A stretch of 64,000 nucleotides of DNA from an uncultured Planctomycetota bacterium (lineage in GTDB: Bacteria > Planctomycetota > Planctomycetia > Isosphaerales > Isosphaeraceae). Positions within the stretch are counted from its first letter, which is position 1, and every line of letters begins with the position of its first letter. The translations under genes and the position numbers were made by a program. The notes under the pieces are model-generated. The model did not search any database. It worked only from the letters and a program-made list of their open reading frames with translations, and was not told the origin of the DNA. Below, piece by piece: positions 1 to 64,000 of the stretch. The stretch spans positions 160,001 through 224,000 of the forward strand of contig CAWJTV010000013.1 of NCBI GenBank assembly GCA_963845755.1, given 5' to 3'.

Positions 1-13
1 TCACGAGCTATAA

Positions 14-1930
<1,917 letters not shown>

Positions 1931-1940
1931 GTAGTGGGCG

Positions 1941-1994
1941 GTAGGCAGTCGGCAGTGAATACGGGGCGGTCTGTCTTCACTGCCGACTGCCTAC
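1941..1994. terminator. 19-bp inverted repeat after guaB (terminator-like or short dispersed repeat)
   Basis: GTAGGCAGTCGGCAGTGAA (1941-1959) pairs with TTCACTGCCGACTGCCTAC (1976-1994). No U-tract. Confidence 0.5.
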
Positions 1995-2022
1995 GGCCTA
2001 CTGAAAAGCAAGGAGGCGTGGC

Positions 2023-4794
2023 TTGCGTCGCACAACAACGGCATGGATCGCGGGGACGCTCGGGGCTGGCCTGACGGCCTCGATCGTCTTGGCCCAGCAG
2101 CTACCCCAGTCGCGTTCCTCGGGGGGCGGTGCGCCGGACGCGTCGCCGACGGCCGATACCGCGCCGCTGTACGGGGCCGGCAACTCGCGCGGGGGGCGGT
2201 ATCTGCTGCGAAACGGCCTGGACTATCTCCAGTACCAACAATACGAGCGGGCACTCCGGTTTCTCCGCGATGCGGAGAACCACGTGAAGGAGCTGACCGC
2301 GCCCGAGAAGCTCGCGCTAAAAAAGGGGATCGAGCAGGCCCAGAACGGGCTGAGGGCGGCGGCGGACTCGCAATCCCCCTACGCGCTGAGCGAGCGGTCT
2401 CAACCGAGCCGCGGATTCACGGTGGCCCGGCCGGAGACGGCGATCGCCTCGAGCCCGGCGTCGCCGTTTCGCGCGGACAGCCGGGGCCGGTCGGATCGTC
2501 CGGTCGCTCACTCGGGAAACGAGCCCGCGGGCGAGCCGATCCGTCTCACCAGCGTCGAGGCGCCTGAAACCACCCCGCCCCCGACGCGAGCCCGCTCGAC
2601 TCCGTTCGGGAACGAGTTGACGGCCAGCGGCCCTCAGGCAGCGGTCTCCGAGATCCCGACGCTGACCGCGCCGGAGATCCCGACGCTGACCGCGGTCCCT
2701 TCGTCGAACGATCCTGCGGTCCCCGGCCTTGGCGCGAATCCGCCCTCGACCGCGGACCCGGCCTTGGTGCCGGCCAGCCCGAGCCAGCCGGTGACGTCCT
2801 CCGAGCCGAGTTCGAGTCCTCCCGACCGTCACGATGTCACGCCCCCGCCGGACGCCTCGACACAGGCCGCCGCTGCGCTGCCGATCCTCCCCTCAGACCT
2901 CTCGCCGCCGACCGACCAGGTCAACGTCTCGGGTTCGGGCCAGCCCGTGCCCCGGGACCCGGCCGTCGCCGGGGCCGCGACCGCGACCGCGACCGTCCTC
3001 CCGGAGGGACCGTCGGCAACGACCGAGGCCCCCGCGCCGAGCTCGCCGCCGGCACGGCCGAACGTGGAGAGCTCGGCCGCACCGGCAACGGACGTCGCAC
3101 CCGCCCCCCGGCCTGATTCGGAGACAACGCCTCCGGCCGGCGCGCCCAGTCTGACGCCACAGGAAGCCGCGCCCGTCGCCGCCCAGGCTCCGGCCCTGAT
3201 CCTGCTGGAGACGCCTTCGGCGACGGATCAACCCGCTCCCGCACCCGGACCTGCCCCCACGACGGTTCCGGCTCCCACGAACACGGAGAGGGTCGCGCCC
3301 GCGCCGCCATCCGGCGGGCTGATCCCTGCGGCGATGCAGGATTCCGCATCGTCCGGATCGGTACCGACCTCGGAAGAGACGCCCGCGGCTTCCGCCGTGA
3401 CGAGCCCCCAGCCCGCTGACGCGGACGCGACCCCCTTGCCGCCGCTCGGAGCCGATGCGCAGAGCGGTGCCAATTCCAGCGGTTCACCGCCCCAGGCGGT
3501 TGCGGAGCCGGCCGGGGTGTCGGAGGCTGCGAACGCGACGTCTCCAGCCGGGACGGTGCCGGCCTCGGCCGTCGAGACCCCGCCGGTCGAATCCAAGGAA
3601 ACCTACGAGTTGCCGCCCTTGCCGACCGACCTGGGTCGCGAACCGGTGGGCACCAACCCGTCGAGCGGGACCGCATCCACCGGGAGCTCGGCCCCGACGC
3701 CCGCGCCCCTGGTAACCGCGACGGCCGCCGAATCGGCTCCCGCGAGCACCGAGACGGCGAACGAGCCCCTGCCTCCGCTGCCCGTCGGGATCGAGGCACC
3801 GGCGCCCATCGGCGCCGCTGCCGCGCCGGCCCCGATCGGCACCGCGACCGCGCCGGCCCAGGCAGAGAGCCGGCACGACGTCGCCGATGCCGGCTCCGCG
3901 GAGCAACCCCCGGCACAGGCTCAGCCCGGCTCGGCGCCCGTATCGACAGCCGACGGCTCGATTCCGCTTCCTTCCGCCGCAACCTCCGCAGACGAACCAG
4001 CCCCAGCCGCCGCGGTCATCGATTCCGGTGCCGTCCCCGGCGTGAACCCGCAGGCGGACCGTTCGTCCGGCCCCGCGCCGGAAGCCGGCTCACCGCCGAC
4101 GGCCGCGGCCTCCCGGATGGCGTCCACTCCCCCCGGCCACCAGGCCGATCCGTTTCTCCCCGAACGTCCCAACCCGGGCTCGAACCTCGATGTCGGTCTC
4201 CAGCGACGCGTCGAGCAGATCGCGCGCAACCAGGAGCGCGAAGAGGCGCTGCGGATCCACGAGCAGAATCGAGTTCAGCCGGACACCCCGCCCCGTGATG
4301 GCGGCATGTCCAACCTCTCGTCTCAGACCCAGCTCGACATCATCCGTGCCCCGAGCCCGGCCGAAGCCCGGCCCATCAAGGCCATCCCCGTTCCCGAGGA
4401 CTGGGTCCCCCTGGCTGCACGCAAGTGGAGCCCTCAGAGCAAGTACTGGGCCGCCGCGGCCACCTGCCACCTCCCGCTCTATTTCCAGGATCCGGTCCTG
4501 GAACGTTACGGGCACCCGGTTGAACAGTTCGTCGGCCCGGTCGGGCGGTACCTGTCCTATCCCGTCGACGATCCCAAGCAGTCCACCCAGCGCAACTACC
4601 TCGTCCAGCCGTGGTTCTCCGCCGGCCTGTTCGCCTTGCAGATCCTTGCCTGGCCGTACAACGGCATCATGGATCCCCCCTGGGAAGCGCAGTACGACCT
4701 GGGCTACTACCGGCCCGGTGATATGATCCCGATCGATACCTACTGGCTCCCCTTGCATGGCTACGGCCCTCCACTCCGTGGGGACCGGTATTGA
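2023..4794 (+). CDS. Secreted Pro/Ala-rich protein with a planctomycete-type C-terminal domain
   Basis: Signal peptide (MRRTTTAWIAGTLGAGLTASIVLA), a short helical N-domain, a ~600-aa low-complexity linker, and a C-terminal WAAAATCHLPLYFQDPVLERYGH...YDLGYYRPG motif. Confidence 0.8.
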   Translation: MRRTTTAWIAGTLGAGLTASIVLAQQLPQSRSSGGGAPDASPTADTAPLYGAGNSRGGRYLLRNGLDYLQYQQYERALRFLRDAENHVKELTAPEKLALKKGIEQAQNGLRAAADSQSPYALSERSQPSRGFTVARPETAIASSPASPFRADSRGRSDRPVAHSGNEPAGEPIRLTSVEAPETTPPPTRARSTPFGNELTASGPQAAVSEIPTLTAPEIPTLTAVPSSNDPAVPGLGANPPSTADPALVPASPSQPVTSSEPSSSPPDRHDVTPPPDASTQAAAALPILPSDLSPPTDQVNVSGSGQPVPRDPAVAGAATATATVLPEGPSATTEAPAPSSPPARPNVESSAAPATDVAPAPRPDSETTPPAGAPSLTPQEAAPVAAQAPALILLETPSATDQPAPAPGPAPTTVPAPTNTERVAPAPPSGGLIPAAMQDSASSGSVPTSEETPAASAVTSPQPADADATPLPPLGADAQSGANSSGSPPQAVAEPAGVSEAANATSPAGTVPASAVETPPVESKETYELPPLPTDLGREPVGTNPSSGTASTGSSAPTPAPLVTATAAESAPASTETANEPLPPLPVGIEAPAPIGAAAAPAPIGTATAPAQAESRHDVADAGSAEQPPAQAQPGSAPVSTADGSIPLPSAATSADEPAPAAAVIDSGAVPGVNPQADRSSGPAPEAGSPPTAAASRMASTPPGHQADPFLPERPNPGSNLDVGLQRRVEQIARNQEREEALRIHEQNRVQPDTPPRDGGMSNLSSQTQLDIIRAPSPAEARPIKAIPVPEDWVPLAARKWSPQSKYWAAAATCHLPLYFQDPVLERYGHPVEQFVGPVGRYLSYPVDDPKQSTQRNYLVQPWFSAGLFALQILAWPYNGIMDPPWEAQYDLGYYRPGDMIPIDTYWLPLHGYGPPLRGDRY

Positions 4795-4825
4795 TTTTAG
4801 GAATGGGCGTTGGCCCGAAAAGCCC

Positions 4826-4860
4826 GCGAGCCCCCAGGACCCTGGCTCCTGGGGGCTCGC
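4826..4860. terminator. Hairpin between convergent genes, probable bidirectional terminator
   Basis: Perfect 14-bp stem GCGAGCCCCCAGGA / TCCTGGGGGCTCGC with a 7-nt loop. Confidence 0.7.
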
Positions 4861-4910
4861 ATTTCAGCCACTTCGACGAGGCCTCTCACGGGCGACCTGC
4901 CCGTTGACAT

Positions 4911-6600
4911 TCATTTCGGCGCGGGCGGTGTGGGTAGCGCGGGCGCCGCCGGGGCCGCGGCAGGTTCCCATTCGAGTTTCAGCTCCACTTCCTTGCCACC
5001 ACGGAGGACCGTGAGGACCTTCTTCGGTCCGCCCTCCCGGATGGCACCGTTCAGCGCCATCCGGTCGGCGACCTTGGTCCCGTTGACCTTGACGATCACG
5101 TCACCTTCCTTGATTCCGCCCTTCTGGCCGACGCTGTCGTCGAGCACTTCGGAGACGGTCAGCTCCTCGAGCTGGACTCCGAGCGTCCGGCGGTTGCTCC
5201 TCGCAACCGGCGTGCGGAGCTTCTCGCGCGAGAGCAGGTGGTCGAGGTTGGCGATGCCGTAAGCCCCCAGCGCGACGACCAGCGACGAGTGCTTCTGGTA
5301 CTCGGGGACGGCGGCGTCGAAGGTATCGAACTGGGTGTGGTGGGTGTGCTGATATCGGGCCTTGCCCGACTGTCTCCAGAAGAAGCCCGGCACGTTGGCG
5401 GAGAGGAACGAGGCGTGGTCGCTGCCGCCGCCGGTCAGGCCGGCGACTTTCCGCACCGCGAACGGGTAATCGTGATCGAGCTCCTTGACCGGGGTGAAGA
5501 CCTGCTCGAGGTCGCCGAGCATGGCCTCGGTCCCGCCGATCCCGGAGAGGTAATTGGTGCCGCCATCGTGCACGAGCACGGCCGAGATCTTGGGCATGAG
5601 CTCCTTATGGGCCTTCACGTAGGCGGCCGAGCCGAGCAGGCCCTGCTCCTCGCCGCTCCAGACCATGAACCGGATCGTCCGCCTCGGCTTGGCGCCGGCC
5701 TTCATCAGGATCCGGGCCGCTTCGAGGGCGGTGGCGACGCCCGTGCCGTTGTCGGTCGTGCCGGTGGCACCGTCCCACGAGTCGATGTGTCCGCCGACGA
5801 TCACGTATTCATCGGGCTGCTCGACCCCCGGGATATCGGCGATGACGTTGTACAGGTTGATCGGGCCCTTCTTGAAGTAGTTGCGGATGTCGAACTCGAG
5901 GGTGACGGCCTTGCCGTCCTTGAGCCAGGCGACGATTTCCTCGAACTGCTTTCGCAGCAGGTTGACCGCGGGGACGGTCGGGAGCTTGTCCCAGGTGATC
6001 CGGTACTGGCCGCTGGTGACCAGCTCGGAGGCGGCCCCGCGGGCGACGATGCCGGCCACCTTGGCGTTTTCCAGCTCCCTCCGCATCGTGCGGGGGGTGC
6101 CCGGTACCAGCAGCACCCATGCGCCGGCGAGCGTCCCCTTCGCCTTGGCCTCGTCGAGCTCCTTCTGATCCTTGGGCGCGAGCACGGCCTTGCCGCGGAC
6201 CGCGCCTTTCGTACCGGCCGACCACGACATGGTGACGAACTCGAGCGCCTTCGATTCCGGCTCGATGACCCGGCCGAACCACGGGCCGCGATTGAACCCG
6301 ACGGGGAACTCGCCCCACTTATCGAGCCGGGCGTTCTCGATCCCGAACGACTTGAACCGATCGCGCACCCACTCGCAGGCATTGGTGAGGTTGTCCGAGC
6401 TGGTCAACCTCGGACCGATCCGGTTACACAGCACGTCGAGGTGATCCATCACCTGGGGATCCTCGCGCCCCGCGGAGAGGATCCGCTCGAGATCCATGCT
6501 CCGGGCCTTCGCGTTGTCCTTCTCCCCCTGCGCCGACATGGAATGTGACGGATAACCCCGTCACCACAATAGCCCACCCAACCCAGAAACGCCGTCTCAT
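4911..6600 (-). CDS. M28-family metallopeptidase (carboxypeptidase Q-like) with C-terminal PDZ domain; one indel near 6540
   Basis: GGHIDSWD, TDNGTG, WSGEEQGLLGS, SDHASF and HHTQFDT motifs, plus a PDZ tail. The signal peptide MRRRFWVGWAIVVTGLSVTF lies in another frame, starting at ATG 6600 behind a GGAGG RBS. Confidence 0.9.
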
Positions 6601-6813
6601 GCATGACCTCCGTTGAAGAATGACCGGCAGCCAGACCGAATTCGCAACGCCGACCGGAGAGCAATCAGCCACGATTCATTGAGGGAATATTCTTCTCGAT
6701 CCGAACGGCTGCGTCCAGCCTGTCGATTCTCGGACAGTCTCCTCGGAGAATCCGTGCGGCGGTCGTGGGGCCCCGCATTGACGACGGGTGCGCATCACGC
6801 CGATCGCCTCGTG

Positions 6814-7527
6814 TCATGAGGGCGGCTCGACCCCCATCGCCCGCAACTGGGCCGCCATCTGCTCGGCACGTTGACGCTCGGCGTCGCGCTCGCGAGCCAC
6901 CTGGTCGCGCTCCTGGGCCACCTGGTCGCGCTCCTGGACCAACCGGTCGCGCTCGTCGGCGATTTCCTGATAGGTCAAGAACCGCTGGTCATCGGGACCA
7001 AGGATCGTGAGCTCGCTCCCCGAGAGGTCGAATCGGATGCCCAGGCGGGGGCTGGTCCAGCGGTCGATCTGGGGGATTTGAACGAGAACGCCTTGGCTGC
7101 GCTGCCACCCCTCCAGCACGATGTCATCGGGGTCGTAAAGATAGTACTCCTCCACGCCGTATTTCTCGTAAAAAACCAGCTTCTTCTGCATCTCGCGATA
7201 GCTGTTGTTGGGCGAGAGGACTTCGAAGACGACCTGGGGTGCGATCCCGCCTTCCTCCCACTGTTTGTACGACCCGCGGTAGCCCTTGGGACGCCCGATG
7301 GCGACCAGCGCGTCCGGGGCCAGGCAAATCTCGGGGTGCCCGACCACCGGGTACCAGAGCAGGTCTCCGGCGACGAACACGTCGGGACGGTTGCGATAGA
7401 CCCGATCCAGCCCCTCCTTGATCGTCACGATCCAACCGAACTGGAGCGTGTTATCCGCCATGGGCTGTCCATCACTGTCGGGGTAGATGATCTGCGGCCG
7501 CGCAGGACGGGGAGTCAAGATACTCAT
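6814..7527 (-). CDS. Uma2 (DUF820) family putative endonuclease
   Basis: YPDSDGQPMADNT, APD...FEVLSP, YGVEEYYLYDP, and a coiled-coil tail of 21-bp/7-aa repeats (ERDQVAQ). Confidence 0.92.
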   Translation of the reverse strand: MSILTPRPARPQIIYPDSDGQPMADNTLQFGWIVTIKEGLDRVYRNRPDVFVAGDLLWYPVVGHPEICLAPDALVAIGRPKGYRGSYKQWEEGGIAPQVVFEVLSPNNSYREMQKKLVFYEKYGVEEYYLYDPDDIVLEGWQRSQGVLVQIPQIDRWTSPRLGIRFDLSGSELTILGPDDQRFLTYQEIADERDRLVQERDQVAQERDQVARERDAERQRAEQMAAQLRAMGVEPPS

Positions 7528-7595
7528 GAAACGAGTCCTCGGATGGGCCATCCGGGTCATTAAGAGCGCCTATGGCTAGCGTGGGATAGGGCCCA

Positions 7596-7682
7596 GGAAA
7601 AAGGGGACTGGCTCCCGGCCTCGAGGGGTTCCGTCGATTTCGGGCTCAGCGCCCGTGGGCCGGGTGCCTGTCCCCTTTTTCC
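7596..7682. repeat. REP/MITE-like palindromic element with GGGGAC...GTCCCC arms
   Basis: GGAAAAAGGGGACTGGCTCCCGGCC (7596-7620) versus GGCCGGGTGCCTGTCCCCTTTTTCC (7658-7682): 23 of 25 complementary. Confidence 0.75.
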
Positions 7683-7911
7683 GCGCACTCAACCCAAGCG
7701 TGAAGTGCTCCAGGCTTTTTATCCGATTCTACCCGCGCGATCGTCGGATACCAACGTGAAAGGCATCGTCCGAGTCGTTCTTGCGATAAGAACGGCTCTG
7801 ACCGGATCGTTCGAGCTCCCTGCGTCCTTGGAGTCGCCCGAACATCGCGATACATTTGATGAAACCAACGGGGGTTCTCGGGCCGGGTCCTGTCCCGAAA
7901 TCGGTGAAACG

Positions 7912-10900
7912 ATGAACGGTCACCACTTCATCAGTTATTCGGGCGCCAACGCGCAAGACTTCGCCTTCCAACTCCACGACGCGCTGGAAGGGGGACATCC
8001 TCACATCCCGACCTGGCTCGACAAGAAGGATATTAAGGCCGACCGGGATTGGGATGTTCAAATCGACGAGGCGATCCGCGATTGTGCGAGCCTGCTGTTC
8101 GTGATGTCGATCGACAGCGTGGAGGACCACTCGGTCTGCAAGCGCGAGTGGACCCGAGCGCTGCGATTCAAGAAGCCGATCGTGCTCCTCGCCTACGATC
8201 GGGAAGCCGTCCCGCCCTTCCGGCTGGATGGCCGCCAGCACATCGACTTCACCAAATCGTTCGACCAAGCCCTGGCCCCGTTGCGGAACCACTTGAAGTG
8301 GCTCAAAGAGCCCGAGGGCCAGCTCCGCGCTCTGGAAGACCGCCTGGCGGACGCCATTCGCGACCTCCGCCGCGCGGAGGGTTCCGATCAGGAATCGCGA
8401 GTCCGTAGCGATATTGCCGATTTGGAGGCGCAGATCGAAGCCCAGAGGCGCATCGCCGCCGACCCCGAAGCAGCGAAGAAGCGAACCGAGGAGAGCATCG
8501 CGCGGGGCCTGGAGCGGGAGCGGCAGCCGGCGCAACCGGTCGCGGGCATCCCTCGCACCAGATTCCTCAACCCGCGGCCGGCCCTCGCGCCGAGCTACTT
8601 CCAGGACCGCCACGTCGAGACGCAACTCATCGGTGACTTCTTGAAAGACGAGTCCAAACGGCTGATGACGATCGGCGGCCGTGCCGGGATCGGCAAGACG
8701 GCGACCGTCTGTCGCGTCCTGAAGGCCCTGGAACGGGGAGTTCTGCCGGACGACCTCGGGCCGCTCGAGGTCGATGGCATCATCTACCTGAGCGCCATCG
8801 GCTCGCGACGGGTCAATGCGCCCAACTTATACGAAGACTTGCTCAAGCTGCTGCCCGCAGAGTCGGTCCGGCGGGTCGAGCCAATCGTGCGGGACGCGAA
8901 GACCGCCACCGAGGTCAAGATTCGCGCCCTGCTCGAGGCCTTCCCGACCAGCCGCACTGTGGTGCTGTTGGACAACTTCGAGGATGTGATCGATCCCGCG
9001 ACGCACAACCTCATCGACGCCGAGCTGGACGAGGCTCTCCGCGCACTGCTGAGACTGCCTCACCACGGCGTCAAGGTGATCCTGACGACTCGCGTCGCGC
9101 CCCGGGCCCTGAACCTGGTGCAGCCGGGCCGGCAGATGTCACTCGTCCTCGACGGCGGCCTGGAATCCCCCTACGCCGAGAACATCCTGCGCGAGATGGA
9201 CGCCGACGGCAAGCTGGGGCTCAAGTCGGCCACGAACGAGCGGCTGGCCCTGGCGGCGAGCGGACCCGCGGCTTCCCCTGGGCGCTGGAGGCCCTCTTCG
9301 CGATCCTCTCGGCCGACCGCGACACGACCCTGGAGGAGGTCCTGGCGGGGGTGCTGCCCGAGAACGTGACCGAGGCCCTGGTCGGCGAGGCATTCAGCCG
9401 GCTCGATCTCACCCAGCAGCGGGTCATGCAGGCCCTGGCCGTCTATGGCCGCCCGGTGCCGTCGGCAGCCGTCGATTACCTGCTCCAGTCCCATCAGCCC
9501 GGCCTCGACACGCCCCGGTCCTCAGTCGGCTGGTCAATATGCACTTCGCGCGCAAGGAGGCTGGGCGATTTTACCTGCACCCGGTCGATCGGGAATATGC
9601 GCTCTCGCGCCTCGCGCCCGGCGAGGTATCGGACCGCCGGGCCAATGAGCCGGTCTTCACGCTCTACGGCCTCCGCCACCGCGCCGCACAGTATTTCGAG
9701 GAGGCTCGCCTGCCCCGGGCGAACTGGAAGACGATCGAGGATCTCGCGCCGCAACTCGCCGAATTCGACCTCCGCTGCGAGGGCCAGGATTATGAGACGG
9801 CGGGGTATGTTCTCGTGGGCATCAGCTCCAACTACCTGATGCTCTGGGGGTGGAACCGACGGGTGGTCGAGCTGAACGAGTGTTTGCTTGACAAGCTCGG
9901 CGATTTCCACATCAAGCAGTGCATCTTGACGAACCAGGGGTATTCGTACCATTGCCTGGGCCAGTCGGGTCGGGCTCTTGGATACCACGAACAGGCCCTT
10001 GCCATGTCGCGAGAGGACGGCGACCGAAGCTCTGAACGGTACCCCCTCGTCAACCTGGGCCTCTGTTATTGGGCTCTAGGCCAGACCCTCCGCGCCGTCG
10101 ATTTCCTCGAGCGGGCCCAGGCGATCATGCGCGAGGTCGGCGACCGCTATGGCGAGGGGCTCGCCCTCGTTAACCTGGGCCTCTGCTACAGCGACCTAGG
10201 CCGGATGGCCCGCGCCATCGACTCCCTCGAGCAGGCGCTGGCCATCGCGCGCGAAGTGGGCCAGCGAGTTGCGGAGGGAATCGACCTTGAGAACCTGGCA
10301 TGGTGTCACTGGACCCTGGGTCAGACGGCCCGCGCCATCGAGTACGCTGAGCAGGCACTGGCCGTCGCCCGCGCAGTTGGCGACCGGAGAGTCGAGGGCT
10401 ACGCTCTCTATACCCTGGCGCGGCTGTCTATCGATGAAGGGCGGCCTGATGACGCGATCTGCCAGGCGATTGAAGCCGTGCGACTTGGCGAAGAGACAGG
10501 AGACCCAATGATCATCAGCGTGGGCGATGAGAACTTAGCCCTGGCGCATCTCTGTATTGGAGACTTGCCCGCTGCCCGCGCCGCAGCGGAAGCCGCTCGC
10601 AAGCAAGATATCGCGATGAATAACCACAACGTCTTGTCGCTATCGGGACTGATCGCACTGCGACAAGGTGATCGCAACGCGGCTGTCGAATCGTACTCGG
10701 CGGCGATCGCGCAGGCCGAGATGATGCTCGATTGCTGCAACCAGAATTACCAGGCTTTGGATGCCAAGGGATTGGCCCTGGCCGGCCTGGCGGTGCTCGA
10801 AGGAGGCAATCGCGCGGCAGAGGCTATCGCGACTTTCCAAGCCGCCCGGGCGATCACCTCGGCCGCCGGGATCGTCGGCCGCGTGCGGCGGTTGCTCGAC

Positions 10901-10993
10901 GCCCTGGCGCCGGCCGATGCGGCCGGCATGTTGACTCCCATCTACCCGGCCGCTGAGTGGCGCGAGGACTCAGCGGGATCGGCCTCGTCATAG
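7912..10993 (+). CDS. TIR - coiled coil - P-loop STAND NTPase - TPR protein (~1025 aa), split by indels at ~9256 and ~9511
   Basis: TIR: FISYS...WLD...W...CKREW. Walker A GRAGIGKT, Walker B VVLLDNFED, VILTTR. After frame repair: RTRGFPWALE and FYLHPVDR. Followed by multiple LVNLGLCY...LG TPR repeats. Confidence 0.85.
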
Positions 10994-11109
10994 GCGAACA
11001 GCCTCTTCATCGGCATGACGATCTGAATCGCGAAACACGCCATCGTGCTCAAGGACTTCGTCGAGGCCGTCGATGCCGGGGATTGGGAAGGTTTGCACCA
11101 ACCAGGATC

Positions 11110-11586
11110 TCATGTCTGGCGCTGCGGGAACAACCCATTCGGCCGGATCTCGACGCGGGATCGCTGACTATCGAACGTGACGTTGAAGTAGCGAAAGAAC
11201 CCAACTTGACCGAGGGTGATGGTAATCGTCTCCTCACCGTTCGCTTCCGGTGTTTGATACGAGAATGCGACCTTCGGGACGACCCATCGGTACGACGTCT
11301 TTCCTTGCCTCAATTCGAAGCCGATATCCTTACCCTAGAAGCCCTTCGCTTGCTGACCCCCAGTACCTCGGAATCGCGCCGGCTCACGAGAATCGATCGC
11401 AAGGCCCAAGCGAGTAGCCACGTTCATCGGTATCGTCGTTTCATCGGCCCCCGTATCCACCAAACCGAACAGCCTGCTCGTCCCAGCGGGTCCGAAGACT
11501 CTCATCGGAACGACGGGGCGCCAGAGCTTCGGATGAGGATGGGCCGGGCTGGGAACGACCTCAAAAGGGCGGAAAGGAAACCTCAC
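11110..11586 (-). pseudogene. Single-domain retropepsin-like aspartic protease with an in-frame TAG at 11335-11337
   Basis: RPVVPM...GLVDTGADET catalytic motif. The C-terminal TLGQVGFFRYFNVTFD continues in the same frame past the amber codon. Confidence 0.8.
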
Positions 11587-11822
11587 CGCCTGAGCCCCCC
11601 TGGAGCGACCTCGAAGATCGCGTCATGTTCTCCGGCGGCTGATGCCGCCGCTTCGGCCTCCTCGATGGTTTTACCTGAGCCGATGATGCGCAGGCCATCG
11701 GACGACCAGGTCACCCAGCGACCAGCCAATTCCATGGGCATGGGCTGAGGTTCATCGCTCTTGTCCAACTCGACTCTCCTGCGATTACGCGGATCCTTTG
11801 ATGATGCCCGACTCTTACTCAT
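11583..11822 (-). CDS. Small DUF5678-like protein, 4-bp overlap with the protease gene
   Basis: LAGRWVTWSSDGLRIIGSGKTIEEAEAAA resembles the GxWVA...IVAxG.T.EE pattern. Confidence 0.6.
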   Translation of the reverse strand: MSKSRASSKDPRNRRRVELDKSDEPQPMPMELAGRWVTWSSDGLRIIGSGKTIEEAEAAASAAGEHDAIFEVAPGGLRR

Positions 11823-12313
11823 GATCGCGACGAACTCCCAACCTCGACGTCCTCATCCAGTGATCGATCCAAATGGCGGAACTCACGCCCGCACCTGAGG
11901 ACTTCTTCGAAGCCCTCGATGTCGGTGATCGACCCGATCAATTTCTGCAACCCGACCTGGAATCCGGCACCTTCGCGTGGCGCCGTTGAATCTCGGCGAC
12001 CGCTTGCTCGACTGCGGCAAGTCGATGCTCGATCTCTTCTTCCTCGGTCATGGCTTCAACCTTCGCTGCGACTCGAACCTCATACAATGAACTCTATCCG
12101 CCCCCTCTCTCCGGGACAAGCGAAGTCGAAGAGACGCCCCCCGCGAAGAGTCAGCGTACGGCTCGAGTTCCTGCCGTCATCGCCATGCCGCGACCGCTCC
12201 CTTGCCGTCTTGCGATCGTCCGTGCCATAATCCACGCGGAACCATCCGTCAATCACTCTACAATGTAATCCGCCTCAACCAATGCCTGCCGGCTCTCGAG
12301 GAGACCTGGAACC

Positions 12314-13040
12314 ATGATCCCGCCCCGATTGTTTCAAAAGGTCGCCATGCGTGCCGTCCTCTTGACCGTGGTGATGTCGGCGCCGCTCGTGATGCCGTCC
12401 GCGACGCGCGCCGAGCAGTTCGTCCTCTTCGACGCGACCTTCACATACACCAAGAAGGATGCCGATAACTCGAGGCCGAGCAAGTCGCATTACTATGTCA
12501 AGGGTGACAAGCTCAATCCCAAGCGGCCGCGAGACTGGACGGCCCCGGTGGACTATCGCAACGGGACGGTCCACATCCGCGCGGAGGTCCTCGAGAAACC
12601 TCCCGGCGGCGAACCTACGACCTGGACGATCTGCTATATCCCGAACAAGGGGAAAGGGAACGGCTACGGTTGCACGGGCACCGACCTCTACCGCGAAAAA
12701 GGCGTGTATGAGAAAGATATCTCGATGAAATCATTCTGGGAGAACGACTCCATCATCTGGTCGGAAGGCATCAAGCAGATGGATCTGGTCATCAAGGACA
12801 ACAGCGGCGGCCGGGGCCACGCCGCACAAGCGAGCCGATCATGAGAAGTTCTTTCCGACCAAGATGCGGATCACCGTGGTGCAGGTATCCGCCGGTTCAA
12901 AGTACGATCCCAGCCTGGTCCCGAATCTTCCGGCCAGGAAAGTCGAGGTCGGCGCAAGAGTGCAAGACGGCCGAATCGCAGAGGGCGACGAATCGGCCAA
13001 GAAGTCCGAAGGCTGCGCGGCTTGCGAAAAGTCAGAGTAA
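12314..13040 (+). CDS. Secreted hypothetical protein, indel near 12830
   Basis: Signal peptide ending ...ATRA-EQF. Coding bias continues after the shift (EKFFPTKMRITVVQVSAG) to TAA at 13040. Confidence 0.7.
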
Positions 13041-13161
13041 ATGAGGCAAGGTCGCTCGATTGCGGTACCACAAGGCCAGACCGCCTTCCCGCAGGATCGG
13101 ATGCTCGAGCGGCCTATCACGCGCGGATGCGCCGCGTGATAGGCCACCGCATTGCGCGCGA

Positions 13162-13584
13162 TCAACTCACCAATTGGGGATAGTCCACGGTCTCTTGCTC
13201 GCCGCGCCGGGCGTCCTCGATGGCGTCGCGAATCGCCGCCTTTCGGCTATCAGCGAACTCGACCCAATCGTCGAGCCCGATCAAGGTTGCCCCCAACTGC
13301 AATTGGTTGGCGAGATGGCACACCCGGACCCGGCCCACCCGGCGCACGAAATTCGCGATCTCCCCGAAAGCCGTGCTGCCGAGCGACCGCACATTCGCGA
13401 AGTCGATCACGTAATTTCGAGGTAGCTCGGGCCGGATCAGCGAATTGAGCTGCTCCCCCAGCTCCAGGGCATGCACGGAACTGGTGATCTCCGGGCTCAG
13501 GAATTCCACGACAACCACCTCGGGCGCGCTGTCGTCGATCAGTTCATAAGCGATGTGAGCTTGCACGTTTGCAATAGTAGACAT
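13162..13584 (-). CDS. STAS-like (anti-sigma antagonist) domain protein
   Basis: VVVVEF...ELGEQL...NYVIDFANVRSLGSTAFG...LIGLD pattern. Confidence 0.75.
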   Translation of the reverse strand: MSTIANVQAHIAYELIDDSAPEVVVVEFLSPEITSSVHALELGEQLNSLIRPELPRNYVIDFANVRSLGSTAFGEIANFVRRVGRVRVCHLANQLQLGATLIGLDDWVEFADSRKAAIRDAIEDARRGEQETVDYPQLVS

Positions 13585-13884
13585 GGCACCATATCCTTTC
13601 CCTGGGAAGTCTCAAGGATGGGAGACGTGCGATCGAAAGGAAACTCTTCAGCAAAGCGCATGCCGATTCCGCGGCGGTTCGCTCTGGCGTTGTCTCGACG
13701 CGATCATCATAAAACGGATCAAGCGACCGGTTTGTGACACACAGGCTGAATGCCAGCCGACGGCAACCTGGCCTACCGCCTGGCCTGGGAGGGCTGGCAT
13801 GTCCTTTGCACCTCGATCCTGCCGTAAGAGACAGCCCCATCGCGAAGCGGGGGTACCTTTCCAACCCAAGAAGAGGAGGGCGTC

Positions 13885-14322
13885 ATGGCTGGGACTTTGA
13901 AAGACAAGGCAAAAGCAGCAGGCAACACGATTTCCGAGAAGGCCACCGAAGCCGGGCACCGGGTCGGCGAGACCATGGAAGAGGCCAAGGATTGGGTCAA
14001 GGAGAAGGCCCACCAGGTCGGGAACCGGGTCCAGGAAGCGACGCAGAAGGCCGAGCATAAGGTCGAGGAGATGTTCGGCGATCGCAGTACCCAGACCGGG
14101 ACGACCGCCGATATCCGCGAGCATATGGATGTGTACGCATCATGCGGCACGAAGGTCGGACGCGTCGATCACGTCGAAGGTAGCCGGATCAAGCTGACCA
14201 AGAACGACAGCCCGGACGGTCTGCACCACTTCATCCCGACGAGCTGGGTGACGTGTGTCGATGATGGTGTCCACTTGAGTATGGATCACAGGGAAGTCCA
14301 GAGCCACTGGCAGAGCGCGTGA
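13885..14322 (+). CDS. DUF2171 protein with an N-terminal LEA/CsbD-like helical repeat (general stress-type)
   Basis: IREHMDVYASCGTKVGRVDHVEGSRIKLTKNDSPDGLHHFIP; GAGGAGG RBS. Confidence 0.85.
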   Translation: MAGTLKDKAKAAGNTISEKATEAGHRVGETMEEAKDWVKEKAHQVGNRVQEATQKAEHKVEEMFGDRSTQTGTTADIREHMDVYASCGTKVGRVDHVEGSRIKLTKNDSPDGLHHFIPTSWVTCVDDGVHLSMDHREVQSHWQSA

Positions 14323-14352
14323 GCGAACGGCCGTTGCCGCGCCAAGACCACA

Positions 14353-14379
14353 ACGGGCCGGGGCGAGTCCCCGGCCCGT
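14353..14379. terminator. Hairpin between convergent genes
   Basis: ACGGGCCGGGG-CGAGT-CCCCGGCCCGT, an 11-bp stem. Confidence 0.65.
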
Positions 14380-14408
14380 GTCGTCTCGAAACCTCGCATA
14401 GAAAAGCC

Positions 14409-16351
14409 CTACTTGCCGCTCGGAGTCGCCGATAGCTTCAACAACCGATCCACCGAATCGACCGTGATCGGATGATAACCCGGCCGGGCCGTGGCGTAGA
14501 TCGCCTCGGCACGCTGGCGCCCGGCGGGCGTCGCGAGCAACGCTTTATACAAGGGCAACACCAGCTTCCGGCGGCCGATCGTCGTCAGGTAGGACTTCAA
14601 CCGCTCATCCGCCTTCGCGTACTGGTTCCGGATCGCGATCAATAGCCACTGGTGGGCGATCTCGGAGTTGCCGCGCTCGGTCAGGCCGAACTTCTGATCG
14701 AGGTCGTTCAGGCGGTCTACGGGCAGCGTTTCGGGCAGGGCCTGGAGGAACCGGATCCATTCCTGGGTGGACCACTCCCCTGCCCCGAGCTTATCCGCGG
14801 CGATTGTCCCATCGAGCCAGCCGTGCGCGGCCATGTCGATCGCGTCGAGTCGCGTCGACTTCGGCTCGGTGAAGCCGGCGGGGAGACCGGGGCCTTCCAG
14901 CCAGGCGGTCAGGTCGATGAATTTGGCCTCGACCGGATCCGCCAGCAGGTTTTCTTTGAGGTAGGCCACGAAGTCGGCCGTGGTGATGCTCTGGAACGTG
15001 AAGTGATCGAAATACGCGCGGAGGAATCCGTCGAACCGGGCGCGGCCGAACTGCTTCTCCAGCGTCCGGAGGAAGAGTGCCCCTTTCTCGTAGGGAATGC
15101 GGTTCATCCCCTCGTCCGGGTCGCGGCCGGTGAGGTCGACGTGCAGCACCTGGTCTTTCGGCGGCTGGTCTTTTAACTCCGCGCCAGCTCCACCAGGCCG
15201 AGGCCCCATTCCATCTCGGCGCGATCGGCGCCGTAGAGGTCCTCGACGATCCGGCGTTCGAGATAGGTCGTGAACCCTTCATTGAGCCAGAAGTCGCGCC
15301 AGGTCGCGTTCGTCACCAGGTTGCCGGACCACGAGTGGGCCAGCTCGTGCGCGATCAGCGAGACCAGCGATCGGTCCCCCGCCAGGACCGTCGGCGTGGC
15401 GAACGTGAGCCGGGGGTTCTCCATCCCGCCGAACGGGAAGCTCGGGGGAAGCACCAGGATGTCGTAGCGGCCCCACCGATACCGGCCGAACCGCTTCTCG
15501 ATCGAGCCGACCATCGCCTCGACGTCGCCGAACTCGTACGCCGCCGCTTTGAGCACGCTCGGCTCGGCCCAGACCCCCGTCCGCTCCCCCAGCTTCTCGA
15601 ACGCCAGGTCGCCCACCGCCAGGGCCATCAGGTACGGCGGGATCGGCTGGGGCATCACGAATCGGAACACCCCTTCGCGGGCCTCGTCGGGTCGGACGCG
15701 CGACTCCGCCGCCATCACCGCCGTCAACCCCCGCGGGACCCGGATCGTCGCCGAGTAGTTGATCCGCACTCCCGGCGAGTCTTGCAGCGGAACCCACGAC
15801 CGCGCATGAATCGCCTCTGACTGCGTAAACAAGAACGGCCGGGACTTCCCCGCCGTCAGTGAGGGCTCCAGCCACTGGAGCGCGCTCGCCGTCGGCGCGG
15901 TCCGATAGCTGATGCGGACCTGGTTCGCCTCCGGCGTGAGATCGATGGTCAACCGTGAGCCCAGGATCGGATCGGCGGGAGCGAGCTGATGACGCGTCGG
16001 CGTGAACGGACTGGGATTGACCGTCAACCTGCGGAGGCTGATCTCGTGGATCGTCAGTCCGCGGGTGTCGAGGACCAGCGGCGCGTCGGGCGGACAGCCG
16101 TCTTGTCTTTGAATGTCGAGGACCGCCTCGCCCTTCAGCTCGCGACGGTCGAAGTCCACGCTGAGGTCGAGCGCGACCTGCCGGACCCGCACCTGATCCG
16201 GATTACCGTACGAGTGCACATCGCGACGTACGGCGTCCTTCCCATTCGCACGCTCGGGCTCCACGCCGCTGGCGAAGCCCGGGTGCACCACGCTTATCGC
16301 GAACCAGACGAGTGCGATCAGACCAACCGACACATGCGATGCAGTGGACAT
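14409..16351 (-). CDS. M1 aminopeptidase (leukotriene A4 hydrolase-like), indel near 15185
   Basis: FPFGGMENP, HELAHSW, WLNEG, YEKG, and an LTA4H-type C-terminal IGRRK motif. Signal peptide present. Confidence 0.93.
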
Positions 16352-16929
16352 CTCGCGGCCTTTCGGGAATTGGAGTGCGTTCCATGTCTCCGACCGTTCG
16401 TGAGCGTCGATTGTCCCCTCGAACGCCCCGGATTTGCCAGACCGCTTACGCCCGCTTTAAGAGATTAACCAGGCGCTCTGCGAGGATGAGAAGGCGCCTC
16501 CATCCTAGCCGCCCACGGCTAATCGTCACGACCGACTCGGGCGCCGGGGACAGATGGCCCGCGATACGTGGGAAGGGTAGGTCGGTAGGTTGCTTGCTGC
16601 GCGCGACATCGTGCGGGGATGGCCCCCCGCCCGGGGCCACCCCGAGGTCGTCGAAGGCCCGCACGGTGGGGGTGTAACTCCTCGCCGAGAATGTGGAGAA
16701 TCCATGAGCGACTTGATGTTCCCGGCGCCGTTAGGCACTGGATCAAGGTCGCTGACCGACGCCATCAACCACTGGGTTCTGAAGTCCCGGCCTCCGCCCG
16801 CGACCTGGTGACATCGACGGTGGAGGCGAGACTCTACTGCATGGTCGAGTGGTTGACGCGGGTCGAGCGGGCCATGAGTGCCGTCGGTAGGACCACCCAA
16901 GCGCATGATCAGTTTAGACCATGCCTTTG

Positions 16930-17400
16930 GTTTCCGGGTCTTCTACCCGGGCCCCTGCCTGGGGGCCACTGCATCCCGATCGACCCGTTCTACCTCACGT
17001 GGGTCTCGGGAGAGCACGGCCTGACTTCGCAATTCATCGAACTGGCCGGCGAGATCAACACGTCCATGGCCGCCTATGTCGTGAGCAGGGGTCGCCGCTG
17101 CGCTGAACGACCGGGGCAAGCCGGTCGAGTGGGCCGAGATCATCCTCTTGAGCGTGGCCTCCAAGAAGGATGCGTGCGATCGACGCAAGTCTCCAAGTCT
17201 CCAAGTCTCCCGTTCGTGCTGATGGAACACTTGCTGGAGAAGGGGGCCGAGGTATAATGCAACGTCCCCCACATTCTCACGCTGACGGCGATGCTCCGCT
17301 ATCCCGACCTGCGGACGTCCAGCCGGGAGCTGACGGAAGACTACCTGGAATCGCGCGACTGCGTGCTCATCGTCACCGACCATTCCACCTACGACTGAAA
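16930..17400 (+). pseudogene. Degraded C-terminal half of a nucleotide-sugar (UDP-GlcNAc/ManNAc-type) dehydrogenase
   Basis: [28 protein letters not shown] and DCVLIVTDHS are spread across frames with stops. The N-terminus is missing. Confidence 0.8.
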
Positions 17401-17532
17401 CCGGGCCGGCCGGCAGGTTCCGCGGATCGTCAACGCTCACAACGCGACCCGGAACCTGATCTACCCGAGGACCACGATCGTCCGCGCCTCAATCACAAGA
17501 GGCCATTCACCGCGGCGCAAGGAGAGATCGCC

Positions 17533-18471
17533 ATGAGCAGACCTGGATTGGCATTAGTGACTGGGGGCGCCGGCTTCATCGGCTCGCACCTGGTCGAAGC
17601 ACTATTGGGAGAGGGCCTACGGGTCCGCGTGGTGGATAACCTGGCGACGGGCCGTTTGTCCAACCTGGCGCATCTGGAGGGGCGGTTCGAGTGGATCGAG
17701 GGAAACGCGGCGGATTTCGCGGTCTGCCGCCGGGCCGCCGAGGGCGTGGATTATGTGTTCCACCAGGCGGCAATCCCCAGCGTTCCGCGCTCGGTGCGCG
17801 AGCCGTTGCTGTCGCACGAGAGCGGGCCGACCTCCACGCTGAACATGCTGGAGGCCGCGCGTCAGACGGGGGTGAGGCGCTTCATGTTCGCCGCCTCGAG
17901 CAGCGCCTATGGCGACACGGTCGAGCTGCCGAAGCACGAAGGAATGCTGCCGCTGCCGCTCAGTCCGTATGCCGCCGGCAAGCTGGCCGGTGAGTACTAT
18001 GTGCGGGTCTATGCGAGGACGATGGGGCTGGACGGGGTGAGCCTGCGCTACTTCAACATCTTCGGACCCCGGCAGGACCCGTCGAGCCCGTACAGCGGCG
18101 TGATCTCTCTGTTCATCAAGCGCATGTCGCAGGGCCAGGGCCCGATCATTTTCGGGGACGGGGAGCAGACCCGGGACTTCACTTACGTCGCCAATGCCGT
18201 GGCGGCCAACCTGGCTGCGATGCGGCACCCCGAGCCGTTAGCCGGCGAGATACTCAATGTCGGGACGGGACGACGAATCCGGCTGCTCGACGTGGTGGAC
18301 ACTCTGAACCGCATCTACCAGACGGACCACCAGCCAGAATTCCAGCCATCGCGCCTCGGCGACGTGCGTGACTCCCTGGCCAGCTTGGAGCGGATCGGCC
18401 GCGTCCTCGGTTATCGACCACTCATCCCGTTCGATGAAGGATTGAGACTTACCGTTGAGGCCAGCCGCTGA
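17533..18471 (+). CDS. NAD-dependent NDP-sugar epimerase (UDP-GlcNAc 4-epimerase-like extended SDR)
   Basis: LVTGGAGFIGSHL, ASSSAYG, YAAGK, LRYFNIFGPRQDP and QTRDFTYV. Confidence 0.93.
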   Translation: MSRPGLALVTGGAGFIGSHLVEALLGEGLRVRVVDNLATGRLSNLAHLEGRFEWIEGNAADFAVCRRAAEGVDYVFHQAAIPSVPRSVREPLLSHESGPTSTLNMLEAARQTGVRRFMFAASSSAYGDTVELPKHEGMLPLPLSPYAAGKLAGEYYVRVYARTMGLDGVSLRYFNIFGPRQDPSSPYSGVISLFIKRMSQGQGPIIFGDGEQTRDFTYVANAVAANLAAMRHPEPLAGEILNVGTGRRIRLLDVVDTLNRIYQTDHQPEFQPSRLGDVRDSLASLERIGRVLGYRPLIPFDEGLRLTVEASR

Positions 18472-18499
18472 TCGGTCGATCGCGGCGCTTCGATTCTCA

Positions 18500-19460
18500 T
18501 GACCAAACGCGGCATAGCCGCTTGACGACCTGGTTCCCGCTGACCGTCCAGGTCCATGTCAACGGCTGCTCCTGGCTGGGCCAGCAGATGCTCGCCCGCC
18601 GGCTGACATTCAACATTCAGGACAATGCCCTCACGGCCCTCGAGGATCCTCAGGCCGCTCAGGAGTTGGCCGATTCGGTCGTCCGTCACAACTGGGTCAA
18701 GATCCTCAACCGCCCGGTGCGCTCGGTCAACCTCTTGATGAACGAGCGGTGGTTTCGCGGCCTCAGCGATTATTGGGCGGTGGACCAAGCCGAGTAGGCC
18801 AACCCGTCTGATCGTCACCAGCCGCGAGGTGCTGGCCGGCTGGGATCCGCGGCTGCTGGATGACTCCGCGGTCCACATCTCGGCCAAGTCGATGCCGGGT
18901 TTCTTGGGGCGGCGGTTGCATCCCCGGTTCGACGGGGAGGTGCTCACCGATTGTCGGAAAGGACAAGAGCGTGGCCGACCTCTACCGGTACCGCGCGGTG
19001 GCGCTGGCGTCCAACTGCCGTTACCTGGGCGCGTTGGCGGTGGTGGACGACCCGGCGCCGGCGTATCGCCAGGTCGAGGAACTGACCGAGCCGGTGGTGG
19101 TCTCGGGGCGGGTCCATGGCGGGTTCAACCCGGCCAGCCCGGCGGACGTGCGGCTGTTCCAGGCGGTCTTAGCCGGCGAGAAGCTGCTGCGGGGCTTCCG
19201 CAACGCCGAGATCCGCACGGCGTTGTATCGCACGACGGAGGACGACGGCCAACGCCGTCGTCAAAGCCACGCAGTCGGCCGGATGATGAAGCGATTGCAC
19301 GTGCGCGGCCGGATCGTGGAGGTGCCGCGCAGCCACCGGAGGCACGTCAGCGTCAAGGGCCGGCACGTTCTCGGTGCAATCGTGCGGCTGGATCATGAGG
19401 GGATTCCGGCGGCGTCATTCGCCCGAAAGATGCGCACGGCGCAGAGATCCTACGAAGGTT
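18500..19460 (+). mobile_element. Decayed fragment of an unclassified transposase-like protein with a C-terminal winged helix
   Basis: TWFPLTVQVHVNG.SWL, DNALTALEDPQAAQELAD, YWAVDQAE, GFRNAEIR and MKRLHVRG.I.EVPRSHR. Contains stops and frameshifts. The family assignment is from recall only. Confidence 0.55.
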
Positions 19461-21431
19461 AAGTCTAAAACGCCCGGATTAAATAAAAGAGATCATCAGA
19501 AAATGACACGATTGAACCTTTGTTGACACGCGCGCTGCCTAACCGTGAGCAAACGCCTTCTCAGGTGGCCGGCCTTGTGCTGGCCACTCGACCAATGGGT
19601 TTCGCCTGAAGGTCGCCTGGCGAGGAAGTTCCCTCGCGAGGTTTAACATCCATCACGTCACCACGGACTCTGGTTACCATGGCTGGATCCGGCTGGTCTT
19701 GCCAGATGCCTTGATCCTGATAACCTCTTGTGGACGCTTCGTTTCCGCGGTGGAATCGGGCGACCTTCATTCCCGGCATTCCCAAATCGTCGAGCGTTGG
19801 GTCCCGCGAGGAGTCGGAACCGGCTCGCGCCACGCGTGGCGAACCAGAGCCGACTTTCATGACAATCCGGTCGCCTCGACACCGGCGCGGGACTTGCACG
19901 AAAGCGCATCCGCTGAATCACTGGAACCGATGGCGACGATTGAGTCGCAGGGCCAGCGCCCTGCCGTGATCGGGGCTTTCACGCCGCATCCCGAGGACGC
20001 CTCGCCCCCTGAACCAGGCCAGCCGACAAACGGCCTAATCTGTCGATTCAAGCTGGAGCTGTGCACGCTGTTAGCCTTAATGAATAAGGCATACGCCGAT
20101 CGGGTCGCTCGAACCTTGTAGCGAATCCCCCGTCCGCTGACCCTCAGGCCCACCTTCTCGGCGCTCCGCGGCAAAGTTAAATTAGGCTTCAATCTTTGAA
20201 TAAACAATAAAACATCAGATCAAATAAGAATTTCAAAAAATTATTATAGATAACTATAAATAAAAATGAGAATATTTGAATTTTTTAACGACCGCCCGAA
20301 GCCTTTGTCCCGGCACGAAAACGGTCGGGATCGCCGCCCCCAGGCAACGCGACGAGGGTGGCCCCAGTTGCCGGGGAGGGGTCGAGGATTCTCGACGGCC
20401 TGCGCGCAGGTGGACTCGAGGCTGCCCATCGGCAAGGGTCAGTTTCAGTGATGCATGAATGTGTTCTCTCATGTCCTCAATAATCCACAGGTGCTCGCGT
20501 CAGTGCATCATTACCTATAGATTTTCTTTAATATCGATTCTTGACATCCTCTGGGCACCTTGCTAACTTGAGCGATCTCTTATTTCTCAGGGTATTTGGA
20601 CTGACGCATAAACGCGCTCGATTTGCGGGCGGCTCCGGCATCCATCATTCGAACAACGTCTACATCCATTCTGACAACCAATTCATATTCATAAAAATCA
20701 TCGCTGAGTCAGAATTATCGAGTCACAAAGTCGAGTTGACCGAGTACCGCTTGGTGTGTTCTGACTACGGCTACCCCAGGAACTTTCCCGTACCTCGATT
20801 CCAGCGGTCACTAAGCAAAGCTCTCTTTCATGCATGGTTGTGCGAGGACGCCGCTTGGTGAGGGTTCGCCGATCGCGGTACCAGTTCCGTCTCGTTTTGA
20901 CGACAAGCAGTTGTTCCGCATGCCAGAGTGTCCTATTTATGTAATAGGGCAGAGGTGACTAAACGTACTTCGCGGACCCGACCAGCAGCCCTCCCGCACC
21001 GTAGATATCCGAACCTGAAGACGCAATTTTTATTGATCATATGAAGGTTTGAACGTGTATGGTATGGCGCAAGCCAGCCGCACGTTACGATCGCGCTGCG
21101 CCTGCCGGACGCCGACCGCATGGGAATCAGCCAGCGAGGGTTACGATGAGTCCGCCGATCGCGATCGCCGGCCTTTTCCAAGTGCGCCCTCTGGGTTGCC
21201 GGACTACGACCAAGCTGTCCGTCGAGCCGTTCAGGGACCGGGCCTGCCGGTCCAAGCTTCTTCGAGTCGCCATGCATGTAGGGATGCAATCCTGGACGCA
21301 TCCTTGCTGAGTTCCTCTCGACCATTGGTTCGAGATGGTTGAAGTCCGCGAGTGCAGGCCCCGTCCCCTCTCCCGACCGAGCCGCCGATCCGGCTGGCTC
21401 CGACTTGAGATTCATCAGGAGATTTGCTTCG

Positions 21432-24400
21432 ATGCGTCACTTGATCACACGTTTTCCCCGCGTCGCGAGACTCAATATCAAGACCTCGAGGCGGGTCGAT
21501 CGGCGAGGAGTCGCGCTCCGGCCGCGGTTCGAGTCCTTGGAGCCGCGACTGGTGTTGAGCACCTACTACATCGCCACGACCGGGAACGACAAAAACAACG
21601 GCTCGAAGTCCAGCCCCTTCGCCACCCTCCAGCACGCCATGATCTCGCTCGAGCCTGGCGACATCCTCGACGTCGAGTCCGGGTCCTATGCCGGCTTCAT
21701 CTCCGGCTGGGATTCTTCCACCCCGGCCAGTTCCGGAGATCCCTACGGCTATATCGACGGCACCGCCGGCAACCCGATCACCATCCAGGCCGATCCCAGC
21801 GCACCCGCTGGCTCGGTCATCATCGACTCGCGCGACAACGAGACGGCCGTCGGCATCGACCTGGAACCCGGTGATAACTACATCACCATTTCCGGCTTGA
21901 CGATCGAGGACGGCGACGGCAGCATCACCAAGGACGGATTCAAAGTGACCGGGATCAACGACAGCCTTATCGATAACACCGTGACCGGGGTCGGAGGGTT
22001 CGGCATTATTGCCGACAACGCGAATAACGTGCTCCTCCAGGGCAATACCGTCTCCGGTACCACGGGAAGTGGCGATACCGGCCATGGGATCTACATCTCC
22101 GGCAGCACCAACGACGCGGTGGTCGAAGGGAACACCATCGCGAACAACGATTATATCGGCATCCATATTAATGGAGATGCGAGCGAGGGAGGCCTGGGAC
22201 TGGTCACCAATGCCCTCATCGAGGACAACGTGATCTACGGCAACGGCCAGAATGGCATCAACGCCGACGGCCTTCAGAATTCCACCATCGAGAACAACCT
22301 GATCTACAACTATCAGGATTTCGGGATCTGTCTCTATCAGGTCAACGCGTCCGGGCCCAGCAAGAACAACATCATCGTTGACAACACCATCGATTACGGC
22401 ACTTCCAGCGGCGCCGGTGCGGCATCCGTATCCTGGATGGGAGCACGGGCAATACCGTCTTGAATAACATCTTGCTGGGCGGCGGAGGGATCACGATCCG
22501 GATCAGCAGCGACAGCATGAGCGGCCTGACGAGCAACTACAACGTCGTCGAGTCGCTGTTCCAGTCGGAGGACACCGGCAACACCGAGTCCCTCGCCCAG
22601 TGGCAGAGTTCGACCGGCCAGGACGCGAAATCGTTCACGGCGACGCCGTCGCAGCTCTTCGTCAATCCGTCGGGCAACAACTACCAGGAGCTATCGACCA
22701 GCCCGTCGATCGGTGCCGGGACCGCGACGGATTCACCGAGCACGGACATCCTCGGCAATCCGCGCCCCAGCTCCTATGGCTATGACATCGGTGCCTACGA
22801 ATATGAAGGCTCGTCATCCGGGGCGCCGACGGTGGTCAGCGAGAGTCCGGGACAGAATGCGTCCAACGTGAATGTGTCGACGACCGCGACTGCGACGTTC
22901 AACGAGGCGGTCCAGTCGAGCACGATCACCTTCACGCTGACGCCCAGCGGCGGCAGCCCGGTCGCGGCCAGCCTCTCCTACAACAGCACGACCGACACGG
23001 CGACGTTGACCCCCAGCTCGGCCCTGGCCTACAACACCAGTTACACGGCCACCGTCAGCGGGGCCAAGAGCACCTCCGGTATCGCCATGAGCTCGCCATT
23101 CTCGTGGTCGTTCACGACCGACGTGGCGCCGCCGAGCGTCACGAGCGAGTCGCCGGCCAAGGGTGCGACGAATGTGGCCGTGTCGACGACCGCGACCGCG
23201 ACGTTCAACGAGGCGGTCCAGTCGAGCACGATCACCTTCACGCTGACGCCCAGCGGCGGCAGCCCGGTCGCAGCCAGCCTCTCCTACAACAGCACGACCG
23301 ACACGGTGACGTTGACCCCCAGCTCGGCCCTGGCCTACAACACCAGTTACACGGCCAGCGTGAGCGGGGCCAAGGACAGCGCCGGCGATCCCATGAGCTC
23401 GCCATTCTCATGGTCGTTCACGACCGTTGGGGTGCCGCCGAGCGTCACGAGCGAGTCGCCGGCCAAGGGTGCGACGAATGTGGCCGTGTCGACGACCGCG
23501 ACTGCGACGTTCAACGAGGCGGTCCAGTCCAGCACGATCACCTTCACGTTGACGCCCAGCGGCGGCAGCCCGGTCGCAGCCAGCCTCTCCTACAACAGCA
23601 CGACCGACACGGCGACGTTGACCCCCAGCTCGGCCCTGGCCTACAACACCAGTTACACGGCCACCGTCAGCGGGGCCAAGAGCACAACCGGCGTTGCCAT
23701 GAGCTCGCCATTCTCATGGTCGTTCACGACCGACGTGGCGCCACCGAGCGTCACGAGCGAGTCGCCGGCCAAGGGTGCGACGAATGTGGCCGTGTCGACG
23801 ACCGCGACCGCGACGTTCAACGAGGCGGTCCAGTCGAGCACGATCACCTTCACGCTGACGCCCAGCGGCGGCAGCCCGGTCGCAGCCAGCCTCTCCTACA
23901 ACAGCACGACCGACACGGCGACGTTGACCCCCAGCTCGGCCCTGGCCTACAACACCAGTTACACGGCCAGCGTGAGCGGGGCCAAGGACAGCGCCGGCGA
24001 TCCCATGAGCTCGCCGTTCTCGTGGTCGTTCACGACCGACGTGGCGCTCGCCGAGCGTCACGAGCGAGTCGCCGGCCAAGGGGGCGACGAACGTGGCCGT
24101 GTCGACGACCGCGACCGCGACGTTCAACGAGGCGGTCCAGTCGAGCACGATCACCTTCACGCTGACGCCCAGCGGCGGCAGCCCGGTCGCGGCCAGCCTC
24201 TCCTACAACAGCACGACCGACACGGCGACGTTGACCCCCAGCTCGGCCCTGGCCTACAACACCAGTTACACGGCCAGCGTGAGCGGGGCCAAGGACAGCG
24301 CCGGCGATCCCATGAGCTCGCCATTCTCGTGGTCGTTCACGACCGTCGGGGTGCCGCCGAGCGTCACGAGCGAGTCGCCGGCCAAGGGTGCGACGAATGT

Positions 24401-27400
24401 GGCCGTGTCGACGACCGCGACCGCGACGTTCAACGAGGCGGTCCAGTCGAGCACGATCACCTTCACGCTGACGCCCAGCGGCGGCAGCCCGGTCGCGGCC
24501 AGCCTCTCCTACAACAGCACGACCGACACGGCGACGTTGACCCCCAGCTCGGCCCTGGCCTACAACACCAGTTACACGGCCAGCGTGAGCGGGGCCAAGA
24601 GCACAACCGGCGTCGCCATGAGCTCGCCATTCTCATGGTCGTTCACGACCGACGTGGCGCCGCCGAGCGTCACGAGCGAGTCGCCGGCCAAGGGGGCGAC
24701 GAACGTGGCCGTGTCGACGACCGCGACCGCGACGTTCAACGAGGCGGTCCAGTCGAGCACGATCACCTTCACGCTGACGCCCAGCGGCGGCAGCCCGATC
24801 GCGGCCAGCCTCTCCTACAACAGCACGACCGACACGGCGACGTTGACCCCCAAGTCGGCCCTGGCCTACAACACCAGTTACACGGCCAGCGTGAGCGGGG
24901 CCAAGGACAGCGCCGGCGATCCCATGAGCTCGCCGTTCTCGTGGTCGTTCACGACCGACGTGGTGCCACCGAGCGTCACGAGCGAGTCGCCGACCAAGGG
25001 TGCGACGAATGTGGCCGTGTCAACGACCGCGACCGCGACGTTCAACGAGGCGGTCCAGTCGAGCACGATCACCTTCACGCTGACGCCCAGCGGCGGCAGC
25101 CCGATCGCGGCCAGCCTCTCCTACAACAGCACGACCGACACGGCGACGTTGACCCCCAAGTCGGCCCTGGCCTACAACACCAGTTACACGGCCAGCGTGA
25201 GCGGGGCCAAGGACAGCGCCGGCGATCCCATGAGCTCGCCGTTCTCGTGGTCGTTCACGACCGTGCCAGCGTCGCTAACCACGTACTATGTGGCCACGAC
25301 CGGGAGCGACAAAAACAACGGCTCGAAGTCCAGCCCCTTCGCCACCTTCCAGCACGCCATGATGTCGCTCCAGCCGGGTGATACCCTGGACGTCGAGTCC
25401 GGGTCCTATGCCGGCTTCATCTCCGGCTGGGATTCCACCCCGGCCAGTTCGGGAGATCCCTACGGCTACATCGACGGTACGGCCGGCAACCCGATCACCA
25501 TCCAGGCCGATCCCAGCGCACCCGCTGGCTCGGTCATCATCGACTCGCGCGACAACAAGACGGCCGTCGGTATCGACCTGGAACCCGCTGATAACTACAT
25601 CACCATTTCCGGTTTGACGATCGAGGACGGCGACGGCAGCATCACCCGTGCGGGATTCAAGGTGACCGGGACCAACGACAGCCTTATCAATAACACCGTG
25701 ACCGGGGTCGGAGGGTTCGGCATCCTCGCCGACAACGCGAATAACGTGCTCCTCCAGGGCAACACCGTCTCTGGTACCACGGGAAGTGGCGCTACCGGCC
25801 ATGGGATCTACATCTCCGGCAGCACCAACGACGCGGTGGTCGAAGGGAACACCATCGCGAACAACGGTTATATCGGCATCCATGTTGATGGAGATGCGAG
25901 CGAGGGAGGCCTGGGACTGGTCACCAATGCCCTCATCGAGGACAACGTGATCTACGGCAACGGCCAGAATGGCATCAACGCCGACGGCCTTCAGAATTCC
26001 ACCATCGAGAACAACCTGATCTACAACTATCAGGATTACGGGATCTGTCTCTATCAGGTCAACGCGTCGGGGCCCAGCAAGAACAACATCATCGTTGACA
26101 ACACCATCGATTACGGCACTTCCAGCGGCGCCGGTGCGGCGCTCCGCATCCTGGATGGGAGCACGGGCAATACCGTCTTGAATAATATCTTGCTGGGTGG
26201 CGGAGGGATCACGATCCGGATCAGCAGCGACAGCATGAGCGGCCTGACGAGCAACTACAACGTCGTCGAGTCGCTGTTCCAGTCGGAGGACACCGGCAAC
26301 ACCGAGTCCCTCGCCCAGTGGCAGAGTTCGACCGGCCAGGACGCGAAATCGTTCACGGCGACGCCGTCGCAGCTCTTCGTCAACCCGTCGGGCAACAACT
26401 ACCAGGAGCTATCGACCAGCCCGTCGATCGGTGCCGGGACCGCGACGGATTCGCCGAGCACGGACATCCTCGGCAATCCGCGCCCCAGCTCCTATGGTTA
26501 TGACATCGGCGCCTACGAATATAAAGGCTCGTCATCCGGGGCGCCGACGGTGGTCAGCGAGAGTCCGGGACAGAATGCGTCCAACGTGAATGTGTCGACG
26601 ACCGCGACCGCGACGTTCAACGAGGCGGTCCAGCCCAGCACGATCACCTTCACGCTGACGCCCAAGGGCGGTAGCCCGGTCGCGGCCAGCGACTCCTACA
26701 ACACTTCTACCGACACGGTGACGTTGACGCCCAAGTCGGCCCTGGCCTACAACACCAGTTACACGGTCACCGTCAGCGGGGCCAAGAGCACAACCGGCGT
26801 CATCATGAGCTCGCCATTCTCATGGTCGTTCACGACCGAAGTCAAGCCGCCGAGCATCACGAGCGAGTCGCCGGCTAATAAGGCACCTAATGTTTCAGTA
26901 ACGACCAAGGTGACTGCTACGTTCAATGAGGCAGTGCAGGCCAGCTCCATCGTTTTCACTCTCAAGAACCACTCGGGCGGAACGGTGTCTGCAGCCTTAT
27001 CCTATAACTCCACGACCCACACCGCCGCTTTGGCTCCGAGATCGAGCTTGGCCTACTCGACGACCTACACGGCCACGGTCAGCGGTGCCAAGGATAGCGC
27101 GGGTGACCCCATGCCTGGCCCATTCTCATGGTCGTTCACGACGCCAGCGAATCCGAAGTCTCCCGCGATGATGACATTGCTTGGATTGCCTTCCAGCCAA
27201 TTCTCAAGCCCGATTGCGCAATCGAGCTCAAGTGCTGCCAACTTGAACGAGAGAGGCTCGGAACCGAAATCCACCGGTAACGGCAGTGCGGCATCTCCGA
27301 GCATGGTGCTACAATCCGACTTCCCGTACGACGACCTGCAAACGGCAGCCGCTGTCAACTTGGTGACCGACAGCCCGCTCGGGACCGTGCCGGAAACGGT

Positions 27401-27476
27401 CTTGACAACGCTCGCTCGAGCTCGTCTCCAACCTTCGCAAAAGAAGCCATCCGTTGTGGGACAATACAACGGTTGA
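21432..27476 (+). CDS. ~2000-aa secreted surface protein: LEPR-xLL leader, two parallel beta-helix modules, ten Ig-like (Big_5/SbsA-type) repeats; indels at ~22425 and ~24047
   Basis: RPRFESLEPRLVLS; YYIATTGNDKNNGS.SSPFAT twice; N-rich beta-helix repeats; DILGNPR...DIGAYE twice; P.VTSESP..GATNV...ATFNEAV...LTP.SALAYNTSYT...FSWSFTT ten times. Both indels are evident by comparison with the sister copies. Confidence 0.9.
22826..25270 (+). repeat. Eight near-identical 306-bp tandem repeats (Ig-like domains)
   Basis: The period of 306 bp is visible directly and through the recurring antisense 66-aa ORFs at 23041, 23347, 23653, 24266, 24572 and 24878. Confidence 0.95.
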
Positions 27477-27966
27477 CCCGCTTGCTCTCCGGGGGAAGTC
27501 TTTGCTGAGGGTCAAACTGAGTGCGAGAATCCATCGAACCGGACACCGGCCGGCTTGGCCGGTCGGTGATTCGGCCCTGGGTCTTGCGGAGTTTCGAGGA
27601 TCGAGTCGCCGAGGCAAGCCGACAGTTGTCGAGACGACGGTACGAGGACGAGGTTCCGCAGTGAAGGGTAGGATCGGGAACTGGCCGCGAGGGACCTTCG
27701 CTCGATCGATAGACGAGGATCACGATCCCTCGCGGTGCCGTCTCGGGCGACCACCCCACGTGAAGTTCGGCCATCTGATATCGATTGTGATTGGCGCCCT
27801 GTTCTGCGGCGCCTTTGGATCGTGTCCTGGGCTAATTCCCGGCGACCATGCCGGGTCCCTTCCCGGGCCCGCGAGGCACTCCTCCGCGGTCGGTGCCGGT
27901 GCCGGCCAGCGAGGTCGCCAGTCATGTGATGTGCTTAATCCGTCACGCCGACCACGTCAGCCGGCC

Positions 27967-30216
27967 TCATGCGCAGTCCTCGCGGGGTGGCAATCCGTGA
28001 TCCTTTCGCTCTCCGAGGATCCCGTAACGCCCCGAAGCCTCGAAGAAAGGTTGAAGCATGGCCGTGTAATTACGCCACCGCCCCACCGAATGCGTATGAA
28101 TCGGCTCGCGCACCTGAAGCAGGCTGGCCGTCCGCACGACTCGCTTCGACTTGTGGAACTCCAAGCAGGACGGCTCCCAGTCCAGGCCCACGAAGGCGAT
28201 CAGGCGCCGGGCATGGCCCTCCAGGTCGCGGACAAGTTCTTCGTACACGACTTCGAGCCAATCGATCGGCTTGGTTTCTCTCCAGTGTGCAAACAACCTC
28301 TGGTGATCGGCAAATCGCCGCACAATATGCTCCCAGTTGTTGGTCCAGGGATTCGTGGCGAACGACGTTTGCCAGCAAGATACAGCGATGTCGCGCAGGT
28401 CTCGATTACAAACGATCACCCGCGCCCGGGGCCACAAGAGGGCGATCAGTCCCAGCAAATTGAAGTTGTCGGGCATCTTGTCCACGACGCGCCTCGCCGA
28501 GGGGGGAGCCAGTCGATCCAGGCTTGCGAGATACTTGCGGGCCGCCGCGCGAGCCGAGTCGGGGCCGAGAGCCGTCAAGGCTTCAAACGGATCGCCTCTC
28601 GGCCGGCCCACCAGTTCGGGCATTGTGCGGAACAGGCGGATCGCCTCGTGCAGCTCACCCGCGCCATGGACTTGGGAATGCGAAGCCAGGATCTGCTCAA
28701 CCAGGGTCGTTCCTGAGCGTGGCAAACCGACAACGAAGATCGGTCGCGGATCGGGGTCGCCCCAACTTCGGCCGCGTGCGCGCAGGTCGGGGTTGAAGAC
28801 AACGATCAGCCGATCGATCATGCGAGAATACACGTCGGGATCGAATGACTGGCCTTTTGAGGCCTGGAGCGCCCTCTGGAGACTGTTGGCGATTTCGAAG
28901 TGTTCGGCGGCCTGAGCGTAGAGACCGCGCCCATCGAAGACGCCCCCCAGTGCGAAATTTAGTCCGGCCTTCAAGCTGTGAGAAACGTACTTGTGCTCGA
29001 GCAACTCTTGCATCGCCTTGATGTCGTGATCGGGTAGAGCTCCCCTGAGATTCATGGCCAGCCGCCAGTAGGCATCCGCCACATTCGGGCGTACCGCCAG
29101 GATCCGACGTGCCGTCTTGCACGATTCTTCTCGGTCACCGCGCTCCGCCTGGAGCCGCGCCAGCGCGACCCAGGGCGTGGTGAGGGTGGGGTCGTTGCGA
29201 ATCGCCTCACGGTAGGAGGTTTCAGCTTGATCCAACAAGCCCTGATCATTCCGCGCAAGACCAAGTCCGTAGTGTGCCTCGGCCGACGTGGCATCGAGCG
29301 CCACCGCCGCTTGATAGTGCGCGGCGGCATCATGGGGTCGCTGGCGGGCCAGCGACAAACTGCCCAGTTGGACGTACAGGCGCGGGTTGTTCGGATCGAG
29401 AGCCCCGGCTTCCTGCAAGGCCCGTACCGCGTCGTCGTAACGCCCGCATCCCAGGAGAAGCTCGCCCATTGCGATCCGGATCGAAGCATTGCGCGGGGCC
29501 AGCTCCAACACTTGCTCGTAACAGGCGAGCGCCTCGCGGAACCGCCCCTGGAGGCGAAGTACCTGGCCGAGGTTCTCGAGCGCCTCGGGAAGCTGCGGTG
29601 CCAGGCTCAAGGCGCGGCGACAATGCATTTCGGCTTCATCGACCAAGTCGGGGTCTCTCAGCTCCCAGAGGGCTTGCCCCAGCTTGGTGAGGGCCAGAGA
29701 ATTGTCGGGCTCGATCCTCAGAGCCGCGCACAGCGCCTCGGCGGCCTCGATGTGCTGGTGTAGCGCCAGCAGCGCAATCCCCAGGTTGATGTGGCCCGGT
29801 ACCAACCGAGGCGATAGTCGGATGGCCTCCCGATAAGCTGCCACCGCGTCGTCAAGGTGCTTTCGGTCGTGCGCCAGGTGACCGAGAACGTTCCAGCATT
29901 GAGCCGAGCCCGGATCCAGAGCGAGTGCTCTCTGCGTTTCGCCCGCAGCCTCGTCGGGGCGGCCAAGAATGCGCAACACCTCGCCGAGGTTGGCGTGCAA
30001 GCGAGCCGAGTCCGGTACAATCGCCAGCCCCCGTGCAAAGAGCGCCCTGGCTTCGTCGGGGCGTCCCAGATGGAGTGACAAGACACCGAGCCCTTCCAGC
30101 GCTGCGACCTCATCCGGCTGCACCTGCAGGACCTCGCGATAGAGCCCCTCGGCCTCGGCCAGCCTCCCTTGCGCATGGAAGGCTCGTGCACGTTCCAACC
30201 CGCCTTCCCTCCCCAT
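27967..30216 (-). CDS. TPR-repeat sulfotransferase
   Basis: N-terminal TPR array, the PAPS-binding PIFVVGLPRSGTTLVEQILASH motif, VDKMPDN, RDLRDIAVS and RTASLLQVR. Confidence 0.92.
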   Translation of the reverse strand: MGREGGLERARAFHAQGRLAEAEGLYREVLQVQPDEVAALEGLGVLSLHLGRPDEARALFARGLAIVPDSARLHANLGEVLRILGRPDEAAGETQRALALDPGSAQCWNVLGHLAHDRKHLDDAVAAYREAIRLSPRLVPGHINLGIALLALHQHIEAAEALCAALRIEPDNSLALTKLGQALWELRDPDLVDEAEMHCRRALSLAPQLPEALENLGQVLRLQGRFREALACYEQVLELAPRNASIRIAMGELLLGCGRYDDAVRALQEAGALDPNNPRLYVQLGSLSLARQRPHDAAAHYQAAVALDATSAEAHYGLGLARNDQGLLDQAETSYREAIRNDPTLTTPWVALARLQAERGDREESCKTARRILAVRPNVADAYWRLAMNLRGALPDHDIKAMQELLEHKYVSHSLKAGLNFALGGVFDGRGLYAQAAEHFEIANSLQRALQASKGQSFDPDVYSRMIDRLIVVFNPDLRARGRSWGDPDPRPIFVVGLPRSGTTLVEQILASHSQVHGAGELHEAIRLFRTMPELVGRPRGDPFEALTALGPDSARAAARKYLASLDRLAPPSARRVVDKMPDNFNLLGLIALLWPRARVIVCNRDLRDIAVSCWQTSFATNPWTNNWEHIVRRFADHQRLFAHWRETKPIDWLEVVYEELVRDLEGHARRLIAFVGLDWEPSCLEFHKSKRVVRTASLLQVREPIHTHSVGRWRNYTAMLQPFFEASGRYGILGERKDHGLPPREDCA

Positions 30217-30578
30217 CCCGGACCTCCGCGGTTTTCTGGAGGGGCCTGGTGTGACCACCCGAGACCCGCCCAGCGAGGAAACGCAAATGCCGCCGGATGG
30301 CCAGCTCCCAAGCACACGGCCTCCGCCTGATCCAAAGCCCCCTTACTCCGCACGCGCGCAGGCGCTCAGTTTGGCGAACCCGTCTTCTGTTATCCTGGCA
30401 TCCTGTCCTGATTATCGTCAACACACGAGATAGCGACGGGTGCAATCGCATTCTTGTAGGTGCAGCTCGAGGGCTAACGCGCTCCAACTTCGGTTCGATC
30501 TCGATCCTTGCCGTCTTGATGCTTCCTGAAGTCGCCGACGGAGCTGGCGGCGCGATGGGCCTCGGTCCCTCGAGTCGG

Positions 30579-32300
30579 TCACCGCGGGGCTCGCATGTCT
30601 CCCCGGGAATGGAGCGCCTGATTCAGCTCGGGCAGGAGCTGCAGCAGAAAACCGGTATAGGAGGCGTCCTCTGCGGCTTCCATGCCCCCGCCTGTGCGGT
30701 GAATCAGGTAAAGCTTGTACAGGAAGAGTTGGGATCCGAACGCAACCCGGGGGCTATAGGGAACGCTCCAGGTCCCCGTCGTCTTCCAGGACCAATAGAT
30801 CCGTATGTGCTCAGGCGGGAAGACAGAGTGCCGTTCGAAGTCGGCCCAAGCAAGCTCGGCCCGATCCTCCTTTCGATCAACCGGCACGGAGAGCGTCTCC
30901 GGACGCTTCTCGACCATCTCATAACCGACTCCGGGATAGCAGACCTCTGGAGTATGGAGGGAGACAGGGCCCGGCCGTCCGCAGACGATGAACAGGGTGG
31001 CCGCCCTATGCGTCCTGGTGTTCTCATAAAGCCGCATCAGACAACCATCGAGCTCCGCGGCCACCATTTCCCGCGGGTCAACAGCCACATCTCGACCAAC
31101 CCAATCGCCGATCGCCATGGGGACGCGATCGAGACGTCCGAGGGCGTTTTTCAGTTCTTCCGACTCCTTCCAGCGGTCCGTCCAGAGACCATCGATGATC
31201 GCCGATCCCACGACTAGCACGATCCCGACCATGACGGGGATCACAAGCGACCCTTGCACGTTCGGGACGGCCTGTTCTCGGCACCTCGAGAAGTCTTTCC
31301 CGAAGTTGGCGCGACTCGATCGCTGGTCGTCGTTCTCGATAAAGAGGTGCGAAAGCAGTTGACACTCGATGAAGAGGATGGCCAAAGTCAGGAGCATCAT
31401 GAGCCATCCGGCCAGGTCATGATAGACCACGTCGGCGACTCGCTTGCCCACCAGAATATGCAACAAGCCGGTCGCTACAATCCGAGCGACGTTCACAACC
31501 AACGCGATGGGGATCGCGCCGAGGACGAGCAAGAGCCTGTCCAGAAGTGGACGACTGACCATGATGGCCGCCGCAACCGAGAGGGCCAGGAACATGTAGG
31601 ACATCCCGAGTCCATTGCAGGCGTCAACGACCCCGATCCGAAAATCGTCGATGACTATCGTATTGCCGGAGCTGAATGCTGGGAGCCCGAAGACTTGCAG
31701 CGCGTAGGTGCTCGCCTCCGTCGCCATTCGCTGGAGCGGGAATCCCAGCGCCGTCTCGACACTGTAGGGAAGCGGCACCATGAAAATGAGGAATGCGAGG
31801 GCTGGCCACGCCCACGGCAAGGTGGTCCAGCCGCCGCACAGCGTGACCAGCCCTGTGAGCCCGACAAGGAGTGACATCGTCTCGAGCCACGAAAAGTAGG
31901 TATAGGCGCCCAGCAACCTCAGCGCACCGGCGCCTGCCAGCAGGATCAGCCCGGGCCAACGTGGTCCGACCCGTTCGGGCCGAAGCCGGCGGCGGGTCCA
32001 GAGGAGATAAAAGGCAAACGGCGCGACGAGATAACCGTGAGAGTACCGTGGATCCTGCGACCATCGTCGCGCCATCGCGCCTAGCGTTGGCCAGTAAGAC
32101 CAGAGCCAGCTCAGGGCGATCAAGCACGTGAGTATTCCCGCAGGATCGCGCGAAAGGGAGGACAAGATCGGCCGCAGGCCGTCACATGATGAAGGGCGGT
32201 TCGATCCGGGCGGCGACTGTCCGGGTCGGTGCGGAACCGGTTCCCCCCCTGGGCCGTGAGGTGGGGGGCTCGGAGAGGAAGTATCGCCATCAAGGTCCAT
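30579..32300 (-). CDS. Exosortase fused to an EpsI-like periplasmic domain
   Basis: YSHGYL, multiple TM helices, the triad Cys (VVDACNGL), Arg (NVARI) and His (YHDLAG), and a C-terminal HTPEVCYPG motif. Confidence 0.92.
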   Translation of the reverse strand: MDLDGDTSSPSPPPHGPGGEPVPHRPGQSPPGSNRPSSCDGLRPILSSLSRDPAGILTCLIALSWLWSYWPTLGAMARRWSQDPRYSHGYLVAPFAFYLLWTRRRLRPERVGPRWPGLILLAGAGALRLLGAYTYFSWLETMSLLVGLTGLVTLCGGWTTLPWAWPALAFLIFMVPLPYSVETALGFPLQRMATEASTYALQVFGLPAFSSGNTIVIDDFRIGVVDACNGLGMSYMFLALSVAAAIMVSRPLLDRLLLVLGAIPIALVVNVARIVATGLLHILVGKRVADVVYHDLAGWLMMLLTLAILFIECQLLSHLFIENDDQRSSRANFGKDFSRCREQAVPNVQGSLVIPVMVGIVLVVGSAIIDGLWTDRWKESEELKNALGRLDRVPMAIGDWVGRDVAVDPREMVAAELDGCLMRLYENTRTHRAATLFIVCGRPGPVSLHTPEVCYPGVGYEMVEKRPETLSVPVDRKEDRAELAWADFERHSVFPPEHIRIYWSWKTTGTWSVPYSPRVAFGSQLFLYKLYLIHRTGGGMEAAEDASYTGFLLQLLPELNQALHSRGDMRAPR

Positions 32301-35300
32301 CAGTCTCGGCTCACCTGTCTGAACAACCGTTCGTAGTTCTCTCGCTCCAATGGCGAGAGCTTGGCTGGGCTGAGGCCCGTGGCCTGGGCGGTTTGAAGGG
32401 CCGTCTGTGCGTCCTTTCGCCGATCGGCCATCAAGTAAGCTTGGGCCAGGTGGACATACTTCAGCGGCGTGGCACTTTCGTTGATCGCGTCCTCGAGATC
32501 CCGGATCGCCAGGTCGCTGCGGCCGGCCGCCAGATAGCTGATGGCCCGAGAGTCGAGCAGGTCGGGGACCGGCCCATCGAGTCTCATGGCCCTTGTGACC
32601 AGTTCGAGGGCTTCACTTCCCTTGCCGTCGCGCCGTGCCAGCAGCCACGCCAGATTTGCGAGTGGGCCGCTGTTCGCCGGATCGCTCGCAAGTGATCGCC
32701 GATACAACTGCTCGGCCTCCTGGTAGCGTCCCTCGAGGCTCCGAATGTTGCCGAGGTGGAACAGCAGCCCGGCACTCTGGGGCGTCTGCTTCAGCTCGCG
32801 TTCGATCAACTCCGCCGCGCGACGGCATTGCCCCGCATCGACCGGTGCCGAGTAGAGCAAGGCGACCGTCGTTGCGGCGACGACCTCGGGAGGACCCATT
32901 GATGAGGCCTTCTCACAGACGTCGATCGCCTCGGCCAATCGACCCCTACGGCCGAGGAATCCGGCCAAGGCTAGGATCGATTGCGCTTGACCGGACCGAG
33001 CTCCGAACTGGCGGTAGAATTCTTCAGCCACGGTCAAGAGGCCCAGGTCCTCAAGTACGACAGCAACATTGCCGACCTGATCGGGCCTATCTCGGACAAA
33101 CGATTTCAGCAGTTCGACTGCCTCATCAGGTTAACCTGTTTGTTTCAGTAACCGCGCCTTTAATTCCGCCGTCGCGAGACTCCCAGGGGCCTGCTTCTCC
33201 AGCGTGTCCACGAAGGGCGTTGCTCGGTCGATCAGACCTCGGCGGAGCAGGATGCGGGCAGCGTAAGCCAGGTAGAGTGGGTTTGTTGAATCGGTGGCCA
33301 GTAGGCTGCGGATCTGAATCTGGGCCTTGGACCAATCCCCCCCAGCCTCGTAAAGCTGGGCTAGTCGGAATCGGTCTTCCGAAGTCGTGAATTCCCGATC
33401 GGCGAGGTATTCAAGGATACGGATTGCCGCCTGCCTCGCGACCCGGTTGTTCCGAAGGGCCAGAACCGTCGCCCGGGCACGAAGTTCCTCAGCGGGCTCG
33501 TCAGGACCGGGCCAATAGGATGCACCGTCTTCCGCCAAGCCGACCAACTCCAGGGCTCGGTGGTGAGCGCCGGCGGCAGCGAGCACTGTCGCCAGGAGAC
33601 GGCGAGCCCAGTCCGCATCGTCCGGCGCCTTCTCCCTGAGGTCGATGACCTTCGTCAAATAAGTCTCGGCCTCCCCAATCTTGCCGGCTGACAACGCGCA
33701 GGTTGCGGCCCCACGGAGCGTGGGAATATCATCGGGTTTCTTGGCTAGGGCCGCCCGAAACTCAGCCCTGGCCCGATCCATCTCGCCGAGCTCAGCGTAG
33801 CATCGAGCCAAGGCCGGCGCGACCTGATCGCCGGCAAGGTGGCGGCGAGCTTGCTCGATCGCGGCTCGGGCCTTTTCCCGTGCTCCGGTCCGGGCGAGGA
33901 ATCGAACCATCGTCACCCAGGTCTCCGGGGCGCTACCGGCGAGCTCCAACGCATGTTGGAGTTCGGGCTCGGCCTTCGCAGGGTCTCCAGCGGCCCAGTA
34001 GAACTGGCCGAGCCACAGGTGATCGCGGTAGTCTTTCGACCCCGGCGGGATGGATTGACTCGCCAGTTCCAGCGCTCGTGCCTGGTCGCGTATCCGGAGC
34101 GAAACTTCGGCTGCCAGGCGTTGGAACTGGAAATCGGCCGAGCCCAGACCCTGCTCCTGCCACTTCCGGATCAACCCATCGGCCTGCTCAAATCGTCGGA
34201 GCTCGAACAGAAGTTGGACGGTCCGACGCACAACGAGATGGTCGGTCATCCCCAATTCGATCGCCCTGAGGTAGTTGCGAACCGCATCCTCCGGATTTCG
34301 GAGCAAATCCTCGGTCTCGGCTCGGATGTACGGAATCAAGGGCCAGGAAGGACGCTGCTCCTCAACCTCGGCCAAGAGCAAGCGAATCTCCTCGATCACG
34401 TTCGGCTCAATCGTGCCGCGAGCCCGATTTCGAGACAACCAGAGCAAGTATCGAGCCCGGCCGCAGCGCCAGAGGGTCCCCTCCGTTCTATCGGAAGTTT
34501 GCGGGTCGTCCTCGATGACCCGGATTTGATTCAGAATCTGCCCCATGGCCGCGTCATCGCCGGCACGCAGCGCCTGCTCGAACTGGGTGAAGCGGAGGCC
34601 CAGATCCCCCGGATTTCGTTCGACCAACCGGCTCAAGATACGATCTGCTGAGCCAGCGTCGCCGATCCGAAGATACGCGCCGGCTAGCACTCGGAGGAGC
34701 GGCTCTTGGTCGCCCTCGGTCCGGCTCGCGATATCTCGCTCCAGGAGGGCTAGTTCCCGGGACGCAGGCGCGCCGCCACGAGTCGCCCAGTGCTGGATCC
34801 GAGCGAGCTGCACCTCGACACGATGGCCCAGGCGGTTCTCGGCTTCTTGCAGGATGGCCAGGGCAGCCTCGGCCGTCTCGTATCGATCGGCCAGTTCCGA
34901 CAGGGCAGTCCAGAGTTCGACCCGGTCCGGATGTGCGTCCCTGGCTGCTTTGAGCAGGACCCGGGCGCGCCCGGGCTGCCCCTGAGCCACGAGGGCCTCG
35001 GCCTGCCAGATCGTCACCGGGGTCGAATTGGGCATCGACCGGGCCGTCTGTTGGAGGACTTGTTCAACCTCCGCCCAGTCGCGTTGTGCCGCGGGGCGGC
35101 GCAGGTTGTGGAGGATCAGGAGTCGGGCCAGTGCAATGCCCACGGCCGGTGCCCGATCGAACACTCGCCGATATTCATCGATGGCCTCGCCGAGCTTCCC
35201 CATGGCCTCCCGCGTTGAGGCCAGCCCGATGCGCCCTTCCACGCGCCCCGGGTCCAGGCTGATCGCCCGCCGGAAGGCGGCTTCGCGCCGGTCGTTGTCC

Positions 35301-36549
35301 CCGGATCGTTCGTAACAAAGACCGAGGAGCAGATTCGACTGATAGGCCAGTTCCGGTTCGGCTCCGAGGAGGGGGTAGATTGACTCCAGTTCTCGCCTCG
35401 CTTCGATCCATCTCAGCTCACCGACGCCGATTCGCGCATCAAGATACTTGTGGAGCTCGAGACGGACCGGATTCTGTCTCAGTTCTTCGATGACTCTCTT
35501 CGCTTCTGCCCACTTTCGGTCGTCGATCAAGGTGTCGGCGAGCAGCCAGAGGAGCTGACTGCGTCCCTCGCGATCAACCGTGATATCGACGCTGCGGCGC
35601 AGACACATCTCGGCTTTGTCGAGTTGCCCAGTCTTTTTCTCGACCAGGGCCAATGCACTCGAGATCCGCCAGTTCTTAGGATCTAGCTCCTGGCAGCGCG
35701 TGAGGTCGCGACGGGCTACCTCGAAATCGCCACGTTCCGCGGCAAATGCCGCGGCGGTCAGCAGCACCTCGGGATCCTCCGGCGCTATTTTGAGAGCGCT
35801 GGCCACGTCTGCATCCGATCCCTCGATCTGGTTTGTCTTCCGGTAAAGCCCGCGCTCGAGGAACGCCCGGCATGATCCTCCATTGGCGGCGATCAAACCG
35901 TCCTTGACTTCGCGGGCGTCCATGACGCGATCAGCCCCATTCGGATCATTGAGCCGCCCGCGGAGCAAGTGGGCGAGCCGTACGTAGCCTTCGATCCGCT
36001 GGGCGCCAGAGCGATCGCCTTCTTGAAGTGGAGAGCAGCCTCGCCATCTTCGTGAACGCCTTCTGAGCATGCTCCCAGGAGGAATTCCAGCTCACCCTCT
36101 TGGGCAGTCGTTCGTCCTACACCCTGATCGCCAACGGATCTTTCGGGATCAAGCAGGAGTTTGAGATGGGTCCGAGCCAAGGGATACCAACCCAGCCCCA
36201 TGGCCAGGTGGACGACCTGGCGCCGTACCTCGTAGCGATTCGGATCGACGCGGAGCGCCTGCTCGAGGGTCTGGATGGCGCGGATTCGATCATCCACAGT
36301 CCGAGCCAGAGAAGCGAGGATCACGCCATACTTCGCGAGCGCCGCGGGATGGTTTGGTTCGTAACCCAGGAAAAGGCGCAGGCATTCCTCAGCTTGGACG
36401 AGGTCGCCGTCCTCTTCCGCTCGGGTTGCACGCTGCATCAATACGCCAGCATTGCGCCTCACTTGGACGCGATGTAACCCGGCGATCCCCGCCCCGATCG
36501 CGATTGTGGCGAGCAGAATGGAAATCAGCAATCGCCAGTTCAACCGCAC
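32300..36549 (-). CDS. Giant membrane-anchored TPR protein (~1400 aa); indel at ~36000 and in-frame TAA at 33131-33133
   Basis: Three ORF pieces join into one TPR array with an N-terminal TM (RLNWRLLISILL) and C-terminal LANLAWLLA...LLDSRA. Its stop overlaps the exosortase start. Confidence 0.85.
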
Positions 36550-37157
36550 TTTTCATCACTTCGATCCAACCTGAACCGGATCGAACGCCTCCAGAAGTCC
36601 GTCAAACGCCATGCTCTCCAGGCCGCTATCACCAACGTTCACCCGTTTTCCAGCCGCGATCAGCCAAACCCTTCATGGCCCTCCGAGAACCGACGCTGAA
36701 GAACCGAAAACGCGGATAAAACTCAACATCCAGCAATGCCAAGGGGTCTCACTCCTTGCCGAAGAAAGCATAAGTATGCTCATCCCAGCATAAACCCACT
36801 ATGAACGACCGACGTTAACGTTCGCATCTACTTCAACAACGCTCGATCAACTCCGGGGTCAAGAGTTAGACGAGAGCTTTTGCGGTTGGAGGCCCAATCG
36901 CCCGTAAGCAGGGGAAATTCGTTCGAGAGCGTTATTAACGAGTGTCTTGGGGACGGAAGCAGGGTCGAACCAGCTCACCACAGAATGGCGGAAGGCGAAT
37001 CCCTCCGGATGCCTTTCACCGGGTGGTGCAACAGCAACTTGGATCCTCTCGATGGAGAAGTCCTCTTGACCCCTGATTCTCGGCAGATTGCAGCCAATCG
37101 CGGGGAGCAGGTACGGTCGCGACGAAAAGACAATTCAGGATGGAATCTCCGGAGGAC

Positions 37158-38060
37158 TCATCCGGTCCGTCGCTGCCGGAATCGATCCAGACCAGCCTTA
37201 CCAACTAACAAGAGAAGCGCGGAGACTCCGAGAAGGATCGTCGGCATCTCGGGGGCGATGGCGACGGAACTACCTGAGATCGACAGGCTGCCACTCGAAA
37301 TCACGCTACCATCCATTGTCACACTCGAAAGATTGACCGTACCACCAACACCACTGCCGCCATTGAGACTCAGGATGTTGCCGGTGAACGTACCTCCACT
37401 TGCGGTGAGACTGCCGCCGTGGAGGATGTTGAAAAACACGTTGCCCGCACTAACGCCATTGAGAATGATTGAGGTTTGGCTGAAAGTAACGAGGTTCGAT
37501 ATGTTGAAGACAAATTGTTCGCTAGCGGTTCCATTGATCGTGATGCTGCCGCCGCTTATGCTGAGGGAGCTCGTCACAGCTAACACATTTTGGCCGGAAT
37601 GACTCGAACTCCCCGTGAAGATGTAGTTGCTGCCGATACCAGAGTTTTGAAGGAGGTTCGCATTGGGGTGCGCACCAGTTCCTGTCCAACCCGCGGCCGT
37701 CGATGCGACCTGGTCGGCAGCCGAAACGGCACCCGTCAAGTTGGACCCCGTCACCACACTGCCTGTGACGTTAGTGTGCGAAGATGATCCAGTAATACCC
37801 GTACCGATGTATATGTTTCCATTGACAGTATCGTTCGAAGCGGAGTAACTCTGGTCCAGGCCGACGTTGCCCCCAATTGTCGAGGTTAAGACGCTAATGC
37901 CGCCTGAGCCGGGTGTCTCGAGGACGGTGAAAGTTGCGGCTTGGCCGAGGTTTAGCGTCTGCCCAAAGCAGAGTGAGGGACCCGCAAGCGCAAGCCCCAA
38001 CCCGATGACCGCAGCGAATTGACTTGATGAGAGATTCGACCGATTGTTGTGAAAAATCAT
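37158..38060 (-). CDS. Secreted Gly/Ser/Thr-rich beta-solenoid protein with a PEP-CTERM-like tail
   Basis: Signal peptide; LNLGQAATFTVL; QFVFNI...IILNGVSAGNVFFNI; tail APEMPT followed by a TM helix and RFRQRR. Confidence 0.8.
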   Translation of the reverse strand: MIFHNNRSNLSSSQFAAVIGLGLALAGPSLCFGQTLNLGQAATFTVLETPGSGGISVLTSTIGGNVGLDQSYSASNDTVNGNIYIGTGITGSSSHTNVTGSVVTGSNLTGAVSAADQVASTAAGWTGTGAHPNANLLQNSGIGSNYIFTGSSSHSGQNVLAVTSSLSISGGSITINGTASEQFVFNISNLVTFSQTSIILNGVSAGNVFFNILHGGSLTASGGTFTGNILSLNGGSGVGGTVNLSSVTMDGSVISSGSLSISGSSVAIAPEMPTILLGVSALLLLVGKAGLDRFRQRRTG

Positions 38061-38504
38061 CGGGCCGGCCCCCAATTGCAAAAAGAGTCAACGTCAAGTT
38101 GGCATCGTCGGCGATGTCACTCAATCCCTTGAGTCCAACATCAATCCGTTCAACCTCACCATGATACCAGGAAGCCACGGGGGAATGCAAGAGGGGAGTC
38201 GCGTTTCTGCGATCAATCCGGTTCATCCGGAATCCGCGCTCCACGCTTCCCCGCCCCGCGGACCAATCCCGTTACCGCTCACCTGCGCAGCACGGCACGA
38301 CACCCGCCACCAATCCGCGCGGCCGGTTCTGGCCGGGATCGTCATCAGGGTGTCCGTCCGGTGAAGTGCATCTACAAAGCGGTTAATGGGTGTGTGATCA
38401 TGTTCGGGGCACGGTTTTGGTTCCAGTGTGGGGCTCGGCGCATGCGATCGCCCCGAACTCACCTGGGGCGAGGCGAACGCGGGGCGGGACATGCCCGAGC
38501 CATA

Positions 38505-39502
38505 GAAACTATCCGAGAACGCCTCTGATGCTCATGTGGGATTTTGGTTTGCGTCAGCCTGACCCAGGCGGTCGAGCCGCCGGTACCAGTACAGCGCGCA
38601 GGCCAGTTGGATCAGCCCCAAGTCGTTGCCGTCCTTCTTGTCGTACCGCACCAAGATCCCGCGGCACTTCGACAGCCAGCCCACCGTCCGCTCCACGACC
38701 CAACGTCGCGGCTTGTGTCCGGGCTTCCTCGCGCCAGGCTTCATCTCCTCGCTGGCTTTATGGATGTTGAGGGATGTAGTTCGCCTCGGTCGCCGCTGCC
38801 CGGCCCGTGGGGTTCTCGTAACCCCCATCCAGGCAGAGGTTCTGCGGCGCCTCGCCGGTCGGTTCGGGGCGCTCGACCACGATGGCCTCGATCGTCCCGC
38901 GCAGGGTCTGCCTCTCCAACACGTTGGCCCCGGAGATCACCACCCCCAACGGCCTGCCCTGACCATCGACCACCACCGACTTCTTGGTCCCGTTTTTCCC
39001 ACGATCCGTGGGATTTGGGCCTACCTTTTTCCCCCCCGAACCGGGCCTTGCCCAGTGCCGCGTCGGCACTCTGCCACTGCCACTCGACGGCACCCAACTC
39101 GTCGCACTCGGCGACCAGCTCCGCCCAGATCCGTTCCATGACCCCGCCGGCACACCAGCGCTGGAACCAATCGTGGACGGTGCTCTTGGGGCCGAACTTG
39201 CGGGGGAGTTGCTCCCATTGGCAGCCGGTCCGCATGCGGAAGATGATCCCAGTGAGGGCGGTGCGCCAATTGGCAGTATGCCGTCCGGTCGGCTTCTTGG
39301 GCCAGAACGCCAAGAGGATGGGAAGGATTCGTTCCCACAGGGCATCCGGGACCTCCCAGATCGGTCCTAACCGCTTGGACTTCGGTTTCCGTCGCGATTT
39401 CCGCTTGGTCTTGGTCATGGCGGGACCCTCCTTCGGTTACGCTCTCGAAGAACATAACTCAAGCAGGATCCGGGCCATATCGTCAATTCTCGGATAGTTT
39501 CC
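38505..39502 (-). mobile_element. IS5-family insertion sequence (two-ORF type)
   Basis: 15-bp inverted repeats GAAACTATCCGAGAA / TTCTCGGATAGTTTC. OrfA IIFRMRTGCQWEQLP; G7A5 slippery run at 39026-39037; OrfB GPNPTDRGK, LCLDGGY, RWVVERT. There is an extra frame break at ~38770. Confidence 0.93.
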
Positions 39503-39564
39503 TAGCGGTGATGTGCCACGCCGAAGGCGTGGGAGACTCCGGTCACTCCGTGATTCCCGCGACT

Positions 39565-41633
39565 TCACCGAACGAGGGCGGATGGCCGGTAGACGATGTG
39601 AAACCTCCGGGACACCGGCTCGAGAGGATCGGCTTGAACTTCGATGGTGCCCTGGTATTCCCCGGGTTTTTCGAAATCGCGCTCCACCTCGAAGAGGCCG
39701 TCCGGATCGATCCAGAGTCGCCGGCTCCAACCGTCGTTGAACCGCACCGTGCCGGTCACGATCGGCACGTCCCGATCGTAGACGCGCAGATCGAAGACAT
39801 AAAGCGACTTCAGCCCGATATGCCCATCGGGAATCGTCGAAGTCCGCAGGAACTGGGCCATGGCACTGTCATCGTGGTCATCTCGCCCCTTCATCCGGCG
39901 CGGACAAGAATCGTCCGAGCGCCCCGGACCCATTCCGAGATGTTAACCGGTGCAGCGTAGGGCCAGATCGTACTTCCGTGAATCACTGCTTTCCAGGCGC
40001 GATCGCGATCGGTCGAAACTTCGAGGACTCCGCTCGCATCCGCGGCGTCGAGAGAAAGACTCGCATAAAGCGATGCCGAGCGGACGGGAAAAGCCAGCGC
40101 GAACTTATAGACCACTTCGAAGTCTTTGCGGTCGTCGATCGGTCCCCAGTAACGGATGCCGTGGCGCTTTTCGCTCCAGATCCGGGCGTTCCTCGTCAAT
40201 GAGCCGTCGAGGTAGGACTTGTGCCGATCGTCGTTCAGGTCGAACTGGATCACTTCCCTCGGGGCGCGAACGGTACTCACCGCCGGTGAGATGGCGACGC
40301 GGCCCACGCCCATGTAGTGCTTCTGATCCACGTGCAGATCGTTTGCTGGGGTTGTCAACTCCAGGTGTCGGTGGGCGAGAGGTGTCGCACCCCGACCCTT
40401 CTGCGGGCGATCGACCAAGGACAGTCCGAGAACCGCGAGCAGCATCAACACGATGGCGGCCGCGCCGATCGTGATGACCCGCCCGGCTCGCAACCCGGAT
40501 TTCCAGGGTCGTTCCGTGCGGTGCTTCGCTCCATCCGACAAGAATCGATCCAGCTCATCCGCGAGGTCACGGGCCGTCAGATATCGTCGCTTTGGGTCTT
40601 TTTCCAGGCATTTGAGGCAAATGGCATCCAGCGACCCGGGAACGCGGTGATCGACGTGTGATGGCGGGTCCGGACGCTGGCCGACGACCTGGAAGACCGT
40701 CTCGATCGGCGAGTCGCCGCGGAACGGTGGCCGGCCGGTCAACAGTTCGTAGAAGATCGCGCCCAGTCCATAGACGTCGATGGCCGGGCCGACCGTCATG
40801 GCTCGATTCCTGGCCTGTTCGGGTGCCATGTACGACGGCGTGCCCAGGACCATGCCGGAGAGGGAGGCATGGGCCGGGCTATCCTGATCCAGGCGCCTGG
40901 CCAGGCCGAAGTCGGTGAGCTTGAGCCGGGCGGGGTCGAGAGGCTCATCGCGGGGGCCGGCCACCAGGACGTTCGCGGGCTTCAAGTCGCGGTGGATAAT
41001 CCCGCGATCGTGCGCCTCCTGGACCACCCGGGCGAGCGCGGACGTGATCCGGGCCGCCTCCGGCGGCGGTACGGGCTGGCCGCCAAGGCGTTGGGCGAGG
41101 CTGCCCCCTTCGACCAGCTCCAGGCACAGGTAAGGGACGCCCTGGTGTTCGCCGAGGTCGTAGAGCGCGACGACCTGGGGATGACGGAGCCGGGCGATCG
41201 TCATCGACTCCTCGCGAAACCGCTTGATGGCCCTGCGCGAGGCGTGCGCACCGGCCGTCAGCATCTTCAGCGCGACCAGTCGATCGAGCTTGACCTGCCG
41301 GGCCTTGTAGACGACTCCGGATCCGCCTCGACCCATCACGCCGAGGACCTCGAAGCCCTCGACCTGGATGGAAGCCGGCAGTCGCGGTTCCGAGTCGAGG
41401 GGACCGTCCTCGTCGCGGGGATCGTTGCTCTCGCTGGACGAAAGCGGATTGCGAAGGCCCCACAGCTCCCGCCAGCGGACCTGGTCCGCGTGCTCGGTCG
41501 GGTCCTCCAGCAGCGCTCGGCAACGGGGACATGCGGCGAAGTGAGCGGCGATCGGGTCCCCAGGTTGAGGATCAAACGAATCGTCGAGGTATTGGCGCAG
41601 CACGCTCGGATCCGGACAGCCGTCGCACTCCAT
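39565..41633 (-). CDS. Hanks-type Ser/Thr kinase with N-terminal zinc-finger-like motif, TM and extracytoplasmic domain; indel at ~39898
   Basis: C...HFAACPRC, GRGGSGVVY, VALK, HRDLKPANV, DFGLA, GTPSYMAPE; TM VITIGAAAIVLMLLAVLGL. Confidence 0.93.
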
Positions 41634-42240
41634 CGGTTGACGACTCCTCGTGTTCCGCCTCCATGCGATCGATCTGACGTTTCAACATCTTACGGATCTT
41701 GCACCGCGCGACGTAGACGGTCAACGTCTCCAGCTCAAGCCACGCCGCGGCCTCCGGGATCGAACTCCCCTCGAGATCGGTCAGCACGAACGCCTGCCAG
41801 TTGTGCGGAGCGACCCGGGCCTGTACGTTCGACATCGCGCGATCGAAGAGGTCGAGGTCGAAGGCTTGATCGAGCCGCGAGAGCAGGTCGTCGCGTGCTT
41901 CCTGGTTGACGAGCAGCTCGAGCACCTGGGTATCGCCCGAACCGCGAGTGGGTTCCTGGAGTCGCTGGCGTTGATAATCGCTCAGGGCGTGATTGACGAC
42001 GATCTGCAGCCAGCCCCGGAATCGTTTCGAAGAATCGTACGAAAACGTCCGGAGTGCCGTGACCAGCTTCGTGAGGACGTCCTGGCAGACATCCTGAGCG
42101 TCGCCTGGAGCCAGGCCGCGCTTCTTGCACCACAATTGAATCAGGGGTTCGTAAGACGTGACGAACCGATCCCACGCGTCCTCATCAGCCGGCTGGCGTC
42201 GCAGGCGAAACAGGAGGCTCTCCTGGGTTGTATACGCCAT
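41572..42240 (-). CDS. ECF sigma factor of the kinase-associated planctomycete type
   Basis: TQESLLFRLR...AWDRFV..YEPLI, DAQDVCQDV, FRGWL and VYVARCKI. Overlaps the kinase gene. Confidence 0.9.
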   Translation of the reverse strand: MAYTTQESLLFRLRRQPADEDAWDRFVTSYEPLIQLWCKKRGLAPGDAQDVCQDVLTKLVTALRTFSYDSSKRFRGWLQIVVNHALSDYQRQRLQEPTRGSGDTQVLELLVNQEARDDLLSRLDQAFDLDLFDRAMSNVQARVAPHNWQAFVLTDLEGSSIPEAAAWLELETLTVYVARCKIRKMLKRQIDRMEAEHEESSTDGVRRLSGSERAAPIPRRFV

Positions 42241-42439
42241 GCTTCGCCTCGAATCGATCGGTTTGCGATACGGACGAACAGCAAATGATGGATGTTAGCG
42301 GGCGGACAAGCCCGATGCAAGCGAAATTCAGAAAAATCTATGAACGAGGCGCAAGATTTCGAGCGATGGCGGGGTAGTTCTCCTCTTCGGGGTGATCGAT
42401 GGAAGGTGGATTGGTTCAGGGCAAACGGGACAAGCAGTA

Positions 42440-43493
42440 GGGTTGTTCTGAAATAACGGTCCTGTACACTATGTGGAGCACCAGGAGGCTCCTCGATGAT
42501 CCGCTATGCGACGCTCCGAGTTACCCCCAAGATCTTCCCCGCCTTGACCGGGCTGACTCTCGGGGAATTCGAGCGGCTCGCCGCGGAATTCGCGGCGGCG
42601 CACGCCCGAACCCGGGCCGCCTCGACTCGCACCAAGAAGGGCACGCCCCGCCGCCGCGCCCGGGCGCCGGCGCCCCGCCGTCGCTGGACCTGACCGACCG
42701 GCTGTTGATGGCGCTGGTCTGGCTGCGGATCTATCCCACCTACGAGCTGCTCGGCTGGCTCTTCGGGTTGGAGAAGTCCAACGCCTGGGAGAACGTCCAG
42801 GACGCCTTGGCGGTGCTCGAGACCCTGGCCGACTTCCCGTTCGAGCGGCCCGCCGCCGGCCGCACCCCGCTGGCCACCCCGGCGGCGGTCTTCGCCGCGT
42901 TCCCGGAGGTCAAGATCGTCATCGACGGCAAGGAGCAGCCGTTCCGACGCCCGCAGGGATGGGATCAGCAGAAGCCGTTCTACTCCGGGAAGAAGAAGCG
43001 GCACACGGTCAAGAACCAGGTCGTTTGCACGCCGGAAGGACGGATCGGTGGGGTTTCCGAGACGGTCCCTGGCTCGACCCACGACCTGACGATGATGCGG
43101 GGTGACGGCACGCTGGACCGGCTGGAGGAGGGGGAATCGGCGATGGCCGACAAGGCCTACACCGGAGGCCAGAAGGACCGCCCCGGGACGTCCCTGGTGG
43201 TGCCGACGAGGGCGACGCGAGGCCACCCGCTGACGGCGGAGCAACAGGCGGCGAACCGGGTGATCAGCGGGTACCGGGTGGTGATCGAACCTGTGATGGC
43301 CCAACTGAACCGATTTCAGGTGCTCAAGCAGGTCTTCCGCAGCGCGTTCCAGCGGCACACCGGGGTGATCCGGGTGGTGGCCGCGTTGGTTGACCGGCGG
43401 ATCGCGGCGGTGCCCCTGAAGACCTACGCAGTGAACTGATCCCGAAGGGGGTCAGGGGGACAGAGACGACTGTCGGCTATTCCAGAACAACCC
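42440..43493 (+). mobile_element. IS5-family (ISL2-like, HTH + DDE_Tnp_4) insertion sequence; indel at ~42660
   Basis: 16-bp inverted repeats GGGTTGTTCTGAAATA / TATTCCAGAACAACCC (1 mismatch) with a TA target duplication on both sides. Motifs IDGKEQP, YSGKKKRHT, ADKAY and RVVIE. CDS 42496-43439. Confidence 0.93.
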
Positions 43494-43504
43494 TAGTGTC
43501 TCTC

Positions 43505-43557
43505 GGCTTTGCACAACGAATGCCCCCTGCACAACGATTCACCGGGCTGCACAACGA
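43505..43557. repeat. Three TGCACAACGA direct repeats, candidate transposon end
   Basis: Copies at 43510, 43528 and 43548; the first is preceded by GGCTT. Confidence 0.55.
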
Positions 43558-43903
43558 ATCGAGAATGAAGGAATTCAGAGACGCGCGATTTGGATGCGAA
43601 ACTTGATTGCATGCAAATCGTTGCGATCCACGCCCAATTACAAATGGGGAATACTTCGAGATTTTCAAATTGGGATAAATGGGCAATACTTGATGAAAAT
43701 ACGTGCTACGAATCTCTGTCGAAATCTGTTTCGGTGCAGGAACCTTGTAAGGTGATCCGGCGTTCATTAAGCTATCAAGAAGATCTAGCCGATAGCCACC
43801 GAGGTCACCTCTGGTGGCTATCGGCGCGCGCATGATGCATGCACGCAACTGATCCGAGCCATCACTATTAGTGATGCAGACTGTGGCCACAGGAGAAGAA
43901 GCT

Positions 43904-46482
43904 GTGAACACCCTGGACTTCACTGGCGCACAGCGACGACTCGTGGAATCGGTGCTCACCGCCTTGAGGACGCTTGGATATCGCGATGAACTCGTCGCCG
44001 AAGATTATAAATATCTTGATCGATTCGTAAGTCGCCATCCCCAAAGGCAGATTCGGGCAGCCCTCTTCGGTAGGACTCCTGTATCATATGGGACAGCACT
44101 TATCGGCGTAGCAGAGGCCAATGGGTCACACGGCGCGTACTTTGGTTAACGAGCATCGTTCGCTAGGAGCCCCGGTGGTCTTGGAAATCCAAGATGAAAC
44201 CATCGGGATTTGGGCGGTCAGCAGGGAGGAAGGATCTGCCTATCTTGAGCACAGCGTTGATGAAGTTGGATTTCGGCGGTGGATAACAGACAACGAGAAA
44301 GCTCTCCAGCCGAATGAGTTCTTGCGGACGAAGGAAGGCGTCGGACGCGTCCCTACTTTTTTCCAACCTAGCCTTTTTGCGGGACTCATCCCCGAGTTGG
44401 AATTGAAAATCAGGAAGTCTCTTGATCCGATCTTGCTCCGCGAAATCAAGGCCGGAGTTGATGCGTATAGGGGGGCTAAAGGCTGCGACCCACCAGAACG
44501 AGAGTTATTCAAGCTCGCGTTCTGGATACTGACGGGCAAGGTCTTCGCCGATCGGAATCACAAGGACTTCGCCGATCTCGATTCTCCAGGTAGTCCCGAA
44601 ATCGTTCTCAATCGGGTCGCCAAGCATTACAACCAAACCGAATACAAGTTGTTGAATCATGAGGCCAGAGAAGCCGTGTTCAGCCACGTTTGGGGTCGCA
44701 CGGATTTCCGCAACCTTTCTGTGGAGGTACTCTCTCAGATCTGGTCAAGAACCCTTGTTAGCGAGGAAACTCGGAAGAAGCTAGGTATCCACCGGACGAG
44801 AAGGAGCATCGTTCGTTATATCGTCGATCGCATCCCTTTCGAATCCTTTAATCTGGAGCACAGACGAGTATTAGAGCCGTGTTCGGGCAGTGCGACATTT
44901 CTTGTTGCTGCGCTTGATCGCATGCGCGACATTCCCCCTGAGATCTCCGACCCGGTGGCCCGACATGTTTACTTCCAGCGAATGTTGACCGGATTTGAAC
45001 GAGATCCGTTTGGGGTTGAGATTGGGAGCCTATGTCTCGCGTTGGCCGACTATCCTAATCCAAATGGATGGAACATAAGGCCAAGCAATGTATTCAAATC
45101 GCCAGAATTCGGCCCTGCTTGCCAGGTTGCCAGGATCGTGTTATGCAATCCTCCTTTTGAAGATTTTGATGACGAGGAATACGAAGAAGTGAGGGCGACC
45201 ACAAGACATAAACCTGCGGAGTTGCTTGGCCGCATTCTCGACTCGCTCCATCCGCAAGGGGTGCTTGGCTTCGTTTTGCCACGGTCTTTCCTTGACCACC
45301 GTGGCTACGCGCCGATTCGCAGAAGGATTGTCGAGCGATACGGTAGCATCGACCTCTTGTCCCTCCCCGGGAAAGGATGGGAGCATGCCGACAAGGAGAC
45401 GGTACTCTTGATCGCGACAGATCCTGCCACGCACACGCAAGCAATCGTATCATTTGCGAAGGTGAAAGAGAAGCACTGGCGCGAATTCGAGCGGCTCCAT
45501 GAGGTCGATTTTCGTGCCGAAGAGAGCAAGTCAAGCGAAGACGCTGACAAATCGCTCGCGGTCCTCGAATTGAAAGAGGTTTGGGATTATCTCGCCTACT
45601 GCCCGCAGCTTGGCGAGATGGCAGAGGTTCGAAAGGGGATTGAATGGAGCTTAGACCAAGAAGAGCATCGCGACCTGCTTGTTCGATCAGAACCTCGGGA
45701 TGGCCATGATGATCGTGTTGGTATTGCGCCTCAAGCGTCACCGTTCTTAGCCTTCGAGTGCACCGCCCATTGCTTATCTCAACTTCGATACAGAGTATCA
45801 ACGACGGCCCAACTCATTTGAGCGGTCTTGGGACCAGCCGAAGATTATCCTGAATAGAAACCGCAAATCTCGGCCGGGACCGTGGAAACTCGCAGCATTT
45901 GCTGACTTCGAGGGGCTAGCGTGTTATGAAGCTTTCATCGCCGTATGGCCCAAAGACAACGGAATGATCGTGCCGATCGTCGCTGTCCTCAACGGGCCGG
46001 TCGCTAGCGCATTCGCGGCGGTAAAGGAGACGGGAGCCCATGTCATGGTAAAGACGATTCGCCAAATCCCCGTCCCATTCTTCACGACTCAACAAGCGGA
46101 AGAGATCGGGACGCTCGTGGCGGAGTATCGCAAGGCTATTGGAGCTGCTCATCCGCTTGCTGTCCAGCAAGCTTACGGGGAGGCCGATAGGCTGCTTCGT
46201 CAGATTGACGCAATTGTATTAGAGGCGTATGGCTTGCCGCCGAGGCTTGAACGCGTGCTTTTAGATTACTTCAACGGTTTCAACAACCGGCCGATTCCAT
46301 TTCGCTTCGCCGACTACTTTCCGCATGACTTCAAGCCGTTCTTTTCTCTGAGGGATTGGTTGACTCGGCGCCACGCTCAGGCAACGATCGAACGATTTCG
46401 GGGACAACCCCTGGAATTGCCCAGTCACATCCGCCGAGCGCTGGAATTGGCGACCAATGATGACGACGGGGGCGAAGAATGA
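43904..46482 (+). CDS. N6-adenine DNA methyltransferase with Type IIG-like architecture (~860 aa); indels at ~44130 and ~45765
   Basis: RKKLGIHRT, motif I VLEPCSGSATFL, motif IV CNPPF, GVLGFVLP and a TRD-like C-terminus. AGGAG RBS before GTG 43904. The three ORF pieces join with single-base fixes. Confidence 0.85.
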
Positions 46483-46958
46483 ACGGCTATCTATTCGACA
46501 CGAACATCGTGAGTTTTTGGTTTCAGCAGAAGCCCGCGATAACCTCGCGCGTAGCAGCAATACCGAACGGGAATTTTTTATATATATCTGCTGTCACGAT
46601 AGGTGAAATTGAATTTGGCCATCTAAACATAAACGCCAAGGATCCTGCCAAACAAGCTGCTTTCAGGCGCTGGATTGCCGAGACCTTCCACTCGCACCGT
46701 CTAGAAATTACAAATGCCACCGCCGGGGAATACGCCAAACTCAAGCGAGCAGTTTGTGACACTTATTTCAAAAAAAATAAATATATAGAACTTCACGAAA
46801 ATGCCCAGGCTCATGTTCTGGGCGTGGACGAAAACGACCTTTGGATCGTATCCCAAGCGTACGAGCACGGCTTGAAGTTCGTTACATGCGACAAGATGAC
46901 TAGGATCAAAGAGGTCCTAGGACATATGGTCGATGTAAGCACTTGGCCTCAGGTATGA
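46479..46958 (+). CDS. PIN-domain (VapC-like) nuclease
   Basis: YLFDTNIVS, ISAVTIGEIEFG, DENDLWI and FVTCDK. ATGA overlap with the MTase stop. Confidence 0.92.
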   Translation: MNGYLFDTNIVSFWFQQKPAITSRVAAIPNGNFLYISAVTIGEIEFGHLNINAKDPAKQAAFRRWIAETFHSHRLEITNATAGEYAKLKRAVCDTYFKKNKYIELHENAQAHVLGVDENDLWIVSQAYEHGLKFVTCDKMTRIKEVLGHMVDVSTWPQV

Positions 46959-46964
46959 CCAAGA

Positions 46965-47204
46965 CTATCCTTCTCCGGCTTTCGCCCCTGACGATCGAAG
47001 GAAAGCAACCGACTGCCCAGCCTTCTCCAATTCCCGCCTTGCTACGATCCGTAACCGCTCCCGCAGCCATGCCGAGAGCGAAAGACCTGAGAGCGTAGCG
47101 GCTTCATCGAAAGCCTGCTTCTCGGCGGCTTCCAATCGCACCTGCAACAGCACTCCCTTGGCCCGGTCCAGGTCCTTGGGAGGTCTCCCGCGTTGTTTCT
47201 TCAT
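46965..47204 (-). CDS. Small ribbon-helix-helix-like DNA-binding protein
   Basis: GRPPK, then LQVRL..AEKQAFDEAA..SGLSLSAWLRERL. Confidence 0.75.
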   Translation of the reverse strand: MKKQRGRPPKDLDRAKGVLLQVRLEAAEKQAFDEAATLSGLSLSAWLRERLRIVARRELEKAGQSVAFLRSSGAKAGEG

Positions 47205-47210
47205 GCCAGA

Positions 47211-47278
47211 ATTGTAATGACAAAAAACTTACGGGTCAAGCAGTCAGGTCTTGACTGTAAGTTTTTTGTCATTACAAT
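47211..47278. promoter_or_regulatory. Back-to-back sigma70-like promoters forming a ~29-bp inverted repeat
   Basis: Plus strand TTGACT-16nt-TACAAT (47251-47278); minus strand TTGACC-17nt-TACAAT (47239-47211). Confidence 0.75.
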
Positions 47279-47335
47279 AAATGTGTCATGAACGATGCCA
47301 ACGCGAACCCGACCTTCCTTGGAGGGGTCTGACCC

Positions 47336-47832
47336 ATGTCCGCGGTTGCAACGATCAAGGAGACACTCGATCCAACTGAAACCCGCCGACAGCGCGGGCT
47401 CGCTATTGCGGCCATGACTCGGATCGAACAGAAGAAATCTGGTCTCTGGGCAGTCCCAAGCCAGACCGGTAACGGCGCCTATTGGGTGCGGCTCGACTTG
47501 GAACAACCGACGTGCACCTGCAAGGATTTCGAGGAACGCAGTCAACCGTGCAAGCACGTCTTTGCAGTCCAATTCGTCAAGCAACGGGAATCCCATCCGG
47601 ATGGCACCGAGATCACCACCGAAGTCATGACGGTGGTCAGGCAGACCACAGTCAAGAAGCCGACCTACAAGCAGAACTGGCCTGCCTACAACAAAGCCCA
47701 GACGACCGAGAAGCACCGTTTCCAGGTCTTGCTTGCTGAGTTGTGTCGCGGCATCGTGGAACCTGTGCGCAAGACGACTCGGGGTCAACAGCCTCTCTCG
47801 CTGGCCGATATGGTCTTCTCTGTTGCGTTCAA
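47336..47832 (+). mobile_element. 5' part of a SWIM zinc-finger transposase, truncated at a repeat
   Basis: WAVPSQ, CTCKDF...PCKH (SWIM), TYKQNWPAYNKAQ..EK..F..LL.ELC and LADMVFSVAFK, after which the sequence runs into repeat DNA. Confidence 0.7.
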
Positions 47833-48024
47833 GGGGCCGAAAAGGGGGGCCGAAAAGGGGACGGAACGAATTAACGACCTTTAACAAAACAATTCGCTCC
47901 GTCCGTTTCGCGGGCCCCGACCCCTTTAGCGCAGGGGCCGAAAAAGGGGACGGAACGAATTAACGACCTTTAACAAAACAATTCGCTCCGTCCGTTTCGC
48001 GGGCCCCGACCCCTTTAGCGCAGG
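47832..48024. repeat. Tandem pair of ~89-bp palindromic repeats with a stuttered start
   Basis: GGGGCCGAAAAGGGGACGGAACGAATT...AATTCGCTCCGTCC...CCCCTTTAGCGCAGG occurs twice. Confidence 0.9.
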
Positions 48025-48084
48025 CGGAGAACGGAAGGCGTGAGTCATCGGACATGACCGGCCAACCCAACACAGGAGAACCGG

Positions 48085-48315
48085 ATGGACTGGCAAGATC
48101 GAATCAGCGTGGACCCGAAGGTGCTCGTCGGCAAACCCGTCATCAAGGGGACGCGCATTGCTGTCGAGTTTGTCGTGGACCTTCTGGGCCGAGGGTGGAC
48201 GACGGAGCAGATTCTCCGTGAATACGATCACCTGACCGCCGAAGACATCCAGGCGTGTTTGGCCTACGCGAGCGAAGTCCTCAAGTCGGAGCGGGTGTAC
48301 CTCTTGCCGACATGA
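48085..48315 (+). CDS. DUF433 family antitoxin-like protein
   Basis: RISVDPKVLVGKPVIKGTRIAV...LTAEDIQACLAYA. Confidence 0.95.
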   Translation: MDWQDRISVDPKVLVGKPVIKGTRIAVEFVVDLLGRGWTTEQILREYDHLTAEDIQACLAYASEVLKSERVYLLPT

Positions 48316-48326
48316 AGGATCTGGCG

Positions 48327-48725
48327 ATGCGCTTTCTCGCCGATGAGAACGTCACCGGGACCGTGCTTCAGGAATTGCGGCAACGGGGGCATGATGTGCT
48401 CTCGGTCAAGGAGTCGATGCGCTCCGAGCGGGATGATGTGATCTTGGCCCGTGCCCAGGCGGAACAGCGAATCGTCATCACTCACGATAAGGACTTCGGT
48501 GAGTTGGCCTTCCGGTCGCAACTGCCTGCTTCCTGCGGCGTCATCTTGATTCGGTTGGCAGGGAGCGAATCCGATACGGACAACCAACGGATTCTCGAAG
48601 CCTTGGAGAGCCGGACGGATTGGACCGGGCATTTTTCGGTCATCACCGACAACAGGATCAGAATGCGAGCGTTGCCCGTAGTTCCGCCGCCCAGAGGTGC
48701 AAGACCGAGAAAGCGCAAGAAATGA
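48327..48725 (+). CDS. DUF5615 PIN-like toxin
   Basis: MRFLADENV...GHDV...DDVIL..A..EQRIVITHDKDFGEL. Confidence 0.93.
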   Translation: MRFLADENVTGTVLQELRQRGHDVLSVKESMRSERDDVILARAQAEQRIVITHDKDFGELAFRSQLPASCGVILIRLAGSESDTDNQRILEALESRTDWTGHFSVITDNRIRMRALPVVPPPRGARPRKRKK

Positions 48726-48901
48726 CCGACGCCAGACACAACCTAATATATAAGTAATATCATATTCTGGGAAAACCGGGGACATAGGGAAAACCGGGAA
48801 GGGATGGGACCCGGGATCAAACTTTGTTATTTGTTTCCGGGCGGCTCGCTCATCGGCGAGTCAAACGGCTTTCGACCCTTCTCGAACAGACATTCACCCC
48901 A

Positions 48902-49797
48902 GCGCGGAATTGCGCGGAATTGGTGTCAGCGCGGAATTGGTGTCAGTGTGCGCCGTGAAAAGGTTTCGGATTTCCAGGGGTAACCATGCCCCCCGGCAAC
49001 TGGGTCGCTCCAGCCGGAAGCTATCGGAGCGGCGGTGGAGGTAACGAAACCGTCGGAGCCTTCGAGACAACGGGCCACAAGGTGGTCCGGCGATCAGGCA
49101 GGCCGTAACGCGAGTGAACGTTGAGCAGGCCTCGAAACATTTAATGTGGGCGCCGACCCGGCACTGACACGGGGAAGGCTGACATCGCTGACGATCAAGG
49201 CGAGGCTGGAATACGCCGGACCACGAGCGAACCGTCCCAGCGAGCCCGCCGGGGTAATGACGACGGCATGCCTGGATGGGGAAACCGAAGCAACACGGGA
49301 AACCCGCGCGGTGAGTCGCGTGGACTCAACCGGACGCCCGTGAGGGACAGGCCGGGCCGCCTGGGGTGGCGGAGAGCCTCGTAGTACCGTGGACGCCGGG
49401 TAACTCCGGTCGAGGGAAGGGGACTCAGTTCAAGGCCCGTGTCGGAAGGGGCCGACAGCCGGGAGATTGGCGCAAGCCTGCAAACTCCACCCACGGCTGG
49501 GACGTTCCGGAAGGCATGACATCTCATCGGCTCACCAGCCTACGTGGGTCGGTGAATGGGGCGCCTTGTCCGAGAGCCGGGTGCGGGAAATCCGCCTGCC
49601 CGGTTCGATGAGCGGGGTGTGGAAACGGGGCATGGTCGAGATGGTGGGACACCCGCAGACGAAAGGGCGGGCTAACAGGGGAAAACAAACTTCGACCTAA
49701 ACTACCGCGCCACACCTCGACTCTACTCATTTTTCCGCCGGAAAAATGAACTGACACCAGACACGACCGGAAAAATGAACTGACACCAGACACGACC
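48902..49797. repeat. Palindromic repeat cluster interrupted by the intron
   Basis: Left: stuttered GCGCGGAATT(GGTGTCA) three times. Right: GGAAAAATGAACTGACACCAGACACGACC twice. Confidence 0.85.
48948..49726 (+). ncRNA. ORF-less group II intron (779 nt)
   Basis: 5' end GTGCG; DIII-like GTAGTACCG...GGGAAGG; DV GAGCCGGGTGCGGGAAATCCGCCTGCCCGGTTC (49574-49606) with AGC triad; DVI with bulged A49720; 3' end CTCTAC; EBS1 at 49163-49170 matches the 5' exon. Confidence 0.93.
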
Positions 49798-49988
49798 AAA
49801 AGACTGATCGCCCCGAGCGGCGGCCGACGCGCCGACGGAGGGTCGGTGACGATCCGGCACCACCAGCCGGGCTCGGTTAGAGCCCCTCACCAATCCCAGG
49901 GGCGCGCTTCACACTTTTCGCGCGCAGAAGCGGAGCGATCGCGCCCGGAATTGTGGATCGCCCCGATCGCCGGCGTTCCGAGGGAGGT

Positions 49989-50501
49989 TCAGCGATTCGC
50001 CAGCTCCTTCCACGCCCACAGGCACGCCAGGAAGAAGCGTTTCTCATCGGAAGACGCCAGTTCCGTGAAGGACCGGACTCGACGCTCGACCAGATTGATC
50101 AGCAGGAGCACGTTCGACCGCTTGAATCGGTCCGTCAGGTCGTAGTCGGCGACGTGTCGTCGCTCCTGGAGTTCGACGAAGGTCTCCGCCAGTTCGCGGA
50201 TCTCCGCGGGGATCGCGAAGCTCCCCGGCAGTCCCTTCGCGACGCCTTTCTTGAGCGTCCCTCCGCCGAACGACTTGCAAGCCTCCTTCATGGCTCCGTG
50301 GACAAAGGCCCGCCCCAGGACCTGCCGGTACGGGGCCTGGTTGTGGTGCGACCCGATCTGGATGCGACAGGCCTCATCCACGAGCATATGGAAGAGGGCG
50401 TAATACGCCGAGGAGATCGCACGACGTAGGTTGGCCTGCTTCGGTTTCTTGGCATCGAGCTTCGCCAGCCGGACCGCTTGTTCCAGAAGGTCCTTGTACA
50501 C
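49989..50501 (-). CDS. HEPN-domain protein
   Basis: LRRAISSAYYALFH and LQERRHVADY. Confidence 0.85.
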   Translation of the reverse strand: MYKDLLEQAVRLAKLDAKKPKQANLRRAISSAYYALFHMLVDEACRIQIGSHHNQAPYRQVLGRAFVHGAMKEACKSFGGGTLKKGVAKGLPGSFAIPAEIRELAETFVELQERRHVADYDLTDRFKRSNVLLLINLVERRVRSFTELASSDEKRFFLACLWAWKELANR

Positions 50502-50504
50502 GGC

Positions 50505-50816
50505 TCATTCCTCGTCGTCGTCCTCTTCGAGCTCGCTCGGCTTCGCGAACCCGATGTAAGCCCACCGCTCAACGTCCAGCTCACGGATGCGGCTGCGAAT
50601 GGCGTTCACCAGATCGGAGAGGTCTTGACCACTCACGTTCTCGACGTCCACATCCTCGTCGATGACGATCGTCACCCGCAGCGCATCCTCCCCGTCCGAG
50701 TCGACGTAGTCCTCGACGCGGATGTTGACGACCTTGGGATTCCGCGGCAGCTTCGATTTCACCTTGCCGAGCTTCAAGGCGTCCTGGACCTTCTGGATCA
50801 TCTGATCGACCGCCAT
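50505..50816 (-). CDS. Small acidic protein upstream of HEPN, putative antitoxin
   Basis: AGGAGG RBS; EDYVDSDGEDALRVTIVI...WAYIGF; directly adjacent to the HEPN gene. Confidence 0.65.
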   Translation of the reverse strand: MAVDQMIQKVQDALKLGKVKSKLPRNPKVVNIRVEDYVDSDGEDALRVTIVIDEDVDVENVSGQDLSDLVNAIRSRIRELDVERWAYIGFAKPSELEEDDDEE

Positions 50817-51009
50817 GGTGTCACCTCCTGGGAAAGCCGGGCTGCTGGGAACGCGACCGGTTCTCCCCACAGCCATCCTACCAGATTCCTGGCCCCGCTC
50901 GCTCGTTGGGTGTCGCCGGGGGTATCCGTCTTCATGTCGCCTGACACCTCCCACACGCCCTCTCAGGGGCCCCGATCTCTCGTTCGACTCACGCGCTCAC
51001 CCCGGCGGG

Positions 51010-51114
51010 GCAGGCCAACGGGGACGGAGCTGAGCAGGCCAACGGGGACGGAGCTGAGCAGGCCAACGGGGACGGGGCAGGCCAACGGGGACGGGAGCAG
51101 GCCAACGGGGACGG
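51010..51114. repeat. Five copies of GCAGGCCAACGGGGACGG
   Basis: Copies at 51010, 51034, 51058, 51077 and 51097 with 1-6 nt linkers. Confidence 0.92.
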
Positions 51115-51119
51115 AGGTG

Positions 51120-51696
51120 AATGGCATTAAGGTCACTAAACCGAAGGGGCATCAGGTCTTGAGATGACAGGGGCTTCCGCGCACCATGGTATTTTTCCCC
51201 GGCACCCTGGCACAGGAGGCCCCCGCGATGCATCGACGGATTTCTACCCTCCTTCACCGGCTCCGGCAAGACCTCGCCGCCACCCTCGGCACCGACTTCA
51301 TTCTCGCCGCCTGTCTGGCCGCCGGCCACACGTGGAGCGACGCCGCTCTCTTGACCCCGCCGGCCATCATCCACTGGTTCCTCATCCAGATCCTCCACGG
51401 CAACACCTCCTTGACCCATGTCTCCCTCCTGGCCGGCCGGGCCTTCAGCGACGCCGCCTTCTGCATGGCCCGCGCCCGGCTCCCGCTGGCCGTCTTTCAG
51501 GCCGTCCTTCGCCACATGGTCCGGGCCGTGATACCGGACACCGAGGCCATCGGCCGCTGGCGCGGCCATCGTACCTTCCTGGTCGACGGCTCGTCCTTCT
51601 CCATGCCCGACACCCCGGTCTTGCAAGACCACTTCGGTCAGCCCGGCAATCAGGCCAAGGGGTGTGGCTTCCCGGCGGCCCACCGGCTGGCGCTGG
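51120..51696 (+). mobile_element. IS4-family element, left end plus truncated transposase (CDS from 51228)
   Basis: AATGGCATTAAG end-like sequence; AFCMARARLP and WRGHRTFLVDGSSFSMPDTP..FGQP..Q..GCGFP. Similarity stops at ~51696. Confidence 0.85.
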
Positions 51697-52138
51697 GGGG
51701 AAGTAATGGGGACATCGCTAAATCACCCTGCGGGTTAGGCAATCTGGAAAGGCGTTCGTCTCTCCCGACGGAGCGACCCCCGCCCCCGATCGACTCTACG
51801 ATCACCGTCAGCACTGATACAGTGGGCGCGGAAATGAAGAAAGTTGTATCCGGCAGGCCGAGTCTGCCTGGGATCCGGCGAGGCTCTGCCCCGGCCCGCC
51901 GGATACAACTTTCTTCATTTCTCGTCCTAGCTGCGTCCCCGTTTCTCGTCCCCAACGGTACATCTCATCCGACCTTCGGGCACCTTCTCCCGGGGGGAGA
52001 CCGTGGGAACGAGGGACGGATTCGAGTCACGGTGTGAACCATGTCGGGTGCTCTGTGAGCACCGGCACGGCCACGGCCTGCGCCTCGGTGCTCGCAGAGT
52101 ACCCTACGAACCGCCTTCCAGGCTTCTTGTACACCCTT

Positions 52139-53269
52139 TCAATTCTTCGTCCGCGCGTTGGCCAGGGCGAGCAGGGCGAAGGAGGTCACGATGTGGGGGT
52201 CTCCCTCCATGAAGCGGTCATCCGGGTTGGCCCAACTGCCGTTGGCATTCTGCCGCTTGGCCAGGGCGGCGACGAGCTCGGTTCGCCAGGTGTGCTCGGT
52301 GCCCTGGGCATCCACGAGCGTGGGTTTCCCCAGGAGGGCCATCGCCTTGGCGAACGTCTGGTAGTAGTAATAGAGCCCGCGCTGACCCTGGCCGGGGTTC
52401 TCGTCCAGCGTGTAGTTCTTCCTGATGTATTCGATGGCCGCCTTCACGCGCGGATCGTCCTGGGTGAGCCCCGCGTAGATCATGCTCTTGAGTCCCGCGT
52501 AGGTCATCCCGGCGTAGGAGCGGAGGCCGCTATCGCCCTGTTTCTTGGCCGTTTTGCCGCGTCCGCCCTCACTTCCGGCGGACGGGTTGTAGACGAAGCC
52601 TCCGTCGTTGACCTTCCCGGCCCGCGGCAGGTCGTTGAACTCGCTCTGGAGATTCTGGCACCGCGAGACGAAGATCAGCGCCTTCTGGAGCGCGGGGTCA
52701 TCGGGAGGCAGGCCGGTGTCGCGTAGGGCCTCCACGAAAAACGACGTGTTGGAGAGGTCCGGCCGGCTGTTACCGCCGCCGTAGCCCAGCCCGCCATAAC
52801 TGGGATCATCCCGCCCCTTGCCTTCGCCCTCGTCGAACTGGGTCGACTTGAGGAAATCCTGGGAGCCCTTGATGATTCGATCGTAACGCCCGCCGCGATT
52901 GGCCTCATGGAAGGCCATGAGGGCGACCGAGGTCGTGTAGACGGAGTGCGGCGCCTCCGATAGCCCGCCCTTCGGGCCGATGTACCGCTCGAGGAAGGCC
53001 AGGCCCTTGGTGATGGCCGGGTCGTCGGGTGCAACTTGTCCGGTCCGGAGCATCGCCGTCACCACCAGCGCCGTGATCCCCGGTTCCCGGTCGCCCGACC
53101 AGTTCCCATCGCTCCCCTGGCGAGACCTGAGGAAGGCGACCGCCTTGCCCGCCATCGCGGCGGCATCCGGCGCTTCACGAGCAGCGGCCGGCCACGTTGC
53201 CAGTCCGATCAGGCCCGCGCCCTGAATGCCTCGGGCCAGAAACGTCCGTCGCGAATAGATCCTCGTCAT
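52139..53269 (-). CDS. Tat-exported prenyltransferase/squalene-cyclase repeat protein
   Basis: SRRTFLAR Tat motif; QW-like repeats (FLRSRQGSDGNW, LAKRQNANGSW); DGGFVY. Confidence 0.85.
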   Translation of the reverse strand: MTRIYSRRTFLARGIQGAGLIGLATWPAAAREAPDAAAMAGKAVAFLRSRQGSDGNWSGDREPGITALVVTAMLRTGQVAPDDPAITKGLAFLERYIGPKGGLSEAPHSVYTTSVALMAFHEANRGGRYDRIIKGSQDFLKSTQFDEGEGKGRDDPSYGGLGYGGGNSRPDLSNTSFFVEALRDTGLPPDDPALQKALIFVSRCQNLQSEFNDLPRAGKVNDGGFVYNPSAGSEGGRGKTAKKQGDSGLRSYAGMTYAGLKSMIYAGLTQDDPRVKAAIEYIRKNYTLDENPGQGQRGLYYYYQTFAKAMALLGKPTLVDAQGTEHTWRTELVAALAKRQNANGSWANPDDRFMEGDPHIVTSFALLALANARTKN

Positions 53270-53581
53270 CCGTCAAGCTCCTCGATCGATGAACATGGTC
53301 GTTGTGCGCACGTTGACCGCGGTATCCGGGCCTCCAGCACGCAATTGCCGCGCCGGCGTCAAGGGGATGCACAAGTCTCAGCGAGGTAACGGGTTGAACG
53401 ATTCCTGCCCATGAACGCCCTGGGCTCCTGGCGGAACTTTCACCGGCGCTGGACAAATCCTGGCCGGGGATTTCTGATCGAGAAAGAACCGGTGAGTTTC
53501 AGCCTGCGCGACTCCGCTCTCGGATCGTCCGCAAGAATCTCGTCAAACTGGCCGGTATCCCCCGATCGGTTGTGGCTCGGT

Positions 53582-54382
53582 TCAATGCCATGGCACCGGC
53601 GGCGCCAGGTGGGACGCCAGGATATGGCCCAGAATCTGCTCGCCCCGGATGTTCGCATGGATCGGGTCGCGTTTGAACTCGTCGAGCGGCTTGCCGGAGT
53701 CGCGAATGTAGCGCCCCCAGGCGCCCGTCATATCGAGGAAGCCGATTTTCTCCTCGGTCGCCAGCCGTTTCAGCCGCGAGCGGTAATCCGTCCCCTTCGG
53801 GTCGATGTCGGGCCGCCATTGCGCATCGTCGCGCGGATCCATCGTGCCGAACGCACCGGTCATCAAGAGGATGTCGCACTTACGCGACTTGCGCACTGCG
53901 CGGATCACCTCACGGATCGAGTCGATGTCGTCCTTGTGACTGATGCCACCGATGATCAGCAGGTCCGGGTTGAGGTCCAGCACGTACCGCTTCAACCTTG
54001 ACGGCTCCTTGAACCACCAGCATCCGGTCCCACCGCGCACGCAAGTCGTCCGTTCGATCCGACACTTCGGATAGGTCTTGCGCAGCAGGTCGTCCCATCG
54101 CGAACGGCTGGTGTCGTTGACGATGCTGTCGCCGAGCATCACGATCCGCAGGGTTCCTTCGCCGTGGCCCAGCACTGCGGCCGTGATCGGCAGATTCGCC
54201 CAGCGATCCTCGGGGGGCCGATACGTGACCGGCGACATTCCGGCGTAGGCCTTCGCGATCTCCTCCAGCGTGTGCTCGGGATCTCTCAGGACGTAGACCT
54301 CGTTCTCATCCGGCCCGGCGGGCGCCGAACTGACGAGGATCAGCCCGGTGATGGCCCCGATAAGCGTGTGAATGCGACGCAT
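53582..54382 (-). CDS. Secreted SGNH/GDSL hydrolase
   Basis: Signal peptide; IVMLGDSI; RDPIHAN. Confidence 0.85.
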   Translation of the reverse strand: MRRIHTLIGAITGLILVSSAPAGPDENEVYVLRDPEHTLEEIAKAYAGMSPVTYRPPEDRWANLPITAAVLGHGEGTLRIVMLGDSIVNDTSRSRWDDLLRKTYPKCRIERTTCVRGGTGCWWFKEPSRLKRYVLDLNPDLLIIGGISHKDDIDSIREVIRAVRKSRKCDILLMTGAFGTMDPRDDAQWRPDIDPKGTDYRSRLKRLATEEKIGFLDMTGAWGRYIRDSGKPLDEFKRDPIHANIRGEQILGHILASHLAPPVPWH

Positions 54383-54413
54383 GACGCGTTCTCCCGCTCC
54401 CGATCTGTCTCGA

Positions 54414-55665
54414 TTAATGAGACGCCGCCTGCAAGATGGGCGCGGACCGCCTGGCGATGGCGACCGGTAACGCCTTTAGCCCGTGCAGGATCAGACCTGG
54501 CCGCCATGCCAGCGACTTGACCGGGACCGCCGGACGGATATCGTGAATCCGACGCAACAGGGTGTTGATGGCGATCTGGCCCTCGAGTCGGGCCAACGGC
54601 GCCCCCAGGCAATAATGCATGCCCAACCCGAAGGCGACGTGCCGGTTCGGCTCGCGGGCCAGGTCGAGCTTATCCGGTTCGTCGAACTGGCGATCATCCC
54701 GGTTGGCGGACGCCAGCACGGCAAAGACCATCTCACCGCGCGGGATCGTGACGCCTGCCATCGGCACGTCTTCGCGCGCAAACCGCTCGGTGGCCGTCAA
54801 GAGCGGTCCGTCGTAGCGGAGCAGTTCCTCGACGGCCGACTTGATGAGGTTCGGATCGTTCCGCAATTGCTCCATCGACTCGGGATGTTCCATCAGGGCG
54901 AGCATCCCATTACCGATCAGGTTCACAGTCGTCTCATGTCCGGCGATGAGCAAGAGCACGATCATCGCCGCCAGCTCGTCCTCGCTCAACTGGTCGCCGG
55001 CCTCGTGCGCCTCCACCAGGGCGCTGATCAGGTCATCCCGGGGATTCGCGCCGGGACTGGATGAGTTTGCGAACGTAGCTCATGAACGCCCACAAGGCCG
55101 GGATCGCCTTGAACAGCTCCCAGGTCGTGTTGATCTTCGACACGAGAGTATTGGACCAGCGCTGGAACCGATGCCGGTCCTTGACCGGCACGCCGAGCAT
55201 CTCCGCGATGATCGTCGTGGGCAACGGCTGGGCATAATCGCGGATCACGTCCATCCGGCCTCGAGGTTCCACGGCATCGATCAGCTCGTCGGTCAGCTCC
55301 TGGATGCGCCCGCGGAGGTCCTCGATCAGTCGCGGCGTGAACGCCTTGTGCACCAGGCCCCTCAACCGGGTGTGATCGGGCGGGTCGAGGTCGAGCATGT
55401 TGCGCTCGAGCGGCCGGACGAATTTCGGGACCCAGGGTTGCCGGGCCGCCTGTTCGGAGGACACGACGCTCCACCGGTTCTTGACAAACCGGTCGTCTTT
55501 CAGCATCGCCGTGACATCGTCGTGGCGCGTCACAAGCCAGGCGGACTGCTTGCCGGCCAGCGGCACGCGATGGACCGGGGCCTCCGCGCGGAGGCGGGCG
55601 TAATACGGATACGGATTGGCCTTGAACGCCGGACTGGCGATGTCCACAGTTTCGATGCGGCTCAT
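54414..55665 (-). CDS. Cytochrome P450 (CYP107-like), indel at ~55045
   Basis: DPPDHTRLR, AGHETT, EELLR and FGLGMHYCLG. Confidence 0.95.
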
Positions 55666-55804
55666 GAAAGATCACCGGAATCGGGGTTGGCTCGTTCACC
55701 AAACGCTTGCTCCATTATAAAATGAGAGGAGTTCTTCCGCGCCGGGTCTGATCCTTTCGAAATCCCGCGCTCCGGAGGCCGATCGAGAACGAGGAGGTCC
55801 CAAG

Positions 55805-56077
55805 ATGCCGCGCTGGAGCGACTCAAACGATTCCGACGACGATCCGGGGATCGTGTATGATCCGGAGGACATCGATTGGCCGAATGACGAGGACGAGGAT
55901 CCCACGTTCCCCTGCCCGTACTGTCATCGCGAGATCCTCGAAGAGGCAGAACGGTGTCCTTATTGCGAGAGCTATATCTCGAAGGAAGATGCGCCGGCGG
56001 CACGCAAACCCTGGTGGATCGTCCTCGGGGTCATCGTGTGCCTCTATGTCGTCTACCGATGGAATGTCTGGTGGTGA
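55805..56077 (+). CDS. Small zinc-ribbon membrane protein
   Basis: Acidic N-terminus, CPYC...CPYC, C-terminal TM; GAGGAGG RBS. Confidence 0.75.
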   Translation: MPRWSDSNDSDDDPGIVYDPEDIDWPNDEDEDPTFPCPYCHREILEEAERCPYCESYISKEDAPAARKPWWIVLGVIVCLYVVYRWNVWW

Positions 56078-56595
56078 ATCCTTCGGAAGGCTCAAGGAAG
56101 AAGGCTGAGTCAGCAACCGAGAAAGGATGACGGCTGCTTACGAACCGTGCCAGCCTTGATTCGCCATTTCCCCTGGCGCCGCGAATACCCCACCCCGCTA
56201 AACCACAGGCCGAAAAATTTTTGGGATTTTTTATCCCCCGCTGGGACAGAGAGTTGGGGCGACTTTCGGCCGAAATCCGCGCTAGGTGCATTAACGTTTT
56301 CCCAAGGTTGCGGCATCCTGAGAGTATGGCCCACGTGCAATCACTCCCGAGACCGATGCCCGGACCGCGCCTCCCGATTCGCTTTGGCGTCGCAACCGGC
56401 TTTCTGCAAAAGAGATCGGGGATGGCGGCATTGGAAAAAGATGTCCCATTGTGCCACTTCGTGGCACGCCCATCGGCCGCTGATGTCCCGGAGGGGGCCT
56501 GCGGTCCCAGAGCACAGGCCGCGTGCCACCCAAGCGTGAGGCGCTCTATCAGCCCCCAACTCGCCCTCGCATAGGAAGGGAGAATCGAGGTGATC

Positions 56596-57111
56596 ATGCT
56601 TCCGACGCTGGTTGAACAATACAGGCGATGGTTCGAATATGAGAAGGACAGCCATCGCCAGGTCCTGGCTTCGCTGGAAAGTGTACCGGAGGAAGGGCGA
56701 GGCTCGGAGCCGTTCCAGAAGGCCCAGAGCCTCATGGGCCACATCATCGCAGCGCGGCGGATGTGGCTGCATCGCTTCGAGCCGTCGTCGTTCGAACGGC
56801 CCGCGGAGCTGTTCCCGACGAGTGCCACCCGAGAGAGCCTCGAGGCCGGCCTCGCGACGATGGAGCGCGACTGGTCGGCCTATTTCGGGCGCCTTAATGA
56901 ACATGAATTGGCGCGAGCCTTCGATTACGTGACGTCCGAAGGAACGAACTTCCGGAGCGTCGTGGTGGACGTCCTGACCCAGGTCTACGGCCATTCGTTG
57001 TACCATCGCGGTCAGATCGCCTCGCTCGTCCGCGCGGCCGGAGGTGAGCCGGCACGGACGGACTTCATCTTCTGGACCCGCGAATCGATCGCGCCGCCGA
57101 GTTCCTCGTAG
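56596..57111 (+). CDS. DinB/YfiT family protein
   Basis: MGHIIAARRMWL and HSLYHRGQI. Confidence 0.9.
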   Translation: MLPTLVEQYRRWFEYEKDSHRQVLASLESVPEEGRGSEPFQKAQSLMGHIIAARRMWLHRFEPSSFERPAELFPTSATRESLEAGLATMERDWSAYFGRLNEHELARAFDYVTSEGTNFRSVVVDVLTQVYGHSLYHRGQIASLVRAAGGEPARTDFIFWTRESIAPPSSS

Positions 57112-57136
57112 GCGCTGTCCGTTGGTCTTCATGGCG

Positions 57137-59457
57137 TCATCGCCCCCCTTGACGTGAGAGCTCGGCCACAACCATCGCATGAACGTCGAGCCGGGGGACC
57201 ACGACGCTCGGCCCGCGCGGCGTGGTTTCGACCTTCAGATCGCGTCCATCCGGCTCGAGGTGTACCCGGCCCAGGGGATAGCCCGTCGCGAACGTGATCC
57301 GGATGTCGTGGATCGGTACGACCTCCTCGCGGAGCGGCACGTCCTCGTCGGGCCGCGCGTGGAACGCGGTGGTATTCAGGTCGCTGTAGAGGTGGACGAT
57401 GAGCCGCTCCGAGCCGACTTGCGATTGGCGCATCAGGGTCGAATGCACGCACATGGGTGCCTCGACAACCATCGGCGCGGGGCCGGGGGCTACCCAGTCG
57501 ATCGCATTGGCGATCAATAGGCGCTGATAGGGATATGCATAAAGATAATAAGCGGCGTCGAATCCACCGGCGAAGTAGACCACCCGGCCACGACCGAACG
57601 TGTGGGCGACCACGCCGGGGAATTCCCGATCGTCGGCGCCCTCACCCGATTTCACTCGGAGCGTGCCGACGATCCGGGCCGCCGGGCTCGTCGTCACGAC
57701 CCGCACGGCTGGCCCCTTGAAGGTGACACGGGTATTGCCCACGTAGGTCGGCATCCGGCCTCGGTTGAGGAACGAGCCGACGTCCTGCTGGAAGTCGAAG
57801 ACGTCCTTGCGCTTCTCCCAGTAGTCGGGTCCGATGGACTTCGCGAAGTTCTCGTCGAGTGGCTCCCGCTCGGCCGAAGTGGTGATCGTCCCGCGATGCT
57901 CGACGCCGAAGACGCGTGCCAGCGTGAAGTTCGGGCGCGGGTTGCCGTACTCGTCGAACAATGAGGCATCGAGGCTGGCCACCAGGCCCCCGCCGCGCTC
58001 GACGAATTGCGCGATCGCGGCGGCCTGGGCATCGTCGAGGCAGGCCGTGTTGGCCAGGATGAGGACCTTGTACGGGGCGAGGTCCGCGGCGTTCAGGTTC
58101 CAGTCGTTGATCACGGTTAACGGCTGGTGATCCTCGACCGCGGCGCGGAAGGTGCCGAGGACGTTCGCCATGTAGCGCTCTTCGACTCGTCCCGCGTCTC
58201 GGCCGTAGAAGTTGCGGGTGTTGTCGCTCATGACTAGCGCCGCGTAGGGCTCGGGCTTCTTGTGCGTGAGCCAGGGCTTGCGCCGCTGGACCTCGTCGAG
58301 GCAGGCGTAGAGCTCGGCTTGAAGGTGGGGCGGCTGGCCCACGGCGATACTCGGCGCGCCGCGCCATAGGTTAGCGTCAGCAGCATCCGGCGGAGGATCT
58401 CCTGCGGCGGGAAACTATCCTTGCCGTAGGGATTGCCGTGGCTGAGGATGTAGGGCTCGCTGAAGGCCGTGCGATGGTTGGTGCACGCCCAGATATACGC
58501 GTTGGCGAACGCCGGGAGAATCGTGGTGCCGCGATTGGTCTCGTCGAGCCAGAACTCCTGATCGGGGGCGTCGAGCAGGAGGTTCATCCGCGCGGGCATG
58601 TTGCGCGGGATCGAGAGGAAATGGCCGAACCGGCCGGCGTTGGTCGTCCAGGTGACGAGCGCGACATCGGGCTTGATCCGCTTCAGTCGCTCCTGCATCC
58701 GGCGGACCAGGTCTTCCATCCGACGGTCGGCCCAGTGCTGATAGCGGCGGAACGCGGGATCGTTCATGTCGGTCCTGGGGATCTCGGCGCCGGCGGCCTC
58801 GTGGTAACTGGCCCGGCAGTGCTGGCAGTAGCAAACTCCGCCGTAATGCAGCCCGTCGAAGCTGAAGGCGTTGACCGCGGGATACTTCGTGAGAATCTCC
58901 GCCAGGACGTCGATGAAAAAATCGCCATACGGGCCGAGCAGACAGAGCATCCCGCCGTGCGGATATTTCTTCATGTCGGTCTGGGGGATCTCGGTCGTAT
59001 CCGATGCGATCCGCCGCCAGTCGGGATGGTTCTCATAAACCTCGCCCTGAAGGCACGGTGGATACACGCCCAGGATGCGGACGCCCAGCTTCCGGTATTC
59101 GGCGATATCCCTCTCGACCCGGCCGAGCGGGACATGCGGACTGCGCTTCTTGAGAAGCTTGCTATCATAATAGGGGTAGAATGGGTTGACGAAACCCAGC
59201 TCGCTGATCGTCACGCCGTGCGCGGCGGCCGCGGTCCGTGCCTTCGTGTCCATCCCCGAGAGGGTGTAGCCGCAACCGATCGTCTCTTGCACCCAGGCCG
59301 GGACTCGCACCTGACGAAACGGCCCCGCGTCGAACGGCTGACTCATGATGGCCTCGCCCCAGATCGCCGGCTCGTCACCTCGGGTGAGACCCGGCGACGC
59401 CAGGACCATCACGAGCCAGGCCATCGCCGTCGATGTGGGGTGCAGGGGTCGTCTCAT
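57137..59457 (-). CDS. Secreted glycoside-hydrolase-like protein (TIM barrel plus GH42-type trimerisation/GATase-like domain), indel at ~58360
   Basis: Signal peptide; HPDW, FSFDG...CYCQHC; YKVLILANTACL...FVERGGGLVAS; GRGRVVYF. Confidence 0.75.
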
Positions 59458-59587
59458 GGTTGGGACCTCCGGGCAGAAACGGAAATGCGGCTCAGCAGGG
59501 ACTTTTTCCAGAATCGTGTATCAATTTACCCGGATCGCCCCTTTAGTAAGAGGTGGAGATGACTCTCTGACCTCCTGAGTGTGCTTT

Positions 59588-62300
59588 ATGTCGAGTGTGA
59601 CGCGCAGTGCGGTCGTTCGGCCGATTTATCGACTCTTTGACGAGGGTACCCTGGTCGGCTCAAGTGATGCGGAACTCCTGGAACGGTTCGTGGCCCGGCG
59701 CGACGAGCGGGCATTCGAGGCCCTGATCATCCGGCACGGGCGCTCGGTTCAGGCGGTCTGCCGTGATGTGTTGCGCGACGCCCATGATGCCGAGGACGCC
59801 TTCCAGGCCACGTTCCTGATCCTGGCCCGAAAGGCGGGATCCCTCTGGGTGGGGAATTCGCTGGCGGCGTGGTTGCATCGCGTGGCGCGCCGGGTCGCCG
59901 TCGAGGCGAACCAGCAGAAGGCCCGGCGGCGGGCCGTCGAAACGACGGGGCTGGACGTTAACTCGGCGCGAACGAAGATTTCACCATCCCCGTCGTGGGG
60001 AACCTTACCGCAGGCGCTGCACGACGAGATCGACCGACTGCCGGAGAAATATCGAGTCCCGATCATCCTCTGCGACCTGGAAGAGCTGACGCGCGACGAG
60101 GCGGCCCAACGGCTGGGCTGGCCGCCCGGCACGGTCGCCGGTCGAACTGGCGCGGGCCCGCGCCTTGCTGAGGGATCGACTCGTCCGCCGCGGGCATGCC
60201 GAATGGAGTGGACTCATGGCGATTTCCTGGACACGAGGTGCGGCGTGTGGTGACGTTCTCACCTCCTGGATCAAGACGACCGCCGCAGCCATCACGACGT
60301 CTCCGGTCGACCCGTTGAAGATGCCAGGAGCAGCCTCCGTGGGGAGTGCGGTCCTGGCGCGAGGAGTGATTCGAACCATGATGTGGACCAAGTTGAAGAC
60401 GATCGCGTTCGTGTTCTTCACGGTGGGACTCGCGCCGGCGATCCTGGCCCTGGCCGTGGCGAAGACGCGGTTCGAGACGACGCCCGACGAGGCCAGGCTC
60501 GCCTTCCAGGAAGGTCCAGCCGTCCCGGCGGCGAAGGAACACTCCGCGACGAAGCCGGGCAAAGGGCCCATTGCGGGCACGATCGTGCTCCTGGATGGAA
60601 CGCCGGCCAGGGACGCACGGGTGTTCGTCTCCGTGGTCGAAGCTGTCTTCAGTCAAGGCCATCTCCGGGCCGAGACGCGGGCCGACGCCCAGGGCCGGTT
60701 CTCCCTGGACATCGCCCCCGTGGAGGTTGCGACGGCCTCATGGATTGGAGGCGGAACGCTCTGGGCCTATCGGCCGGGATCGCGCGCGGCATTCACTCCG
60801 TTTTATCGCGGAGCCCTTGCACCGGGATTGCCCCAGCGGTTCGTTCTGGGGCCGCCGGCCCATACGGTTTTCGAGGTACGTGGTCCCGACGGCCAGCCGG
60901 TCGCCGGCGCACGGGTCGAGCCGCGCCGGCTCAACAGTCACGACGCGAGCGTACCGGAAGACCTTGCGTCGCACATCGGGGCCAGCACAGTCACCGACGC
61001 CCACGGCCGCGCCGTGATGACCGCGTTCACTCCCGAGGAGATCGAGTCGGTTCGCGTCGTGTCCGAGAACTACGGGCCGCAGGATTTTCGCTTCAAATTC
61101 CAGGAGCTGATCCCGGAACCCCGCGTCCTGTCGCTCCACCCCGCGGGACGCCTCAAAGGGCGCCTGGTCGGGGACCCCGATGCCGTCCGCCGCCGTCCCC
61201 TCCGAGTGGTCAGTTTCCAGGAGTCGAACGAACAGGAAACGTCGGTCCTCCAGCAGGAGATCACGACCGATGTCGACGGACGGTTTGACATTCCCGCGAC
61301 CGCCGCCGGTCGTCATTTCGTCAGTACCATTCCACGGTCCGATTTCCGCTGGTACGCGAGTACAGGGGCGAGTGAGATCGACGTCAAGCCAGGCCAAACG
61401 ACCGAGGTGGGAATCCCCTTAAAGCGGGCGATCCGGGTGCGGGGATTCGTTCGCGAGAAAGGGACCGGGAAGCCTATTGAAGGCGCGCGGGTCGGCGTCA
61501 CGATCGCCGAGACGACGCCGATGACCACCGATCCCAACGGCCGCTACGAGGGCTATGTCCCACCCGAGATCACCATGGTGAGACCCTGGTCGGTCCCCCC
61601 AGGTTACGCGATGCCGGCTTACGGCGGCCCTCGCCAGCAGAGGGTTCCCGAGAATGTCGAGGACTTCGAGGTGGAAACTCTGGAGTTGATGCGGGCGGGC
61701 GAGCTGCTTGGGCTCGTGGTGGACGATAACGCCCGGCCGGTCGCCGGAGCCGAGGTCGAGGCATCCTGGAATCTGGACGAGTCGGGACCTGGCACGGGTC
61801 ACCATCGCCTCACGGCCCGGACCGGCCCGGATGGCCGATTCGTCGTCGATCGCGTGCCAGTGGACGCCGAGGTTGCCTTGTCCGCGCATCACCGTGGGGT
61901 TCGTACGGCAGAGTCCCGAACGTCGCGCGTCGGCGAGGCGACGATCCTCCGGCTCACGGTCGAGAGCGGGGTGAGCATAGAAGGCCGCGTCCTCGATCCC
62001 ACGGGCCGGCCGGTCGCCGGCGCCTTGGTGCATCTCCGCTCCTCGAGACGCGACGTTCCTCATGGCCCGATCAAGGGGAGCGAGCAGGTTGCGTTCGAGG
62101 GCGGAACGATCCTGGTCGCGGACGCCGAGGGCCGGTTCCGGACCCCTCCGGGGCTCGACTCCGATGGCGAGTACGCCGCCTACGCCTCGGCCGTGGGTTA
62201 TCGATCGAGTCGCACCTACTGGACCCGGGGCGGGCTCAAGGTCTTCACGGGCCTGACGCTTCAGCCCGAGGCTGAAGCTCCAGCGAAGTCGTCGGAATGA
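59588..62300 (+). CDS. ECF sigma factor with TM and a long extracytoplasmic extension (carboxypeptidase-regulatory-like repeats); indel at ~60145
   Basis: DAELLERF..RRDERAFEAL..RHG, DAEDAFQATFLILARKA, LPEKYR.PIILC, LGWPPGTV; repeated G.V.D..G.PV.GA.V / TD.DGRF. Confidence 0.88.
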
Positions 62301-62312
62301 AAGACGACTCGA

Positions 62313-63365
62313 TCACACACCACCCCACGGGCCTTCGATCACCTGATGCTCGTTCGACGACCGTGTCGCGGCCTCGAGCACGCGGACGACTTCACGAGCT
62401 TCTTCAGCCCTGACCGCCAGGGGTGTCCCGGCACTCAGATGATCGGCGATGTTGCGATAGAAGCCATCCCAGTGATCGTGGACGGTCGCCACGCGGTTCT
62501 CGACAACCGCGTCCGAATCATCCGATCGGCGGAGAATCCCCTCGTGCTGGGGCGGTTCGGTGGCGCGGTCGATGTCGCCGGCGCGGAGGGCGTTCTCCTG
62601 CGGGTCGATCCCGTACTTGACGAATCCGCCGTCGGTGCCGACGATCCACCAGCGGGGCCGGTCGATCCGGCAGACCCGGCTGTTCTCGATCTGGAAGAGC
62701 GTGTCGTCGAACTCCATGACGATCCGGCCATGCCCGCCGGTGTCGACGCCCTCCCAGGGGCTGGGGCTCAGCCATGCGTAGAGACGCCGGCAAGGTCCGA
62801 GGCCGAGCTGGAGGGCCTGGTCGACGAGGTGCGCGCCCCAGTCGTACAGGATCGTGCCGGCTGCCGAGGCATCGCGACGCCAGCCGCGCGGCGACGCGAA
62901 TCGACAGACCGCGCTCTCGAAGAGTAACGGCTGGCCGATCGCACCCCGGGCGAGGACATCCTTGACCGTTGCAAAGTCCCAATCCCATCGCCGGTTGTGA
63001 AAGACCGAGAGCATGCATCCCGAACGATCGCGCGCGGCGATCATGCGGTCGGCGTCGGCGGTCGAGAGCGCCATGACCTTGTCTACCACGCAGTGACGCG
63101 ACGCGTCGAGCGTCCGGACGGCCAGCTCAGCGTGCGAGTCGTGCGGCGTCGCGATCACCACCAGCGCCACGGCGGGATCGGCCAGGGCCTCGTCCAGGCT
63201 GGCATAGCCGCGGACGCCCTCACCCCAGAGCGCCAGGGCCTCGGCCCGGACGGCGGGATCGCGGGCGACGATCCCGTGGAGAGTCAATCCCGGCTGGCGA
63301 CGGATCAAGGGACAGTGGAAGGACCGGCCCGCCAGGCCATGGCCGACGACGACGGTGGGGATCAT
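62313..63365 (-). CDS. Gfo/Idh/MocA oxidoreductase
   Basis: VVVGHGLAGRSFH, VVDK, VFHNRRWD and LYDWGAHLVDQ. Confidence 0.92.
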   Translation of the reverse strand: MIPTVVVGHGLAGRSFHCPLIRRQPGLTLHGIVARDPAVRAEALALWGEGVRGYASLDEALADPAVALVVIATPHDSHAELAVRTLDASRHCVVDKVMALSTADADRMIAARDRSGCMLSVFHNRRWDWDFATVKDVLARGAIGQPLLFESAVCRFASPRGWRRDASAAGTILYDWGAHLVDQALQLGLGPCRRLYAWLSPSPWEGVDTGGHGRIVMEFDDTLFQIENSRVCRIDRPRWWIVGTDGGFVKYGIDPQENALRAGDIDRATEPPQHEGILRRSDDSDAVVENRVATVHDHWDGFYRNIADHLSAGTPLAVRAEEAREVVRVLEAATRSSNEHQVIEGPWGGV

Positions 63366-63681
63366 GCTGGGACTCCTCCTCACGCTTTCATCCGCAACCC
63401 AAGAGGGATTCACGATTCAAGACTCGAGATTCAAGAATGGGAATCGCCTTCGTCTCGAATCGGGAACGCGATCGCCCGGCCGTTGATACGATCGGAACGA
63501 TTTGACCGCGAACACGCGATTCCTAATAATACAGAGAATAGCCCCGGGGCTCGATTCCTCGGGCCGATTGGATTCAATTCGATCGGAACATCGGGAGACT
63601 ACTTATAAATTAATGATTTGCGAAGATCCAGCCCGAGCCTGATCCGGGTTGATGGCGCAATCAGGAAGGAAGGGTGCAGGA

Positions 63682-64000
63682 ATGATTCCTCTGGGCCGTG
63701 CTGAACCTCGGATCAACGGGCCGTTGCCTGGACCCAAGGCCGCCGCGTGGCTGGAGCGCGACCACCGGGTGATGTCGCCGTCGTACACGCGGACGTATCC
63801 GCTGGTGGTGCGCCGGGCGTCGGCGCGATGGTCGAGGACGTCGACGGCAACCGGTTCCTCGATTTCACGGCGGGGATCGCCGTGACCAACGTCGGGCACT
63901 CACATCCCAAGGTGGTGGCGGCGATCCGGCAGCAATCGCAACGCCTGATCCACATGTCGGGGACGGATTTCTATTATGCTCCGCAGGTCCGATTGGGTGA
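63682..64000 (+). CDS. Class III PLP aminotransferase, 5' part; indel at ~63815
   Basis: LPGPKA...[12 protein letters not shown], then [28 protein letters not shown]. Runs off the window end. Confidence 0.9.

Follow-up and report, generated by a model that had tools for sequence, protein, structure and literature searches.

A well-preserved non-autonomous group II intron at a cognate site within a REP-type palindrome of a planctomycete

Locus and anatomy of the intron

The window, that is, the whole stretch of 64,000 nucleotides analysed here, corresponds to positions 160001-224000 of contig C13 in the source genome (G000), a 14.27-Mb draft assembly of an uncultured member of the Isosphaeraceae with a GC content of 64%, distributed over 49 contigs and 88% complete. 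It carries a palindromic repeat interrupted by a group II intron devoid of a full open reading frame (ORF-less), and the features of this locus, in window positions, are the following.

48902..48947, plus strand: left arm of the REP-type element, serving as 5' exon, with the nested direct half-units GCGCGGAATT, GCGCGGAATTGGTGTCAG and CGCGGAATTGGTGTCAGT
48936-48940, plus strand: candidate IBS2, in the 5' exon
48941-48947 (7 nt) or 48940-48947 (8 nt), plus strand: IBS1, in the 5' exon
48948..49726, plus strand: ORF-less group II intron, IIB-like, of the Rfam D1D4-4 type, 779 nt
48974..49113, plus strand: match to Rfam RF02003 (group-II-D1D4-4)
49141..49145, plus strand: candidate EBS2, UUAAU, homologous to the region of the related intron G001_L038 that carries GAACUGAC
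49163..49170, plus strand: assigned EBS1, ACUGACA[C] (ACTGACAC), in the loop of a CCCG/CGGG hairpin
49475..49519, plus strand: remnant of the reading frame of the intron-encoded protein (IEP), SLQTPPTAGTFRKA and a stop, 14 codons, from translation and alignment to ORF-bearing copies
49574..49606, plus strand: domain V (DV), 33 nt, with the AGC triad at 49575-49577, from the cmscan alignment to RF00029
49610..49723, plus strand: domain VI (DVI), with a basal stem of 3 + 10 bp (13 bp) and a distal extension of ~85 nt
49727..49759, plus strand: 3' exon, composed of the left-arm remainder TCATTTTTCC, the loop GCC and the right arm GGAAAAATGAACTGACACCA
49740..49797, minus strand: two right-arm units with a period of 29, each representing one unoccupied 20-nt target

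The ribozyme of this group II intron (48948-49726) is structurally intact, whereas its IEP gene is almost entirely gone. It starts with GTGCG (GUGCG in the RNA) and ends with CTAC. Against a gathering score of 49, its match to RF02003 reaches 81.7 bits (E 2.5e-16), while that to RF00029, the model for DV and DVI, reaches 37.5 bits at 49572-49702, slightly short of the 40 bits of its gathering score owing to a large insertion in DVI. DV folds as a canonical hairpin with a 5-nt loop, interrupted by a 2-nt bulge (-21.9 kcal/mol, z -4.3), and the fold of DVI predicts A49720, bulged and located 7 nt from the 3' end of the intron, as the branch point; in the alignment, ~72 nt of the distal extension of DVI are missing from L163, a 91%-identical copy on a metagenome contig. 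In D1-D3, 145 of the 158 base pairs of the family consensus are retained, a figure inside the range of the ORF-bearing copies of the family (133-155). DIV is short, about 100 nt (about 49465-49570), and contains only the 14-codon remnant SLQTPPTAGTFRKA, homologous to the codons with which the IEP begins in this family. The first-pass annotation of this DNA had described an ORF-less intron with DV, DVI, branch-point adenosine and termini apparently intact and with an IEP-like stub in a short DIV, and each element of this description is borne out by the RF02003 score, the AGC-triad DV, the bulged A49720, the GTGCG/CTAC ends and the alignment of the stub to the first IEP codons.

Insertion site and exon pairing

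The insertion point is placed inside the 5' arm of a hairpin, between AATTGGTGTCAGT and TCATTTTTCC. When 48938-48947 is joined to 49727-49759, a perfect stem of 20 bp with a 3-nt loop is formed, with a folding energy of -21.5 kcal/mol under DNA parameters and a z-score of -11.9 relative to 500 shuffles, so that the hairpin reported earlier to be restored by removal of the intron does reappear. The repeat in the left arm is detected by TRF with a period of 17 and 2.1 copies, and its unit architecture is the same as in the empty elements of the sister species (G001) described below. Just downstream, the two free 20-mer targets that had been noticed on the minus strand are found at 49740-49759 and 49769-49788.

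The 5' exon ends in the 8 bases GTGTCAGT, to which the loop at 49163-49170 is exactly complementary. In an alignment of 38 family copies from 13 genomes, collapsed to 29 distinct exon/loop combinations, a mean of 5.48 of the 7 exon positions are paired with the corresponding loop, compared with 2.92 +/- 0.27 for shuffled exons, and none of 5000 shuffles reaches the observed value, a figure that is not a true probability because the copies are related. Compensatory switches of exon and loop accompany this trend, such as TATGTCC/GGACATA on contig C22 and TGCTAT/ATAGCA on contig C6 of the source genome, and a double switch is found inside a single genome, G009 (AGACAGT/ACTGTCT versus AGACTGT/ACAGTCT). 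The exact 8-nt complement and the covariation among the 29 distinct combinations show the ACUGACA loop to be EBS1, in agreement with the assignment originally made for it.

A second variable region lies ~20 nt upstream of EBS1 in the family copies. In the related intron G001_L038, this region, GAACUGAC, is complementary over 8 bp to its own exon GUCAGUUC at positions -13..-6. The homologous segment of the window intron, UUAAU at 49141-49145, would form five pairs with the exon bases AUUGG (-12..-8), two of them G-U and three A-U, and its designation as EBS2 is therefore tentative.

The palindromic repeat and its association with RAYT-like genes

The distribution of the repeat was surveyed in 41 genomes of the bacterial family with the pattern GGTGTCAGTTCNTTTTTYC, allowing up to 1 mismatch. 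The repeat is present in 18 of these 41 genomes, and the reversed pattern used as control gives 0 matches in every one of them. The highest number corresponds to G001, from the same genus and representing a sister species, with 137 occurrences of the half-site, followed by G016 (20), G012 (12), G041 (11) and G015 (10); the source genome has 3 occurrences, at 2 loci. In this genome, a genome-wide search for the 20-mer and for shorter cores finds them at the present locus only, and BLAST with both flanks returns no other match, the flanks being unique; one further variant element exists at C36:189835, with a compensating change in both arms (GGTGTGAGT/ACTCACACC). An empty orthologue of the site was looked for in G001; the upstream flank has no counterpart in that genome, and only the downstream gene is matched there, at 74% and at a different place.

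The 21 repeat loci of G001 and G012 that were inspected are all empty sites, and their architecture is that of the window locus minus the intron: up to 15 direct half-units such as GCGGAAATTGGTGTCAG, in variable number, then GGTGTCAGT joined to TCATTTTTCC, a loop of 4-5 nt and an inverted arm with direct copies of its own. The empty loci of G001 fold as hairpins of 24-25 bp. The target of the intron is the conserved left arm of a palindromic REP-type element of ~45-60 bp. The multicopy REP-like repeat assumed in the first-pass annotation is thus found in the sister species, with its 137 half-sites and its position next to RAYT-like genes, but not in the source genome, where the 20-mer occurs at this locus only, in addition to the variant at C36:189835; with only 2 target loci, the notion of a multicopy landing pad does not fit the present host.

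The classification of the palindromes as REP-type repeats of RAYT-like Y1 transposases is based on copies that flank genes of this kind. The number of Y1_Tnp genes is 10 in G000, 13 in G001, 9 in G016 and 32 in G012. One such gene on contig C59 of G012 has four direct GGTGTCAGTTCATTTTTCT units upstream and inverted GGAAAAATGAACTGACACC units downstream, and the G001 genes at C13:1030326, C1:12935 and C33:196059 are separated from repeat units by 0.07-0.9 kb. Two repeat-adjacent proteins score 55-58 bits with Pfam Y1_Tnp, and the same proteins score 78 and 69 bits with NCBIfam REP_Tyr_transpos (REP-associated tyrosine transposase), just below its cutoff of 80. The contig of the window has no RAYT-like Y1 transposase gene. 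In the source genome, short direct/inverted arrays with the core GG[GT]G[AT]CA and locus-specific units amount to about 45 TRF loci, or to 247 loci under a looser definition, and an array locus is found at <=1 kb from 4 of the 10 Y1_Tnp matches, compared with 3.4% of random positions (p 2e-4, for a core motif that was picked after the data had been seen).

The intron family and its targets

Of 24 other genomes of the same bacterial family, 16 contain members of the intron family; among 16 genomes from the other families of the class, none does. A full copy measures about 2.0 kb and encodes an IEP of 406-432 aa with RT and maturase (GIIM) domains only; an endonuclease domain is missing from the family IEP, whose domain content is RT + X, and the best plasmid matches to this protein are 55-63% identical. 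The window intron belongs to this endonuclease-less, IIB-like lineage, which is widespread in the planctomycete family.

Among 34 5' junctions of the family, a set that leaves out copies whose match missed intron position 4 or lay near the end of a locus, the core motif is located <=25 nt upstream in 14, compared with 2.8% of control windows, and a direct repeat of >=9 nt within 60 nt is detected in 9, compared with 1.6% of control windows. The related introns G012_L002, G001_L020 and G001_L038 are inserted in the same repeat as the window intron, 7 nt further along, after the motif GGTGTCAG[TA]TC..TTT; the one in G012 follows 5-6 tandem units, and the other two are those of G001. The EBS2 region of G001_L038 pairs with the repeat over 8 bp, and good EBS1 pairing with the last exon bases is not seen in any of the three. 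The other two intron families of the source genome are not located at such repeats.

The ORF-less lineage and its RT-bearing relatives

Five contigs were found when metagenomes were scanned for the EBS1 motif. One of them, L163, is ORF-less and possesses the same DIV remnant, at a different insertion site that ends in CAGGTGTCGGT and pairs with one G-U; it can be aligned base for base with the window intron through the deletion region. Across 544 aligned columns of D1-D3 the two copies differ at 41, and 15 base pairs are affected, of which 11 are paired in both copies, 2 of them by double change. The ORF-less lineage has undergone a structure-preserving divergence and is present at more than one site. 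The contigs L162, L164 and L165 carry ORF-bearing copies with an identical EBS1 motif, so the RT-encoding relatives whose existence had been anticipated were indeed found; L162 has an unbroken IEP match of 457 aa and a 3' exon beginning with TCATTTTATTCC, and the introns of L164 and L165 follow CCAGTGTCAGT and AAATGGTGTCGGT, respectively. In the source genome, a 99.5%-identical 5' fragment at C5:506492-506689 is placed at a non-repeat site after the same GGTGTCAGT exon and is ended by a foreign hairpin element. The C5, L163 and L164 copies occupy sites that lack the palindrome and have IBS1 in common, the shared sequence being limited to GGTGTC(A/G)GT.

A full-length copy of this EBS1 lineage was not found elsewhere in 121 family genomes, and the other copies, in G080, G097, G002 and C5, are all truncated. 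A search of these 121 genomes with the junction pattern gave 9 matches outside the source genome, as many as the reversed pattern used as control; when these were examined one by one, only 3 proved to be intron junctions (one in G080 and two in G097), all of truncated copies. The sister species G001 has 137 free targets, and none of its introns carries this EBS1. In a tree of 33 copies, from which five short or truncated rows (C5, C11, L012, L014 and L038) were left out, the window intron is located on a long branch (0.17 versus a median of 0.018), and three further ORF-less copies, two of G003 and one of G021, constitute their own clade (100/100) apart from it. A single origin of all ORF-less copies was considered and rejected, a topology with one clade having an AU p of 0.003; the end points of the deletions lie within ~20-30 nt of each other across the family and are too similar for counting events. 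The comparison applied to the TeI3 introns, a deletion shared by copies at separate sites, does find its counterpart in L163, with the same remnant at another site.

The supply of cognate RT was examined by tblastn with an intact IEP of the sister species. This search finds no intact cognate IEP in the source genome, and cognate sequence occurs only on contigs C22 and C6: the copy on C22 is split by an insertion of ~2 kb that holds a broken serine-recombinase frame, the copy on C6 is also split, and all other IEPs of this genome are about 27% identical. The assembly being 88% complete, with contig C22 breaking off 2 nt beyond an intron, an intact cognate IEP may be missed. Intact related IEPs are present in G001 and in metagenome contigs. 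The locus itself was not found in the public sequencing runs searched (best share 0.16), and the contigs of two DNA and two RNA soil runs cover conserved intron cores of other organisms only.

Origin and present state of the intron

The locus is occupied by a well-preserved non-autonomous group II intron at a cognate site in a REP-type palindrome, and the history that we consider probable, judging from the sequence comparisons, is that of an IIB-like, endonuclease-less intron that retrohomed into the REP element by means of an RT supplied in trans and that has probably become stranded. The site is the cognate homing site of the intron, in which EBS1, and probably EBS2, pair with AAUUGG-UGUCAGU in the left arm of the repeat. 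A related ORF-bearing intron would supply the RT/maturase, which would bind the excised intron RNA; this RNA would then reverse-splice into the arm of the repeat between GGTGTCAGT and TCATTTT, and a DNA copy would be made, presumably primed from the replication fork given that the IEP has no endonuclease domain. The insertion would be harmless because the repeat is intergenic, and splicing out of read-through transcripts of the upstream plus-strand gene may also take place. The ORF-less form would represent a lineage that has moved after the loss of its ORF, rather than a product of local decay, and in the source genome this lineage is probably stranded now, since the cognate RT genes that the assembly contains are all broken. 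The mechanism outlined in the first-pass annotation, a non-autonomous retroelement mobilised in trans into a repeat, therefore appears right in outline; for the source genome, nevertheless, the landing pad is nearly a single locus, and instead of an available cognate RT only the two broken copies on C22 and C6 are at hand. Several observations count against this reading, namely the single full-length copy, its long branch, the broken RTs, the presence of only 2 target loci in the source genome, the lack of a G001 intron with this EBS1, the poor EBS1 pairing of L002, L020 and L038, the RF00029 score below threshold and an EBS2 that depends on five pairs, two of them G-U.

In a different history, an ORF-bearing intron homed at this site, lost its ORF here by deletion, never moved in the ORF-less state and is now inert. 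The absence of an intact cognate IEP from the assembly, the occurrence of one full copy on a long terminal branch, the truncation of most relatives within the EBS1 lineage to relics and the recurrence of ORF loss in the family, whose ORF-less copies do not form one clade (AU p 0.003), all speak for such a relic. Against decay in situ stand the presence of the same DIV remnant in L163, a 91%-identical copy from another organism and at another site, a divergence between both copies that mostly keeps pairing (11 of the 15 changed pairs) and the retention of 145 of 158 consensus pairs, as in ORF-bearing copies (133-155), and this history is considered unlikely.

The target may also have been chosen by structure, as in group IIC introns, with the DNA hairpin itself being recognised and base pairing being secondary. 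The target is a strong hairpin, three related introns are inserted at the repeat without good pairing between EBS1 and exon, and the IEP resembles those of IIC introns in having no endonuclease domain. Group IIC introns have a shortened DV and no EBS2, whereas DV of the window intron has 33 nt with an AGC triad, there is an EBS2 region, which covaries in relatives, and the insertion is within the 5' arm rather than downstream of the stem. The 8-nt EBS1 match and the family-wide covariation, the location of the same-EBS1 copies C5, L163 and L164 at non-palindromic sites, and the true IIC-like introns of the source genome, which follow their own, different hairpin, make structure-guided insertion highly improbable, and the exclusion of class IIC in the first-pass annotation is upheld. 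Finally, it is hardly credible that the ribozyme has been kept as a co-opted RNA with a host or REP/RAYT function such as transcript processing, in spite of its structure-preserving divergence after ORF loss and its setting within REPs that are linked to RAYT genes, since there is only one full copy, the 137 elements of the sister species are free of it, its relatives are truncated fragments and a conserved genomic neighbourhood was not found.

Relation to known systems

Retrohoming in trans has its closest worked example in the TeI3 intron set of Thermosynechococcus elongatus. ORF-less bacterial group II introns are described as rare and as usually co-residing with related IEP-encoding introns (PMC4424553), and the 17 TeI3 introns are reported to have one deletion origin and to be mobilised by 'driver' IEPs (Mohr et al. 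2010, PMC2882425). As described there, these introns resemble the present one in the loss of almost the entire IEP ORF from DIV (leaving N- and C-terminal remnants in TeI3), in the good EBS/IBS pairing with exons, in targets that are mostly intergenic or mobile DNA, in the reliance on IEPs of related introns and in the movement of the ORF-less lineage after the deletion (PMC2882425). They differ in that TeI3 belongs to CL/IIB and has En-containing relatives, whereas the IEP lineage of the window intron is without En, and in that 17 copies in one genome and experimentally active driver IEPs are reported for TeI3, in contrast to one full copy and broken IEPs here (PMC2882425). A further difference is the target of the window intron, a REP-type palindrome.

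The IIC introns, as presented in PMC4424553, share with the window lineage the endonuclease-less IEP and the association with multicopy DNA hairpin motifs that are harmless to interrupt; they insert after the hairpin (PMC4424553), unlike the window intron, which lies within the stem and would pair over 8 + 5 nt, and they are described as being without EBS2 and part of EBS1 (PMC3753933). Groups IIE and IIF comprise compact IIB-like ribozymes of 450-700 nt without the IEP, in which DId holds both EBS1 and EBS2 (Nagy et al. 2013, PMC3753933), and are comparable by description in their endonuclease-less IEP and compact IIB-like form; long structured D6 stems such as that of the window intron are described for IIF (PMC3753933). 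The use of REPs as specific target is known from the insertion sequences IS1397, ISPpu9/10, ISPsy8 and ISPa11 (Tobes & Pareja 2006, PMC1525189), and 2 of 9 copies of a Pseudomonas putida group II intron were scored at REPs in the same study; those insertion sequences are DNA transposons (PMC1525189), while the window intron would recognise its target by RNA-DNA pairing between EBS and IBS. A further contrast is that several intron lineages appear adapted to particular variants of the repeats or to particular positions within them.

RmInt1 of Sinorhizobium meliloti is reportedly an endonuclease-less RT/maturase intron that homes into the multicopy ISRm2011-2. It is similar in multiplying by homing into a multicopy mobile element with an RT/maturase devoid of endonuclease, and different in being autonomous and in targeting the coding region of an IS, whereas the window intron is ORF-less and its target is a non-coding palindromic REP. 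A literature search, with most subscription journals outside its reach, found no report that deals with Isosphaeraceae or Gemmata group II introns, nor any on ORF-less introns in palindromic repeats. The window intron is a new combination of known ingredients, the ORF-less introns of the Thermosynechococcus type and the REP-targeting IS elements, and not a new kind of element.

As a dependent genetic parasite lodged, harmlessly, inside another repeated DNA element, the intron joins through its homing site in a REP arm two selfish systems rarely considered together, the group II retroelements and RAYT/REP. A wider view, conceivable though rather doubtful at present, is that this planctomycete family of endonuclease-less IIB-like introns is specialised on the REPs of RAYTs, with lineages tuned to the GGTGTCAGT, GGGGACATA and GGGGTCA... 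variants and to different positions in the arm, and with ORF-less forms that parasitise both RT-encoding introns and the REP/RAYT system. Were it true, this specialisation would constitute a fourth target specificity of bacterial introns, besides the homing sites, terminators and attC listed so far (PMC4424553), the homing sites in question being unique ones. It would represent a base-pair-guided counterpart of the IIC strategy ('repeat-homing'), for which repeat expansions such as the 137 free sites of the sister species would be an open niche, and, if general, it would offer natural retargeted EBS/IBS pairs for studying endonuclease-less site choice in hairpin-forming DNA.

As regards the repeats in themselves, the intron was also considered as the maker of the short tandem half-units and rejected in this role, since arrays of this kind are frequent where no intron is present and differ in their break points. 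One intron of the sister species and a 33-nt intron stub on contig C34 of the source genome are situated between REP units and a RAYT-like gene.

Target-Like Motifs and Gene Neighbourhood of the Intron

At window 48768-48830, about 120-180 nt 5' of the intron, lie the motifs GGGAAAACCGGGGACATAG and GGGATCAAACTTTGTT, to which the 5' exons of two other lineages of the intron family are similar, namely that of the C22 lineage, which ends in AAAAACGGGGACATA at the insertion point, and that of the C36/C1 lineage, which ends there in GGGGTCAAACTTTG. Because of this similarity, the intergenic region looks like a cluster of varied REP-type target motifs, which are empty here. Window 42471-48725 holds many genes of mobile and defence type, as follows:

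42471-43439, DDE_Tnp_4 transposase
44121-45821, N6 DNA methylase
46479-46958, PIN-domain protein
47336-47884, SWIM zinc-finger protein
48255-48725, DUF5615/PIN-like protein

Possible Recombination between Co-Resident Introns

The intron carries a distal extension of domain VI (DVI) of about 72 nt (window 49623-49709), which is also found in the C22, C6:62477, G017, G015, and G007 copies, and is missing from the 91%-identical ORF-less copy of metagenome contig L163 and from the G003 and G021 copies (including G021_L007). Identity between the intron and the C22 copy is 94% over the 3' 160 nt but only 79% over the 5' 549 nt; this pattern suggests that co-resident introns have recombined with each other. 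The C22 copy itself (G000:C22:3-4064, minus strand, 4062 nt) is broken, its intron-encoded protein being split within RT motif 4 (between GTPQG and GVISPLL) by an insertion of about 2 kb that holds a frameshifted large serine-recombinase-like frame, and the contig stops 2 nt past the 3' end of the intron.

Intron Stubs and Fragments

In some places, neighbouring repeat units have a short 5' intron stub between them, of 33 nt, about 58 nt, or GTGCG alone (G000:C34:636760-636800; L155, from G097:C1, at about 1510-1570; L002, from G012:C35, at 1340-1500). These fragments are truncated on their 3' side, whereas an aborted reverse transcription would produce the reverse. In L173 (G012:C59), 15 bases at 1119-1133, within the 3' portion of a frameshifted RAYT-like gene, equal the 5' end of the intron (GTGCGCCGTGCAAAG), a match that could be a coincidence, a stub, or shared sequence. 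At G000:C5:506300-506492 (minus strand), an element starting with a 41-nt perfect hairpin (ACTTTCTAAATCCACGGCC...GGCCGTGGATTTAGAAAGT) breaks off the second, 99.5%-identical copy of the intron at its position 198.

Other Introns and Repeat Arrays of the Source Genome

A separate, IIC-like intron family is clustered at G000:C47:6600-19600, with four copies in 13 kb, and at C41:22400-29600; a conserved GC-rich hairpin precedes each copy, and the copy at C47:17974 runs straight into the 5' end of another one. Numerous short tandem and inverted arrays with the core GG[GT]G[AT]CA occur genome-wide, their units differing by locus (CCAAAAAGGGGGACAGG repeated eight times; GGGGAATCAAAGGGGTCAGG direct, then inverted), for example at:

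C34:638964-639108
C36:198409-198692
C18:2370-2626
C21:80587-80751

A conserved GCGCATATCGACAA... sequence comes after some of the arrays, and an array lies at most 1 kb from 4 of the 10 Y1_Tnp genes of the genome.
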